Origin: Marinobacter sp.
GTDB taxonomy: Bacteria > Pseudomonadota > Gammaproteobacteria > Pseudomonadales > Oleiphilaceae
Direction: 5' to 3'
NCBI GenBank assembly: GCA_052089485.1
Contig: JBQCZX010000001.1
Coordinates: 1-63,455, forward strand
Length of the DNA: 63,455 nucleotides
The notes under the pieces are model-generated. The model searched no databases and was not told the origin of the DNA. It saw only the letters and a list, made by a program, of their open reading frames with translations. This document shows, in pieces, positions 1-63,455 of the stretch (positions are counted from its first letter, which is position 1; the number at the start of each line of letters is the position of its first letter). Position numbers and translations under genes: made by a program.

Positions 1-66
1 CTGGCATCATGAAAATGCGGTAATGTGCAGGAATTAGCCAGCTGAGTCAAAGTGCATGTGTAACTC

Positions 67-297
67 TCAGTTTTTGTCGCTACGTGAGAAACGGGGAACC
101 TGCTCTCCCGCCACGGTTACGCTTTCCCGGAACATGCTAAGCGGGCGCACCCACAGGCTGTGATCGCCATAGAGACAGCGGTAAACCACCAATTCTTCCT
201 CGGTTTCGCTGTGTCGGGCTATGTCGATCACCTCGTAATCCTGGCCTTTGTAGTGCTGGTAACGGCCTGGGCGGATTTCATTTTTGCTATCAGTCAT
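67..297 (-). CDS. DUF1653 family small protein
   Basis: GRYQHYKGxxYEV...HSETEEELVVYRCLYG...LWVRPLSMF signature; ATG at 297 preferred over the TTG at 321. Confidence 0.85.
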   Translation of the reverse strand: MTDSKNEIRPGRYQHYKGQDYEVIDIARHSETEEELVVYRCLYGDHSLWVRPLSMFRESVTVAGEQVPRFSRSDKN

Positions 298-317
298 GCG
301 GTGTTTTCCCCGTAATT

Positions 318-752
318 TCAAAGATGGCGAATGTCCGAGTACATCGGCAGTAGCTGTCTAATCAGCCGGTTTTGTGCGGCTGTGGGTATCTGGTTCGCCT
401 CCATGGCCAGAATAAGGTTTTCGGCCAGGGCATTAAACTGGGTGTTGGTGATGCCCATGGCTGCGTGGGCTTCCCGAACGTCGCGCCCCGAATACTGGCA
501 AGGGCCGCCACTGATTTCACACAACTGATCGGTAAGATTGCGATGGAACTGAGCAACATTTATACCTTTGAATTGGTGATTGATGCGTTCGTCATCCACG
601 ATGAGGTAGAGCATGTCTTCAACCACATTTGCGATTCCTTCGCGTTCTCCCAGTTGCAGGTACAGGCTGTTGTCCCGCTGGCTTTGAAAGCTCTGACAGC
701 CACCCAATACCAGGCCTGTCATCATCATGAGCACGGCAACGTATGACTTCAT
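318..752 (-). CDS. Group I truncated haemoglobin, predicted lipoprotein
   Basis: SLYxxLG, GGPxxYxGR and EAH (proximal His) motifs of trHbN; N-terminal signal with lipobox LGGC; alternative start at 767. Confidence 0.88.
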   Translation of the reverse strand: MKSYVAVLMMMTGLVLGGCQSFQSQRDNSLYLQLGEREGIANVVEDMLYLIVDDERINHQFKGINVAQFHRNLTDQLCEISGGPCQYSGRDVREAHAAMGITNTQFNALAENLILAMEANQIPTAAQNRLIRQLLPMYSDIRHL

Positions 753-769
753 TCTGCTCCGGCCCATGG

Positions 770-1669
770 TCAGAAACTCCCCTGCAGAGACAGATAAACA
801 CCCTGCTGATCCGTTAGCGTGGCTATGTCGCCAAGATTAACGAAGGCCGCGGTTACCGCAAGCCGGCGGTCGGGCACCCAAGCCACGAATACATCCCACC
901 AATCGTCTTCGCGGGCAAAACTCAGGTTGTCCGGCTTTTGGCGGTATTCGGCGCCCACCAGCCATTGCCGGTTAATAAACACGCCAACACCGGCTTCGGC
1001 CATGATTTCATAGCCGTTGTTCAGGTCGCCGCCGAAGCCCAGCAGCCCGCCTTGGTTGGCACGGGTGCCCCTTGCGGTGGCATTCACTAATAGATTGCGG
1101 CCAAATACTGCGGCAAAAAATACCTTAGAGCCGGAGATATAGACATCTGTGCCGCTGTCATCTCGGGCGCCTATAGCGTTGGGCACTGTGAAGTCCCGCT
1201 GTCGTTTGTGTTGTACGCCGGCAGACCATTGGCCCCAGGGGCTGTAGAGAACATCGCCGGCCAACCGTACTTTTACGCCGAGGATGTCCTGGTTGAGTTC
1301 ATCCTGCTCCAGCCCAAAGCCGTCTTTGAGGGTAAACACCAGGCTATCTAAATCCAGGGTCTGGCGCGCTACGGTCACTTCAACCCGGTTGTTCCAGTTT
1401 AAGCCGGCGCCGGTAACTGAAAGCGTATAGTCATCCACTTCGGCCCGGCTCAAGGCAACGGTGCCACCCCACTCTTCATCATCAGCGTAGCTGCCAAGCA
1501 TAGCCCAGGGCACCAACCCGCCGCCGGCGCTGCCTTCTATGGTGGTTACGCCACCGGTTGCCCAAATGCGGCTGCCAACATCTGCCCAGGCTAAAGGTGT
1601 GGCAAGAAGCCCCAAGGCCAGCATTGGAACGAACGCGCCGGCCCGCAGCGTGTTGATAAAAAGTGTCAT
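770..1669 (-). CDS. DUF3034 family protein, predicted outer-membrane beta-barrel
   Basis: ATGGVTTIEGSAGGGLVPWA and EYRQKPDNL motifs; signal peptide; amphipathic strands; C-terminal YLSLQGSF. Confidence 0.85.
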   Translation of the reverse strand: MTLFINTLRAGAFVPMLALGLLATPLAWADVGSRIWATGGVTTIEGSAGGGLVPWAMLGSYADDEEWGGTVALSRAEVDDYTLSVTGAGLNWNNRVEVTVARQTLDLDSLVFTLKDGFGLEQDELNQDILGVKVRLAGDVLYSPWGQWSAGVQHKRQRDFTVPNAIGARDDSGTDVYISGSKVFFAAVFGRNLLVNATARGTRANQGGLLGFGGDLNNGYEIMAEAGVGVFINRQWLVGAEYRQKPDNLSFAREDDWWDVFVAWVPDRRLAVTAAFVNLGDIATLTDQQGVYLSLQGSF

Positions 1670-4023
1670 GAAGAATGCTCCGGCGTAATGTCGGCCAGCT
1701 CTTGCCGGCGCTCGGCAATAGTTAAGGCGGTTTGCGTAAGGTCATTTGCAGAAACCGGACGGCCCAGATAGAAGCCTTGGCCAACATTGCAGCCCCAGGA
1801 TTGTAGCAATTTCCAGGTGTCCAGATTCTCGATACCTTCTGCAACAACCTTTAGGCCAAGGCCGTGGGCCATATCGATGGTGGATTTTACAATCAGCTGA
1901 TCCTGGGGCTCTGTATTCAATTTGAGTACAAAGGATTTATCTATTTTCAATTCCTGTACCGGCAATTTGCGCAGTTGCGACAGCGAGGAATAACCGGTGC
2001 CAAAGTCGTCTATAGATAAAGTCACCCCCAACTCTCGCAAGCGGTTCAGTGTCGTCATGGCCTCTTCTGGGTCGTCCATTAAGGCGCTTTCTGTGACCTC
2101 CAGGGTGATGCGCTCCATGGCGTGGTGCCAGTCGGCAAAAATAGCGGCTACGCGCTCGGTCAGCATAGGCCAGGTTAGATCCATTGCGGACAGGTTGATC
2201 GCCACGCCTGCATCCAGGCCCTTGCGAAACCAAGCGCGGGCATCACTGGCAACCCGCTGCAGGATATGATTCGTCAGGTCGTGGATTTGCCCGGACTGTT
2301 CCGCCAGAAAGATGAACTCCTCCGGTGAAATAAAACCCAGCTCCGGGTGTATCCAGCGCACCAGCGCCTCCACTTGAAGCAGCCGCCCGGTGCGGTTGTC
2401 CAGCTTGGGTTGATAGCTCATATGCAGGCCACCCAGCTGGATGGCGCTGTGCAGATCGGAGATCAACTTCAGTTCACGCAGGTGGTTCTCGTCTTGCCCC
2501 GGTTCGTACCGAGTGACTGCAAAGCCTTGTTGGAGCGAACGCTCGAAGGTTAGATTGACACGCCTTCTCAGCTCATTGGCATTGCAGGCATCGCTTGGTA
2601 GCTGCAATGTTATCAAGGCAGCGCGTAGTGAAAACGGCGTATTGTCGATATTCAGGGGCGATTCAACGGCTTGATGCAGAGCCTTCGCTCGCTGCTCCAG
2701 CGCTTCAGGGCTGTGCACCGCAACCATGGCCAAAAACTCGCTACCACCGGTGCGTGCAATCAGGCTGGCATCCGGGAGCTCTTTACGCAGTCGCTGTGAC
2801 AGGCCCAGCAGGATTTTATCGCCGAACTCAATGCCAAGAGTGTCGTTGATGTTGGAGAGGTCGCTCACTCGCAGGCCTATCAGGCAACAGGATATGCCGG
2901 CGTTAAAACCTTCCAGCGCTGATTGCATTAGAGCGTTGCGGTTGCTCAGCTCGGTTACTTCATCATGGGTTGCGGCATGGCGGATTTCTGCCTCACGTCG
3001 CGTAAGGCGGGCCAGTGTATCCCGCAGCGCGTTGCGCAGTTGTCGTAACTCACTGCCGGCGCGGATGTTGGGCGCTTGTGGGTTACGACCTTCCCCTACA
3101 GCCCGAGCGTAGCGGGCAAGTTGCAGTACTGGTCGGCCCAGATGCCTTGCCATAAGCAGGGCCAGCAGTATTGCCAGCGCCATAATGGCTGTCACCAGCA
3201 GAGCTATTTCCAGCGCTCGGCTGTAGTAGTTTTGCAGGCTGGCCTCTCGGCTGATCATCAAAACCGCCTCGAAGTCGCCTTGTCTGGATGCCCCGAGGTT
3301 CAGCGTGCGAGTGAAGTAGCGGGCGCTTTCTATAAAGTTTTGGCTTCCTGCAGGTTCGAGTAGCTCTGGCTCTGCGGCGCCGTTGATGTCGGCAGATGCC
3401 GCGATGCTGGTGAACGTGCCTGGATCATTCGCACTCGAGCGAAAAATAACTGAGCTGCCGCTGAGCCTGGCAATAGTGTTTGCCAGCTCTTGATCCAACT
3501 CAAAACCTGCGACCAGCCACGCCCGCAATCCGGGTGCTTCTACCGGAGTAACAAGCACTTCGTAGCCACGCTGATCAATGGTTAGGAGCGAACGGTCAGC
3601 GCCATTTTTGCGGGCATTAGCAAGCTGAGCAGGCGTAATGTCGGGCAGAGCCTGGGATAACGTGGAGGCCAGAAGCTCGCCTTGGCGATTCAGCAGCAGC
3701 GCAAAATCTGCCTCTGCGCGCCCAGAGTGATTTTCCAGGGTGCTGCTGAGGGTCCCAGGATCGCGGCTGGCGACCGCAGAGCGGAAACCGAAGTCGCGAA
3801 CAACGATGCTCAGACGGGAGAGTTCGAGATCAGTGCGGCGCTCGATCACCTCATGGGTAATACGTTCGGCTATGCTGAGCTGTTCCAGGGCCCGGAGTTT
3901 TTCATCTTCGAACAGGTACACCATTAGCAGCGCGCCGATCAACAGGCTCACCGAGGCAACCAGAGCAACCATAGCCGTAACCAAACGGCCGCGAAACCCT
4001 ATGCGGTGAGCAAAACGAACCAT
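1666..4023 (-). CDS. Membrane-bound GGDEF(degenerate)-EAL c-di-GMP phosphodiesterase with periplasmic Cache-like and HAMP domains
   Basis: Two TM helices flank a periplasmic domain; HAMP; GGSEF replaces GGDEF; intact EALVRW, EVTES, DDFGTGYSS, ELKID and AEGIE. Confidence 0.9.
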   Translation of the reverse strand: MVRFAHRIGFRGRLVTAMVALVASVSLLIGALLMVYLFEDEKLRALEQLSIAERITHEVIERRTDLELSRLSIVVRDFGFRSAVASRDPGTLSSTLENHSGRAEADFALLLNRQGELLASTLSQALPDITPAQLANARKNGADRSLLTIDQRGYEVLVTPVEAPGLRAWLVAGFELDQELANTIARLSGSSVIFRSSANDPGTFTSIAASADINGAAEPELLEPAGSQNFIESARYFTRTLNLGASRQGDFEAVLMISREASLQNYYSRALEIALLVTAIMALAILLALLMARHLGRPVLQLARYARAVGEGRNPQAPNIRAGSELRQLRNALRDTLARLTRREAEIRHAATHDEVTELSNRNALMQSALEGFNAGISCCLIGLRVSDLSNINDTLGIEFGDKILLGLSQRLRKELPDASLIARTGGSEFLAMVAVHSPEALEQRAKALHQAVESPLNIDNTPFSLRAALITLQLPSDACNANELRRRVNLTFERSLQQGFAVTRYEPGQDENHLRELKLISDLHSAIQLGGLHMSYQPKLDNRTGRLLQVEALVRWIHPELGFISPEEFIFLAEQSGQIHDLTNHILQRVASDARAWFRKGLDAGVAINLSAMDLTWPMLTERVAAIFADWHHAMERITLEVTESALMDDPEEAMTTLNRLRELGVTLSIDDFGTGYSSLSQLRKLPVQELKIDKSFVLKLNTEPQDQLIVKSTIDMAHGLGLKVVAEGIENLDTWKLLQSWGCNVGQGFYLGRPVSANDLTQTALTIAERRQELADITPEHSS

Positions 4024-4688
4024 CAGAGTTCCCGAAAGCGATTCTGGAGGTGATCCATCGGGCTTTCGTGGCGAGTCTCTGGCACCAACTCAATATTTAC
4101 GGTTTCTGTGGCGGCGCTTGTCAGGCTGGAGGAACGGATCTCTCGAATAACCGGCTTACTGTTATTCGGTAGGCGGGGGTGCCAGATATTCAAGCTCAGC
4201 GAGCTAGGTGCTTGAGCTACGCCGAAGTCCAGCGCGAGGGTTACCTCCCCCTGTTCATTGGTTTGCCCAATGGCACGGGTATCTGCCACGACAATGAACG
4301 CCTGCATGTGATCGTGAATATTGCAGCCAAGTTCGACAATACCCGGTTGATCAAACACCACGGGTGCTTCGGGTTCATCCGCATAGAGCGCAAGATCAAA
4401 GGTTTTTGCCGGCGAAAATGAATAGACGTGGTGGTGCGTGTTGTCCCGGTTGGGGAAGCTCACATTGGAGCCTGCAGGCAAAATCAGCACGTGGGGATGG
4501 AACATGCGATCTTTTTGAACCACTTCTGCCTGCACAGGAGAAGCGTGGCTGCCGTCATTCAGATACACCACCGCGCCGGTCAATGGGCCAGTGCCTTTAG
4601 CGCTTTGCAACCGCACTGTTAGCTCCTCGGACAACACAGGAGCGGACAACAGACATCCTGCCAGGAGCAACGTTGTTTGTTTTCTCAT
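4023..4688 (-). CDS. Secreted cupredoxin-domain protein ('methylamine utilization protein'-like)
   Basis: Signal peptide MRKQTTLLLAGCLLSAPVLS; FPNRD..HHVYSFS and CNIHDHM type-1 Cu ligand set; ATG at 4688. Confidence 0.85.
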   Translation of the reverse strand: MRKQTTLLLAGCLLSAPVLSEELTVRLQSAKGTGPLTGAVVYLNDGSHASPVQAEVVQKDRMFHPHVLILPAGSNVSFPNRDNTHHHVYSFSPAKTFDLALYADEPEAPVVFDQPGIVELGCNIHDHMQAFIVVADTRAIGQTNEQGEVTLALDFGVAQAPSSLSLNIWHPRLPNNSKPVIREIRSSSLTSAATETVNIELVPETRHESPMDHLQNRFREL

Positions 4689-4738
4689 TATGATCGTGAA
4701 CCTTTCAATTGCGCAGCGCTTTCCATTGCAGGGGTGGG

Positions 4739-5389
4739 TCAGGCCAAACCGGAGCCCAGGGAAAAGTGGATATGATTGCGGATCAGGAGATTTTCCCAGT
4801 ACTGTCGCATCCAGTTCCAAGCGTCGTTATTCACCTCTTTAATGAAGGGGTCGAGGTTCAGTTCATAATAATCCGGCGTACCCGCGATTTGCAGCACGGT
4901 TACGGTGATGGAGTCGTCCAGCTCGTTGGCGAAAGGTTCGCCAATAAGCTCGTGGACCAGCAGATTAGCACGAGTTGCTTCTATATCGACAAGCCCGCCG
5001 GTTCTGATGGAGTGATTATTCTCATGCATCTCTTCCATCAGGCGGTGGCAAAGATAGGCGCGGATCAAAAGCCCGTCCAAGCCATCGTAGCGCACCAGAA
5101 AAGCAGACGGCTCGGTGAAGTAGCCGATGGCGGCGGTTACAAACGGATCAAACAGCTGCGCTGTGCCGGCTTCCCGGGCGCAGGCATCCACGCACTCTAT
5201 AAGCCTGGGTGCCATTTCGATGTATTCGATGGCGAACTGGAACAAACAGGAGGCTGGCTGGTAGCCCTCGATCGTGACAGCAGAGGGCAGTGCCGCTGCC
5301 TTTTCATGCAGCTGCCTCAGAAAGGTGCCCGAGCGGGCTTCCTTGCGCCGCGCGTGGTCAATGATCTCTAGGACTGCCTGTGGAGACAT
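4739..5389 (-). CDS. Hypothetical protein
   Basis: 216-aa globular-looking ORF from ATG 5389 that fills the gap between the MATE and cupredoxin genes. Confidence 0.7.
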   Translation of the reverse strand: MSPQAVLEIIDHARRKEARSGTFLRQLHEKAAALPSAVTIEGYQPASCLFQFAIEYIEMAPRLIECVDACAREAGTAQLFDPFVTAAIGYFTEPSAFLVRYDGLDGLLIRAYLCHRLMEEMHENNHSIRTGGLVDIEATRANLLVHELIGEPFANELDDSITVTVLQIAGTPDYYELNLDPFIKEVNNDAWNWMRQYWENLLIRNHIHFSLGSGLA

Positions 5390-5588
5390 TTGAGGCCATG
5401 CCGGTGTTTGAACGAATTGAGGTCGCAAGGCGCCTCCTGTAACGGGCAATAAGTAACCGGACAACTAAGCTGCGGCTGGTTACTTCCAATGACCACTGCG
5501 AGGCGCCCTTCTTTTCTCACAAGTGTAGACGAGATTTGGTGAGCTGCGATGCTCCGATTGTCAGATATTGTTAACAGTTGCATTCGGG

Positions 5589-6917
5589 TTACCGAGGGCT
5601 GAACCATCGGTCGTTGCGGGTGTGTGACCAGCACAGCCACCCCATGGTTACTGCGCGGGCGAGCATCAGGCATATGAGAGAGAACCAGAGCCCGTGGTTG
5701 CCCCAGCTTGTGGTTAGCCACCACACGGGCGCGAACACCCCCAGCGCCGAAAACAACATGGTGTTCTGCATGTCCCGGGTGCGTGTGGCGCCAATGAAGA
5801 CACCATCGAACAGAAAACCCCAAGCTGAGGCAAACGGCAGTAGCCATAGCCAGGGCAGGTATTGCCAGGCGGTGGTGCGCACGTCTTCAATGCCGGTCAA
5901 TAGTGCTATCAGTGTGCGGCCTCCAAAAACGAACACAATGGTCAGTAACAGCGAACCCCAGAGAGACCAACGCAGCGCGCAGCGAAATACCACAAAGAAC
6001 CGTCGTTTGCTGTTCCTGCCGACAGATTCACCGATAAGGGCCTCTGCGGCATTGGCAAAACCGTCTAAGGCATTTGAAATCAGAAGCAGAAAAGTGATCA
6101 GTACCGCATTGGCAGCCAGTATGGTGTCGCCTTGGCGGGCACCCTGAGCGGTAAAAAACGCCAGTACCAGCAGCAGGGCTATGGTGCGAACCATGATGTA
6201 GCGGTTGACTTGCAGAATGGCCAAATAGTCTGTGAGGGTTCCGAACAGTGCCCGGGTAAATTGTTGTCCATCGGGCATACGGCGCAGCACGATGGCAAAG
6301 CCAATAATTGCGGCACCGTATTCAGCGATGACCGTGGCAATGGCTACGCCTCGGCTATTCCAGCCAAATACGGTCACGAACAGTATATCCAGCAGGATAT
6401 TCAGGCCGTTGGCCACGATCAGCATAATCATCGGCCCGCGTGCGTACTGAGTGCCGATCAGCCAACCCACAAGTGTGTACTGGCACAGCACCGCCGGAGC
6501 ACTCCAGATTCTTATGGTTGCATACTCAGCCGCAAGTTCGGTGACGCTTGCGCTCGCGTTCATGAGTGCTAACCCAGTCCGGATCAGAGGTTGATGGCAA
6601 AGTATGAGCAGCAGGCCGATACCCACCGCCAGCATCACTGAGCGCAGCAGCAGGGCGACTTGGCTGAAACGGTCGCGTTTGCCCCAAGCCTGGGCGGCAA
6701 GCCCCGTGGTGCCCATGCGCATAAAGCCAAATGTCCAGTACAGAATGCTGAACAGATTGGCGCCAACTGCCACCGCACCAAGGTATTCCGGGCTCTCGAG
6801 GTGCCCCAGCACAGCGGTATCCACCAGTCCCAGCAATGGAACGGTGAGATTGGTGAGCATCAATGGCCAGGCAAGAGTCCATAAACGCCGGTCTGTAACA
6901 GACGGTTTGAAGGTCAT
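5589..6917 (-). CDS. dinF: MATE family efflux transporter (DinF-like)
   Basis: LAWPLMLTNLTVPLLGLVDTAVLGHL...FMRMGTTG; about 12 TM; ATG at 6917. Confidence 0.88.
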   Translation of the reverse strand: MTFKPSVTDRRLWTLAWPLMLTNLTVPLLGLVDTAVLGHLESPEYLGAVAVGANLFSILYWTFGFMRMGTTGLAAQAWGKRDRFSQVALLLRSVMLAVGIGLLLILCHQPLIRTGLALMNASASVTELAAEYATIRIWSAPAVLCQYTLVGWLIGTQYARGPMIMLIVANGLNILLDILFVTVFGWNSRGVAIATVIAEYGAAIIGFAIVLRRMPDGQQFTRALFGTLTDYLAILQVNRYIMVRTIALLLVLAFFTAQGARQGDTILAANAVLITFLLLISNALDGFANAAEALIGESVGRNSKRRFFVVFRCALRWSLWGSLLLTIVFVFGGRTLIALLTGIEDVRTTAWQYLPWLWLLPFASAWGFLFDGVFIGATRTRDMQNTMLFSALGVFAPVWWLTTSWGNHGLWFSLICLMLARAVTMGWLCWSHTRNDRWFSPR

Positions 6918-7124
6918 ATTCGATTTTATTCCTAAAAATTTTTGTCTGTCAGCTTTAGGTTTAGTTAATTTTCTCGCGTTTTCTGAATCTGCGTCTACAC
7001 TCAACCTCGAGGTATCTATAAGCAGGCTTTCACTCTGAGCTTCCCGGTGAATGCGAGAGCACCGGTAGAAAGCCAGAGGGATAACGCAAAATCCGGCAAG
7101 AATAACACTCTGTGGAGACACAGT

Positions 7125-8249
7125 ATGCGCGTGCACGCTCAGCGGGCAGGTGCCCTGTTAGGTGGTCTGTCGTTCCCCGCTCTGTCCCTGGCGGACTGGA
7201 CGGTAAACATGACCCCCGGGGTAACCGGCACCAGTAACGATATATTTGATCTTCACATGACCATTTTCTGGATCTGCGTTGCCATAGGTGTCGTGGTATT
7301 CGGGATTATGTTCTGGTCTATTTTCGCCCATCGCAAGTCTCGGGGCGCGAAACCTGCAAACTTTCATGAGAATACGCTGGTTGAGGTCCTATGGACGCTC
7401 ATACCGCTTGTTATTCTCGTCGTCATGGCGATCCCCGCCACCGCAACCCTGATAGATATGTACGACACCACCGAGTCTGACATAGACATTAAGGTGACCG
7501 GCTATCAGTGGAAGTGGCAGTACGAGTATATCAATGAAGATTTCGGCTATTTCTCCAACACCACAACACCACCGGATCAGATCAACAACCGTCAGGCTAA
7601 AGGCGAAAACTATTTGCTTGAAGTGGATAACGCGATGGTTATTCCTGTGGGCAAAAAGGTTCGCTTTCTGCTAACGGCAAATGACGTTATCCATTCCTGG
7701 TGGGTGCCGGCTTTCGGTGTCAAGAAGGATGCTATTCCTGGCTTTATTAACGAAGCATGGACTCGCGTGGACGAGCCCGGCATCTATCGTGGCCAATGCG
7801 CGGAGTTGTGCGGCAAAAATCACGGCTTTATGCCAGTGGTTGTAAAAGCGGTGCCGGAAGAGGAATACAACACCTGGGTTGCCGATCAGAAAGCGTCGGC
7901 TGAGAAAGAGCGTGAGCTGACTCAAAAAGACTGGACCATGGATGAGCTTATGGAGCGCGGCGAGAAAGCCTACGCAAGCGCCTGTGCAGCCTGTCACCAG
8001 GCAGATGGCAGTGGTGCGCCACCGGCATTCCCGGCACTTAAAGGCAGCGCTATTGCGACCGGAGACATGGCCGCCCACCTGGATATTGTGGTGAACGGTA
8101 AATCTGGTACGGCGATGCAGGCATTTGGCGGTCAGCTGAATGAAGCCGACCTTGCAGCCATCATTACTTACGAGCGAAACGCCTGGGGTAACAGCGTGGG
8201 TGACATGGTCACGCCAAAAGAGGTCTTCGATTACAAGAACGAACAGTAA
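7125..8249 (+). CDS. coxB: Cytochrome c oxidase subunit II with C-terminal cytochrome c domain
   Basis: DVIHSWW and CAELCGKNHGFM (CuA), CAACH heme c motif; GGAG RBS before ATG 7125. Confidence 0.96.
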   Translation: MRVHAQRAGALLGGLSFPALSLADWTVNMTPGVTGTSNDIFDLHMTIFWICVAIGVVVFGIMFWSIFAHRKSRGAKPANFHENTLVEVLWTLIPLVILVVMAIPATATLIDMYDTTESDIDIKVTGYQWKWQYEYINEDFGYFSNTTTPPDQINNRQAKGENYLLEVDNAMVIPVGKKVRFLLTANDVIHSWWVPAFGVKKDAIPGFINEAWTRVDEPGIYRGQCAELCGKNHGFMPVVVKAVPEEEYNTWVADQKASAEKERELTQKDWTMDELMERGEKAYASACAACHQADGSGAPPAFPALKGSAIATGDMAAHLDIVVNGKSGTAMQAFGGQLNEADLAAIITYERNAWGNSVGDMVTPKEVFDYKNEQ

Positions 8250-8306
8250 TCAACGTCAGATAACAGCTATCACCAGCCACAAACATTGGCGGTAACGGGG
8301 GTTTTA

Positions 8307-9890
8307 ATGAGTGCGGTTGCAGATACCCACGCCCAGGATCATCATCACGGCCCAGCTAGCGGCGTCAGCCGCTGGCTGCTGACGACTAACCACAAAGATA
8401 TCGGGACCATGTACCTGATATTCAGCTTCACCATGTTCCTCCTAGGTGGGTCCATGGCGATGGTTATCCGGGCAGAATTATTCCAGCCTGGGCTACAAAT
8501 TGTTCAGCCAGAATTTTTCAATCAGATGACCACGATGCACGGGCTGCTTATGGTCTTCGGTGCGGTTATGCCAGCGTTCGTTGGGCTGGCAAACTGGATG
8601 ATACCTCTGATGATTGGCGCGCCAGACATGGCGCTGCCTCGGATGAACAACTGGAGTTTTTGGTTGCTGCCTTGTGCCTTCCTGATTCTGCTTTCAACAC
8701 TATTCATGTCCGGTGGCGGGCCCAACTTTGGTTGGACATTCTATGCGCCTTTGTCCACTACGTACGGGCCTCCGAGTACCACCTTCTTTATCTTCGCTGT
8801 TCACATCATGGGTGTGTCGTCAATTATGGGCGCGATCAACGTGATCGCCACGGTGCTTAATATGCGAGCGCCGGGAATGACCCTGATGAAAATGCCCATG
8901 TTTGTCTGGACCTGGTTGATCACGGCGTTTCTGTTGATCGCAGTCATGCCAGTGCTGGCAGGTGTGTTAACCATGATGCTGATGGATATCAACTTTGGCA
9001 CCAGCTTCTTTAATGCCGCAGGGGGTGGAGACCCAGTCCTGTTCCAGCATGTATTCTGGTTCTTCGGGCATCCGGAGGTTTATATTATGATCCTCCCGGC
9101 CTTTGGGGCGGTATCGCATATCATTCCCGCGTTCTCCCGTAAGCGTCTATTTGGCTACGCCTCAATGGTTTACGCGGTGGGTGCGATAGCTCTGCTTTCT
9201 TTTCTGGTGTGGGCGCACCACATGTTCACTGTTGGCGTGCCTGTCGCCGGGCAGTTGTTCTTCATGTATGCCACCTTGTTGATTGCTGTGCCGACGGGAG
9301 TAAAGGTGTTTAACTGGGTGGCCACTATGTTCCGCGGTTCACTCACGTTCGAAGCACCCATGCTTTTTGCCGTCGCGTTTGTGATTCTGTTTTCCATCGG
9401 CGGTTTCTCCGGCCTGATGCTGGCGATTGCCCCGGCGGACTTCCAGTACCATGACACCTACTTCGTGGTCGCCCATTTCCATTACGTACTGGTGCCAGGT
9501 GCCATATTCGGTATCTTCGCTTCGGCATACTTCTGGCTACCGAAATGGACTGGCCATATGTATGACGAGACCCTTGCTAAAACCCATTTCTGGTTGTCGT
9601 TCATCGGGATGAACCTGGCCTTCTTCCCCATGCACTTCCTCGGACTTGCCGGGATGCCCCGCCGAATTCCGGATTACGCTCTGCAGTTTGCCGATTTCAA
9701 CATGGTATCGAGCATCGGGGCGTTCATGTTTGGTTCGACCCAGCTGTTGTTCCTTTTCATTGTTGTAAAGTGTGCCAGAGGCGGGGAAAAAGCGCCTGCT
9801 CGGCCCTGGGATGGCGCAGAGGGGCTTGAGTGGGAGATACCCTCACCGGCGCCTTATCACACCTTTACCACACCACCAGATGTGAAATAG
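8307..9890 (+). CDS. coxA: Cytochrome c oxidase subunit I (aa3 type, A1)
   Basis: TNHKDIG, WFFGHPEVY, WAHHMF, VAHFHY. Confidence 0.98.
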   Translation: MSAVADTHAQDHHHGPASGVSRWLLTTNHKDIGTMYLIFSFTMFLLGGSMAMVIRAELFQPGLQIVQPEFFNQMTTMHGLLMVFGAVMPAFVGLANWMIPLMIGAPDMALPRMNNWSFWLLPCAFLILLSTLFMSGGGPNFGWTFYAPLSTTYGPPSTTFFIFAVHIMGVSSIMGAINVIATVLNMRAPGMTLMKMPMFVWTWLITAFLLIAVMPVLAGVLTMMLMDINFGTSFFNAAGGGDPVLFQHVFWFFGHPEVYIMILPAFGAVSHIIPAFSRKRLFGYASMVYAVGAIALLSFLVWAHHMFTVGVPVAGQLFFMYATLLIAVPTGVKVFNWVATMFRGSLTFEAPMLFAVAFVILFSIGGFSGLMLAIAPADFQYHDTYFVVAHFHYVLVPGAIFGIFASAYFWLPKWTGHMYDETLAKTHFWLSFIGMNLAFFPMHFLGLAGMPRRIPDYALQFADFNMVSSIGAFMFGSTQLLFLFIVVKCARGGEKAPARPWDGAEGLEWEIPSPAPYHTFTTPPDVK

Positions 9891-9903
9891 GAGGCAGGCG
9901 AAC

Positions 9904-10494
9904 ATGGCTGAACAACCGGCAAACAAATCCGCTCCCCCGCGCAGTAATGTGCGGGTTATCGGCTGGTGCCTTGCCAGTGTGGCCGGAATGTTTGCCTTCG
10001 GTTTTGCGTTGGTGCCTCTGTATGACGTTTTCTGTGATATCACCGGCATTAACGGCAAAACCAGTGGCCGTTATGAATCTACTGAGCGCGTAGCCGCAGA
10101 CATGAACCGCACTATCAAAGTGCAGTTTCTGGCGCAGAACGGGCCTGATATGCCTTGGGTTTTTCGGCCAGTAGAACGCAGTGTTGAGGTTCACCCGGGT
10201 GAACCCACCACGGTGAATTTCTACGCCGAGAATCCAACCGGCCAGGATATGGTAGGGCAGGCGATACCCAGCCTGTCGCCATCTGAGGGCACCCTGTATT
10301 TCCATAAAACCGAGTGTTTTTGTTTTAACCAACAGCCGCTTTCAGCTGGCCAGAACACGGAAATGCCTCTGGTCTTTATTGTCGACCAGGATCTTCCCGA
10401 GCACATCACCAAACTGACACTGTCCTATACGCTTTATGATCAGGGTGAGCCACAAGCTGCCGTGAAAAACACAACAACAAACGATAATGGATAA
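9904..10494 (+). CDS. ctaG: Cytochrome c oxidase assembly protein CtaG/Cox11
   Basis: LVPLYDVFCDITG and KTECFCF. Confidence 0.95.
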   Translation: MAEQPANKSAPPRSNVRVIGWCLASVAGMFAFGFALVPLYDVFCDITGINGKTSGRYESTERVAADMNRTIKVQFLAQNGPDMPWVFRPVERSVEVHPGEPTTVNFYAENPTGQDMVGQAIPSLSPSEGTLYFHKTECFCFNQQPLSAGQNTEMPLVFIVDQDLPEHITKLTLSYTLYDQGEPQAAVKNTTTNDNG

Positions 10495-10510
10495 GCCATC
10501 GGAGAGTGCT

Positions 10511-11398
10511 ATGGCGGACTATCAGAATTACTACGTTCCCGAACAGAGCAAGTGGCCGATTGTTGCAACGGTGGGCTTAGGGGTTACCCTGTTTGGGGCA
10601 GCCTCAATTATGGTCGCCAGCAACCAGGGCGAGAGCACGAACGGCGGCTGGATGATATTTGCAGCCGGCGTGCTGACCATGATTTACATGCTGTTTGGCT
10701 GGTTTGGCAGTGTGATAAAAGAGAGCCGCAGCGGTCTTTATAGCCCACAAATGGACCGTTCGTTCCGTTGGGGGATGAGTTGGTTTATTTTCTCGGAAAT
10801 AATGTTTTTTGCGGCCTTTTTTGGTGCGCTTTTCTACGCCCGAGTGTTTGCCGTGCCCTGGCTTGGGGGGGAAGGTGACCGGGGCAGTTCCCACATGCTT
10901 TGGGAAGGTTTTCAGGCAACTTGGCCGTTGATCAACAACCCAGATCCCGAAGTCTTCCCAGCGCCACAATCGGTGATCGGAGCCTGGGGTTTGCCGCTGG
11001 TGAACACCATCTTGTTGGTTACTTCGTCGTTTACCGTAACGGTTGCGCACCATGCTTTAAAAGCAGATAACCGTAAGAAAGCGAAGATGTGGCTAGGAGC
11101 CACTATAGTGTTGGCGCTTGTCTTCTTGTTTTTTCAGGCAGAAGAGTATTTGCATGCCTATCAGGAGCTCAATCTAACGCTTCAGTCCGGCATCTACGGC
11201 AGCACTTTCTTTATGCTTACCGGCTTTCACGGTGTTCACGTAATGTTGGGCACGCTGATGTTGATCATCATGCTGATACGCATTCACAAAGGGCACTTTA
11301 CGGCAGATAGCCATTTCGGGTTTGAGGCAACGTCCTGGTACTGGCACTTTGTAGATGTGGTTTGGCTGGGCTTGTTTGTGTTTGTGTATGTCATATAG
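10511..11398 (+). CDS. coxC: Cytochrome c oxidase subunit III
   Basis: GMSWFIFSE, TGFHGVHV, WYWHFVDVVW; GGAGA RBS before ATG 10511. Confidence 0.96.
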   Translation: MADYQNYYVPEQSKWPIVATVGLGVTLFGAASIMVASNQGESTNGGWMIFAAGVLTMIYMLFGWFGSVIKESRSGLYSPQMDRSFRWGMSWFIFSEIMFFAAFFGALFYARVFAVPWLGGEGDRGSSHMLWEGFQATWPLINNPDPEVFPAPQSVIGAWGLPLVNTILLVTSSFTVTVAHHALKADNRKKAKMWLGATIVLALVFLFFQAEEYLHAYQELNLTLQSGIYGSTFFMLTGFHGVHVMLGTLMLIIMLIRIHKGHFTADSHFGFEATSWYWHFVDVVWLGLFVFVYVI

Positions 11399-11416
11399 CG
11401 CAACAATGATTGTTTA

Positions 11417-11620
11417 TCAGGGAGTCGGGTGCAGTGTCAGGCTCCCTTGCCACAGTGACAGAAGAATAACGACCAGCAGCAACACGCTGAGCGCAACCCG
11501 GAGCGCGAGGGAATTCACCACCCGATTGGTTTTGCCGCCGTCTTTGATGAGAAAAAAAAGACCGCTGAAAAGACTTACGATGACGGCGAGCATGAGAATA
11601 ATGATAAGGGCTTTGAGCAT
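11417..11620 (-). CDS. Twin-transmembrane small protein (DUF2909/HIG1-like)
   Basis: 67 aa, two TM helices, SLFSGLFFL...SLALRVALS; typical antisense position inside cox clusters. Confidence 0.85.
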   Translation of the reverse strand: MLKALIIILMLAVIVSLFSGLFFLIKDGGKTNRVVNSLALRVALSVLLLVVILLSLWQGSLTLHPTP

Positions 11621-11674
11621 AAAAAATCTCTTTGGTTTCTGTTCTGGCTGCTGCCTGATTTACTATAGCAGACC

Positions 11675-12406
11675 ATGACTGAAGCAAAGAAAAACCCTCG
11701 AAAATGGCAGGTAGACTGGCGGTTAATGGTGTTTACGGGTGCCTTTTTACCGCTTTTGGTGTGTCTGGGCATTTGGCAGCTGAGCCGAGCGGAAGAGAAA
11801 CAGGTTCTGCTTGACCAATGGCAACAGCAGGCACAAAATCTCAACTGGCCGGAACAGGTGGCCAGCGGGCTGGATAACGGCAGGCCGGTGACGGTTACGG
11901 GGCTCTACGGCGAGCGCAGCTGGTTGTTGGATAACAGAACCCGCGATGGCATGGCGGGCTACGAGGTCTTCACGGCTTTTTACCCGCTGCAGGGCCCGCC
12001 GGTTCTGATTAACCGAGGCTGGGTAGCGGCCCCAAGAACGCGCAATGAACTGCCAGACGTGGCGCCCCCTGATGGTGTATTCAGCCTGACAGGTCGAGTA
12101 GGCCAATACCCGGAACCGCCGGTTCTTTCTGGCGACACCGCACCGGCAGAAGGCTGGCCCAGGCGGGTGCAGATGCTTCCCGGATCGGTTGCAAAAGCTG
12201 AGATTGCCGACTTGCCCTCTGCTATCATCCGGCTTCAGGACAGTGAGCAGCCTGGAGCTTACCGTGCTGATTGGAAACCAGATTTGATGGGGCCGCAAAC
12301 CCACTACGGGTATGCGACTCAATGGTTTGCGCTTGCCGTGGTGCTGACTATATTGAGTGTAGTCGCGAGTTATCGAAAGACAGGATCCAATAATGATAAT
12401 GGCTAG
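11675..12406 (+). CDS. SURF1 family protein
   Basis: LGIWQLSRAEEK, LINRGWV, HYGYATQWF. Confidence 0.93.
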   Translation: MTEAKKNPRKWQVDWRLMVFTGAFLPLLVCLGIWQLSRAEEKQVLLDQWQQQAQNLNWPEQVASGLDNGRPVTVTGLYGERSWLLDNRTRDGMAGYEVFTAFYPLQGPPVLINRGWVAAPRTRNELPDVAPPDGVFSLTGRVGQYPEPPVLSGDTAPAEGWPRRVQMLPGSVAKAEIADLPSAIIRLQDSEQPGAYRADWKPDLMGPQTHYGYATQWFALAVVLTILSVVASYRKTGSNNDNG

Positions 12407-13037
12407 TCAGATATCAAAACAGGAACAGACAGACGGCCCCACGCCCGAACAGACACGCAAGGGCCGGCGTACCGCTTTTTTGTTGTTTGCCTTTGGCTTT
12501 GGGCCGATGATTCTGGCCACCATAATGTTTTATACCGGCTGGCTGAACCCTGTTGGCCACACCAACCAAGGCGTGCTGGTTGCACCGGCGGTACCTGTCG
12601 CAGATCTTCACCTCGAAACGCTTTCGGGTGAGCCGTTGGCTAAGCGCTTCACCGCAGGGCAAACGGATCCCCAATGGCTCTTAGTGGTCGCAGCGGGCGA
12701 GTGCGACAGCCGCTGTGAAGAACTACTCTATCTGGCCAGGCAAGCCAACATCGCGCTGGGTAAAAACGCCAATCGAGTATCCAGAGCCGCTGTGTTGGGA
12801 GGCATTACCGGCGATTTAGCAGCGCGCTGGCCCACGGAATATCGATTAATGGAGCGTCTGGTGCCGGCCCCTGGCACAGCCCCGGCTTGGCCTGCGGGCA
12901 TTAATCCAGAACAAGAGCCACGCATAATGCTGATTGATCCATTTGGGAACGTGATGATGCACTACGGCCCGGAAAATTCTGGCAAGGACATGCTCAAGGA
13001 TCTGAAACACCTGCTCAAATTGTCACTGGTTGGCTGA
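12399..13037 (+). CDS. Cox-cluster membrane-anchored thioredoxin-like hypothetical protein
   Basis: N-terminal TM, CDSRC, IDPFGNVMM..DLKHLLK; sits between SURF1 and ctaA. Confidence 0.8.
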   Translation: MASQISKQEQTDGPTPEQTRKGRRTAFLLFAFGFGPMILATIMFYTGWLNPVGHTNQGVLVAPAVPVADLHLETLSGEPLAKRFTAGQTDPQWLLVVAAGECDSRCEELLYLARQANIALGKNANRVSRAAVLGGITGDLAARWPTEYRLMERLVPAPGTAPAWPAGINPEQEPRIMLIDPFGNVMMHYGPENSGKDMLKDLKHLLKLSLVG

Positions 13038-14193
13038 CGGCCAGCCCCGAGGAGTAGTCTTGAACTATCGGTCCGCCGACAGCCTGCCAAAAACCCGTGC
13101 CATGGCGAACTGGGCAGCATTCTCAGTGCTTCTCGCCATTGTGGTTATCATGCTGGGCGCTTGGACACGGCTGGTTGATGCAGGGCTGGGTTGCCCTGAC
13201 TGGCCCGGGTGTTACGGGTTTATATCCGTGCCCCAGAGCGAGACGCACATTGCCATAGCCAATGCCCGGTTCCCAGATACTCCCGTGGATGTGGCCAAAG
13301 GCTGGCCAGAAATGATTCACCGCTACGCCGCCAGCACGTTGGGGCTGGTGGTGTTTGGTTTGGCAACTGCAGCAGTGAGGCAGCGCCGCAGCGGCGTACC
13401 CTTCAAACTACCGCTTTTCATTGCCGGCTTTATCCTGCTTCAGGGTGCCTTTGGCATGTGGACCGTCACCCTGAAACTCTGGCCCCAGGTCGTTGCACTG
13501 CACCTTTTGGGAGGCTTTACGACGATTAGCCTGCTTACCTTACTGACCCTCCGGCTACGGAAGTTCTCGGCCGCGCAGGCGACGTCTGAGGATACAGCGC
13601 CACAAGCAAGGACCAGGCTCGACGGATCGGCTTTTCGCCTCGTCAGCCTTCGCCCCTGGCTATACGGTGGTTTGCTTCTCATTGTGTTGCAGATTGCCCT
13701 GGGCGCGTGGACAGCTGCGAACTATGCCGCCGTCGCCTGTCCCGATCTACCAACCTGCCAAGGCCAGTGGTGGCCCGAAGGTATGGATTTCCAGCACGGT
13801 TTTGATATCACCCAGCACGTCGGCCCCAACTATTTGGGCGGGCAACTCACTGCAGATGGCCGAGTAGCGATACACGTAACCCACAGACTAGGTGCCTTGG
13901 CTACACTGGCCTATTTCAGTGTCTTACTGACTTTGATCTGGCGCCGGAGTTTTAACCGGGAACTGCACGGCCCTGTTCGATTGGTGACTGCTGTATTGGT
14001 AGCTCAGATCACACTTGGGCTCGCCAATGTTCTATTCTATATTCCTCTGCCGGTTGCAGTGGCCCACAATGCTATGGGCGCTGGGCTGCTGCTGTCGGTG
14101 ATTTATCTGATTTGGCGGCATCATCTGCTGCCACAGGCCCAGGCTTCAAAAGCAACACACTCAACAAAAGTGCATCAGGAGGTTACGGCATGA
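13030..14193 (+). CDS. ctaA: Heme A synthase CtaA/COX15
   Basis: DAGLGCPDWPGCYG, EMIHRY, HVTHR; exact start uncertain. Confidence 0.93.
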   Translation: MADGQPRGVVLNYRSADSLPKTRAMANWAAFSVLLAIVVIMLGAWTRLVDAGLGCPDWPGCYGFISVPQSETHIAIANARFPDTPVDVAKGWPEMIHRYAASTLGLVVFGLATAAVRQRRSGVPFKLPLFIAGFILLQGAFGMWTVTLKLWPQVVALHLLGGFTTISLLTLLTLRLRKFSAAQATSEDTAPQARTRLDGSAFRLVSLRPWLYGGLLLIVLQIALGAWTAANYAAVACPDLPTCQGQWWPEGMDFQHGFDITQHVGPNYLGGQLTADGRVAIHVTHRLGALATLAYFSVLLTLIWRRSFNRELHGPVRLVTAVLVAQITLGLANVLFYIPLPVAVAHNAMGAGLLLSVIYLIWRHHLLPQAQASKATHSTKVHQEVTA

Positions 14194-15110
14194 GTGAGCA
14201 AGTGGACGTACTGCCGGCCCAGCAAGTATCCAAGCAATCCGCACGCGGCATTTCCTGGCGGGATTATCTGGAGTTAACTAAACCCAACGTTGTGGCCTTG
14301 ATGATCCTGACATCGGTCATCGGCATGCTACTTGCCACCTCTGGGTTACCCGGTTGGGGTGTGCTGATCTGGGGCAACATGGGCATCGCCTTCCTTGCCG
14401 GCGCCGCTGCCGTAGTCAACCATGTGGTCGATCAAAAGATCGATACTGTCATGGCACGCACCCGCAAGCGCCCTGTGGCCACAGGCAAGATCTCCCCGGT
14501 AGAAGCGATCGTGTTTGCCGCACTGCTGGCCAGTGTGGGCATGTTTGTGCTGATGTGGCAGGTAAACCATCTAACCGCATGGCTGACCCTAGCCTCTCTG
14601 GTAGGTTATGCCGGCGTTTACACCCTGTTCCTAAAGCGGGCAACTCCGCAAAACATCACCATCGGCGGCCTAGCCGGCGCCATGCCGCCTTTACTGGGCT
14701 GGACAGCCGTAACCGGCCAAGTGGATGGCCATGCTTTATTGCTGGTTCTGATCATCTTCGCCTGGACCCCACCGCACTTCTGGGCTTTGGCCATTCACCG
14801 CAAAGAAGAATATGCGAAGGCCGGCATTCCGATGCTGCCGGTCACTCACGGCAACAAATACACCGAACTCCATATTCTGCTGTACACCTTAATGTTGCTG
14901 GCCGTTAGCCTCCTGCCTTTCGTCACCGGCATGTCCGGCTGGATTTACTTGGCTGGCGCTCTGGTTCTAGGCCTACGCTTCCTCCAATATGCTATACGGT
15001 TGATTAAAGGCGATGACCGCCGAGTAGCCCTAAACACCTTCAAATACTCCATAACTTACCTAATGGCTCTGTTTGTGGTACTTCTCGTAGATCATTATGT
15101 GTTCTTTTGA
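14190..15110 (+). CDS. cyoE: Protoheme IX farnesyltransferase (heme O synthase)
   Basis: LTKPNVV, DTVMARTRKRP, WTPPHFWAL; AGGAGG RBS and ATGA overlap with ctaA. Confidence 0.95.
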   Translation: MSEQVDVLPAQQVSKQSARGISWRDYLELTKPNVVALMILTSVIGMLLATSGLPGWGVLIWGNMGIAFLAGAAAVVNHVVDQKIDTVMARTRKRPVATGKISPVEAIVFAALLASVGMFVLMWQVNHLTAWLTLASLVGYAGVYTLFLKRATPQNITIGGLAGAMPPLLGWTAVTGQVDGHALLLVLIIFAWTPPHFWALAIHRKEEYAKAGIPMLPVTHGNKYTELHILLYTLMLLAVSLLPFVTGMSGWIYLAGALVLGLRFLQYAIRLIKGDDRRVALNTFKYSITYLMALFVVLLVDHYVFF

Positions 15111-15197
15111 CGCACACTCAGATGTACGCAAGAGGAAAAGGCACCACCCCCTCCTCTGAACACTGTGTAAAAATGGAGTCTGGCAGGTGGAGTTAGA

Positions 15198-15863
15198 ATG
15201 AATCGTTCAGTTCAAATAACGTTGGTTGTTCTTGTATTGGCCGTGGTTCTGATTTTTGGTTTGGTCGTTGGGCAGCAAGTGTTTCAGGTGGGCAACGTGG
15301 AGCCTGAACCGGCTCCAGATCTTGCCGAGATGAATGCCTATGTTTACGACCAACCACGGCCCCTGACAGAATTCACGCTAACCAACGAAAATGGCGAAAC
15401 CGTTACCCAGGAAAGCCTCCGGGGCCGGTGGACATTCGCATTTGTGGGCTACACCAACTGCCCGGACGTTTGCCCAGCGGCGATGGCCAACCTGCGACGC
15501 ACCGATAAGTTACTGCCGGATGAACTGCCGCAGCCAGATTATTTGCTTGTTACCGCCGATCCGGAACACGACACCCCTGGTAAACTTAAAGACTACACGG
15601 CGTTCTTTGGTGAGAACTTTCATGGCCTAACCGGCGACTTGGCAACTCTGCGAGAGCTGGCTAAGAACCTAAGTGCGGTTTTCGTGCACCGTCAGGTGGA
15701 CGGCGAGCTGCTGGTAGACCACAGCGGTCATTTTGCATTGCTGAACCCCAATGGCCAGCTGGCTGCACTTATTCAGCCGCCTCATCACCCAGAGGAGATG
15801 GCCGAAGCGTTTGAGCGCATTTATGAGTGGGCTAAAGCCAATCGCGAAAATGCCGGTTCCTGA
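15198..15863 (+). CDS. SCO family copper chaperone
   Basis: GYTNCPDVCP and DHSG. Confidence 0.93.
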   Translation: MNRSVQITLVVLVLAVVLIFGLVVGQQVFQVGNVEPEPAPDLAEMNAYVYDQPRPLTEFTLTNENGETVTQESLRGRWTFAFVGYTNCPDVCPAAMANLRRTDKLLPDELPQPDYLLVTADPEHDTPGKLKDYTAFFGENFHGLTGDLATLRELAKNLSAVFVHRQVDGELLVDHSGHFALLNPNGQLAALIQPPHHPEEMAEAFERIYEWAKANRENAGS

Positions 15864-15884
15864 GCCGGGTCAACGGGCTTTTTT
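15862..15884 (+). terminator. Possible intrinsic terminator after the cox cluster
   Basis: Imperfect GC stem followed by a T run. Confidence 0.4.
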
Positions 15885-15960
15885 GCTAAGGTTCAACTGA
15901 CATGGCGGCGGGACTCGCATAGACTGCCCGGCTGAAAATACACTCGCCGGAACAGACAAC

Positions 15961-17175
15961 ATGCCTCACCAGAAAAGCACAACTCCGCAAGAGCTCTTTG
16001 GTGTTTTGGCCGCTGGTGCCATTATGCTTTTGGTTGTGCACGCGCTCGGCCGCTTTATTTACACCCCGTTGTTGCCTTATTTGGTAGACGACGGCCTGTT
16101 CAGCGCATCAGATGGCGCGGCGGTCGCCACCTGGAACTATCTCGGTTATTTGATGGGGGCCATCCTGGCCATCCGCTGGCACAGGGTTAGCCAGATCCGC
16201 GTCATGCTGCCGGCTTTCCTGGGGGTGCATGTGATCACCACGCTGCTGATCACCCAAACCGACAACCTCACGGCAATCTCTGCCAGTCGCTGGCTGAACG
16301 GCGTCGCCAACGGTGTGGTGTTTGTGCAGGCTCCGGCGTTGATCCTTGAATGGCTGGTGCTGCGCAACAGATCCAGCATGAGCGGACTTGTGTATATTGG
16401 CGTAGGCTTGGGTTTGTTGGTATCCAGCGGGTTGGTCACCGTTAGCGCCGATTGGCTGGAAGGTGCGCAGCGCTGGTGGCCTGCGGCCCTGCTCTCTATT
16501 CCGCTGGCGATATGGGGTGCGCACCGGCTGTCCAAGCTGGATTTGCCGGACGAAGGTCGCGGCAGTGACGGCAAGGCCGTGGCCACGTCACCCTTGTTTG
16601 ACCGTGCCAGCGTGCCCCTGTTTTTGTCTTATGGCGGCGCCGGGCTGGGTTATATTCTTCCCATGACTTTTTTGCCGCTGTTGGCAAAGCTTGAACTTGA
16701 AGCCGACCATTGGTTGCTCGACGGAGCCTGGCTCATCGTCGCTTTGTGCACTATTCCGGCCGCTTGGTTGTGGAACCGGCTAGGCAGCAAAATGGGAGAC
16801 ATCTCCGCCCTGAAGCTGAATTTTGTGATTCAGCTGGCGGGTGTATTAGCCGCCGTGCTCTGGCCCGGTGCGACCGGCCTGCTACTTTGCGCTGCACTGG
16901 TCGGCGGCACATTCCTCGGTACGGTACTGCTCACCCAACGCATTGCCCGTGCGCTGCATCCACATCAAGGGCCAAGGCTTTCAGCAGCGATGGTCGCACT
17001 CTATGGATTCACTCAGATGGTCGGCCCCTGGTTGACCAAACAGTGGCTGGATGCCGGCGGCACCTTGGTTTCCGCCTTTGGTATTGGTGTAGGGGCACTG
17101 GCCTTCGGCCTGATCTTCGTTTTCTTCGTTCCCCGCCCGGAAGCTTGGCATGCGCGAACGATCCAACCTGACTGA
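15961..17175 (+). CDS. YbfB/YjiJ family MFS transporter
   Basis: GRFIYTPLLP, NYLGY, GLGYI..TFLP; about 12 TM. Confidence 0.85.
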   Translation: MPHQKSTTPQELFGVLAAGAIMLLVVHALGRFIYTPLLPYLVDDGLFSASDGAAVATWNYLGYLMGAILAIRWHRVSQIRVMLPAFLGVHVITTLLITQTDNLTAISASRWLNGVANGVVFVQAPALILEWLVLRNRSSMSGLVYIGVGLGLLVSSGLVTVSADWLEGAQRWWPAALLSIPLAIWGAHRLSKLDLPDEGRGSDGKAVATSPLFDRASVPLFLSYGGAGLGYILPMTFLPLLAKLELEADHWLLDGAWLIVALCTIPAAWLWNRLGSKMGDISALKLNFVIQLAGVLAAVLWPGATGLLLCAALVGGTFLGTVLLTQRIARALHPHQGPRLSAAMVALYGFTQMVGPWLTKQWLDAGGTLVSAFGIGVGALAFGLIFVFFVPRPEAWHARTIQPD

Positions 17176-19672
17176 CCCACACGTGTTGCCAATAGACCAG
17201 ATACTGCCAGAGCTGAAACATACTCTGCAGCAGACCACCACGGCTCTACTACAGGCGCCCCCAGGTGCCGGTAAAACTACTCGTGTGCCCCTGGCTTTGC
17301 TGGATGCAGGCTGGCGGCAGGGTCGCAAAATCTTAATGCTGGAGCCAAGGCGGCTGGCGGCTCGGTCGGCGGCAAGATACATGGCTGCGCAACTGGGCGA
17401 AAAGCCCGGGCAAACCGTGGGCTATCGCACGCGGCTGGATACCAAAGTATCCCGCGCGACCTGTATAGAAGTGGTGACCGAGGGCATTCTTACCCGGCTG
17501 ATCCAAAGAGATCCTATGCTCGAAGACTACGCCGCCGTGCTGTTTGATGAATTCCATGAGCGTTCTTTACAGGCCGATCTAGGGTTGGCCTTGGTGCGTG
17601 AAACCCAAGAGGCGCTGCGGGAAGATCTTCGGGTATTGGTAATGTCAGCGACGCTGGATACAGCGCCCATAGCTCGCCTGCTTGGGGGTGTGCCCGTATT
17701 GAGTAGCGAGGGACGGGCCTTTCCGGTGGATGTGTTCTATCGCCCCACACCGGCCACACAGCGTAACCCAAGGTTGGTAGATCAGGTTGTAGTCGTGGTT
17801 ACCGAAGCCTTGGCGCAGCAAACAGGCTCAGTGCTTGTGTTCCTGCCGGGTGCCGGGGAGATTCACCGGGCGGCCCAGGCTTTAACCGGGCAAGTCGCCA
17901 AAAATGTGGTGATCGCGCCGCTATTTGGCAATCTCAAAGCCGCTGAACAGGATCAGGCCATTGCGCCTGCCACAGAGGGCACTCGCAAGGTAGTGCTGGC
18001 AACCGCCATTGCCGAAACCAGCTTGACCATCGAAGGCGTGCGCGTGGTGGTGGATAGTGGCCAGCAGCGCCGAGCGGTGTTTGATGCCAACAGCGGAATG
18101 ACGCGGTTGGTAACCGGGCGGGTATCGAAAGCCTCGGCAGAACAGCGCAAAGGCCGCGCTGGGCGCGTTGAGCCAGGTGTGTGTTACCGGTTGTGGAGTG
18201 AGTCAGAGCAATTTGGGCTGGCCGAGTATACGCCGCCGGAGATTCGCGAGGCAGATCTCGCGCCATTGGTACTGGAATTGGCTCAGTGGGGTGCTCGCAC
18301 GGCAGATCAACTGGTATGGATCGACCCGCCACCGCCTGCACACTGGCAACAAGCGCTAGAGTTGCTGCAGTGGTTAGACATGCTGGATGTCGAAGGCGCG
18401 ATTACCGAGCACGGCAAATCCGCTCGTGCGCTGGGCATTCACCCCCGGCTCGCGCATATGGTTGTCTTGGGCCGATCGCTCGGGTTGGGCAGGTTGGCAG
18501 CGGAACTGGCCGCGTTGTTGGAAGATCGGGATTTGCTAGGCCCGGGTGCCGGTGCGGATATGCATGAGCGTATAAGAGTATTAAGAGGAGAGCATGGCTC
18601 TCAGCGCGTAGACCCTCATCGGCTTCAAGCTCTGCGCCAGCAGGCAAAACGCTTGTCTGAGGCTAGCGCTTATAAACAAGGCGAGCAGGAACTCGTGCCA
18701 ACGGCCACGGAAGTGGGGCGTTTGTTAGCACTCGCTTATCCGGACCGTGTTGGCAAGCGCCGGCCCGGAGACACGCCACGTTACCAGCTCAGCAATGGTA
18801 AAGGTGCCATGCTGCGGGAAGACGATGGGCTGGCCCGGTATGAATGGTTGGTGGCTGCGGATCTGGATGGTAAGGCCAAAGAGGCAAGGATATACCTAGC
18901 AGCGCCGGTGGATCTGCCAACCCTAGAAACTGATTTGGCGGCTCACATTCGTGAGCAGAACGAGGCGGAATGGGACGATAAACGCGGCACGGTGGTTGCC
19001 CGCAAAACCCGCCGGCTAGGTGCATTACTTCTTGCCGAAAAATCCCTTAAACAACCCTCGCTCGAGCTGATTCAGCAAGGTCTGTTAGCTGCGGTAAGGC
19101 GCAAAGGGCTGGATAGCTTGCCTTGGACACCTGGCACCCGGCAATGGCAGGCAAGGGTTATGCTGCTGACTAAACATTTTCCTGATCAGTGGCCGGATGC
19201 CAGCGATCCGGTGCTAATAAACTCTATGGAACACTGGTTGGCGCCTTTTTTAGTGGGCATCAACCGCTGGTCTGAATTGGCCAAGCTGAACCTACAGAGT
19301 GCCCTGACCAGTCTGCTGGACTATCCGCAACAGCAGCAACTAGCGGAACTCGCACCTACTGCGCTAACCATCCCCACTGGCAGCTCCGTTGCTCTGGATT
19401 ACACCGCTGAAAACGGCCCGGTTCTGGCCGCTAAGCTGCAGGCGTTGTTCGGCTGGACAAAAACGCCGGCAGTCGCGGGCGGTAAGGTACCGGTGTTGAT
19501 TCACCTGCTCTCTCCAGCCCGGCGGCCGCTGGCTGTCACGGCAGACTTGGCCAGTTTCTGGTCTAACGTTTATCCACAGGTGCGCAAAGACAGCCGTGGC
19601 CGTTATCCGAAACACCCCTGGCCAGAAGATCCGTTAACCGCCGTTGCCCAGCAGGGCATCAAAAGAAGGTAA
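17150..19672 (+). CDS. hrpB: ATP-dependent helicase HrpB
   Basis: APPGAGKTT, DEFHER, MSAT, QRKGRAGR, C-terminal GRYPKHPWPEDP; true start may be about 17171-17186. Confidence 0.95.
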   Translation: MRERSNLTDPHVLPIDQILPELKHTLQQTTTALLQAPPGAGKTTRVPLALLDAGWRQGRKILMLEPRRLAARSAARYMAAQLGEKPGQTVGYRTRLDTKVSRATCIEVVTEGILTRLIQRDPMLEDYAAVLFDEFHERSLQADLGLALVRETQEALREDLRVLVMSATLDTAPIARLLGGVPVLSSEGRAFPVDVFYRPTPATQRNPRLVDQVVVVVTEALAQQTGSVLVFLPGAGEIHRAAQALTGQVAKNVVIAPLFGNLKAAEQDQAIAPATEGTRKVVLATAIAETSLTIEGVRVVVDSGQQRRAVFDANSGMTRLVTGRVSKASAEQRKGRAGRVEPGVCYRLWSESEQFGLAEYTPPEIREADLAPLVLELAQWGARTADQLVWIDPPPPAHWQQALELLQWLDMLDVEGAITEHGKSARALGIHPRLAHMVVLGRSLGLGRLAAELAALLEDRDLLGPGAGADMHERIRVLRGEHGSQRVDPHRLQALRQQAKRLSEASAYKQGEQELVPTATEVGRLLALAYPDRVGKRRPGDTPRYQLSNGKGAMLREDDGLARYEWLVAADLDGKAKEARIYLAAPVDLPTLETDLAAHIREQNEAEWDDKRGTVVARKTRRLGALLLAEKSLKQPSLELIQQGLLAAVRRKGLDSLPWTPGTRQWQARVMLLTKHFPDQWPDASDPVLINSMEHWLAPFLVGINRWSELAKLNLQSALTSLLDYPQQQQLAELAPTALTIPTGSSVALDYTAENGPVLAAKLQALFGWTKTPAVAGGKVPVLIHLLSPARRPLAVTADLASFWSNVYPQVRKDSRGRYPKHPWPEDPLTAVAQQGIKRR

Positions 19673-19760
19673 TTCCCGTATTCAAATTAACTCACAAAAT
19701 GCTTGTGCCCAGACCAAAACTACTTAAGACTTGCGCACCCTAATTTGCGCGACACCGCCC

Positions 19761-20576
19761 ATGCATTTTGTATCGTTTAATGTTTTCCGCACGCTCGGCT
19801 TTCCCGACACGACCGTACTTAAGCCGGAGCATTTTCTGCGCCATAAAGAAATGTTGCGCGATGCAGACTGGGTGCTTTTCCCCGAATATTGGCAGCTCAA
19901 TGCCCTGGTGCACGGCTTGAAATGCCGCGTGTTTCCGAGCGTTGCCAGCTATCGTATTGGTCATGACAAGGTGGAGATGACCCGGGCTTTTGAAGCCGTA
20001 GCGCCCGAACATATTCCCTGGACAATCATTGAAGCCAACGGGCCTCAGGAGCGTGAACATATTTGGGGCGCTATGGTGCTGCCCTTTGTAGCTAAGCTGC
20101 CCAAAGCCAGTATGGGCGAAGGCGTGTGGCTAATTGAGAACCGTGACGACTGGCACAGGTACTGTGAGCGCACGGATGTTTTGTATGCTCAGGAATATCT
20201 GCCGCTGGATCGTGACGCACGTATTGTGGTGGTGGGCGATAAAGTTGTCACAGCTTACTGGCGTACACAGGCTGAGCAGGGTTTTTACAACAATGTGTCC
20301 AAGGGTGGCCTGATTGACAACAGCCCGGTGCCGGCCGTAATGACCGAGCTTGCCCTGCGGCTTGCACGGGAGCTGGAAGTGGATCACGCCGGCTTTGATA
20401 TTGCTCTGGTGGAAGGCTACCCGTACGTGCTGGAGTTTAACCGCTTATTCGGCAATCAGGGGTTGGGCCAAGGCAGTGACCTGAAGGATGCGATTCTGGA
20501 ATACCTGCAGCAGCACAGTGAGCCCCGAGATCCGGGAACCACAACCCCGGAGCCATTCAACCCAATAGCGGTCTGA
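19761..20576 (+). CDS. RimK-like ATP-grasp protein
   Basis: KASMGEGVWLI, QEYL, DARIVVVG, NNVSKGG, GFDI, LEFN; ATG at 19761. Confidence 0.8.
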   Translation: MHFVSFNVFRTLGFPDTTVLKPEHFLRHKEMLRDADWVLFPEYWQLNALVHGLKCRVFPSVASYRIGHDKVEMTRAFEAVAPEHIPWTIIEANGPQEREHIWGAMVLPFVAKLPKASMGEGVWLIENRDDWHRYCERTDVLYAQEYLPLDRDARIVVVGDKVVTAYWRTQAEQGFYNNVSKGGLIDNSPVPAVMTELALRLARELEVDHAGFDIALVEGYPYVLEFNRLFGNQGLGQGSDLKDAILEYLQQHSEPRDPGTTTPEPFNPIAV

Positions 20577-20597
20577 ACCCCGGTTCGGGCTGTTTGG

Positions 20598-22946
20598 CTA
20601 CAGGTTCTCGTAGCGGTTGATATCGAAGACGCCCGACTGCAGTGGGTTGTGCTCCTGCTGCCAGGCAGTGATGTCGCGAAGTATCTCCCAGAAAAAACGG
20701 TGGGTGCGGCGCACGCCCCATACGCTTACCAGTTCTTCAAAGGCTTTGGGTTCGCCCACCTTCAGGGCCTTCATGCGATCTTTGAATAGCCCCAGTTGCG
20801 ATGCCGGAATATCGAACATGAAGTTCGGGTAGCTGCCGATGATTCCCGGGTAGATTGTGAGCTTGTCGTTCTCTGGCTGGTAGCGCACGCTTTCTCCGAA
20901 CAGGAACGCGACGTTGGTATGTGCGCGGTCGCGAATCATTGTATAGACCGTGCGCTTTCCGTTTTCGTTGTAAACCCGCAGGAAGGTTACTTCGGGTAGG
21001 TAATTGATTGCAGGAAGGAATTCCGCCCGGGTAGCCGCTAGATCTGAAAGCTTCTGATCTGCTTGTCGAATCCATTCGGGCGCCCCTTCTCGGCCACAGT
21101 CGCTGCAGCGGTTGATTGGGTCGTCTCGTTCGGCATTCAGCTCGCGGAACTTCAGCAGCAGGCGCGCGCCCAGCTCTGCGTTTAACGCGGAAGTGGCGTA
21201 GGGCACTTGTGAAGGGGTTGTATCATCCATACTGGTGTAGCTGTAATCCAGTTTTAGCGTACCTGCGTCTTTGTACCAGCTGCGTAAGACACGATTACGT
21301 TCGCCGGGCGGGATAAGGCGTAGGTAGTTTTGCTCGCCACCGTTACGAATCAGGTCGAAATACAGTCGTGTCTGGGCCTGATGAGCCACGTTGCCAAACA
21401 CATCAAAGTTGACCACCAGCTCGTAATAGGTTCGCTCTAACAAAGGGTAATCCATCCACCAGCTGGTCAGTGGAACCTGGCCAATGAGCCCCCGCTGCAC
21501 CGATGCATTGTCGTTGTGGCGGAAGATGGTAAGCAGAGCATTGGTGTTGTCGCCATCGCCATCCCAGATATGGTCGAGTGCGGCACCTTGGGGATAGGCC
21601 TCTCGATAGGCTTCATTTCGCAGTTCGAGATACCGGTTGCGTTTGCCTTTGTAGTCCCTCCAGCTGGTGCCTAAATCCAACAGGGCACTGTCCTGCCCGG
21701 GTAATGCCAGCAGTGGTGTTACTTTTTCGCGATACTCTTCGTTGGTTACATACAGGTCTTCTTCGGGGTCGTGGTAGGTCACCCAAAAGTGATCGCGGAT
21801 CACATCAGTGGCAATTTGGCCACGGCACACCGGCCCGCGAATGAAGGTGCGGGTAAAGTATTCTGCATTGTCCAGCATGAACTGATAGCGGGCTTTTGCG
21901 GGGATGGCTGCAAAGGTGATGAACGGGTTGGCACGGCTCTCTCTGCTGTAATCTGGTATGTTCTCAACCTGCCAGTCGGTCGCTTCAAACAGCTCAAGTG
22001 TGCGCTCAAATTGTTCTTCTCCAAAACCGAAAGTAATGTGACTCTTGTGCACGATACTGCCGGCTACCGGGCGCAAGCGGTAATACACCGGACCTTCAGG
22101 GTCATCGTTGGGGCGGCGAGTCGCGATGATATCGATGGGCGTGCCGGGCACGGTACGGGAGCGCACGATTTCAAAGAAGTGGGTATCGGTGCCGTTTTCT
22201 TCAAAGTACAGGTGTGCAAGATAGAGGTGCTCGTAGATCCAGCGGCTGAGCAGTTGTTGGCGCATGTTGCCGTCATTCAGCCAGGTTTCCCAGCGCTTGA
22301 TATGGTCTTGTTCAGCTGCGCTGGTTTTGGTAATCAATGGGCTGATGGCGCCGCCTTGGTCGAGCCAGCCGGCCAGTGTTGCGTATTCGTCGTCTGTCAG
22401 TCCGGTCATGGCCAGTGGCATGCCCTCGTAGGGGTGGTCGCTGGCGTAGTCGGAAAAATCAGCGTTGCTGACACACTGGTTAGCTCGGGATAGCCCCAGT
22501 TCGATGTCTTTTGGCAGCTTGCTGTTGGGCGCAAACTCGTACTGTTTGCCCAAGCGGATCATATTTTCGAATAGGCTGCGGGTTTCTTCGCCTCGAGCCA
22601 GTACGGAGTAAAAACCCAGTTCCCGCCATTGCTGTTCGGTCTGGGCGTCGATTCCCAAGCGGGTGGTTTTCTGGGCGCTCAGGCGTGTGCCATCGTAAAC
22701 GCCGTCTTTGTGGGCGCCCCGAATCAGGCCGTCGGGGGATTCCATTTTTAGTTGGCAAGGGGCATCGAAGCAGCTGTGGCAGGCGAGGCATTTGGCTTCC
22801 ACAATGGGGCGCACGTCTTCGTTGAAGCTGACCGGTGGTTGGGTGGCGGTTGGCAGTGCTTGTTTGAAGGTGGGCGGCGTGGTGCTTTCGGCACAGCCGG
22901 CCAGGAACAGCAGAGTGACGAGTACTGCTGTAATAAGTCGCGCCAT
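20598..22946 (-). CDS. cti: Fatty acid cis/trans isomerase (heme c lipoprotein)
   Basis: Lipobox LAGC, CLACHSCFDAPCQLK, FIRGPVCRGQIA, C-terminal DINRYENL. Confidence 0.93.
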   Translation of the reverse strand: MARLITAVLVTLLFLAGCAESTTPPTFKQALPTATQPPVSFNEDVRPIVEAKCLACHSCFDAPCQLKMESPDGLIRGAHKDGVYDGTRLSAQKTTRLGIDAQTEQQWRELGFYSVLARGEETRSLFENMIRLGKQYEFAPNSKLPKDIELGLSRANQCVSNADFSDYASDHPYEGMPLAMTGLTDDEYATLAGWLDQGGAISPLITKTSAAEQDHIKRWETWLNDGNMRQQLLSRWIYEHLYLAHLYFEENGTDTHFFEIVRSRTVPGTPIDIIATRRPNDDPEGPVYYRLRPVAGSIVHKSHITFGFGEEQFERTLELFEATDWQVENIPDYSRESRANPFITFAAIPAKARYQFMLDNAEYFTRTFIRGPVCRGQIATDVIRDHFWVTYHDPEEDLYVTNEEYREKVTPLLALPGQDSALLDLGTSWRDYKGKRNRYLELRNEAYREAYPQGAALDHIWDGDGDNTNALLTIFRHNDNASVQRGLIGQVPLTSWWMDYPLLERTYYELVVNFDVFGNVAHQAQTRLYFDLIRNGGEQNYLRLIPPGERNRVLRSWYKDAGTLKLDYSYTSMDDTTPSQVPYATSALNAELGARLLLKFRELNAERDDPINRCSDCGREGAPEWIRQADQKLSDLAATRAEFLPAINYLPEVTFLRVYNENGKRTVYTMIRDRAHTNVAFLFGESVRYQPENDKLTIYPGIIGSYPNFMFDIPASQLGLFKDRMKALKVGEPKAFEELVSVWGVRRTHRFFWEILRDITAWQQEHNPLQSGVFDINRYENL

Positions 22947-23065
22947 TGAGGATCCTGTGGTGGTCGTTTGTTGTTGGTGGATTATAGAGGGTTTTTTTAG
23001 GGTTCGCTAAGGGTGGTTTTGGAGGCACCCCGCTCCCCGGCCTTTGGCCATTGGTGGGGGCTACT

Positions 23066-24256
23066 CTACTGCCGTTTTAGGTTTAGTTTTATTGCCAGGG
23101 GGGATACCAAAACGCCGTATGCAATCATCACCGCAATAGCGTGTCTGATGTCGCTGGTCCAGTCTGAGAGCAAGCCGCCCAGCATGGGTACTGCGAAGGC
23201 AATGCTGTAACCGATCAAAAAGTTCCCGGCTGATAATCGGCCGGTTTCGCTTGCGGGTACCAGCAGTGGCGGCAGTGCCACCATCATAATCAGCAGTATG
23301 CCGGCGGTGAAACTCATGAAGGTTGCGCTGGCGATTGCCCACCAGCCAGTAAACACCAGTGTGCCGAGTGTTCCCAACAGGCTGCATATCAGCATGATGA
23401 TTAGCGGTGTTTTACGGCCGACCCAGTGACGGGCCATTTTCAGCATCAGCAGTGAGGCAAATACCTGGGCGAAGTTGTACCAGAATAACGCTTCTGTGAG
23501 GTTTTCGACTTCGCCCCTCTGCTCCAGTAACGCGCCCATGTAAGCGTTTACACCGAAAAACAGAGAGCTGGAAACGCCTAGCAGTAGGCCTAGCTGCAGG
23601 GTGAGCGGGTTTTTCCAGTCTGGCAGCCAGGAGGTTTTTCGTGTGGGTCGGGCCATATCGCGTTTGGGGAGAAACAGGGCTGCGGCAACTAGCAGTGCGG
23701 GCAGTGACCAGACCAGCAACGTTGCGCGCCAGCTGTTTTCCAGCAGAGGCATGAGCACCGGCAGCGTGATTCCGGCCCCGATGAACTCGCCCATCAGCAT
23801 GCCGTTCATGTAAATGGCTGAGCCGAAGGCGAGGTGTTTTGGTTCTAACCAGCGCGGCAGCAATGCCGGCAGGGCGGGCTGCATCATGGCAATACCCAGG
23901 CCCATAACGGCGCTGGTGAGCATCAGTGTGAAGGTGTCAGGGGCCAGGCCGCGGCCAGCTGAGCCGATCACCATGACAACCATGGCTAGCGCGAGTGTAT
24001 TGCGCGGGCCTATGCGGGAGATGGATAGCGAGCCAGGCATAGCGCCTACAGCAAGCATCAAGATGGGTAGTGTGGTTAGCGCGCCGGTGAGGGTCTGAGA
24101 GAGAGCCAGCTCGTCACCGATGGACGGTGCCAGGGGCGGCGCAACCAGTATCGGGATGCGCAGGTAAACACCGGCTAGCCAAAGCAACACCGCCACCGGC
24201 AGCAAGCTCGCTGTCGGTGGCGGTGTTGGTACTGCCGGATTTTCAGCTACAGACAA
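23066..24256 (-). CDS. CynX/NimT-like MFS transporter
   Basis: LRIPILVAPPL, GALTTLP; about 12 TM. Confidence 0.82.
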   Translation of the reverse strand: MSVAENPAVPTPPPTASLLPVAVLLWLAGVYLRIPILVAPPLAPSIGDELALSQTLTGALTTLPILMLAVGAMPGSLSISRIGPRNTLALAMVVMVIGSAGRGLAPDTFTLMLTSAVMGLGIAMMQPALPALLPRWLEPKHLAFGSAIYMNGMLMGEFIGAGITLPVLMPLLENSWRATLLVWSLPALLVAAALFLPKRDMARPTRKTSWLPDWKNPLTLQLGLLLGVSSSLFFGVNAYMGALLEQRGEVENLTEALFWYNFAQVFASLLMLKMARHWVGRKTPLIIMLICSLLGTLGTLVFTGWWAIASATFMSFTAGILLIMMVALPPLLVPASETGRLSAGNFLIGYSIAFAVPMLGGLLSDWTSDIRHAIAVMIAYGVLVSPLAIKLNLKRQ

Positions 24257-24262
24257 GAAAAA

Positions 24263-24658
24263 TCAGTCTTCGCTGGTGTCCGGCAGATACGCGCCGTCTT
24301 CGTCGTGCACTTCCTGCCCCGTCACGGGCGGGTTGAACGAGCAGATCAAACGCATGTCTTCAGTACCGCCACGCAGGGTGTGCTGGTCATGCTTGTCGAG
24401 GGCGTACAGAGTGCCGTCTGAGATCTCGTGGGTTTCACCGGTTGCTTTGTCGGTAATCGTGCCGTTGCCGGCTACGCAGTAAACCGCTTCCAGGTGATGT
24501 TTGTACCACAGGTTAAGTTCGGCACCTGCAGGAATAATCGTTTCGTGGAAGGAGAAACCCATACCGTCTTTTTTCAACAGCATGCGGCGGCTTGTCCAGC
24601 CTGGACCATGTACTTCACGCTCGGTACCGATGATGTCCTGAACTCGTACAATTTTCAT
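24263..24658 (-). CDS. ectC: Ectoine synthase (solitary ectC)
   Basis: [48 protein letters not shown]; GAGGA RBS. Confidence 0.95.
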
Positions 24659-24708
24659 GAGCATTCCTCGTTTTGTGATGGAATAGCCATACAGTATAAA
24701 CATCCATT

Positions 24709-26139
24709 TCAGGTTCGGTTCAACCGCCAGTCTTCGTAACCTGTCATGCACTGCTCTATGGCGAGGTGAAATCTATGCCGTTGATTTTCGTCCAGAGGCT
24801 GCTGTTTACGGCATCTGTCCAGCGTTCTCTGAATGGTTTGACGACTCTTTTTATCGAGACGCTCCAGCCAATGATGGTCTGCAGGCTCCAAGTCTAGCAG
24901 CTCTCGGCCGGCGTGGTTGCGATGGCTTATGTGCCACCAGTGATCCACGGCTCGCCCCAGCACCACGTAACCAAACTGGCTGTCCTGTACCGGGCCGAAG
25001 GTGGCGGTTTTCAGGCCGTCTCTGAGAAGACCTATACTCAGGACTGGCAAGCTGAGTTTGTCACCGTAAAAATAGCTGCCTGCCGCCCCGATCAGCCCAC
25101 CTACCAAGGCGCCAGTACCCAGCGATGTGCCCAGGGTAAGGGCGTCCAGGCCGGCACCGCTAACGGCGCCGGCGCCGAAACCTGCGGTGGCCAGGTAGCG
25201 CTTGCTAACGGCCCAGTGTTCGCGGCTGCCTTCTGAGAACAGGTCATGATCGCTGTGCCATTCCAGTTCGGCCTCCTGGCGGCGGATGCTCTGGTGCTGA
25301 TACAAGTGTTCGATTTCTATCCGAAGAGTTTGTTCCCGCTGGCGTTGGTGCTGGTACCAGCGTTGCCGAAGCTGCTCTGCGAGTGTGCTGTCGCTGGTGC
25401 CGGCGACCTGATCCAGGGTTAGAGTGCGCTTTTCCTGGAATGACATCATGTCTTTCAAGGCCTTGGCGACAATGCCCGCAGCCAGGGTTTTGCGATGCTG
25501 GCGCTGGGCAGACAAGTGATGGGTGGCCTGATCCAGGGCCTGCTCCCAGTCTGGCTCAAGTTGACCGAATGCGCGCAAAAGGCTCAAATGTTGCTCAAAA
25601 GGGGCACGAACCGCGTCGAAGTTGCGCACAACTTGAAAGAATTGCCCCAAGGCCGCCTGCCAGGTTGTGCTGTGATCGTCTGACCCGATGCTGTTGATCA
25701 GCGCCAAGCTGGGTTGACCTGTCCAGCGTAGGATGGTCATTTCAGCCTCGTGCTCGGCGCTGTAAGGGGCGGAGCCATCCACCACGTAGATTATGCCAGC
25801 GCCTTCAATTAACGGTGTTAGCAGCTCACACTCGTCTGTAAAGCGGTCGTCGCCTTGATGCTGTAGAACAAACGCTCGAACCGTTTCACTGTGATCCGAT
25901 GCCGACACGCTGTGAGCTTCCAGCCACTCCAGAACTCGCCTGGGGCGCTGAAAACCCGGCGTATCCACCAACGTGTAGAGGGTTTTGCCGTCTACGCTCA
26001 GAGGGTATGCCTGCCGCGTGCGTGTGGTGCCCGGCTCCAAGGCGATGGCGATGGCGTCGTTTTGCGATAGTGTCGCCACCACACTGGATTTCCCCTTGTT
26101 GGGGTGGCCCACGACGGCGAAGGTAGGTGCGATATTCAT
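24709..26139 (-). CDS. GTPase with DUF3482 domain
   Basis: G1 [10 protein letters not shown]2 TT, G3 DTPG; C-terminal glycine-rich hydrophobic hairpin; ATGA overlap with upstream gene. Confidence 0.85.
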
Positions 26140-27548
26140 TCGATAACTCCCCCGTCCATGTCGGGAACGGCCCCGTGAGCTGGTATAAGGCTGACTGCTA
26201 TAAATTCCGCCCCGGCCCGCTTGGCAAATCTCAGCCATTGTTGAACCTGGTGCGCGTCCGGCTCCCGTTCAATATCAGTGGCCAGAGGTACCAGAGCGAT
26301 CTGAGCGCCTTTGGGCCAGAGTTCTTTCGCATTGACCAGAAAATCCTCCAGCTCACCTGTAGGCGGCTCCCAGCTACGGGTAACCAAAAGAACGAAAAGC
26401 TGGGGCGACTTTGTCAAATGCGTGGCTATCTGCTCCAGTGTCTGCCGGTCCTCTGCCAGTGTCATCCTGCCCCCCGCTTTCGCTACCAGGCTTTTGCCTG
26501 CACTGAGCGAATCTGGCAGTTCCGGGTCGCCGGCGCCGGCCCAGCACAAAACAATCCGGGCGTCTGGCAATGGTTGCAGGTTCAAATGAGTGTCGGTGTT
26601 TGGCTGATCAGCGGCATCGTTGTGGTCGTTACCTGTATCCAGGGTCGGTGTTTCCATACGGTACATCAGCGCGCGCTTCGCCGGGTGGCTGGCCAGTAGA
26701 TACCGGGCCTTGCGCCGGATGAGCACGCCCGCCAGCAGCCAAAGAACCAGCCGAGGCAGCAGCGCCCAAGTTGTCCAGAGCATGGCGATGAAAGGCCACC
26801 ACTGGCCCCAACGGGCGGGGTTCACGGTGCCGTCGCCGGTGCCGGCACGAAAAAACCGGGTTGCTTCCACAAGTGCAAATTCAGGCGCAGCGGCCGACCA
26901 TAGCCAGGCCCAGGGTGCGGCAACGATTGCGATCAGCCGGTGATAGCTGCTGGCATCGGTATCGAGAGTGGTACTCCAGCCAAATGCGAGGTCTTGAAGC
27001 ACCACCATAACCAACAAGGTTGCCAGACCGGTCAGCGCAAAACATAGCCCGCCAAGCTGAGCTGCCCGCGCCATGAGTACCGGTTGAAGCTTTATCGAAA
27101 CGGCAGATTCGGGGTTGTTCCGAAAGCGTCGGAGCAGTGGACGCCAGGGTTGCCAGCCCACAAGCGACTGGGCGGTGGTTAACAGCGCCAGTAAAAGCTG
27201 GAAGGCCACAAAGGCCAGAATAACGGTTACGTTGATGCGCTGGCCACCGTCGTAGAACAGCAAGCCGAGCATGGCCAGTACGCCTAGCAAGGCACCGGCA
27301 ACCATAAACCCGCTGTTGATTCGGCGCCAGAAACCCAAGGTATGCGCCGAAGGGGCGACACCTGCACCTGGGCCGCTGAGATGATTCATTTGGGCCATCC
27401 AGCGTTCTGGGTTCGGCGTCACGCCTTGTTGGTCGCAGGTCAGTGCAAACTTGCGATCCCGCCGGTGCAAAAATGCCGGGGCCTGGCCGTTGTCTCTCTG
27501 GGCGCAGGCATCAAAATCCAGCAGCAGGCGGAGGGAATGATCTGTCAT
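26136..27548 (-). CDS. DUF2868 membrane protein
   Basis: QDLAFGWSTTL, LLPRL and WEPP motifs; several TM helices; ATG at 27548. Confidence 0.82.
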   Translation of the reverse strand: MTDHSLRLLLDFDACAQRDNGQAPAFLHRRDRKFALTCDQQGVTPNPERWMAQMNHLSGPGAGVAPSAHTLGFWRRINSGFMVAGALLGVLAMLGLLFYDGGQRINVTVILAFVAFQLLLALLTTAQSLVGWQPWRPLLRRFRNNPESAVSIKLQPVLMARAAQLGGLCFALTGLATLLVMVVLQDLAFGWSTTLDTDASSYHRLIAIVAAPWAWLWSAAAPEFALVEATRFFRAGTGDGTVNPARWGQWWPFIAMLWTTWALLPRLVLWLLAGVLIRRKARYLLASHPAKRALMYRMETPTLDTGNDHNDAADQPNTDTHLNLQPLPDARIVLCWAGAGDPELPDSLSAGKSLVAKAGGRMTLAEDRQTLEQIATHLTKSPQLFVLLVTRSWEPPTGELEDFLVNAKELWPKGAQIALVPLATDIEREPDAHQVQQWLRFAKRAGAEFIAVSLIPAHGAVPDMDGGVIE

Positions 27549-27635
27549 GAACGGTTCCGGTTGTGAATTCGGTCTGTGGGTGTTTGGTGTTAGGATATCG
27601 GTATTACCCCGTCCGATACCAGACAACGAGCGTTC

Positions 27636-27998
27636 ATGCCCCACCACTTGATGAATCTGCGCCACGTGCCCGACGACGAAGCCGAAGAAATACGGGCGTT
27701 GTTCGATGAACACGAGGTGCGCTTTTACGAGACCCCGCCGAGCCGCTGGGGCATTAGCATGGGCGGTTTCTGGGTGCACGACACCGACGAGGCCGAAAGA
27801 GCCAAAATCTTGCTGCACGAATACCAACGCCAGCGCATGCAAAGCCAACGTGAAACCTATCAGGCGTGGCGCCTAAAGGGCGAGGGTGGCGGCATCGGAT
27901 ATATGTTCCGGCACAAACCCCTGCGCACACTGGCCGCCTGCCTTGCCATTATTACCATTGCCGGATTTAGCCTGCTCCCGTTTATCCGGATAGGGTAG
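27636..27998 (+). CDS. DUF6164-like small membrane protein
   Basis: LRHVPDDEAEEIRALF...FYETPPSRWGIS; C-terminal TM. Confidence 0.75.
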   Translation: MPHHLMNLRHVPDDEAEEIRALFDEHEVRFYETPPSRWGISMGGFWVHDTDEAERAKILLHEYQRQRMQSQRETYQAWRLKGEGGGIGYMFRHKPLRTLAACLAIITIAGFSLLPFIRIG

Positions 27999-28008
27999 TC
28001 TCGGCGCT

Positions 28009-28920
28009 TCAGCGCTCGTCCTTGTGGTGTCGCGCCAGAAAATCGGTTGCTTTGTCAACGGCGCTGCCGGCAGTGAGAAAGCTGGTAATGTGGCCGCGCA
28101 GACGCATTTCAAACAACTCGCTTTCAACCCCATTGGCCAGCAGGGTCTCGTGCAGTTTTCTGGATTGTCGGAAAGGTACCAGATTGTCCATGTTGCCGTG
28201 GAACAGAAAGAACGGCGGCGCATTACCGGTGACGTATGTTATGGGAGACGCTGTGCGATAGGTGTCGGGAATGTCATGTTTTTTGCCTCCCAGAAACTGC
28301 CGTATGAGCTTGCCGGAACCAAAAGTTGTCAGATCGGCCGGCGTGCCGCCGGCCACCACGGAGCTAAGGGCCGTTTCCGGGCCACCATAGGGCTGGTTTA
28401 GCGCCCCGGCATGGTCTGAGTTGGCTGCGAGTGCCATCAATGCGATCAAGTGCGCACCGGAAGAGAAGCCAAACCCGCTTACCTCAGACGCATCCAATCG
28501 ATATTGTTCAGCGTGACGATTCAGCCAAGTGCGAGCTATCTGCAGATCGTGTAGCTGGGCCGGGAAGATATGCTCGGGGGCGAAGCGGTAATCAACATTG
28601 AAAACCGCAAAGCCGTGGCCCGCCAGTTCCTCTGCAATCCAGCTCATATCACCCCTAGAGCGACCTTCCCAGCCTCCGCCGTGCACCATCAGCACAACAG
28701 TTCGAAGCCTCTCACCCTCGGGAAGGTACAGGTCGCCATAGAGTGCTTCTGGCCAGTCCTCAGGAGAAAATTGCACGCCGTGATTCACAGTGAATGTCGT
28801 GTCTTCCAGCGCGGCAGATGTCGCAGGCGCATTGTGATGGTTTGCGCAGCCACCTAGTACCAGTGCGCTTGCCAGCGAACCTACTCCAATCAGGTTTTTC
28901 AGCGTTCTTTGAGTTTTCAA
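28009..28920 (-). CDS. Alpha/beta hydrolase (HSL/BD-FAE-like esterase), predicted lipoprotein
   Basis: HGGGW oxyanion motif, GFSSG nucleophile, HGNMDNLVP, GH; lipobox LGGC; TTG start. Confidence 0.88.
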   Translation of the reverse strand: MKTQRTLKNLIGVGSLASALVLGGCANHHNAPATSAALEDTTFTVNHGVQFSPEDWPEALYGDLYLPEGERLRTVVLMVHGGGWEGRSRGDMSWIAEELAGHGFAVFNVDYRFAPEHIFPAQLHDLQIARTWLNRHAEQYRLDASEVSGFGFSSGAHLIALMALAANSDHAGALNQPYGGPETALSSVVAGGTPADLTTFGSGKLIRQFLGGKKHDIPDTYRTASPITYVTGNAPPFFLFHGNMDNLVPFRQSRKLHETLLANGVESELFEMRLRGHITSFLTAGSAVDKATDFLARHHKDER

Positions 28921-29001
28921 TGATTTACCATTCCTTATGCTGGGCCACAGAGCGAATTTACGGGTTACGGGCGGAGTTGGATTTGTGTCGCTTTAATACG
29001 C

Positions 29002-29123
29002 TGTCCGGCAATCGAGACGTTGTCCGGGTATCAGGACAGATAGGCTTGAGTGGCCCTTACAGTGCGGTGTTTCGATGCGAGCCTCGACTCTGATCAAGGC
29101 AAGGTTGTCCGGAAATCGAGACA
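29002..29123. promoter_or_regulatory. Three 18-bp palindromic sites (TGTCC-N8-GGACA-like), putative enhancer-binding-protein UAS
   Basis: 29002 TGTCCGGCAATCGAGACG; 29021 TGTCCGGGTATCAGGACA; 29106 TGTCCGGAAATCGAGACA. Confidence 0.7.
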
Positions 29124-29184
29124 AATAAAATGATTGGCAAATTAAATCACAAAAATCATCAGTAAAAACAGATGGGTAAAATAA

Positions 29185-29200
29185 TGGCACAGGATGCGCA
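29185..29200 (+). promoter_or_regulatory. Sigma54 (-24/-12) promoter of the 3HB-oligomer hydrolase gene
   Basis: TGGCACAGGATGCGCA with GG-N10-GC spacing. Confidence 0.72.
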
Positions 29201-29262
29201 TATTAGTTATTTCGGGCCGTGAGCCCGGCTTGTTCTTAACAACAACAAACAAGGAACGATCC

Positions 29263-31374
29263 ATGAAACGTATCATGATCTGTACGCTGATCGGCGCTAC
29301 AGGCTTCTTATTGAGTGCCTGCAGTGACAGCAATAACGACGATGACAACACACCCGAGGTAAACCAGGTGCCCGGGTTTATCGATGGCGATATCCGCCAC
29401 ACCCAATATGATGGCGTCACCGATGATCTTCTGACCGCGGGTCTAGGGGCCACTGGCCTTGGCAATGCCACAGCACCTGCGTTTGCCGACCCGCTCAATC
29501 CCTCCTCGGCCGAACTGCGCCAGCGGGCGATCTACAATAACTACCGGGCGCTGGTGGATACCTCCCCTGGTGGTGGCTACGGTGAGTTTTTTGGCCCAGG
29601 CGTTGGCAATGAAACCGAAGGCCTGATTCCGGGGCACGAGTATATTGCTTTCATGACAGTTCCGGGTAGCGACGTGCCTGTTACGGTTATGACTCAGATT
29701 CCTGACAGCTTTGATACGCAAAACCCATGCATGATCACCGCGCCTTCATCCGGCTCCCGGGGAGTGTATGGTGCGATTGGAACAGCCGGCGAATGGGGGC
29801 TGAAAAAAGGCTGTGCCGTGGTCTACACCGACAAGGGAAGCGGCACCGGCGCTCATAATCTGGAAACCAATACGGCCCAGCGCATCGATGGCACGCTTTC
29901 AGCCACCGATGAACCCGTTCAGTTTCGCGCGGACCTTACCGCGAGCGAACGGGGTGATTTCAACGCAGTCTCTCCTGACCGTTTTGCGTGGAAGCACGCC
30001 CACTCGAAAACCAACCCTGAAGCTGATTGGGGGCGCCATGTTCTACAGTCTGTTGAGTTTGGATTTTGGGCACTCAACGAGCAATTCGGTAGCGACAACA
30101 ACGTTGACGCTATTACGCCTGAAAACACCCTGGTTATTGCCTCGAGTGTTTCTAACGGTGGTGGCGCATCGGTTCGCGCGGCTGAGCAAGACACAAAAGG
30201 CCTGATCGACGGTGTAGCCGTATCTGAGCCCAATGTAAACCCAACTGTGGATACCGATTTCACCATTGTGCAGGGTAGCGATACGCCAATTACTGAGCAC
30301 AGTCGTAGCTTGCTTGAATACACCACGGCACTGGCGGTGTATCAGGGTTGCGCCAACCAGGCGCCAGCCATTCGCGACACTGCTCCGTTGAACGCTGATT
30401 ACAACCCTGCGGTTATCGGCGAGAATATCTGCACCTCATTGGGGCTCAAAGGACTCGTTACAGGCATCAATACTGACGAGCGTGCTACCGATGCATTGCG
30501 TATTCTGAATGAGGAATTTGGAATCCAGCCAGAGCAGAATCTGCTTGCGCCCATACATTTTGCCTCCAACGTTGCCCAGAGCATTTCCATGACCTACGCC
30601 AACGCCTATGGCCGTGCTGGTGTCGAGGATCGTGTGTGCGGGCTTAGCCTGGCTGCGACCGACGCCTCCGGTGCGGTAACTCCGCTTACACCGGTCGAGG
30701 AAGCGGCAGCATTTGCAACCAGTAACGGCATCCCACCCACCGCAGAGGTCAACATCGTTTACGACGAGGCAGTAGGTCAGCCGACTCTACTGGCTGCCAG
30801 CACATCGCCCAGCAGCGGCTTTGCGGATTATGGTCTTGACGCATTGTTGTGCCTGCACGGCTTGGCCTTGGGTCGTGATGCTATTACCGGAGATGCGCTG
30901 TCTGGTACCGATGCAGAGCTGGCCGAGGCAATCGCTGATGGCATCGAAGATATCAGAGCTACCGGGGGCCTTCGCGGCAAGCCAGCGGTATTTGTGACTG
31001 GTCGGGCGGATGCTGTTTTGCCCATCAATCACACCTCTCGGCCCTATTTCGGGCTTAACCAGAAAGTGGAAGGCGAGGGTAGCGAGCTTCGTTACTACGA
31101 GGTGCTCAATGCTCATCACCTCGATGTTTTGAACGGCTTCCCTTCTGTTGGTGCCAGTTACGTGCCGCTGCACCATTACTATTTCCAAGCTCTGGATTTG
31201 GTATGGGATCGGTTGACCAACGACACGCCGCTGCCGCCAAGCCAGGTTGTCCGGGCTACGCCACGGGGAGAGGCAACACCGCTATCGCAGGCCAATCTGC
31301 CAGCTTTAGCAACACAACCGCCAGAGGCAGACCTTATTCGTCTGGTTGGTAGCGAGTTACGCATACCTGATTGA
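29263..31374 (+). CDS. D-(-)-3-hydroxybutyrate oligomer hydrolase, predicted lipoprotein
   Basis: [42 protein letters not shown], catalytic SSVSNGG; lipobox LSAC; AAGGA RBS. Confidence 0.92.
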
Positions 31375-31479
31375 TGGCGTTCGGGTCGTCCCAAGCCCTC
31401 TCTCATTTGCTCACCTTGCGGAGAGGGCCATATACTTCCGACAGAGCACCCGGCACAGCCGGGTGTTAGGGCTTTCACT

Positions 31480-32925
31480 ATGAATGGTATTGAACCCGGC
31501 GGTACACGCTACATGACACAGTTGTTTGGTGAGAAAAATAGAAGTGGGCTGACCCGGGAGCTTATCGAAGCGCTCTTCCCGATGTTTGATGAGGCAAGCG
31601 CAGGCGCGATTGCTGTGGATCGACAGTCCCGCATTACCTGGCTAAACAGCAGTTACGCCCAGCTGTTGGGTCTGAAAGAGCCGGCCACTGTCATCGGGCG
31701 CCAAGTGCGCCAAATCATTCCGGAAACCCGCATGCCTGAAGTGGTGGAAACAGGTAAGCCTCTGCTGCTGGATATCATGGAATACCAGCAGCAACAGCTG
31801 GTGGTTACCCGGCTTCCCTATTACGACAAGGCTGGCGAGATTGAAGGTGCTGTGGCGTTTGTGCTCTACGACGACCTGCAACCGCTTACGCCCCTGGTCA
31901 GTAAATACCGGCGCCTGCATCAGGATCTTGCTGCGGCCCGCAAAGCGCTGGCAAAAAAGGCTCGAAGTACCCGCTACAGCCTTGGGGATTTTGTAGGCGC
32001 CAGCCCCGGCGCGCTTGAGGTAAAACGCCGCGCACGGCTTGCCGCCGGGCGCGAAATGGCTGTGTTGTTGCTGGGTGAAACCGGCACCGGCAAAGAGGTA
32101 CTCGCCCAAGCTATTCACTCTGTGTCCAGCCGTGCCGAAAAGCCGTTTGTGGGGGTAAACGTTGCCGCCATTCCTGATAATCTTTTGGAAGCCGAGTTCT
32201 TCGGCGTTGCGCCAGGTGCCTATACCGGCGCGGATCGTAAGCTGCGTGAAGGGAAGTTTCAGCTGGCCCACGGCGGCACGCTGTTTTTGGACGAAGTGGG
32301 TGACATGCCCTTGCCGCTGCAAGCCAAGCTTTTGCGAGCCTTGCAAGAAGGAGAAGTAGAACCCTTGGGCTCCAACAAAGTTGCTTCAGTAGACGTTCGG
32401 GTTATTGCGGCTACCAGCCGCAATCTGGACGCTATGATCGCCGATGGCAGCTTCCGCTCCGATTTATATTATCGGCTGAACGTGCTGGAGATTCCCATAC
32501 CGCCTTTGCGGGATCGCCTTGTCGATCTGGGGCTGTTGTGCGAAACCCTGCTGTGGGAAATCAGCGAAGGCCAAGGCATGCGTGCCGAGATTACCGATGC
32601 CGGCGTGGCAGCTCTGGCCAGTTATAGCTGGCCGGGCAACATCCGCGAATTGCGTAACGTGCTGGAGCGGGCGCTGACCATGGGGGAGGACAACGGTGTT
32701 CTGGATGCCGACGCCATGTTCAAAGTGCTGCCTCGCGGTGGTGTGCGCACTGATTCCCAGATAGCGCCGCGCCCGGTCAGGCCGCTGGCAGAAACACTGG
32801 CTGAAGCTGAGGCTCAAGCGGTGGAGGAAGCGCTGGTGGCAAGCCGGGGTAACCGCACCAAGGCTGCCAAGTTGTTGGGAATATCCCGCTCGGTGCTGTA
32901 CGAGAAATTGGCGAAAATGTCCTGA
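31480..32925 (+). CDS. Sigma54-dependent enhancer-binding protein (PAS, AAA+, Fis HTH), HbcR-like by context
   Basis: GETGTGKE, EAEFFG..GAYTGA, LFLDEVG, WPGNIREL, GNRTKAAKLLGISRSVLY; start may be 31513. Confidence 0.92.
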   Translation: MNGIEPGGTRYMTQLFGEKNRSGLTRELIEALFPMFDEASAGAIAVDRQSRITWLNSSYAQLLGLKEPATVIGRQVRQIIPETRMPEVVETGKPLLLDIMEYQQQQLVVTRLPYYDKAGEIEGAVAFVLYDDLQPLTPLVSKYRRLHQDLAAARKALAKKARSTRYSLGDFVGASPGALEVKRRARLAAGREMAVLLLGETGTGKEVLAQAIHSVSSRAEKPFVGVNVAAIPDNLLEAEFFGVAPGAYTGADRKLREGKFQLAHGGTLFLDEVGDMPLPLQAKLLRALQEGEVEPLGSNKVASVDVRVIAATSRNLDAMIADGSFRSDLYYRLNVLEIPIPPLRDRLVDLGLLCETLLWEISEGQGMRAEITDAGVAALASYSWPGNIRELRNVLERALTMGEDNGVLDADAMFKVLPRGGVRTDSQIAPRPVRPLAETLAEAEAQAVEEALVASRGNRTKAAKLLGISRSVLYEKLAKMS

Positions 32926-32998
32926 TTTTCGGACGCCTGTCTTGATATCTGTACAACTACTTACGACCCAGGTGAAAAATTGTCCTTAATTCCGGACG
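32918..32998. promoter_or_regulatory. Three 18-bp palindromic UAS sites matching those at 29002-29123
   Basis: 32918 TGTCCTGATTTTCGGACG; 32938 TGTCTTGATATCTGTACA; 32981 TGTCCTTAATTCCGGACG. Confidence 0.7.
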
Positions 32999-33029
32999 CC
33001 TCAACTCCCCTCGATTTTTAAATTTTTCT

Positions 33030-33042
33030 TAAAGTACTGATA
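33030..33042 (-). promoter_or_regulatory. Putative IHF site
   Basis: Minus strand TATCAGTACTTTA fits WATCARNNNNTTR; lies in an AT-rich tract between the UAS and the sigma54 promoter. Confidence 0.55.
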
Positions 33043-33061
33043 TAAAAAACAAAAAAATTGT

Positions 33062-33077
33062 TGGCACAGACTCTGCA
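33062..33077 (+). promoter_or_regulatory. Sigma54 (-24/-12) promoter of the TRAP-bdhA-acetoacetate ligase operon
   Basis: TGGCACAGACTCTGCA with GG-N10-GC spacing. Confidence 0.78.
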
Positions 33078-33164
33078 ATTTCTGAAATGTAGGACGTCAG
33101 AACAACGCAGAAAATAAAGGCTGGCGCCAAAAGTAGGACCCCCTGATTTACTTATGCCATCTTT

Positions 33165-33225
33165 TTTTCTGTGTTTTCTGTGTTTTCTGTGTTTTCTGTG
33201 TTTTCTGTGTTTTCTGTGTTTTCTG
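33165..33225. repeat. Perfect tandem repeat (TTTTCTGTG) x6 plus a 7-bp partial copy
   Basis: Units start at 33165, 33174, 33183, 33192, 33201, 33210; partial copy 33219-33225. Confidence 0.97.
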
Positions 33226-33297
33226 GCGGAATTTCAGTTTAGGCCTACCGGGCCAGAGAGCTCCGGGCCATATACAACAACAAGAAGGATCATTTTC

Positions 33298-34383
33298 ATG
33301 TCTTTCAAGCATAAACTTTCAGGTTTGACTTTGGGTATCAGTGCCGCAGCCTTTATGACCGGCGCCATGGTTAGCAGCAATGCTCTGGCTGCAGAAAAAG
33401 TTCGCTGGCAGGTGCCCCTGGCATTTCCATCGCATCTTGTAGGCCTGACAACACCGGTTAAGCACCTGACAGAAAACCTTAAACTGATTTCAGGCGGTGA
33501 TCTTCAGCTACGCTATTACGAGCCTAATGAGCTGGTTCCTCCGTTTGAAATTATGGACGCTGTAAGCAGTGGCAAGTACCCGGCCGGCTACACCTGGGTG
33601 GGTTACGATCAGGGCACTATAGCTGCGCTGCCGCTATACTCAGGCGCACCGTTTAACATGGAACCACCGGCTTACCTGGCCTGGTATTACGAGGGCGACG
33701 GCCGGGAACTGCTGGAAGAGATTTACGCCGAGCGTAATATCCACCCCATGCTGTGCAGCATCATTGGCCCTGAAGGCGCGGGCTGGTTCGCTAAGCCTAT
33801 CGAAGGCATGGAAGATTTTGATGGCCTGAAAATCCGCTTTGCCGGTATTGGTGGCAAGGTACTGGAAAAGCTTGGTGCCTCGGTAACCATGGTACCTGGT
33901 GGCGAGATTTACCAAGCGCTAGAGCGCAAGACGATCGATGCAACTGAGTTCTCTCAGCCGGCTATCGACAAAATGCTTGGCCTGGATCAGATCATCAAGA
34001 ACTACATCATGCCGGGCTGGCACCAAACTCTGACAACCTCGCACCTGCTGGTTAACAAGGATGTGTGGGAGGACCTGGAGCCACAGAACCGCGCGCTCAT
34101 CGAGATGGGCTGCGAATCTGCCACGCTTAAAGGCTTTGCAGAAAGTGAGTGGGCACAGCCGACTGCTCTTCGTGATTACGAAGAAGAAGGCGTGAACGCC
34201 CAGACACTGCCTGAGCCTGTTCTTCGCGAGCTGCAGAAGGTTACCAACGAAGTGTTGGACGAGATCGCGGCCGAGGACAAGATGTTCAAGCGCGTGCTGA
34301 CCAGTCAGCGTGACTTTATGGAACATCACTCCATCTGGCACTCCAATGGCTACCTGCCACGGGATTTCTACAAGTACGACTGA
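33298..34383 (+). CDS. dctP: TRAP transporter substrate-binding protein (TakP/monocarboxylate-like)
   Basis: Signal peptide ending ALA, GLKIRFAG, GGEIYQALERKTIDATEF, PGWHQ; AAGGA RBS before ATG 33298. Confidence 0.92.
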   Translation: MSFKHKLSGLTLGISAAAFMTGAMVSSNALAAEKVRWQVPLAFPSHLVGLTTPVKHLTENLKLISGGDLQLRYYEPNELVPPFEIMDAVSSGKYPAGYTWVGYDQGTIAALPLYSGAPFNMEPPAYLAWYYEGDGRELLEEIYAERNIHPMLCSIIGPEGAGWFAKPIEGMEDFDGLKIRFAGIGGKVLEKLGASVTMVPGGEIYQALERKTIDATEFSQPAIDKMLGLDQIIKNYIMPGWHQTLTTSHLLVNKDVWEDLEPQNRALIEMGCESATLKGFAESEWAQPTALRDYEEEGVNAQTLPEPVLRELQKVTNEVLDEIAAEDKMFKRVLTSQRDFMEHHSIWHSNGYLPRDFYKYD

Positions 34384-34461
34384 TCAACGGATGATGTTCA
34401 CTGCGGGTAACGGTTGATCGTTACCCGCGTCCTGCCCCACATCCGAAAATCCGAGGTTTTT

Positions 34462-35079
34462 GTGGCTGATACCAACGACTCTGGGGCTGACCAGTCCCCG
34501 GCATCTAAGACTGACACGCTTCCAATCAATGCGTTCTCCTGGCAACTCGACCGATTGGTAGTTGCTGTGGGTCATTTTGCATCCTGGTTATGGATTGGCG
34601 TGTTAGTTGTTGTACTGATCAATGTAATCTCCCGGTACGCCTTTTCTCAAGGCTCCATTGCTTTGGAGGAGCTGTCCTGGCACTTGTTCGGCACCGCCAC
34701 CATGTTAACGCTGGGGTACGCGGTTGTGCGTGATGACCACGTGCGCGTTGATGTGCTGAAAGAAAAGTTTACCCCTAAAACCCAAGCCATTATTGAGCTT
34801 TTGGGTATTGTGTTGCTGGCGCTGCCGATTATCGCGCTGATGGTTAATGCGCTGCTGCCATACGCATGGAAAGCCTGGATTTATAATGAGCATTCCCAAG
34901 CACCCAGCGGACTGCCATACCGGTTTATTTTCAAAAGCATGCTGCCCCTGGGCTTAGTGTTTGTGATGATTGCCCTGGTGTCTCGTGCCTCGCGCTGCGG
35001 CACCCTCCTGTTCTGCTTTCCCCGGGCTATTGAGCCTCCCCACGATGATCGGCATTCCGCTGGCCATCCTAATCCCTGA
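34462..35079 (+). CDS. dctQ: TRAP small permease
   Basis: EELSWHL and HVRVDV; 4 TM; GTG start after GAGG. Confidence 0.9.
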   Translation: MADTNDSGADQSPASKTDTLPINAFSWQLDRLVVAVGHFASWLWIGVLVVVLINVISRYAFSQGSIALEELSWHLFGTATMLTLGYAVVRDDHVRVDVLKEKFTPKTQAIIELLGIVLLALPIIALMVNALLPYAWKAWIYNEHSQAPSGLPYRFIFKSMLPLGLVFVMIALVSRASRCGTLLFCFPRAIEPPHDDRHSAGHPNP

Positions 35080-35096
35080 ACCGCGAGGCTAACGTC

Positions 35097-36467
35097 ATGG
35101 GTGTAGAAGCGATTCTTGTTGTCGCCATGTTCGCCAGCTTTATGGTGCTGTTGCTGCTGGGTTTCCCGGTTGCTTGGTCACTGGCGGGTATTGGTCTTAT
35201 ATTCGGTATCGTCGGCCACGTTATGGTCGAGTATCTGGATTCTCCTCTGTGGTTTACCTGGCAGGGCACAATCGGCGTTCTGGACGCCAGGATTTATGGC
35301 ATTGTTGCCAATGAACTGATGGTTGCGCTGCCCATGTTTATCTTCATGGGCATCATGCTTGATCGTTCTGGTATCGCCGAAAAGTTGATGCACAGCCTAG
35401 TTAAAGTGCTTGGCGGGTTGCGCGGTGGTTATGCCATTACCGTGGTGCTGGTTGGTGTATTGCTGGCTGCCTCCACCGGTATTGTTGGCGCGTCGGTTGT
35501 ATTGCTGGGCATGTTGTCTCTTGGCCCCATGATGCAGGCCAACTACAACAAATCACTGGCTGTGGGCACAGCGTGTTCTGTTGGCACCCTCGGTATTCTG
35601 GTGCCACCAAGCATTATGTTGGTACTGATGGCAGATCGCCTGGGCACTTCGGACGCTTCGGTAGGCAAGCTGTTTATGGGTGCGCTGATTCCCGGCGTTA
35701 TGCTCGCCATGCTCTATATTCTTTACATCATCATTGCCTCCTACATCAAAAAGGATCTAGCGCCTGCGCCTGCAAACCGGCAGCGTCTCGATGCCCGAGC
35801 CTGGTTTGAAGTGTTTTGGGCGGTACTGCCGCCGATGGCGCTGATTATCTCTGTGCTGGGTTCTATCTTTTTTGGCATAGCCACAACCACTGAGGCCTCC
35901 GCAGTAGGTGCTGGCGGCGCGCTGCTGATGGCTTTTGTTAGCAAGCGCCTGGATATGGACACCCTGAAGCAGTCGCTTTACCAGACCAGCCGCACGTCAG
36001 CATTTATCTTTGGTATTTTCATTGGTGCCACGGTCTTTGCCTCGGTACTGCGCGGGCTGGGTGGTGATGATGTAATTGAAGGTGCCATCACCGGCTTGCC
36101 GTTTGGCACTACCGGTGTGTTGTTGACGGTACTGTTCATCACCTTCTTGCTTGGGTTTTTCCTGGACTGGGTGGAAATCACTTTGATCGTGTTGCCCTTG
36201 GTGGCACCAGTTCTATTCGGCATGGGTGTGGAGCCAGTGTGGTTCGCCATCATGTTTGCCATGTGCTTGCAGACGTCGTTCCTGACACCACCCGTAGGCT
36301 TCTCACTGTTCTACATAAAAGGTGTATGCCCGCCGGGTATTACCACCAAAGATATCTATCTGGGCGTATTACCGTTTATTGCCTTGCAACTGCTGGCATT
36401 GGCGCTGGTATTCTGGTTTGAGCCGCTGGCTACCTGGCTGCCTAACGAAGTGTATGGCGGTTCCTGA
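35097..36467 (+). CDS. dctM: TRAP large permease
   Basis: [30 protein letters not shown]. Confidence 0.94.
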
Positions 36468-36517
36468 CCTGGCGACTATCTTTAAATAATCTTAATAATA
36501 ATTGGGAGACAAACATC

Positions 36518-37297
36518 ATGCGTCTCGAAAATCGAGTGGCCCTGATTACCGGGGCTGGGCGTGGAATTGGCCGGGCAATCGCTGAGCATTATGGCCGTGA
36601 AGGTGCCCATGTAGCAGTCGCGGATCTCACCCTGGAAAGCGCGCAAGACGCCGTGGATGCGATTGAAAAAGCCGGTGGCACAGCTATGGCGCTAGCCATG
36701 GACGTGACCGACGAGGCTGCGGTAGAAGACGGCGTTGCGGCGATTGTGGCAGCATGGGGTGGCTTGGATATCGCCGTGGCTAACGCCGGCATTCAACACA
36801 TAGATGCCATACACAAACTGGCGTATGCGGATTGGCGCCGGGTGATGAACGTGCATCTTGATGGCGCGTTTCTGGTTACCCGGGCAGCCCTTAAGCAAAT
36901 GTACGCCGGCGGTGGCGGAACCATGCTATACATGGGATCCGTGCATTCGATAGAAGCTTCGCCCCTGAAAGGCCCGTACGTAGCTGCGAAACACGGCATG
37001 TTAGGCTTATGCCGTGCGGTTGCCAAAGAAGGCGCCGAACACGGTGTGCGTAGCAATATTATCTGCCCGGGCTTTGTTAGAACGCCGTTGGTAGACAAGC
37101 AGATTCCGGAGCAGGCAAAAGAGCTGGGCCTTTCCGAGGAAGACGTCATCAGCAAAGTGATGCTGAAAAACACCGTGGATGGCAAGTTCACCACGTTGGA
37201 AGATGTCTCCGAGGTGGCGGTGCACTTGGCGGCTTTCCCTTCTGCAGCCCTTACGGGTCAATCTATTGTAGTCAGCCACGGCTGGCACATGCAGTAA
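36518..37297 (+). CDS. bdhA: 3-hydroxybutyrate dehydrogenase
   Basis: [55 protein letters not shown]. Confidence 0.94.
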
Positions 37298-37313
37298 GCA
37301 ACAGGAGCAAAGA

Positions 37314-39305
37314 ATGAGTGTTACTGAGCAGTCCCCGATCGTCTGGTCTCCTTCGGAAGACGTACTGACAAGCACTCGCATGGGTCGCTTTAAAGCCTGG
37401 CTTGAAGATCAGGGCTACGGCCCTTTTACCGATTATCACGCGCTGCACCAGTGGTCGGTTGATGAGCTTGAAACCTTCTGGGACAAGGTTTGGGATTATT
37501 GCGGGCTGGTTTGCGAAACGCCGGCCAGCAAAGTACTGGGCAAGCGGAGCATGCCCGGCGCCGAGTGGTTCCCGGGCATGAAACTGAACTTCGCCGCCAA
37601 CCTGCTGCGACTGGCAGAAGGTGACCATGCCAGCCAGGAAGCGGTCGTGGCCTACTGTGAAACGCGCCCGGTTCTGCGTCGCACCTATGGTGAACTGAAA
37701 TCCGATGTGGGCGCCCTGGAAGCCTTCCTGCGCAGCAAAGGCATTAAAAAAGGTGATCGGGTAGCCGGTGTGGTGACCAACGGCTACGAAGCGCTGGCGG
37801 GCATGCTTGCAGCAACCAGCCTGGGGGCTGTTTGGAGCTCCGCCTCGCCAGACTTTGGTGTGGGGGCCATTCTTGACCGGTTTGGCCAGATTGAACCCTC
37901 CGCGCTTATCGTCGTGAACGGCTATGGGTATGGCGGAAAGATCTTGGCGCGCCAAGACGATTTTGCAGAACTGATTGCGGGCCTCCCAACACTGAACTGC
38001 GTCGTTAGCGTTCAGCAATTGCCCGATGCCGCACCGATTTCCGGTGATCTGGTGACCACCTGGGACCAAGCGATAGCTTTCGGCGCAGGCCAAGCCCCCT
38101 CGTTTACCCCCGTCGATCCCGACCATCCGGTATACATTCTGTATTCCTCCGGCACCACCGGCAAACCCAAATGCATCGTTCACGGAACGGCAGGGCTGCT
38201 GGTTAACCACGCCAAAGAACTCATGCTGCACGGCGACGTCGGCCCGGAAGACAGATTCCTCTACTTCACCACTTGCGGCTGGATGATGTGGAACTGGCAA
38301 GCCTCCGCTCTGCTGACTGGCGCTGCCGTGATCACCCTGGACGGCTCACCCGGCTATCCCAGCCTCAGCATGCTCTGGGACACCGTAGCCGAAGAGCGCG
38401 TGACCCACTATGGCACCAGCGCCAGATTCATCGCCGGTTGTCGCAAAGCAGAATTGAAGCCCGCAGAAACACTGGATCTGGGCAAGCTCAGAGTCGTATT
38501 CTCAACCGGCTCGCCACTGCTCCCGGAAGATTACGATTGGGTATACAGCCACGGCGCGCCTAACGCCCTGCTCGGCTCCATTGCGGGCGGCACCGACATC
38601 TGCGGCTGTTTTGTAGGCTCAACCCCGCTATTGCCCGTACGCCGGGGCGAAATCCAGTGCCGCTTCCTGGGTGTAGACGCCGTTGCCTACGGCGACGACG
38701 GCAAAGCCGTTGATCAAGGGCGGGGCGAGCTCGTCTGTCGTCAGCCGTTGCCCTGCATGCCAGTAGCCTTCTGGGACGACCCCGACGGCGAGCGCTACCG
38801 AGCCGCCTACTTCGATACTTTTCCCGGCGTTTGGGCCCACGGTGACTTCATCGAATTCACCGAACACGGCGGCGCCATCATCTACGGCCGCTCCGACGCC
38901 ACCCTGAACCCCGGCGGCGTGCGCATCGGTACCGCAGAAATCTACCGCCAGGTAGAAACGGAGGCGGCTGTTAAAGACAGCCTCGTAGTCGGACGCCAAA
39001 TCGACGGCGACGTAGAAGTTGTACTGTTTGTGGTACCTGCCGAGGGCCAAGAGCTGACCGAAGACCTGCTAAAGCAGCTTAAGGTCCAGATCCGCGAAGG
39101 CGCCAGCCCCCGCCACGTTCCCAAACACATCGTTCAGGTGCCGGACATTCCGTACACCCGCAGCGGAAAAAAAGTGGAACTGGCCGTCGCCCGCCTGATC
39201 AACGGCTCCACCAAAGCCGACAACCGCGATGCCCTGAGCAACCCTGAAGCGCTTGACCAGATTCGGGATCGGTTGGCGGAAGTAAACCTGCTGCCGAGGA
39301 GTTAG
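37314..39305 (+). CDS. Acetoacetate--CoA ligase
   Basis: [54 protein letters not shown]. Confidence 0.94.
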
Positions 39306-39374
39306 GGTTTGTGAGTTGTACGCGGTCAATGGCTTAGGATTAGAGTCACGGAAGGCCATTGAAATGCTGGCAAA

Positions 39375-39484
39375 GCGGTGGGGGTATCCCTTTCCAAAAC
39401 TGTGCGGAGCCATGGATGGCGGAGCCCAAGCGCCACATGGATGTGCCGCAAGGAGCGTGTTTTGGGAAGGGATATCCCCACCGC
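39375..39484. repeat. 110-bp palindromic intergenic element with 26-bp arms and two internal CATGGATG hairpins
   Basis: Arms 39375-39400 and 39459-39484 are complementary at 24 of 26 positions; internal GCCATGGATGGC and CACATGGATGTG. Confidence 0.8.
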
Positions 39485-39744
39485 GCTACCCCCAAGCCAG
39501 CAAGCCAAAATCAATAAATGTAAGAAAGTTTCGCAAATTCCCACCAGTTCATCGCCCAGTCACCGAAGATCAGGGGTTTTTAGTCCGTTCTTATACTAAG
39601 ATCGTAAGCCGAGCCTGCGAAAAAATGGTATCTTAGTAAGTCTATCAAAAGTTTAAAAATCAGTCATCGCAAAGGCCAGACGTCCACAAGACGCCCAACC
39701 TCGCCATGACCGTCCTGAACCCACCCAATAGCCTGAGGACGAAA

Positions 39745-41988
39745 ATGACAACATCCAAAGCCAAAATCATCTACACGCTGACCGACGAGGCACCTGCCCT
39801 AGCTACACGGTCCTTGCTTCCGATTCTGGAAACCTACGCCAAGCCGGCGGGTATCGAATTTGGAACCAGCGACATCTCCCTCGCGGCCCGCATACTGGCA
39901 AAATTTCCAGACTACCTGGAAGAAAACCAGCAAGTCCCAGATGATCTGGCCTCGCTGGGCGAGTACACCAAAGACCCAGATGCCAACATCATCAAACTGC
40001 CGAACATCTCTGCCTCCATTCCGCAGTTACGCGCAGCTATCAAAGAATTGACAGATCAGGGCTTTAACCTTCCCGAGTACAAAGAAAACCCCGAAACCGA
40101 CGAAGAAAAAGAGATTACCGCTCGCTACGCCAAAGTACTTGGCAGCGCTGTAAACCCGGTACTGCGTGAGGGCAACTCCGATCGCCGTGCCCCTGCGGCC
40201 GTTAAAGCATTTGCACGCAAATACCCCCACACTATGGGCGACTGGAGTCCGGCTTCGCGGACCCACGTGGCACACATGCGCGGCGGCGACTTCTACTGTA
40301 ACGAGCAGTCCATCATTCTCGACAAAGCGACCAACACCCGCATTGTGTTTGAGAATAAGACCGGCGAGCAAACCGTACTCAAAGCTGAGCTGCCATTGCT
40401 CGAAGGCGAAGTGCTCGATGGCATGTTCATGAGCTGCAAAGCGCTTTGCGAATTTTTCGAAGAGGCCATTGCCGACTGCGAAAAAACCGGGGTGATGTTT
40501 TCCCTGCACGTGAAAGCCACCATGATGAAAATCTCCCACCCGATCGTGTTTGGTCACGCGGTGAAGATTTACTACAAGGAACTGTTCGATCAGTACGGCG
40601 ACCTGTTCGACGAAATCGGTGTCAACCCGAACAACGGCCTGTCTTCCGTGCTCGAGAAAATCAAGGATCTGCCGGAGTCGAAGCAGGAAGAAATTCAGGA
40701 AGCTCTGCACAAGACGTACGAGCATCGCCCTGAAATTGCCATGGTCGACTCTGTTAAAGGCGTCACCAACCTGCACGTACCCAGCGACGTGATTGTTGAT
40801 GCATCCATGCCGGCGATGATCCGTAACTCCGGCAAGATGTGGGCCCGTGACGGCAAGCTTAAGGACACCAAGGCGGTTATGCCTGAGTCCACCTACGCCA
40901 CCATCTATCAAGAAGCCATCAACTTCTGCAAAACCCACGGCGCGTTTGACCCCACCACCATGGGCACCGTACCGAACGTAGGCCTGATGGCGCAGAAAGC
41001 TGAAGAGTACGGCTCCCACGACAAGACCTTCGAAATCAAAGAAGACGGTATTGTGCGAGTGATTACCGAAGATGGCACTGTACTGACCGAGCACAACGTG
41101 GAAAAGGGTGATATCTGGCGCGCGTGCCAGACCAAAGACCTGCCGATTCGCGACTGGGTAAAGCTGGCTGTTAATCGCGCCCGCGCTACCGGCATGCCGG
41201 CGGTATTCTGGCTGGATGATGAACGCGCTCACGATGCGCAGCTGATCACCAAAGTAAACACCTACCTGAAAGATCACGACACCGATGGCCTGGATATTCG
41301 CATCATGTCGCCGGTTCGCGCTATTCGTTGGACCATGGAGCGCCTGATCCGTGGCCTGGACACCATCTCTGTAACCGGCAACGTACTGCGTGACTACCTC
41401 ACCGACCTGTTCCCGATTCTGGAACTGGGCACCAGTGCCAAGATGCTGTCGATCGTGCCCCTGCTCAATGGCGGAGGCCTTTATGAGACCGGCGCTGGCG
41501 GCTCTGCACCCAAGCATGTGCAGCAGTTGCTGCAGGAAAACCATCTGCGTTGGGATTCACTGGGTGAGTTCCTGGCTATTGCGGTGTCTCTGGATGAGTT
41601 GGGCGAAAAGCACGATAATCAGCGTGCTCGTCTGCTGGGACAGACGCTGGATAAGGCCACCGAGCGCTTGCTGGAAAATAACCAGTCGCCGTCTCGCGCC
41701 ACCGGCGAGCTGGACAACCGTGGCAGCCACTTCCATTTGGCCCGCTATTGGGCAGAAGAGCTGGCTAACCAAGACAGCGACAAAGAACTAAAAGAGTTCT
41801 TTGTGAAGATGTCCGGCCAGCTGGAAGAAAACAAGGACAAAATCCTTGAGGAAATGAGTGTTATCCAGGGCAAAGCCGCCGATATCGGAGGCTATTACCA
41901 CGCACCAGCAGATAAGGTGACGGCGGTGATGCAGCCTAGTGAAACCCTCAACCGGATTATGGAAGATGCCCGCGCATCGGTGAAGTAA
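39745..41988 (+). CDS. icd: NADP-dependent isocitrate dehydrogenase, monomeric type
   Basis: [44 protein letters not shown]; GAGGA RBS. Confidence 0.97.
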
Positions 41989-42029
41989 TCCCGGATGGCA
42001 GCTGGGCACTTCGCCTGGCCGCCTGAGGT

Positions 42030-42069
42030 AAAACCCGAAAAGCCCGTCATACGGCTCTTCGGGTTTTTT
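42030..42069. terminator. Bidirectional intrinsic terminator between icd and ybaK
   Basis: AAAACCCGAA...TTCGGGTTTTTT hairpin between convergent genes. Confidence 0.8.
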
Positions 42070-42538
42070 ATGCTTGCTGCAATGGCACCAGTTGCCCACC
42101 GGTTAGCTTGACTAGGTCTGCGGGTGAAAGCTCAATCTCCAGCCCGCGACGGCCGGCGCTTACGTAGACGGTGTCGAAGCTCTCAGCAGAGACATCGATA
42201 AAGGTTTTCAGCCGGTTCTTCTGGCCTAGCGGGCTAACGCCCCCCAGTACATAGCCTGTGCGGCGCTGAACTTCCTGTGGGTCGGCCATACACGCTTTCT
42301 TGCCACCGGCAGCCCGGGCTATCAGTTTCATGTTCAGCATGCCAGTGACCGGCACCACACCAACAGCTAGCGTTTTGCCATCAACAGCAACCACAAGCGT
42401 TTTAAATACCTGTGTTGGTTCCACACTCAGTTTTTCTGCGGCCTCGTTACCGTATCCGGCACTGCTCGGATCGTGCTCGTATTCATGAATGGTGTGAGAA
42501 ATGCCGGCGTGACTCGCCGCATTGATACCGGGCGTCAT
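42068..42538 (-). CDS. ybaK: Cys-tRNA(Pro) deacylase YbaK
   Basis: VFKTLV, TGYVLGGVSPLGQK, SAGRRGLEIEL. Confidence 0.94.
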   Translation of the reverse strand: MTPGINAASHAGISHTIHEYEHDPSSAGYGNEAAEKLSVEPTQVFKTLVVAVDGKTLAVGVVPVTGMLNMKLIARAAGGKKACMADPQEVQRRTGYVLGGVSPLGQKNRLKTFIDVSAESFDTVYVSAGRRGLEIELSPADLVKLTGGQLVPLQQA

Positions 42539-42739
42539 AGGCTGCTCCTGAAACCGTTGGTTATGACCATAATCAGCTCCCTATGATAACTCCGGAGCCG
42601 GCCCGCAATACATTCTGGTGCCCTGCACAGGTTCCAGTGTACGCTTTGACGCTCGGGCAGGTAGGTTTCGGCCAATGAAACGGACACTCGCCACCTCGAA
42701 AATAGAATAATAGTAGCCACCGATACCAAGGCGTATTCG

Positions 42740-44023
42740 ATGAATTCATTAACTCGTCGTGCCCTGCACAGCTGCAAGGTTCCCAAGGATCTTTCTACCG
42801 TGACGCATCGCGACTCGACCGGTGAAAATCCGCAAGCGGTTGGCGTTGATAGCCGCACCGTAGACACTATTTGGAAAAGCGTCGAAGCCTTGTATCGCAC
42901 TGGTGTGCATCCCGGCATCCAGATTTCCGTGCGCCACCGGGGTGAACAAATACTGCACCGGGCGATTGGCCATGCCAGCGGCAACGGCCCCCATGAGCCC
43001 GACGGTACGCCGCAAATAGCCATGACCACAGACACGCCCATCTGCTATTTCTCCGCATCCAAGGCGGTTACAGCATTGCTGATGCACATGTTGGTTGAAC
43101 AGGGCCTGGTTAACCTGATGGACCCGGTTTCCTATTACTGCCCGGAGTTTGCGACCAACGGAAAGCGAACCATTACCGTGCACCAGATTCTGTCGCACCG
43201 GGGCGGCATTCCCGCCATTCCAAAGGAAACCCCGATTGATGTGCTATGGAATCAGGACGAAGTCTGGCGGCTGCTGTGTGAAGCCCGCGCAGTAGAGGTG
43301 GATGGTTCTAAAATTGCGTATCACGCGGTAACTGGCGGCTATGTACTGCAGCGCGTGCTCGAAAAGGTGACTGGCGACACCATTGAGCATTACCTCGATA
43401 AACACCTGCGCCAGCCCATGGGCATGAAGTGGTTTACCTACGGGGTTCAGCCTGAAAACCTTGGTGAGTTGGCCACCAACTACGCCACCGGCCCCACCCC
43501 GCGCTTTCCTGTGTCCTGGATCGTGAATCGTGCGTTGGGTGGAGACATTGCAACGGTGGAGCAGGTAACAAACGATCCCCGTTTTCAGGAAGCGGTGATT
43601 CCTGCGGGCAACCTGTGCGGAACGGCCGAGGAAATCGGGCGCTTCTTCCAGATGATGCTGAACGGCGGGGTTTGGAATGGCCGGCGCATCTGCAGCGATA
43701 TTACCGTTCGCCGCGCCATTCAGCAGTTCGGCTCGCTACAGATTGATCGCACCATGTTGATGCCCATGCGTTTCAGTGCCGGCATGATGCTGGGCGGTAA
43801 CCCCGTGGGCTTGTGGGGGCAGCAAAGCCGCTATGCCTTTGGGCATGTGGGGCTGATCAATAAGCTTTGCTGGGCGGATGCCGCGCGGGATATCTCCGTA
43901 AGCCTACTCAACACAGGATTCCCCATCGTCGGGCACCATATTCCATCACTGGGCAAATTTGTTTATACCATGGCCCAACAGTTCCCCCTCCTCCCTGAAA
44001 GCGAGCGCCCCTTAGTCGTTTGA
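42740..44023 (+). CDS. Serine hydrolase (beta-lactamase/family VIII esterase-like)
   Basis: FSASK (SxxK), ILSHRGG, AYHA, FGHVG; no signal peptide. Confidence 0.87.
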   Translation: MNSLTRRALHSCKVPKDLSTVTHRDSTGENPQAVGVDSRTVDTIWKSVEALYRTGVHPGIQISVRHRGEQILHRAIGHASGNGPHEPDGTPQIAMTTDTPICYFSASKAVTALLMHMLVEQGLVNLMDPVSYYCPEFATNGKRTITVHQILSHRGGIPAIPKETPIDVLWNQDEVWRLLCEARAVEVDGSKIAYHAVTGGYVLQRVLEKVTGDTIEHYLDKHLRQPMGMKWFTYGVQPENLGELATNYATGPTPRFPVSWIVNRALGGDIATVEQVTNDPRFQEAVIPAGNLCGTAEEIGRFFQMMLNGGVWNGRRICSDITVRRAIQQFGSLQIDRTMLMPMRFSAGMMLGGNPVGLWGQQSRYAFGHVGLINKLCWADAARDISVSLLNTGFPIVGHHIPSLGKFVYTMAQQFPLLPESERPLVV

Positions 44024-44032
44024 GGCAGCCGC

Positions 44033-44377
44033 TCACAGGGTTCTCAGCTGATCCTCAAGAATACCAAGCACCGAGGACAGAATATCCCGAAAGTCAGTCA
44101 GTGTCTGAGTGCGCTGAATGACTTCCTCGCGGCTCTCATCTAGCTTTTCCAGCTTTGGCACAACCCGGCGAATGCCTTCAGTGATCACCTCATAAGGGTA
44201 GTGGTGATCCTGAATGCTGAGCTTATTTATCTCGGCGACTTCCTGGCTGAAAATACTGATGATGTCATACAACATGTCTTTGTGCTGGATAGTGGCTGCC
44301 TCCCAGTAGGCGTCGTCTAGCAGCTCAAGCAGGGAAAGATATTCCCGTAGGGTGTCGGCAACGGATGTCTGGCTCAT
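44033..44377 (-). CDS. Hypothetical helical protein
   Basis: 114-aa acidic, helical-looking ORF that fills the gap; ATG start. Confidence 0.72.
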   Translation of the reverse strand: MSQTSVADTLREYLSLLELLDDAYWEAATIQHKDMLYDIISIFSQEVAEINKLSIQDHHYPYEVITEGIRRVVPKLEKLDESREEVIQRTQTLTDFRDILSSVLGILEDQLRTL

Positions 44378-44572
44378 AAAACAATCCCGGTGGCGGGTAA
44401 AGAAACGGTAAGAGAACTATAGCAGCGGACGGGCGGGGATTCTCTGGAAACAGGCGGGTGGATCATTATGGCGTAAAAATGAAACTCTATTCATTTTGTT
44501 GCGCTTTGTCTGACAGTTGTGCAGACTAAGCTCTATATTGGAACTGCTGCCACTCAATGGATGAGAGACGCA

Positions 44573-44830
44573 ATGGACGAGTCCACATATCCGCACCAAG
44601 AACACCCCTACATGCTCCGAAAGGTTCGGCTTGATCATCACGACAGTGTGCGAAGCCACGTACATCAGCAAGTCAGCACAGAAGTAGAACGGCTTGAACG
44701 CCGTATTGAGGTTCTGCGCCTGACAAAAGCTCCCCATGTGGCCGCGATGATTTCAGCCTACAAAAGGATGATCGATCGTAAAAAGGGCTTTTTGCAGAAC
44801 TGGGATCTTGATGAGCACCGCTATTACTGA
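44573..44830 (+). CDS. Hypothetical small coiled-coil protein
   Basis: ORF divergent from the 44377 gene; start uncertain (44573 or a nearby ATG). Confidence 0.6.
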   Translation: MDESTYPHQEHPYMLRKVRLDHHDSVRSHVHQQVSTEVERLERRIEVLRLTKAPHVAAMISAYKRMIDRKKGFLQNWDLDEHRYY

Positions 44831-45792
44831 CGGCTCTCGATCGTGATCGCATCATACTCCAAAGCCCGCGCTTCCTTTTCTTGATTTCCGCAGTGCTGGG
44901 GATCGGTCGATTGTTTGTCTTTGGATATAAACACTCTTACACGTGACGTGTTGTACTGAAACACGGCCTTTACGCAGTCTGGCTCAATACCGTTCAGGGT
45001 TATGCCAGAGACTCCTGTGAGGGTGAGAGCGTCTCTGTGAAGTCCGATAAGCTCCTGTAGGAGCTCAACCTTCCCCAGTGTGCGGCCAGTAAGGCTGGTT
45101 GCAACGTACTCCGGGGTGTTAAACCCGCTGGTGCCAAAACTCTCTTTTGCGTAACGTCCGCTCCAGGCCGCGCTCGCGATTTCTGGCGTTGAGGAGCTGA
45201 CCTGTTCGGGGCTTGTGGCAACGAACTGCATCGCGCGGAACACCTTTCCCATGGCAGGGTTGTAGGTCCAATCCAACATCGGGTAGACCCAGGCTTGATC
45301 CTCCTGGGGCGTGTTCTCATCACTGTTGTTTTCCGAAAAGCGGATCAGGGCTTTGTTTGCAGGCGTGTTATACGTTGCGGCCTCATTGTCTGTGATGCTT
45401 GAGACCATGAGTCGGCGGCCCTCATTGAAATTATCCACCTGCCCGGAGCGAATCACTGCGTTCATCAGGTCAACGGGGTTGCGGACGCTTTTGTAGTCGG
45501 TGCCGCTGTCCTTCGGAACAGCATTCAGGAATGTGCTGAGGTGTGCTCTTAGCTCTGTTGCAAAGCCGTTATCGTCGCCCGCGTTCAGAGGTTCTGCGCC
45601 ACGATATAAATCACGAAAAACGGTATAAGGCAAAACTGGCTCAAGGCCCTCTTGGTTTTCCAGTGTGAGCGTTGGGAGCGAGTGGTCTACGTTGGTTGCT
45701 GGGTTGAGCGAGGACGATGAACCCGTATCCTCCATCCCGCAACCACCCAGGAGGGAGAGTGAAATGGCGGCAAAAAAGCAGGAGTGTCTCAT
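44824..45792 (-). CDS. Hypothetical lipoprotein
   Basis: MRHSCFFAAISLSLLGGC lipobox followed by a Ser-rich linker; ATG at 45792. Confidence 0.72.
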   Translation of the reverse strand: MRHSCFFAAISLSLLGGCGMEDTGSSSSLNPATNVDHSLPTLTLENQEGLEPVLPYTVFRDLYRGAEPLNAGDDNGFATELRAHLSTFLNAVPKDSGTDYKSVRNPVDLMNAVIRSGQVDNFNEGRRLMVSSITDNEAATYNTPANKALIRFSENNSDENTPQEDQAWVYPMLDWTYNPAMGKVFRAMQFVATSPEQVSSSTPEIASAAWSGRYAKESFGTSGFNTPEYVATSLTGRTLGKVELLQELIGLHRDALTLTGVSGITLNGIEPDCVKAVFQYNTSRVRVFISKDKQSTDPQHCGNQEKEARALEYDAITIESRQ

Positions 45793-45920
45793 TTCAGAAG
45801 GCCCTGAGGTGCGAAACCAGCCGTAAACGGCTAAAGTGAATTCCCGCGGGGCTCTGCGCCCCGATCCGACTGCAGACAATAAACCATAAAACAGGCATCT
45901 GCCCTCGCGGAGATCACATT

Positions 45921-48900
45921 TTGCAGCAACGGTGCGAACCGGCTTCAGGCAAAGCAGTGCAGTGGCTGCTTGTCGCGATATGTTTAGTAACGACTCTGGT
46001 GCCCGGTTTGGCGGATGCCCAAGAGCAGTGCCGCAATGGTCAACTTGTTCTAAAAAACAGTACCGATAGCATTCGTGATTTTGGCCGCTGTATCTCGTAC
46101 CTGGAAGATGCCGGCCAGCTTTACCTTCTGTCAGATATTCTCGCCATGAAGCCCGAGCGGTTTACCCGGCATGAAAGCGGCGTGCTCAACTTCGGTTATA
46201 CCGAATCGGCCTACTGGACCCGGTTTGATTTGCGTGCAGACACGGGAGAGGCGGGCACTGAGTGGATTCTGGAGCTTGCCCTACCGCTGGTAGACGAAGT
46301 GGTTCTGTACCTGGTGCGCGATGGCGAGTTAATTGAAAAGCGTAAGGCGGGCTATCAGGACGACTGGGCTGAGCGTGATTTGGCCGTGCCCAACCCTACG
46401 TTCCGGCTGCATCTGGAGCCGGACAGCGTTACCTCGGTATATCTTCGAATCATCAATACCAATACGTTCCGCCTGCCGGTTAGCATCTGGAGCCCTGACA
46501 GCTACATTGAAAAGGTGTCGGTGGACGAGGTGGTGCGTGGCGCGTTGTTGGGCAGCCTGCTCGCCATACTGGCCTATAGCCTATTCGTGGCGGTTTCCGT
46601 TCGCGAGCGCAGTAACATCTACTACGTGCTTTATCTTGTATCGGCGGCGGTGTTTATCGCGACCGAGCAAGTTCATGGCATTCAGTTGTTGGATAGCCGC
46701 CCGGCCCTGTTCGATAAGGAGTATCTGCATTTCCAGATCATTATGACCTGGTTTTGGGGGCTGCTGATGGCGCGGGCGCTGCTCGAAACCCGTGCCCGCT
46801 CGAGGGACTTGGATCGAATCCTCAAACTGTGTATCTACGCGGTGGTTCTCACGTTTGTGCTATCACTGTTTCTGCCCTATCACATTGCCATGGAATGGAT
46901 TGTTATCGGGTCGGTGTTGCTTTGTCTTATTTTGATTGTGGTGAGCTATCTTTCCTGGCGCTATTACAACCCTGCGGCACGTTCATACTTTTTCGCCTGG
47001 ACGTTGGCGCTTATAGGCTTTGGTATCTACGCCCTAACGGTCATGGGCTACCTGCCGCTCAATACGTTTACCAGCTACGCCCCTCAGATAGGGCTCTCTG
47101 CGCAGATAGTGCTGTTTTCCTTTGCCTTAGCCGACCGTATCAAGCAGGTTCAGGGCCAGGCACTGAACTGGAGCCGGCGAGCATTATCCAACCTTCAGCG
47201 CTATCAGTCACTGTTTGATAACGCCATTGAAGGTGTTTTTCAGATGTCCGTTGGGCGCCAGTTTGTAACGGCCAACCCAGCTATGGCACGTTTAATGGGC
47301 TTCGATAGTAGTCGCGAGTTGCTGGGGAGCAACCCGGATGTGCTCGAGGCCTGCATTGCAGATGATCGGCTGCGGGCGCTTGTGGTTGAACAGCTGGAGG
47401 CGCGGGGCACGGTAAAAGGGGTAGAGGCCCGCTACCTGACCAAAGCAGCGGAAGAACGTTGGGTCATTATTTCGCTCCACACAGCCTATGGTAACGACGG
47501 CAAGCCCACGCACCTGGAAGGCACCTGTGTGGACTCCACCGAAAGCCACCGACGCCAACGCATTGAGCGTGAGCGCGAGCAGGAACGGCTTGAAAAAGAG
47601 CTGGCGCGCAACTCCGCCGAGGCCAAGAGCCAATTCCTTGCCAACATGAGCCACGAGATCCGAACCCCTTTGGCGGCCATCATTGGCTACGGTGAAACTT
47701 TGATGGATCCGGACTTGAATGATCAGGAAAAACGCAGCAGTGCGGAAACGGTTGTCCGGAGCGGGCGCCATCTGCTGGAACTGGTGAATGATATTCTTGA
47801 TCATTCCAAGATTGATGCCAATAAGCTGGATGTGGATGTGGTCTCGGTGAACCTGCCGGAACTGCTGGATGAAATTCGCGCATTTTTTTCCCCTAGGGCG
47901 CGAGAAAAGGGGCTGGATTTCAACATACTTTGCGAGTTTCCGCTGCCCGAGCACATTCAGACAGACCCGACGCGTTTGCGCCAAATCATCATAAATCTGT
48001 GTGGAAATGCGCTTAAGTTCACCGAAAATGGGTCGATTTCACTTTCGATTCACTGTGACCGCGAACAAGAAAGGCTGATTGCCCGGGTTGCAGACACCGG
48101 AATCGGCATGAAGCCGGAGCAGATTGGCCGGTTGTTTGATCCGTTCGCCCAAGGCAGTGCGGCTATTTCGAGGCAATATGGTGGCACTGGCCTCGGCCTG
48201 AGTATCTCACGGCGACTGGCAGAAATGCTGGGTGGCAGTATCAGCGTCAGCAGTACATACGGTGAAGGCAGCGAGTTTGAGCTATCGATTCGCACCGGCG
48301 ACATAGAGCAGGTGCACTTTCTGCGGGATGCCTCGGAGCTCAGCCAGCGCCGGCGCGCCATACCTGTGGTTGTGGCGCCACGGCTATCCGGGCGCATACT
48401 GTGTGCGGAAGACAACGATGTAAACCGCCGCTTGGTGTCGCTGCTGGTAAATCGAACCGGTGCTGAATTGGTGCATGTAGGCAACGGGGCGGAAGTGCTT
48501 GAAATGGCAGTTAGGGAACCGTTTGATTTGATCCTGATGGATATTCAGATGCCGGTAATGAACGGGCGTGATGCGACGGCGGCGCTGCGCGAAGCGGGGG
48601 TGAATACACCGGTGATAGCGCTCACGGCCAATGTTATGTCTGAAGACATCGCCGATTACCGGCTGGCGGGTTGTAACGAGCACCTGGCCAAGCCCATCGA
48701 CAAACAGCGGTTCTATGAGGTTCTGGCCCGTTATCTGAAGGTTCATGCCGGCGGTGCCCCAGATCCAAGGCAGCAATACCAAGGCAGGGTGCTGGTAGCT
48801 GAAGACAATGAAGACAACCGCCAGCTGGTGGAACGCATGTTGAGCCGCTTGGGTCTGGACGTGATATCCGTTGCGTCGGGTGATGAAGCAGTACGTAAAG

Positions 48901-49460
48901 CGCTTTCAGACTCGGTGCAGTTGGTACTTATGGATAGGCACATGCCAGAAATGGACGGCGTTGCGGCCACTCAGTTGCTTCGACAGGCAGGTTTTCGGCG
49001 CCCGATTATCGCGTTTACGGCGGGCGACCAGCGCGAAACCGACGCCCTGCGTGATGCGGGCTGTGATGGGGTGCTGGATAAACCGATAGATGAGCGCCGC
49101 CTGCAATCATTGCTAGGCCGCTTTCTGGATTCTTCATCGCTTGACGTGGGCAGTGCGGATGAAGATGAGGATATTAGTCGCCTGGTATCCCAATTCCTGT
49201 CAGGGTTGGATGAGCGCCGACAGCGAATGAATCAAGCACTTGCAAGCCGTGATGGCGCCGTACTTGAATCTGAAACTCACCAGATTAAAGGCACCGCGGG
49301 CGCGATGGGGTATCCAGCGATGACTCATCAGGCCGGCACTGTGGAGGCGCTGTTAAAAGCTGCAGACCCGCAATGGAGCCAGGTTCGCAGTGAACTTGCG
49401 ATACTGGACGAGATGATAGAGCGTGAACAACCACAGAATAAAACAGGATCGGGCAAATGA
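45921..49460 (+). CDS. Hybrid sensor kinase: 7TMR-DISMED2, 7TM, PAS, HisKA, HATPase, 2xREC, HPt
   Basis: LNFGYTESAYW, FSFALADRI, FLANMSHEIRTP, GGTGLGL, LMDIQMP, LMDRHMP, HQIKGTAG. Confidence 0.92.
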   Translation: MQQRCEPASGKAVQWLLVAICLVTTLVPGLADAQEQCRNGQLVLKNSTDSIRDFGRCISYLEDAGQLYLLSDILAMKPERFTRHESGVLNFGYTESAYWTRFDLRADTGEAGTEWILELALPLVDEVVLYLVRDGELIEKRKAGYQDDWAERDLAVPNPTFRLHLEPDSVTSVYLRIINTNTFRLPVSIWSPDSYIEKVSVDEVVRGALLGSLLAILAYSLFVAVSVRERSNIYYVLYLVSAAVFIATEQVHGIQLLDSRPALFDKEYLHFQIIMTWFWGLLMARALLETRARSRDLDRILKLCIYAVVLTFVLSLFLPYHIAMEWIVIGSVLLCLILIVVSYLSWRYYNPAARSYFFAWTLALIGFGIYALTVMGYLPLNTFTSYAPQIGLSAQIVLFSFALADRIKQVQGQALNWSRRALSNLQRYQSLFDNAIEGVFQMSVGRQFVTANPAMARLMGFDSSRELLGSNPDVLEACIADDRLRALVVEQLEARGTVKGVEARYLTKAAEERWVIISLHTAYGNDGKPTHLEGTCVDSTESHRRQRIEREREQERLEKELARNSAEAKSQFLANMSHEIRTPLAAIIGYGETLMDPDLNDQEKRSSAETVVRSGRHLLELVNDILDHSKIDANKLDVDVVSVNLPELLDEIRAFFSPRAREKGLDFNILCEFPLPEHIQTDPTRLRQIIINLCGNALKFTENGSISLSIHCDREQERLIARVADTGIGMKPEQIGRLFDPFAQGSAAISRQYGGTGLGLSISRRLAEMLGGSISVSSTYGEGSEFELSIRTGDIEQVHFLRDASELSQRRRAIPVVVAPRLSGRILCAEDNDVNRRLVSLLVNRTGAELVHVGNGAEVLEMAVREPFDLILMDIQMPVMNGRDATAALREAGVNTPVIALTANVMSEDIADYRLAGCNEHLAKPIDKQRFYEVLARYLKVHAGGAPDPRQQYQGRVLVAEDNEDNRQLVERMLSRLGLDVISVASGDEAVRKALSDSVQLVLMDRHMPEMDGVAATQLLRQAGFRRPIIAFTAGDQRETDALRDAGCDGVLDKPIDERRLQSLLGRFLDSSSLDVGSADEDEDISRLVSQFLSGLDERRQRMNQALASRDGAVLESETHQIKGTAGAMGYPAMTHQAGTVEALLKAADPQWSQVRSELAILDEMIEREQPQNKTGSGK

Positions 49461-50005
49461 GCGAGCGCCAGTTACAACGTGAACATCAGTCAATGAGCAT
49501 GATGTACGGCACTTATGCCGATATTCTGTTCGTGCTTTTCCCGTTTCTTGTTATCGGCATGCAACGCCTCTGGGAAGGCCGCCTCTATGAAACTCTGATG
49601 CGGCCAGACCTGAGCATAGCCGCAGCCATTCTTGCCGGGTTGGCCATTGGCAAATTTGTGTTGGGGCTTGTCACCAATCGGGATCTAGGTCGCTATAAAG
49701 AACGCATTGTATTCTTTATCGCACTGACACTGTTTGCTGTGTTGGGGCCAGCCATCATCTTGATGCTAAGTATTGTTGGCGGCGCTGAGGTGCCTGGATT
49801 TGTGGCCTTTGTGCAGCCGATATTGCTGATTATTGCCATATCGCTTTACTCAACGGCGGTTACTATCAGCAATATATTAACCCAGGATGGCGACCAGGAA
49901 TCCTATGCCACGGGCGCAGAAGGGCTGCCAGCGGATATTGCACGCCCCGCCAGGGCCAGACACGCGCCGTTGGATCTTCCCCGCCATACTGGCGCAGACT
50001 CCTGA
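49457..50005 (+). CDS. Hypothetical 4-TM membrane protein
   Basis: ATGA overlap with the kinase; four hydrophobic segments. Confidence 0.72.
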   Translation: MSERQLQREHQSMSMMYGTYADILFVLFPFLVIGMQRLWEGRLYETLMRPDLSIAAAILAGLAIGKFVLGLVTNRDLGRYKERIVFFIALTLFAVLGPAIILMLSIVGGAEVPGFVAFVQPILLIIAISLYSTAVTISNILTQDGDQESYATGAEGLPADIARPARARHAPLDLPRHTGADS

Positions 50006-50065
50006 TAAATTGCAGATTTACAAGGAATCCGGGTAGCTATACGTCCGAAGAACAAGGAGATACGA

Positions 50066-50479
50066 ATGGATAAATTGACGGTACTGGTTGTGGAAGATGA
50101 GCCGGTGATGCGGCAACGGCTGGTTGATATGCTCTATAAGGCCGGAGCTACGGATGTGACGGAGTGTGAGAACGCCACTATGGCCCGCACGGCGTTTGAT
50201 GCGGGCAAGTTCCAGATCATATTGTTGGATCTTGGTTTACCGGACGGCGATGGTCACGAGTTGATGAAAGGGTTTAAGGCGGCCCGAGACGAGCAACACA
50301 TTGTGTTGGTGACTGCAGATGACTCCATTGACAGCATTCAGCGGGCAATCAGCGCCGGCGCCAACGGCTATGTGGTTAAACCCTATTCCCAGGAAAAGAT
50401 CCACGATGTGGTCAGTAACTACACGGTTGTGCATTGCACAGAGGCAGCAATCACTCCGGGCTTGAATCGGCACCACTAA
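50066..50479 (+). CDS. Single-domain response regulator (CheY-like)
   Basis: VVEDE, LLDLGLPD, VTA, YVVKPY; AGGAG RBS. Confidence 0.92.
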   Translation: MDKLTVLVVEDEPVMRQRLVDMLYKAGATDVTECENATMARTAFDAGKFQIILLDLGLPDGDGHELMKGFKAARDEQHIVLVTADDSIDSIQRAISAGANGYVVKPYSQEKIHDVVSNYTVVHCTEAAITPGLNRHH

Positions 50480-50585
50480 TTGGCTCATGTGTCCTCTTTT
50501 TGGACGCTTCGGCAAACGCTTACAGACGCATTTAGGAAGCACCCTCATAATTCTATTGTCACGTTTTTTTACGTTGTGTGATTTT

Positions 50586-50608
50586 GGATATCTGCCTGTC
50601 AGATATCC
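50586..50608. promoter_or_regulatory. Perfect 9-bp inverted repeat (operator or hairpin)
   Basis: GGATATCTG-CCTGT-CAGATATCC. Confidence 0.45.
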
Positions 50609-50705
50609 CACGGATCTCTCCTTTATACGCAGCCTGTATGGCTGCGTTTTTTTTGGTAGTGGAAAGTCCGTAGCCACTAACTCGTACAGATACCTCGGGC
50701 CGTTT

Positions 50706-50736
50706 GGGTGATAATTAGTACACTAATTAATCACCC
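50706..50736. promoter_or_regulatory. 31-bp palindrome with a TTAG-N4-CTAA (SlyA/MarR-like) core
   Basis: GGGTGATAATTAGT-AC-ACTAATTAATCACCC. Confidence 0.55.
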
Positions 50737-50772
50737 GTACTGAAAGATACCCAGAGGTTGAAACCGAAGAAA

Positions 50773-51012
50773 ATGTCCGACGAATCCGGATCTGCCCGTA
50801 ATAAGTTCCGCTCCCATTTTGTTGTAGAAATCGTTCTAATCGCCGTGCTGGCCATGTACATGGTGCTGGCAAAAGGTCAGGTTGTTGGTGACGATCTTGT
50901 CTTCACCGTTGTTGGTGCCGGATTGATGGCGCTGGTTACCTATTGGACCCTGTATACCCTGAGGGATGGTCTCGAGATGATCGTTCTTAGGGTTCGCGGC
51001 TTTAAGCACTGA
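50773..51012 (+). CDS. Small two-TM hypothetical protein
   Basis: Two hydrophobic helices; start at 50773 (ATG) or 50758 (TTG). Confidence 0.65.
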   Translation: MSDESGSARNKFRSHFVVEIVLIAVLAMYMVLAKGQVVGDDLVFTVVGAGLMALVTYWTLYTLRDGLEMIVLRVRGFKH

Positions 51013-51026
51013 TATAGTTCCAGAAT

Positions 51027-51052
51027 TTTACGCCCGTGCTTGCGGGCGTGAA
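51027..51052. terminator. Hairpin after the small membrane gene (possible terminator)
   Basis: TTTACGCCCG-TGCTTG-CGGGCGTGAA; no strong U tract on the + strand. Confidence 0.4.
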
Positions 51053-51136
51053 CCCAACCTGCCTTTGCCCTGTTACAATACGCCTATTATATTCTCGATC
51101 TTTACCTAGCCGTTTATTCCAATGCCAGGAGCCCCC

Positions 51137-51802
51137 ATGACTGACACCGTGGTTGTAATTTATTCCGGAGGTATGGATTCCTTTACTCTGCTTCACCGTG
51201 CTCGCGTCCTTGGGTTACAAGTGCATGCGTTGTCCTTCAATTATGGCCAGCGCCATGTCCGTGAACTGGGCGTTGCGAGCTCCGTTTGTGCAGCGCTGGA
51301 TATTCCCCATAAGGTTATTGATATTCGCGCCATGAGTGAGGTTATGTCTGGCTCAGCGTTAACCTCCGGCGACGACATACCCGAAGGCGGGTATGAAGAA
51401 GAAAGCATGAAAGCCACAGTGGTGCCCAACCGCAATATGATCCTGCTGTCTCTGGCCACCGGCTATGCTGTAACCGTGAATGCCGGTGCTGTGTGGTACG
51501 GCGCCCACGGCGGTGATCATGCTATTTATCCGGACTGTCGGCCGGAGTTTGTCGAAAAGATGGATGCCGCGTGCCGGGTAGCCAACTATGAGCCGGTAGG
51601 TGTTGAGGCGCCATTTATGCACATGAACAAAGGCGACATTCTTGCTGAAGGCCTGAAGCTTGGGCTCGATTACGCCCACACATGGACTTGTTACAACGGG
51701 CGGGAAAAGGCATGCGGGCTTTGTGGCTCTTGCGTAGAGCGGCTTGAGGCCTTTGCGGAAAATGGCCTTGAGGATCCGCTGGCTTATGAGGCGGGGCGCT
51801 GA
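51137..51802 (+). CDS. queC: 7-cyano-7-deazaguanine synthase
   Basis: YSGGMDS, YGQRH, VPNRN, YPDCR, TWTCY...CGLCGSC; AGGAG RBS. Confidence 0.96.
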
Positions 51803-52458
51803 TGTACAGAGTAAAGGAAGCCTTTTATACGTTGCAGGGAGAGGGTGCCCAAGCGGGCCGGGCTGCGGTGTTCTGCCGGTTCAGCAAATGCAATCTGTGG
51901 ACAGGCCGGGAAAAAGACCGTGCGTCGGCGGTCTGTCATTTTTGTGATACGGACTTTGTAGGCACAGATGGCCAAAATGGTGGCGCCTTTGAAACCGCAG
52001 AGGCTCTGGCAGCCCATATTCATAGCTTGTGGCCAGATGCACCAGGGACGCCCTATGTGGTTTGCACCGGCGGAGAACCGTTATTGCAGCTAGACAAAAC
52101 GTTGATTGATGCCCTCCATCAACAGGGTTTTGAGGTGGGCGTGGAAACTAACGGCACCCTACCTGCCCCGGCCGGTATTGATTGGCTTTGCGTGAGCCCT
52201 AAGGCCGAAGCCCCTGTGGTGATTGAAGCCTGCGATGAGCTAAAGCTGGTGTACCCCCAGCCGAAAGCCCAGCCGGAAAGGTTCACTGACATGAACGCTC
52301 GGCACTTTTTTTTGTCGCCTATGGCGTCGCCGTCAGTTCCAGATGCCAGCGCAGACCCAGTGAAGCAGAGCAATACCCGTAAGGCTACGAACTACTGCCT
52401 TGCCCATCCCCGTTGGCGCCTGACTCTGCAAATGCACAAAATCATCGGCATCGACTGA
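51802..52458 (+). CDS. queE: 7-carboxy-7-deazaguanine synthase (radical SAM, CX14CX2C type)
   Basis: FYTLQGEG, CNLWTGREKDRASAVCHFC, TGGEPLLQ, ETNGT, QMHK; TGATG overlap with queC. Confidence 0.95.
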   Translation: MYRVKEAFYTLQGEGAQAGRAAVFCRFSKCNLWTGREKDRASAVCHFCDTDFVGTDGQNGGAFETAEALAAHIHSLWPDAPGTPYVVCTGGEPLLQLDKTLIDALHQQGFEVGVETNGTLPAPAGIDWLCVSPKAEAPVVIEACDELKLVYPQPKAQPERFTDMNARHFFLSPMASPSVPDASADPVKQSNTRKATNYCLAHPRWRLTLQMHKIIGID

Positions 52459-53523
52459 TTACGCGGGGGCTGCGACGCTCGGGAACACGCCAACTGAACG
52501 CTGTTTAGCCACTTTGTAATGGCTGGGGCTGACGGCTGTCCAGCGCTTGAATGCCCGGGTAAAGTTGGCGGCATCTGCGTAGCCTAAAACGTCTGCAATC
52601 TGATTCAGGGTCATACGAGTATTGGTCAGCAACGTCTGGGCACGTTCAAGTCGCACTTGATCCACAAGGTTTTGGAAGCTGGCCTTTTCTTCTTGCAACC
52701 GGCGCTTTAACGTTCGCTCAGACACAAACAAAGTGGCCGCCACCCGGGCCAGTTTTGGTGGAAACGGGTAACTGGTTTCAATCACCCGACGCACTCGGCA
52801 ATCAAAGCCCGCATCTTCTGTTAACTGCTTCAGAGCCTCCTCGCACTGGGCGCGAGAGGATTCTGCAAGCTCGTCGTCACTGAAACGTATGGGTTCCGAC
52901 AGCATGGTGGTTGGGATAACCAGTGCATCGTCTGTGGCGCCGTATTGAACCGGAATCACAATGCGCTGGCGGAAACGTTGAAAATACGAAGGCTCTGGCC
53001 CCTTTCTGAGAATTCTCGCCCCCTCGATTGCGGTACCGGTAAGTTGTTCGCCCATGAAGGCGCAGCCGAACAGCATAGAGTCCATAACAAACCCCAGTAG
53101 CGGCCCCGGGTCGCCGTCGCAGAGAATGGTGTAATGCATTTGGTCACCGTATTCGCGACGGCTGACACTCAGGTAGGGCGCCCGCAAGGTGAGGTAGCGG
53201 GTCATCAGATCCAGTGCATCCTGCAGTGTGCGGCTGCTCATGATGGCAACGCCCAAGGCCCCGTGTAGCGGCAGTTTCAGTTCGCTCGCCAGCATGATAC
53301 CAAGGCCGGGTTCGCCGCTTTCTATCATGGCACGGGTAATAAACTCACTGGCCTGCGCTTGGCTTACCCTTATATCTATGGAATTCAACCGAATGGGGTC
53401 TAGCCCGACGCGAAGCAACAGATCACGCTCGTCCAGTCCAATGGTATGTAATAGTTCGGCCAGTAGATGCAGGTAGATGGCAGGCATACCCAGATCTTGT
53501 GTGATGGAGGCAGAGACGCGCAT
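52459..53523 (-). CDS. AraC family transcriptional regulator (OruR-like)
   Basis: HGALGVAIMSSRTL N-domain; SERTLKRRL...IADVLGYADAANFTRAFKRW. Confidence 0.9.
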   Translation of the reverse strand: MRVSASITQDLGMPAIYLHLLAELLHTIGLDERDLLLRVGLDPIRLNSIDIRVSQAQASEFITRAMIESGEPGLGIMLASELKLPLHGALGVAIMSSRTLQDALDLMTRYLTLRAPYLSVSRREYGDQMHYTILCDGDPGPLLGFVMDSMLFGCAFMGEQLTGTAIEGARILRKGPEPSYFQRFRQRIVIPVQYGATDDALVIPTTMLSEPIRFSDDELAESSRAQCEEALKQLTEDAGFDCRVRRVIETSYPFPPKLARVAATLFVSERTLKRRLQEEKASFQNLVDQVRLERAQTLLTNTRMTLNQIADVLGYADAANFTRAFKRWTAVSPSHYKVAKQRSVGVFPSVAAPA

Positions 53524-53687
53524 GAGAGTCCTTGTTAGAAATTCTTTTTTATCAGACGTAGTAAATGCTGTCTTTGATTATGACCCTTACAGAACCTTGC
53601 CCCCATGACTTTAATGACGCGTCAATGGGCACGAGAGGCCAATTGGTGGGTATCTTGGCGGAATCTATCGGGCATATGAGGGCGCGG

Positions 53688-55451
53688 TCAGAGCCGGATA
53701 TCAGTAATCACTGGGTTGTGATCAGAGGAGCGCCAGGGCGACGCGATCGTGTCGGGTAGGTTGATTTTGTATCCTAGTGCCGGTGGCTCGTCGGCGTTGA
53801 TAGCCCAGGTTCGGGCCTCGAGAACCCTGTCCTTGAGCGACGCCGAGGCAAGAGCGTAATCCAGCGATCCTTTCTCACCCTTGTACCTGTACGTGTAATG
53901 GTCGCACTGTTGCGCGGTGCAGGGATGAAATTGGTGCACCATGCTGGTGTATCCTGCGCGTTGCAGAACCTGCAGCGGCGCTTCGCGGAAATAACTGTTG
54001 AGATCGCCGGTGATCAGTGTGCCGGCAAGATCGGGAATTTCTGGTAGCTGCTCAATCCATTTCACAAGAGCATGAGCTTCGCTGGCTCGGCGCTTGGCAT
54101 AGCAGCCCTGGCCGTCATTTCGGTCACGATTGCCGCCCTCGGCCCCTTTGCAGGATTTTGATTTCAGGTGTGGCACGACTACCTGAATGGCCAGGCGCTG
54201 GCCTTCTGGCCGGAAGGTCTGTGCCAATGGGGGCCGGCCTTTTTTGTTGAACAAGCCGGTATTCAGACGTTCGGGGTGCGTCTCAGCTACGATGCGATCG
54301 CTGCGGTACAGCAATCCGGTGCGTATCTGATCGCTGCCATCGGCACCAGGGGTCTCAACAACGGTCCATTTGGGACCGAGCGCGAGGGCAAGCTGAGCGA
54401 TTGCGCTGGTGTCGCCATAACCGTCGTTCTCCAGCTCAGTCACGGCCAAAATATCCGGATCTGGGCGGCGTAGAGCCTCTATTAACCGTCGGTGCTGTAT
54501 CTCAAGTGCCAGAGCAGTTGGTGCGCCGCGGGCTGTTGGAAAACCTTCACCCTCACCATCGCCATTAAAGTAGTTCTCTAGGTTCATGCTCATAATCCGA
54601 ACATGAGGCTCAACGGGCCGCGCAGGCGCTGAAGGCCTAATGTTCACCGCCTCAAAAACCGGCTGCTTTTCTGGCTGTATTCGCCAGGCTTCAAACCGAT
54701 AGTCAAGAATGCCGGCAAGTTCGCTGATCTTGTCGCCACTGCGAACCGTATTGTCGCCACTCAAACCGTCGGGAGGCCAAGGAGTTGGGTTGGGTTGGCG
54801 AACATGGCGGCCATCGTCCAGCAGTATTCTTTGTTGCCGGTTGCGGTTGGCAATTTGTGCTGCCTGTGGGCCGGGCTCCAAATATTCTGTAGGCACCACC
54901 TGATCGCCGGCCGCCAGTGTGAGCTCGCCAAAACGGGCCAGATTCCAGGAATCAATAACGGTTAACGACTGGGCCAGGCTAACGCGCATGTTTTCGAGGG
55001 ATTCGAGAGCGTCTGGCCACAGTAGCGTTAGAACCTGAGCTTTTGGGAGGGGTGCGGAGCCGCAGGCTGTAATGGATCGAACGTTCGCCAGCTCGGTTAG
55101 GCCATGGAACTCTTTTACGGTACCCGTCACGCGCAGGCGTTCGCCTGGTTCACCCGCTGTCTTGCTGGTATAAACAAACAGGGCTTCGGAGGTTTCGGGG
55201 TTGCCGTCGGTTTCGCCATCTGCCTGTTGTAGGTAAAAGCCATCAAGCCCGCCGTTCATGCGAGCGTCGAAGGTGAGTACGCCCTCAACCGTTGCTTTAT
55301 GGCCAGCCAGTGGAGAGGTGTCACCGTCGCCCTGAATCTTGGAAATTGGTGTCGCTGAGCTGCCACAGGCTCCCGCTGCCGTTACCTGTGAGGCTGGTAG
55401 CAGCAACAAAAAAAGAGCGACGGCACGAATCGTTCGTGTGTTTGAGTTCAC
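53688..55451 (-). CDS. ExeM/NucH family extracellular endonuclease
   Basis: Signal peptide; OB-fold GFYLQ..DGNPETSEALFVY; NLENYFNG, HLKSK, GDLNSY, GSLDY, SSDHNPV. Confidence 0.92.
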   Translation of the reverse strand: MNSNTRTIRAVALFLLLLPASQVTAAGACGSSATPISKIQGDGDTSPLAGHKATVEGVLTFDARMNGGLDGFYLQQADGETDGNPETSEALFVYTSKTAGEPGERLRVTGTVKEFHGLTELANVRSITACGSAPLPKAQVLTLLWPDALESLENMRVSLAQSLTVIDSWNLARFGELTLAAGDQVVPTEYLEPGPQAAQIANRNRQQRILLDDGRHVRQPNPTPWPPDGLSGDNTVRSGDKISELAGILDYRFEAWRIQPEKQPVFEAVNIRPSAPARPVEPHVRIMSMNLENYFNGDGEGEGFPTARGAPTALALEIQHRRLIEALRRPDPDILAVTELENDGYGDTSAIAQLALALGPKWTVVETPGADGSDQIRTGLLYRSDRIVAETHPERLNTGLFNKKGRPPLAQTFRPEGQRLAIQVVVPHLKSKSCKGAEGGNRDRNDGQGCYAKRRASEAHALVKWIEQLPEIPDLAGTLITGDLNSYFREAPLQVLQRAGYTSMVHQFHPCTAQQCDHYTYRYKGEKGSLDYALASASLKDRVLEARTWAINADEPPALGYKINLPDTIASPWRSSDHNPVITDIRL

Positions 55452-55467
55452 GCTGGGCGCTTAAAGG

Positions 55468-56370
55468 CTAGCTGAGGCCGGCGACGGCTTTCAGGGCGCG
55501 CTCGCGTTTGCTACCAAACCCGAGTTGATCTGGATTGACCAGTTCAAGCTGCTGAATCAGCGGGTCAGGATGTTGATTGTCTAAAGTGATCCCCAGTTGC
55601 GACAAAACATATGGCGCCAGAGCGGCCCTGGCGTCAACGATCAAGCGGCCATTCTCCATGCCGTAATCCAGCGCGATGATCTTTTGCTGGGCTTCGGTCA
55701 GGCGGCCATCGGGGGATATCATCATTGTGACGTTGCGGTTCCAGTCATCATCTTGCTGGCCGGTATGTTTGGCTTTTTGTCGCAGAGCCGTAGGCGCTGA
55801 GTGGAAACGGCTGAGGGCAAAATCGCGGAATTCGCGATTGGAGTCACACCACGCACGCAGATGCCAGTTGTTGCCCGTACACACCAGTGTATGGGGCTCA
55901 AGAATACCCTCTACGGCCTCAGGACGGCTCAGGGACGAGTAGCTTGCCCTTAGTTGTCGGCCATGGCGGGTTGCGGCGACCACAGACCGCATAGTCTCTG
56001 GCGCAATGACCCGGTTGGGGCCGTACACAACCGTGTTATCTGGCAGACCAACCTCAAGGGTTTCAAACGTACTGCTGAGGTTTTGCTGTCGTGCAAGCAG
56101 ATCTTGGTATTCGCTGACATGTCCGCGAGTTACTGCCGGCTTGTAACTGGCCGAGGGTACGTAACCCTTGAGGTGGCGATCATAAACAAGATTACCTGGG
56201 GCAAGTTCGCGCAGGTAGGTATTTATGTCTTTGGATGCCTGCTGTCTGCCGATACCAAAGCTATGGCATATGTGGTTTGTTGTCAGCCGACCTTCCCACA
56301 GTGCGATGGTTTCAATGAGTCGGTAGCGAAGAAGCAGGTCCCATCGGATGGGCCAGTCCGTTTTTTTCAT
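55468..56370 (-). CDS. wHTH-WYL transcriptional regulator (CapW/BrxR-like)
   Basis: LWEGRLTT...FGIGRQQASKDI HTH; EPHTL...WHLRAWC...FRDFALSR WYL. Confidence 0.88.
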   Translation of the reverse strand: MKKTDWPIRWDLLLRYRLIETIALWEGRLTTNHICHSFGIGRQQASKDINTYLRELAPGNLVYDRHLKGYVPSASYKPAVTRGHVSEYQDLLARQQNLSSTFETLEVGLPDNTVVYGPNRVIAPETMRSVVAATRHGRQLRASYSSLSRPEAVEGILEPHTLVCTGNNWHLRAWCDSNREFRDFALSRFHSAPTALRQKAKHTGQQDDDWNRNVTMMISPDGRLTEAQQKIIALDYGMENGRLIVDARAALAPYVLSQLGITLDNQHPDPLIQQLELVNPDQLGFGSKRERALKAVAGLS

Positions 56371-56591
56371 AACCAGACGCTCACGAGTATATTGAATAAT
56401 TAGAATTTATATTACCTCCTAAGGCTCGGTAGGTCTGTTACGGCGCATTAATGTAAAACTTTGTGAAACGACGCCGCAGCCGCTTTTGGCGCTCTCGGGC
56501 AGGCGCTTTGTGGAGCTTCGGCAAGTGCGTATTAGGCACATATTAAAACGGCTGGTGTAATACGCTGCCAGCAATATCCGGAGTGCCCGTA

Positions 56592-57842
56592 ATGACCCGA
56601 ATGGTCGCTTCCCTATCTGCTCTTCTTTTGAGTATCGTTTTGCTGGTCAGCGGAAATGCTTTCCTGATGACGTTGCTGGGCATCCGCCTGAGTATTGAGT
56701 CGGTTTCTCCCGACATTATTGGCTGGGTGTTGGTCTGCTACTCCGTAGGTTTTGTTCTGGGCACCCTTTATGTGCACCAGATCATCGGCACCGTTGGCCA
56801 TATTCGCGCATTTGCAGCGTTCGCAGCCATTGCGGCGGTTGTGTCGCTGATGTACCCCATGGCCATTTCCATGGTGTTTTGGGCGTGTCTGCGGGTGCTT
56901 TCGGGCTTCAGTATTGCCGGTGTTTTGGTGGTGATTGAGAGCTGGTTCTCTAGTCGAGCCAACAATAGTAATCGCGGTGCGCTGTTTGCCGTCTACCAGA
57001 TTGTTTTTTATCTCTCTGCGGCGTTTGGCCAGCTGATCATTAACGTGGGTGATCCGTCCAATTTTATGCCGTTTTCGCTGGCTGCCATTCTACTGGCGCT
57101 GGCGTTGGTTCCTCTCGCCTTAACCCGGATGGAGGCGCCGAATATTGAGCCGGTTCAGCGCATCTCATTTTTTACCCTTGGGCGCGAGTCGTTTACGGGT
57201 GTTTCGGGCGCTGTGATCAGCGGCGTGCTGATTGGCGGGTTTTACGCGTTGGGGCCTGTATACGCCACGCTGATGGGGCTTGATATTGCTAAAACATCAA
57301 CGTTTATGGCCAGTGCCATTGTTGCGGCAATGCTTCTGGCTTGGCCATTGGGGCGGCTGTGCGATCGCTTTGATCGTCGTCGTGTGATGTTCTGGGTGGC
57401 GCTTTGTGCCGCTCTTGCAGCGGTAAGTGTTAGCTTTACCGGGACGAGTAATTTATGGACGCTCACGCTTCTTGTGGGGGTGTTCACCGGTCTTTCAGCA
57501 ATGATCTATCCAATTTCTGTTGCGATTACCAACGACCGCATGGAAAGCACCCGTATTGTTGCAGCCAGCGCCACGCTGTTGCTCAGTTACGGAGTTGGCA
57601 GTGTTGTTGGCCCCATCGTTATGGCTGAGCTGATCAACCTGATGGGCCCCAAAGGCTTGTTTCTAGGTAACGCCGGGTTCTTGCTGATTCTGGCAGTGAT
57701 CACGTCTTTACGCATCACTTACACTGAAGATGTGGCGGTGGGGGATCAGGAGCATTATGTGCCAGCCATGCCCGAGACCTCTGCTGTGCTAACCGAAATA
57801 GATCCGCGGAATACGGAGTTTCACGAATCTCCAAAGGGGTGA
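56592..57842 (+). CDS. MFS transporter (YcaD-like)
   Basis: VGHIRAFAAFA, VIESW, WPLGRLCDRFDRR; about 12 TM. Confidence 0.87.
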   Translation: MTRMVASLSALLLSIVLLVSGNAFLMTLLGIRLSIESVSPDIIGWVLVCYSVGFVLGTLYVHQIIGTVGHIRAFAAFAAIAAVVSLMYPMAISMVFWACLRVLSGFSIAGVLVVIESWFSSRANNSNRGALFAVYQIVFYLSAAFGQLIINVGDPSNFMPFSLAAILLALALVPLALTRMEAPNIEPVQRISFFTLGRESFTGVSGAVISGVLIGGFYALGPVYATLMGLDIAKTSTFMASAIVAAMLLAWPLGRLCDRFDRRRVMFWVALCAALAAVSVSFTGTSNLWTLTLLVGVFTGLSAMIYPISVAITNDRMESTRIVAASATLLLSYGVGSVVGPIVMAELINLMGPKGLFLGNAGFLLILAVITSLRITYTEDVAVGDQEHYVPAMPETSAVLTEIDPRNTEFHESPKG

Positions 57843-57901
57843 GCAGTCTTACGACTTTTCCCAATTCTATTTTTGCCTTGTGTCTGTTTTTATTACAATG
57901 A

Positions 57902-57913
57902 TTAGCTTACTAT
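57902..57913. promoter_or_regulatory. Putative MarR/SlyA autoregulatory box
   Basis: TTAGCTTACTAT, one mismatch from TTAG-N4-CTAA, about 45 bp upstream of the MarR start. Confidence 0.45.
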
Positions 57914-57958
57914 TGGTAGCATTCGCATAATGTAAGCCTTTTGGTCGGAGTCGTAACC

Positions 57959-58384
57959 ATGAAAGAGCAGTTCCCATTTGCCGTCGCCCGGGTAACACGG
58001 CGCTGGCGCAAGTTATTAGATGAACGCCTGAAAGACTTGGGTGTTACTCAGGCCCGTTGGACCACCATGGTTTATCTGCAGGAGGGCGGCGAAGGCCTGA
58101 CCCAGCGTGAGCTAGCCAGCTTGATGGCCATTGAAAACCCAACGCTTGTGCGCCTGCTAGACAGCTTGGAACAACAAGAGTTGATTGAGCGGCGGGCCTG
58201 CCCTAATGATCGCCGTGCTCGGCGTCTGCATCTTACCGATGGCGGGCGAGATTTCATGGAAGTGCTATCTGCCCGGGCCAACGAGCTACGGGACGGAATG
58301 CTTGATGGCGTAAACGACGATGATATTGGTGTCGCGTTGAAAGTGTTCCATAAAATTATGGAAAATGCGGAAAAGCAGAAGTAA
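57959..58384 (+). CDS. MarR family regulator (SlyA-like)
   Basis: RRWRKLLDERLKDLGVTQARW...QRELA..IENPTLVRLLD..DRRAR. Confidence 0.9.
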   Translation: MKEQFPFAVARVTRRWRKLLDERLKDLGVTQARWTTMVYLQEGGEGLTQRELASLMAIENPTLVRLLDSLEQQELIERRACPNDRRARRLHLTDGGRDFMEVLSARANELRDGMLDGVNDDDIGVALKVFHKIMENAEKQK

Positions 58385-58387
58385 TCC

Positions 58388-59779
58388 TTGAGAGATAATT
58401 CCGTTGAGGGCTTAACCGCCCGTTATGGCGCCAACTGGCGCTGGCTGGCTGTTAGTACGGTAATGCTGGGAACCATCGCTACCGTATTGAGTGCCACAGT
58501 GGTGAACGTTGCGCTCCACGAAATCATGGTGGAATTCGGTATTCGTCAAGGCCAGGTGCACTGGCTGGCCACCGGATTTATCGCGGCCATGACAACAACC
58601 ATGCTGGCCTCTTCGTGGTTGCTGGATCACTTTGGTGTGCGCAAGACCCTGGCCTTTGCCATGGCCATGTTTACGTTGATCTCGCTGGCTGGCGGATTTG
58701 CCAGCTCGCCGGGCCAGTTGATTGCTGCCCGTATTGGCCAAGGAGCTATGGCCGGCCTGATGCAGCCCATGGGCATGTACTTGGTGTTCCGCATATTCCC
58801 CCGCAATCGGCGCGGTCAGGCTATGGGTATCTATGGTATGGGGGTTGTTCTGGCGCCGGCACTCGGGCCGGTGTTAGGCGGTTTCCTGGTAGATCAACTG
58901 GACTGGCGTTTCGTGATGTTTGCACCGGCACCGGTTACGGTCATTGGCGCACTTATGGCGCTACGGTTTCTGCCTACCCCTGATTCCCGACCAATCCCTT
59001 ACCGTTTTGACCTACTTGGGCTGGTACTGCTGGGAGCAACCATCGGGTTTTCTCTCGATACCCTGAACCGCTTGCAGAGTCTGGACGGCCAAGAAACTCG
59101 GGTTGCCATCGAAGGGCTTGTGGCACTGGTATTTCTGGTTATGTTTATATTGCGCGAAAAGCGCATAAAACACCCCCTGGTTAATATCAGCTTGCTGCGC
59201 CGGCCCAGTTTCCTGTACGCCAATCTGGGCGCTATGGCGATGGGGTTGGCCCTGTTTGGCTCCACCTACCTGATACCGCTGTACGTTCAGACGGCCTTGG
59301 GCTACACAGCTACAAAAGCGGGCTTGCTGATGCTGCCGGCAGGTATTGTTCTTGGTATGACATTCCCGTTAGCAGGAAGGCTGGCGGATCGAGGGAGCGC
59401 CCGTAAGCTGGTTGTCTTCGGCATGGCGGTGTTTGCTTCATCAGCCATCCTGTTTGCGTTATCCGACCTAACCTTGGCCTTCGGCTGGCTTGCGCTGTGG
59501 ACTGTATTCGGCCGGATAGGCATCGGGTTTATGTTACCGTCTTTGTCCATAGGTGCTCTGAACCCACTTGAACCCGCAGAGCTGGGCGCTGGCTCCAGTA
59601 CCATCAACTTTACCCGTCAACTGGGTGGAGCTTTCGGGGTAAACATTGTGGCATTGACCATTGAGTTCGGCGAGCATAGCGGCGGTGCACCCACAATCAG
59701 TGCCTTTCACACGGCCTGGTGGCTGGTTGCCGTATTTGTAGTTATTGCCGTTGTACCCGTTTGGCGAATGCGCGTGTAG
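58388..59779 (+). CDS. DHA2 family MFS efflux permease
   Basis: ATVVNVAL, RIGQG, APALGPVLGG, RQLGGAFG; about 14 TM; TTG start. Confidence 0.9.
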   Translation: MRDNSVEGLTARYGANWRWLAVSTVMLGTIATVLSATVVNVALHEIMVEFGIRQGQVHWLATGFIAAMTTTMLASSWLLDHFGVRKTLAFAMAMFTLISLAGGFASSPGQLIAARIGQGAMAGLMQPMGMYLVFRIFPRNRRGQAMGIYGMGVVLAPALGPVLGGFLVDQLDWRFVMFAPAPVTVIGALMALRFLPTPDSRPIPYRFDLLGLVLLGATIGFSLDTLNRLQSLDGQETRVAIEGLVALVFLVMFILREKRIKHPLVNISLLRRPSFLYANLGAMAMGLALFGSTYLIPLYVQTALGYTATKAGLLMLPAGIVLGMTFPLAGRLADRGSARKLVVFGMAVFASSAILFALSDLTLAFGWLALWTVFGRIGIGFMLPSLSIGALNPLEPAELGAGSSTINFTRQLGGAFGVNIVALTIEFGEHSGGAPTISAFHTAWWLVAVFVVIAVVPVWRMRV

Positions 59780-59853
59780 ACTTGTGGGTTGTTGGCCTGG
59801 AACTCCTGAGGGTATTGGCTGTCACTGAACGCTAAGAAACTGATTTTTCTGGA

Positions 59854-60900
59854 ATGAAATTTATGGGATTTATCAAGTGCTCAGCACTGGTGCTGGCCGG
59901 AGTCCTGGCATTGCAGCCGGTGTGGGCAGCGGTGCAGGCCAGTACGCCTGAAAAGGCCGGAGTGCCCGATCGCAGCCCACGGGTACCGACGCTCAAGATA
60001 AACGGCGACCTGGCCGGGCGGCTGGGTGTGTTCACCACGCGTTACGAAGACACCTTTGCGGCAGTGGGCAATCAGCTGGCGCTAGGCTATCTCGAATTGG
60101 TGAAAGCCAACCCGGGCGTAGATCCGTGGTTACCCGGTGAAGGCACCACAATTACGTTGCCGCGCCAGTATGTTATTCCAGAAGCCCGCCGGGAAGGCAT
60201 CGTGATTAACCTGGCTGAGTACCGCCTTTACTATTTTACCGGCGACAGCGTAGAGGTTTATCCGGTTGGCGTTGGCACAACGGACAACCCATCTCCGCTG
60301 GCCGATGCGAAGGTGACTATGCCGCTGGAGTCGCCAGCATGGTACCCCCCCGCCAGCATCCGTGCAGAGCGTGAGGCGTCTGGTGACCCGCTGCCTCGAA
60401 TGATCCCCCCCGGCCCGGGCAATCCGTTGGGCAGCCATGCCCTGATGCTGAGCGAGAAGGGCTATTTAATTCACGGCACCAACAAACAGTTTGGTGTAGG
60501 CATGCCGGTTAGCCACGGCTGTTTCCGCATGTATAACGAGGACATCTCCCGTTTTGCCTATCAGGTGGGTGCAGGCACATCTGTTCAAATTGTTAACGAT
60601 CCCGTAAAGCTGGGGATCTCCGGCGGCGAAGTGTGGCTTGAAGTTCATCGCCCCCACGAAGATTACAGCCAGCAGGATCGGGATCGTTTGTGGGGAGAAG
60701 TTCTGCAGGAAGTTGCGGAATTCCGCCAGAGGCATCCAAATGTTGAAGTTCAGCGCAGAGCAATTGAGCTGGCGGTAGACCAAGCAGACGGCATTCCTGC
60801 TATGGTTGGAGAACAAATCGTACACATGGCGTCCGAGAAAGGGTCTAAAGACACACAGCCTAGAGGATCGAAAGAGCAGGAACAGAAGCTGTATTTCTGA
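59854..60900 (+). CDS. L,D-transpeptidase (YkuD/ErfK family)
   Basis: ANPGVDPWLP, INLAEYRLY, PPGPGNPLG, IHGTN...SHGCFRM. Confidence 0.93.
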   Translation: MKFMGFIKCSALVLAGVLALQPVWAAVQASTPEKAGVPDRSPRVPTLKINGDLAGRLGVFTTRYEDTFAAVGNQLALGYLELVKANPGVDPWLPGEGTTITLPRQYVIPEARREGIVINLAEYRLYYFTGDSVEVYPVGVGTTDNPSPLADAKVTMPLESPAWYPPASIRAEREASGDPLPRMIPPGPGNPLGSHALMLSEKGYLIHGTNKQFGVGMPVSHGCFRMYNEDISRFAYQVGAGTSVQIVNDPVKLGISGGEVWLEVHRPHEDYSQQDRDRLWGEVLQEVAEFRQRHPNVEVQRRAIELAVDQADGIPAMVGEQIVHMASEKGSKDTQPRGSKEQEQKLYF

Positions 60901-61016
60901 CGTTCCGTTTTGAACCCACTTGGTCGTGGGCGCGTATAGGTTTGGTACTGAGGTGTTTGCCGGTTTCGGCGTTCGCCCGGCTGTTCTGATCACTCTTCCG
61001 GATTCAGGGAGGCGAT

Positions 61017-62483
61017 ATGCAGTCTCACCATCCCGTAAAATCAAGCCGCCAGATGTGGCTTGGAACATGGGCTTTGGTTCTTCTGGTTGGCACATTGCTG
61101 GCCCTGGCCTCGCTGGGCCATCAGGTGTTGGCCCAGCAAAACCGCTCAGGAAGTGCGCTGGTTCTAACGGTTGAGGGCGCCATTGGCCCTGCCACCATGG
61201 ATTATGTGGTGCGCGGTATTCAACGGGCAGAATCTGATGGTTCAGAACTGGTGGTTCTCGAGATGGACACGCCAGGTGGGCTGATGAACTCCATGCGCGA
61301 AATCATCAAAACCATCCTCAGTTCCAATGTACCAGTGATAACCTATGTAACCCCTCAGGGTGCGCGTGCGGCCAGTGCCGGCACCTATATCCTCTACGCT
61401 AGCCACATTGCGGCCATGGCGCCCGCCACCAACCTGGGCTCCGCAACGCCGGTGCAGATGGGCGGATTGCCCGGCAGCCAGACTCCACCCGCAGACCCCC
61501 AACCAGATGAAAGCAATGCCGGTGCGTCCGGTGATGAGCAGAACTCGGCCCCCGAGAAAGCCACCGACGAGAGCAGCAAGCGTCGTGGTGAAACGGCAAT
61601 GGAACGTAAGGTTCTGGAAGACGCGGTCAGTTATATACGCGGTCTGGCCGAACGTCATGGCAGAAATGCCGACTGGGCTGAAGAAGCCGTGCGCGAAGCG
61701 GTAAATCTAGGTGCCCGTGAGGCATTAGATAAAAACGTTGTCGATGTCGTGGCGGCGGACTTGCCAGACTTGATGCGCCAGATTGATGGGCGCACGGTAA
61801 GCTTGGCCTCTGGCGATACAACTCTGCAAACCGCCGGCCTTGAAATGATTCGCATGCTGCCGGATTGGCGCACTCGCCTGCTCACTGTGATTACCCACCC
61901 CAATGTTGCCTATTTCCTGATGATTATCGGGTTCTACGGCATTATTTTTGAACTAGCCAGCCCTGGTGCGGTGGTACCGGGCGTTGTGGGTGCGATCTGC
62001 CTGGTCCTCGCGATGTTCGCCTTCCAGGTGCTGTCTGTGAATTACGCTGGTCTGGCGCTGATATTTCTGGGGCTGGGATTCATTGTCGGTGAATCCCTGG
62101 TTCCCAGTTTTGGCATTCTCGGTATGGGCGGCATAGTTGCGTTTATTACCGGCTCGATCATTTTGATGGACGGCAACCACCGTGCAATCTCATTGCCAGC
62201 CATTGGCGGCACGGCGGCGGTAGCGGCGGGCTTTATTCTGTGGACGGTTACCCGCTTTATCGGGCTGCGCAAAAAGCGCCCGGTAAGCGGCAGCGAACAG
62301 ATAACCCAGGAAAAAGCCGTTGCCTTGGACGACTTTCTAAAAGCGGACAGTGGCTACCGCGGGCATGTGCGCATGAGTGGTGAGCGCTGGAACGCGGTAA
62401 GCCGTTATCCTATACACCGGAGCGATGTAGTGCAGGTCACCGCAATCGATGGCCTGACCGTTAGCGTTAAGGAGGCTGTATGA
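61017..62483 (+). CDS. nfeD: NfeD long-form membrane serine protease
   Basis: DTPGGL, RAASAG, NLGSATPV, HGRNADWA; TM bundle; C-terminal OB-fold GERWNA. Confidence 0.9.
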   Translation: MQSHHPVKSSRQMWLGTWALVLLVGTLLALASLGHQVLAQQNRSGSALVLTVEGAIGPATMDYVVRGIQRAESDGSELVVLEMDTPGGLMNSMREIIKTILSSNVPVITYVTPQGARAASAGTYILYASHIAAMAPATNLGSATPVQMGGLPGSQTPPADPQPDESNAGASGDEQNSAPEKATDESSKRRGETAMERKVLEDAVSYIRGLAERHGRNADWAEEAVREAVNLGAREALDKNVVDVVAADLPDLMRQIDGRTVSLASGDTTLQTAGLEMIRMLPDWRTRLLTVITHPNVAYFLMIIGFYGIIFELASPGAVVPGVVGAICLVLAMFAFQVLSVNYAGLALIFLGLGFIVGESLVPSFGILGMGGIVAFITGSIILMDGNHRAISLPAIGGTAAVAAGFILWTVTRFIGLRKKRPVSGSEQITQEKAVALDDFLKADSGYRGHVRMSGERWNAVSRYPIHRSDVVQVTAIDGLTVSVKEAV

Positions 62484-63265
62484 TCGGTAATTTGATTTCC
62501 TGGCTTGCACCGGCCGTGGTGTTATTGCTGATACTTGGGGCGGCCATCAAAATTCTGCCCGAATACCAGCGTGGCGTGGTATTTTTTCTGGGGAGATTTC
62601 AGGGCGTTAAAGGCCCTGGGCTGCTTTTCATAATTCCCGGCATTCAACAAATTGTTCGAGTGGATCTCCGTGTTATCACCCTTGATGTACCCAGCCAAGA
62701 TGTAATTTCCCGGGACAACGTAACGGTGCGGGTGAGTGCGGTGCTCTATTTCCGGGTGGTGGACCCGGAGCGGGCGATTATCCGTGTTGAGGATTTTAAC
62801 TCCGCCACCAGCCAGTTGTCTCAGACCACGCTGCGATCGGTGCTGGGTAAGCACGACCTGGACGAAATGCTGTCAGAGCGCGACAAGCTGAACGCAGACA
62901 TCCAAGAGATCATTGATACGCAAACCGAAGAGTGGGGAATCAAAGTTGCCAATGTTGAAATCAAACACGTAGACCTTGATGAATCTATGATCCGGGCTAT
63001 TGCGCGCCAAGCTGAAGCGGAACGTGAGCGGCGGGCAAAAGTGATTCACGCGGAGGGCGAGTTGCAGGCATCGGAGAAGTTGGTAGAGGCGGCAAAGGTA
63101 ATGTCGGCCGATTCGGGCGCTATGCAGTTGCGCTACATGCAAACCCTCTCAGACATGAGTAATACCAATTCATCGACCATCGTTTTCCCGTTGCCGATGG
63201 ATTTGATGAAAACGTTTATGGAGAAAGCGCCGGCTAATAATCCGCCAGAAAAGCCAAAATCATAA
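62480..63265 (+). CDS. SPFH/stomatin-like (slipin) protein
   Basis: EYQRGVVFFLGR, QDVISRDNV, QAEAERERRAKVIHAEGE; ATGA overlap with nfeD. Confidence 0.93.
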   Translation: MIGNLISWLAPAVVLLLILGAAIKILPEYQRGVVFFLGRFQGVKGPGLLFIIPGIQQIVRVDLRVITLDVPSQDVISRDNVTVRVSAVLYFRVVDPERAIIRVEDFNSATSQLSQTTLRSVLGKHDLDEMLSERDKLNADIQEIIDTQTEEWGIKVANVEIKHVDLDESMIRAIARQAEAERERRAKVIHAEGELQASEKLVEAAKVMSADSGAMQLRYMQTLSDMSNTNSSTIVFPLPMDLMKTFMEKAPANNPPEKPKS

Positions 63266-63276
63266 ACTGAAATCAT

Positions 63277-63303
63277 AAAAAAGGCCGGGAGTCCCGGCCT
63301 TTT
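63277..63303. terminator. Bidirectional intrinsic terminator
   Basis: AAAAAAGGCCGGGAGTCCCGGCCTTTT between convergent genes. Confidence 0.85.
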
Positions 63304-63320
63304 CTTGCAATGCTTAAGCC

Positions 63321-63455
63321 TTACTTCTGGCTTGCACGCTCGAGCATACGCTTAGCACGCTCGTTTGCTTCGTCAGCAGACTTCTGTGCTGCTTTAGCTT
63401 CAGCCAGTGCCTTGTCTGCAGTGTTCTGTGCAGAACGCGCAGAGCTTGCAGCGCT
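63321..63455 (-). CDS. oprI: Lpp/OprI family alanine-zipper lipoprotein, 3' part (not in the ORF track; truncated by the window edge)
   Basis: Manual translation: ...SAASSARSAQNTADKALAEAKAAQKSADEANERAKRMLERASQK*, resembling the OprI C-terminus with terminal Lys. Confidence 0.88.
   Translation of the reverse strand, partial: SAASSARSAQNTADKALAEAKAAQKSADEANERAKRMLERASQK

What the first reader, a model, noticed from the sequence alone, without database searches (positions are those of the whole stretch)
318..4688. Candidate envelope-spanning Cu/heme sensing system: cupredoxin, EAL phosphodiesterase, DUF3034 barrel and lipoprotein globin
Seen in sequence: four tightly packed genes (TGATG overlap at 4023, ATGA overlap at 1666-1669, 2-17 bp gap before the globin), and every product is envelope-targeted. 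They are a secreted protein with type-1 Cu ligands (His plus CNIHDHM, amicyanin-like C-x2-H-x2-M spacing), an inner-membrane Cache-like/HAMP/GGSEF/EAL protein, a predicted barrel ending in a BAM-type Phe, and a truncated haemoglobin with a lipobox. Established: characterised group I trHbs are mostly cytoplasmic, and EAL domains degrade c-di-GMP. To my knowledge DUF3034 has no assigned function. Inference: an outer-membrane-to-cytoplasm relay in which the heme and Cu proteins detect NO, O2 or redox state, or a ligand imported by DUF3034, and tune c-di-GMP. No mau genes are present, so the 'methylamine utilization' label looks misleading. This is my best candidate for an undescribed system in the window.
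Basis: partly seen in the sequence, partly recalled or inferred. Interest (0 to 1): 0.82.

Follow-up and report, generated by a model that had tools for sequence, protein, structure and literature searches.

The report
Porin-docked globin copper sensing relay
Four tightly packed genes that recur together across many proteobacteria encode an outer-membrane pore predicted to carry an exported haemoglobin on its inner face, a blue-copper protein and a membrane c-di-GMP-degrading sensor, which likely form an undescribed signal relay whose most likely, but untested, trigger is sulfide or polysulfide.

Summary
The four genes are real and form a conserved module: 35 of 50 non-redundant loci with enough flank keep all four parts. 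DUF3034 folds as a plugged 12-stranded outer-membrane barrel. It co-folds with the globin on its periplasmic turns (0.83, best control 0.00). The two are fused in two separate clades, and a globin-less barrel subfamily has lost those contact residues. The cupredoxin precedes a dCache sensor whose output is a phosphodiesterase, kinase or cyclase, so the module likely works as a sensory input (about 0.8). The ligand is unproven. The best lead is sulfide or polysulfide (about 0.4): 5 of 10 globin-less barrels lie in FisR-like/SQR/Fcc/DsrE/TusA clusters, and the lumen residues are shared. Against this, globin-type loci show no sulfur neighbourhood (2 of 83), and 17 of 22 hosts lack a type II SQR. 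I found no study of the module. This scan noted it before in two other genomes.

The parts
4023..4688 (-). Exported type-1 copper protein: an amicyanin-like cupredoxin inserted in a second beta domain with a conserved WHP motif; a homologue is annotated 'methylamine utilization protein'
   Evidence: ligands invariant in 51 of 51; closest solved relatives: C-terminal cupredoxin domain of copper nitrite reductases 6hbe and 9cck, then 5fc9 and amicyanin; annotation of a homologue
4305..4325 (-). C122-x2-H125-x2-M128 copper-ligand loop (the fourth ligand H86 is at 4431-4433)
1666..4023 (-). Inner-membrane sensor TM-dCache_3-TM-HAMP-GGDEF(GGSEF, degenerate)-EAL; predicted active c-di-GMP phosphodiesterase
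2734..2748 (-). Degenerate GGSEF site (GGDEF is intact in 15 of 32 EAL-bearing homologues)
770..1669 (-). DUF3034: signal peptide, N-terminal segment predicted to plug the pore, 12-stranded outer-membrane beta-barrel, C-terminal Phe
   Evidence: (pLDDT 85.1, pTM 0.83)
1244..1258 (-). Periplasmic turn 2 (G109-D110-V-L-Y113, mature numbering), a predicted globin contact that is deleted in 10 of 10 globin-less barrels
318..767 (-). Exported group N subgroup 2 truncated haemoglobin; lipoprotein in this genome; apolar pocket (B10 Leu, E7 Phe, E11 Leu, G8 Leu); proximal His101
696..707 (-). Lipobox LGGC24
   Evidence: a lipobox is present in 27 of 74 family members by a crude pattern
498..521 (-). 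C83-x6-C90 pair (CEISGGPC), invariant; likely a periplasmic disulfide or a redox/persulfide site
   Evidence: 74 of 74; the role is inferred

Best explanation
The four genes encode a conserved envelope module that likely works as a signal relay: the DUF3034 barrel is predicted to admit a small redox-active solute, most likely sulfide or polysulfide, to a haemoglobin predicted to dock on its periplasmic mouth, and the blue-copper protein would carry the resulting electron to the dCache domain of the membrane phosphodiesterase and so set c-di-GMP. Step 1 (shown): linkage, domain content, and invariant copper and haem ligands. Step 2 (predicted, with three lines in agreement): the globin binds the barrel's periplasmic turns through helices G and H, the face where the short ligand tunnel of group N globins opens. 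Step 3 (inferred): the ferric, apolar-pocket haem binds the ligand and is reduced; the two invariant cysteines may take part. Step 4 (inferred from gene order): the cupredoxin re-oxidises the haem and binds the sensor's conserved periplasmic helices, which carry no Cys and no conserved His of their own. Step 5 (established for EAL domains): c-di-GMP hydrolysis changes, with effects on biofilm or motility. I put the relay architecture alone at about 0.8; the confidence figure below is for the whole statement, including the sulfur ligand.
For: Linkage: of 83 globin-type barrels (70% identity clusters), 60 of 62 with room have the globin within 1.2 kb and 35 of 50 have all four parts. Gene pairs survive rearrangement: the cupredoxin is followed directly by the dCache sensor in 45 of 55 cases. 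Output swap: the same dCache-HAMP input carries GGDEF-EAL, a Ser/Thr kinase (L068, L071, L106, L161) or a class III cyclase (L197). A second version uses a short cupredoxin and a four-helix-bundle-type sensor with a histidine kinase or EAL (L129, L130, L133, L186, L218, L221), and L114 and L219 have an ECF sigma with RskA. Complex: co-fold score 0.83, best of 3 controls 0.00; the mark was reached by 116 of 157 solved and 2 of 215 mismatched pairs; runs agree in at least 93% of contacts; partner pLDDT at least 91. Signal peptide-globin-barrel fusions: L109, P0121, P0123, P0124, P0136 and, in a separate clade, P0182. Interface positions conserved in globin-type barrels are kept at 0.09 in globin-less barrels, against 0.69 for other conserved positions. 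Sulfur lead: 5 of 10 globin-less representatives lie beside SQR, FccB, DsrE or TusA genes and a PAS-sigma54 activator. Seven such loci have the activator with C-x10-C-x6-C; the first gap matches FisR C53/C64 (PMC8614764). A sigma54-type site precedes 5 of 13 globin-less and 3 of 183 globin-type barrels. SoxZ is found in 8 of 10 globin-less hosts against 1 of 10 globin-type hosts. A globin-type barrel that has lost its globin sits between two SfnB genes (L134). Charged residues E16, E68, K104, K126, R171, E196, E212, R214 and D230, which I place in the lumen from strand alternation, are at least 90% conserved in both subfamilies. Low-polarity haem pockets favour stable haem-H2S complexes (PMC9926313).
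Against: The sulfur link comes from the other subfamily. Only 2 of 83 globin-type representatives had any of seven sulfur seeds within 3.5 kb, and one of these is a gene 3.4 kb away in Thioalkalivibrio. A Pfam scan of 102 flanking ORFs showed unrelated housekeeping genes. A type II SQR was found in 5 of 22 module-bearing genomes (4 of the 5 are same-order kin; class background 31 of 400), so 17 of 22 lack it with this query. Five of 10 globin-less representatives have no sulfur neighbour, and globin-less L231 has none either. The two subfamilies are one split on a quick tree (support 88), so the loss of the interface is a single evolutionary event. Some positions differ between subfamilies (Q74, Q98, R106, S265). 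The apolar pocket is a trait of the whole TrHbN-2 clade (PMC11904497), not a sulfide signature, and H2S itself crosses membranes without a pore. Seven of 50 loci have barrel and globin with no cupredoxin or sensor within 3.5 kb. Cupredoxin-sensor and cupredoxin-globin contacts were not modelled. The co-fold used my own alignments and a haem, which is outside the calibration.
Confidence: 0.4

Rival explanations
1. Same relay, but the signal is nitrite or NO: nitrite enters through the barrel, the ferrous globin binds NO or reduces nitrite with electrons from the cupredoxin, and the sensor reads the result.
For: The apolar pocket predicts low O2 affinity (PMC4720485; 73 of 74 lack a polar E7), as in NO-selective haem sensors (recalled). 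The best solved matches of the cupredoxin profile are the tethered cupredoxin domains of copper nitrite reductases. The barrel resembles the KdgM and NanC channels.
Against: No denitrification or NO-response genes among the flanks scanned. No NsrR- or FNR-like site in 20 of 20 upstream regions (patterns recalled). The match to nitrite reductases reflects the general cupredoxin fold. The only specific neighbourhood signal in the barrel family is sulfur.
Confidence: 0.2
2. The barrel is only an outer-membrane anchor; the globin and cupredoxin report O2, peroxide or the general periplasmic redox state.
For: Gases need no pore. The lipobox is optional (27 of 74), so the barrel could be the tether. 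The one studied TrHbN-2 reacts with peroxide (PMC11904497). One genome has its two barrel genes flanking a Crp/Fnr regulator and HemN (L167). The window has a cytochrome oxidase operon 2.4 kb away (names from my reading of the translations).
Against: The plug and charged residues are conserved even in barrels that have no globin to anchor, which points to a channel function. A lipid anchor alone would suffice as a tether.
Confidence: 0.2
3. Two separable units that merely travel together: barrel plus globin as an uptake, storage or detoxification device, and cupredoxin plus sensor as an independent copper or redox sensor.
For: Barrel and globin occur without the other two in 7 of 50 loci; L161 has cupredoxin, kinase and barrel but no globin nearby; the two pairs are often divergent or convergent.
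Against: All four stay within 3.5 kb in 35 of 50 loci through many rearrangements. A different cupredoxin with a different sensor type has been recruited beside the same barrel-globin pair.
Confidence: 0.12
4. The barrel is a FapF- or autotransporter-like secretion channel that exports or displays the globin at the cell surface.
For: The best structural match is FapF (Z 19.5, rmsd 3.0, 213 aligned). The fusions have passenger-barrel order.
Against: KdgM, NanC and COG4313 score within about 2 Z units. The predicted contacts are all on periplasmic turns. A lipidated, likely disulfide-bonded globin is a poor passenger for a plugged 12-stranded pore (inference).
Confidence: 0.05
5. The cupredoxin is the electron acceptor of an amine dehydrogenase, as its automatic label suggests.
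For: Amicyanin-like ligand loop; this genome has two TTQ dehydrogenase clusters.
Against: Those clusters are on other contigs and each has its own c-type cytochrome gene. 0 of 5 other module-bearing genomes have the light chain.
Confidence: 0.03

Closest known systems
YfiBNR of Pseudomonas aeruginosa (search listing and abstract starts of PMC2837407, PMC3375315, PMC4887326)
   Same: Outer-membrane component, periplasmic protein and inner-membrane c-di-GMP enzyme in one operon
   Different: YfiB is a lipoprotein that sequesters YfiR, and the output is a cyclase; there is no barrel, haem or copper. Here the outer part is a channel with a docked globin, and the output is a phosphodiesterase or is exchanged.
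TrHbN-2 globins, e.g. Shewanella benthica SbHbN (PMC11904497, passages)
   Same: Hydrophobic B10/E7/E11/G8, Cys at E16, 2/2 fold
   Different: SbHbN constructs in the PDB are 116-residue globin-only chains, and its two cysteines are too far apart to pair. This family is exported, has an invariant second Cys in the EF loop and a conserved Q-N133-x-L-L patch on helix H at the predicted interface.
12-stranded outer-membrane channels FapF, KdgM/NanC, COG4313
   Same: Strand number; an N-terminal segment aligns with FapF and COG4313
   Different: 7-12% identity; none is known to me to bind a haem protein; the cargo differs or is unknown
Cyc2-rusticyanin chain of acidophilic iron oxidisers (recalled, not checked here)
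   Same: A haem domain joined to an outer-membrane barrel that hands electrons to a type-1 copper protein
   Different: c-type haem, a larger barrel and a respiratory end point; here a b-type globin and a signalling end point
FisR-controlled sulfide oxidation operons (PMC7315123, PMC8614764, passages)
   Same: The globin-less DUF3034 subfamily sits next to a sigma54 activator with FisR-like cysteine spacing and SQR-type genes
   Different: The passages I saw name no outer-membrane barrel in these operons, and the window's globin-type module is not in such an operon
Haem gas sensors linked to c-di-GMP (H-NOX, NosP, DosC/DosP; recalled) and cable-bacteria periplasmic globin-cytochrome fusions (PMC11976967, passages)
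   Same: Haem protein coupled to c-di-GMP; precedent for periplasmic truncated globins
   Different: The first are cytoplasmic; the second are multihaem fusions proposed as oxidases; neither has a barrel or a cupredoxin

Membership tests
Group N (group I) truncated haemoglobin | 2/2 fold signature with Phe CD1, His F8 and both GG-type motifs | tested here: met
   F66, H101, G87-G88; colinear with M. tuberculosis HbN
TrHbN-1 (NO dioxygenase type) | Tyr B10 with Gln E7 or E11 | tested here: not met
   One search lists no Tyr among the 72 B10 residues shown of 74, and no Gln at E7 or E11
TrHbN-2 | Hydrophobic B10, E7, E11, G8 | tested here: met
   L53, F74, L78, L114; definition from PMC11904497
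TrHbN-2 | Haem binding and low O2 affinity | not testable with these tools
   needs purified protein
Type-1 copper cupredoxin | His...Cys-x-His-x-Met ligand set in a cupredoxin fold | tested here: met
   51 of 51; profile hits amicyanin and pseudoazurin
mau (methylamine utilisation) system | Linked to, and co-occurring with, TTQ dehydrogenase genes | tested here: not met
   unlinked in G000; 0 of 5 other module genomes
Active EAL phosphodiesterase | EAL, N, E, DDFGTGYSS, K, EGxE and QG motifs | tested here: met
   activity itself not measured
Active diguanylate cyclase | GG(D/E)EF site | tested here: not met
   GGSEF in the window; intact in 15 of 32 homologues
Named c-di-GMP enzymes in NCBIfam (DibA, GepA, DosP, HmsP, LapD and others) | Score above the curated cut-off | tested here: not met
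   all named enzymes far below cut-off; only the generic GGDEF domain model passes
Outer-membrane beta-barrel channel | Signal peptide, even number of strands, C-terminal aromatic residue | tested here: met
   12 strands, C-terminal Phe
FapF, KdgM or COG4313 family | Sequence-level family membership | tested here: inconclusive
   fold match only at 7-12% identity; Pfam and the Atlas give DUF3034 alone
YfiBNR-type system | YfiB-like outer-membrane lipoprotein, YfiR, and a cyclase output | tested here: not met
   No such Pfam or NCBIfam match for the three accessory proteins; the YfiN model scores 80 against a cut-off of 325
FisR-type sulfide regulon | Adjacent cysteine-bearing sigma54 activator and SQR genes | tested here: not met
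   Met for 5 of 10 globin-less barrels, but no FisR-like hit at any globin-type locus

The most novel reading that the evidence does not exclude
DUF3034 is the outer-membrane channel for sulfide or polysulfide. In sulfur oxidisers it feeds SQR and Fcc directly. In heterotrophs it has gained a docked haemoglobin and a blue-copper relay, forming a porin-globin receptor that converts extracellular reduced sulfur into c-di-GMP, kinase, cyclase or sigma-factor signals.
Probability: 0.35. Interest if true: 0.9.

Novelty: categorically new. Interest (0 to 1): 0.78.

Why it matters
A haemoglobin docked on an outer-membrane channel, with a blue-copper protein wired to exchangeable signalling outputs, is a receptor design I could not match to any described system. 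It would give a function to DUF3034 and to an exported branch of the little-studied TrHbN-2 globins, and it would correct a misleading 'methylamine utilization protein' label. If the sulfur lead holds, it names a candidate pore for how sulfide or polysulfide crosses the outer membrane, and a route by which marine and soil heterotrophs sense reduced sulfur outside the cell. The family is in about 5-6% of sampled proteobacterial genomes (19 of 301, 22 of 400, 10 of 401), and the main predictions are easy to test.

Tried and rejected
A single-sequence fold of the barrel failed (pLDDT 31.6); the alignment-based fold was used instead. The Atlas search with a homologue returned only DUF3034 clusters. 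A PDB sequence search with the single cupredoxin gave nothing significant. RNA run search: no RNA holder listed. Promoter and terminator scans were at chance level, and no FNR- or NsrR-like site was found upstream of 20 cupredoxin genes (one sigma54-like hit). Apparent cupredoxin-sensor fusions (P0275, P0276, P0277, P0284) were rejected: the linkers look frame-shifted or deleted and three of the four are single-member clusters. L130 (kinase running into a short cupredoxin) is a single case and was not counted. P0122 looks like read-through of two genes. The flanking genes 4739-5389 and DUF1653 co-occur only in Marinobacter-like loci and were left out of the module. Searches of the orders of six globin-less hosts added one new locus, because those orders hold 1-4 genomes each. 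The careful tree did not finish; the quick tree is quoted. Literature: 'DUF3034' gives 3 papers; two were checked and are incidental, and the third is the journal version of one of them (listing only). Searches combining methylamine utilization protein, truncated hemoglobin, cyanoglobin, cupredoxin, diguanylate, c-di-GMP and sulfide listed no study of the module. (a Pseudoalteromonas locus tag recalled from memory) was too loosely set to say anything. PMC4319818 (part 3 of 9) concerns a group II globin, and PMC1457004 was irrelevant. Subscription papers are not searched and no supplements were read, so the EAL gene may appear in a c-di-GMP knockout screen that I did not see.
Full report
OBSERVATION. 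The window's closest relatives are Marinobacter records. They encode a 221-aa exported cupredoxin, a 785-aa TM-dCache_3-TM-HAMP-GGDEF-EAL protein, a 299-aa DUF3034 protein and a 149-aa globin with the lipobox LGGC. No named NCBIfam enzyme family is reached. The cupredoxin, barrel and globin are single-copy in this 82%-complete genome.

CONSERVATION. DUF3034 was found in 19 of 301, 22 of 400 and 10 of 401 sampled genomes and in 0 of 14 control genomes. I took 202 near-full-length barrel loci, dropped short duplicates of the same places, and clustered them at 70% identity into 93 representatives: 83 'globin-type' and 10 'globin-less', assigned by which profile scored higher. The globin-less profile was built from 8 loci first noticed for lacking partners, so that class is partly circular; five later members (L174, L175, L176, L182, L254) were assigned by sequence alone and also show no globin. 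Among globin-type representatives, 60 of 62 with room have the globin within 1.2 kb. Of 50 with 3.5 kb on both sides, 38 have a cupredoxin, 36 a sensor and 35 all four parts. All loci were found through the barrel; the reverse direction was not surveyed. Named examples include Marinobacter, Pseudomonas, Alteromonas, Thioalkalivibrio and Silanimonas, Caballeronia and Novosphingobium.

TWO PAIRS, MANY OUTPUTS. Order and orientation vary, but barrel and globin stay adjacent, and the cupredoxin is followed directly by the dCache sensor in 45 of 55 cases. That sensor carries GGDEF-EAL in most loci, a Ser/Thr kinase in L068, L071, L106 and L161, and a class III cyclase in L197. A second version pairs the same barrel and globin with a short cupredoxin and a four-helix-bundle-type sensor ending in a histidine kinase or EAL. 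L114 and L219 have an ECF sigma with RskA. Keeping the input and swapping the output is what a sensory module does (inference). The sensor's conserved periplasmic residues (D77, F80, A85, D88, T91, S94, L96, R102; 37-43 of 43) include no Cys or His, which suits a protein-binding surface. Its EAL motifs are intact, and the window's GGSEF is degenerate.

BARREL AND GLOBIN. With a 58-row alignment, DUF3034 folds at pLDDT 85.1 and pTM 0.83 into 12 strands after an N-terminal segment. The best matches are FapF (Z 19.5, rmsd 3.0, 213 aligned), KdgM (18.2), NanC, VhGalP and COG4313 (17.4) (Foldseek agrees on FapF). Co-folding with the globin and haem scored 0.83, against 0.00 for the best of three controls. 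The mark was reached by 116 of 157 solved and 2 of 215 mismatched pairs; the runs agreed in at least 93% of contacts and partner pLDDT was at least 91. The counts hold only roughly because I supplied the alignments and a haem. Barrel contacts (4-7, 34-37, 65, 110-113, 156-163, 203-205) are the N-terminus and the short turns, which strand parity places in the periplasm (my reading). Globin contacts lie mainly on helices G and H, around N133 (71 of 74); the short tunnel of group N globins exits between these helices (PMC4720485, passages). Two checks agree. First, signal peptide-globin-barrel fusions exist in reversed gene order (L109, P0121, P0123, P0124, P0136, P0182) and fall in two clades that each contain unfused members (quick tree). 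Second, 7 of the 8 interface positions conserved in globin-type barrels are lost in globin-less barrels (mean retention 0.09 against 0.69 for 116 other positions). The second check is one evolutionary split, not many.

THE GLOBIN. C83, C90 and H101 are invariant in 74 of 74; B10, E7, E11 and G8 are almost always apolar. This is the TrHbN-2 pattern, predicted to give low O2 affinity (PMC4720485 and PMC11904497, passages). By a crude rule, 70 of 74 have a signal-like hydrophobic stretch and only 27 a lipobox, so export is the rule and lipidation is optional.

THE CUPREDOXIN. Its four ligands are invariant (51 of 51); the nearest solved domains are the cupredoxin tails of copper nitrite reductases and amicyanin. 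This genome has two amine-dehydrogenase clusters on other contigs, each with its own cytochrome, but 0 of 5 other module genomes have the light chain. The methylamine label can be set aside.

THE LIGAND. The only specific neighbourhood signal in the family is sulfur. Five of 10 globin-less representatives, from five orders, adjoin SQR, FccB, DsrE or TusA genes and a PAS-sigma54 activator; the SQR calls rest on sub-cut-off NCBIfam matches. Seven loci have that activator with C-x10-C-x6-C. FisR of Cupriavidus forms a C53-C64 tetrasulfide (PMC8614764, passage) and activates sulfide-oxidation operons (PMC7315123, passages); the third cysteine is recalled. Sigma54-like sites precede 5 of 13 globin-less and 3 of 183 globin-type barrels (redundancy not removed). 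SoxZ was found in 8 of 10 globin-less hosts and 1 of 10 globin-type hosts (G878 has both types and is counted with the first). L134, a globin-type barrel without globin, lies between two SfnB genes. The plug and most charged residues are shared by both subfamilies, and low-polarity pockets favour stable haem-sulfide complexes (PMC9926313, passages). Against this: only 2 of 83 globin-type representatives have a sulfur seed nearby; the 102 of 226 candidate flank ORFs that I scanned are heterogeneous (some of the others were scanned); and a type II SQR was found in 5 of 22 module hosts against 31 of 400 in the class sample, mostly among close kin. Sulfide or polysulfide is therefore the leading guess (0.4), with nitrite/NO and O2/redox as live rivals.

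MECHANISM. Shown: composition, linkage and ligand residues. Predicted: barrel fold and barrel-globin docking. Inferred: solute passage, haem binding and reduction, electron transfer to copper, and cupredoxin-dCache contact. Established for the family: c-di-GMP hydrolysis by EAL.

COMPARISON AND NOVELTY. It works like YfiBNR in spanning the envelope, and like Cyc2-rusticyanin (recalled) in joining a barrel-bound haem to a blue-copper protein, but it is a member of neither. Ten paper searches listed no study of the module; subscription papers and supplements were not seen. Two earlier notes of this scan describe the same four-gene set in other genomes; they agree but are not independent support. 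The short texts shown do not mention the docking evidence or the sulfur lead, and a word search for that link found no finding holding all the words.

VERDICT. A real, widespread and apparently undescribed module. Relay architecture about 0.8; full mechanism with a sulfur ligand about 0.4. Interest 0.78.

Noticed in passing
L164 4375-9424, L165, L166, L168, L169, L170, L174, L182, L254: Globin-less DUF3034 subfamily in clusters of a PAS-sigma54 activator with FisR-like cysteines and DsrE, TusA, SQR or FccB genes, across five orders (L174 shows only DsrE, L182 and L254 only the activator); a candidate outer-membrane sulfur channel in its own right.
   Followed up: yes
L134 4682-8794: A globin-type barrel without globin lies between two SfnB sulfur-acquisition monooxygenase genes (both above the TIGR04022 cut-off).
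   Followed up: partly
G000:C9:38014-42919 and G000:C44:5209-10106: Two similar TTQ amine-dehydrogenase clusters, each ending in a mono-haem cytochrome c gene; no type-1 copper motif was seen in the ORFs listed.
   Followed up: partly
G000:C109:7266-8504 and G000:C41:17513-18775: Two SQR-like genes (94% identical), each beside sulfite-reductase-like genes; the type II label is my reading.
   Followed up: partly
L111 631-10203: Tandem duplication: cupredoxin-sensor, then two barrel-globin pairs and a second cupredoxin.
   Followed up: no
L167 5120-10309: One genome holds both barrel types 3 kb apart, separated by a Crp/Fnr regulator and HemN.
   Followed up: no
L130 3326-5455: A histidine kinase ORF runs in frame into a short cupredoxin with its own signal-like segment; the two are separate genes in L129.
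   Followed up: no
L019, L040, L156, L157, L158, L244: The sensor gene is split in several genomes while the neighbours are mostly intact; decay or assembly error not resolved.
   Followed up: no
window 7047-12406 (+) and 5589-7136 (-): Genes that read as a cytochrome c oxidase operon and a MATE-type transporter lie just upstream, divergent from the module; names from my reading, not scanned.
   Followed up: no
window 4739-5389 (-) and 67-321 (-): A 216-aa gene with no Pfam match 50 bp upstream and a DUF1653 gene just downstream are on the same strand and may share the transcript, but only in Marinobacter-like genomes.
   Followed up: partly
P0199, P0248, P0254, P0271: Deep-branching DUF3034-like barrels with a different N-terminus; genomic context not seen.
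   Followed up: no
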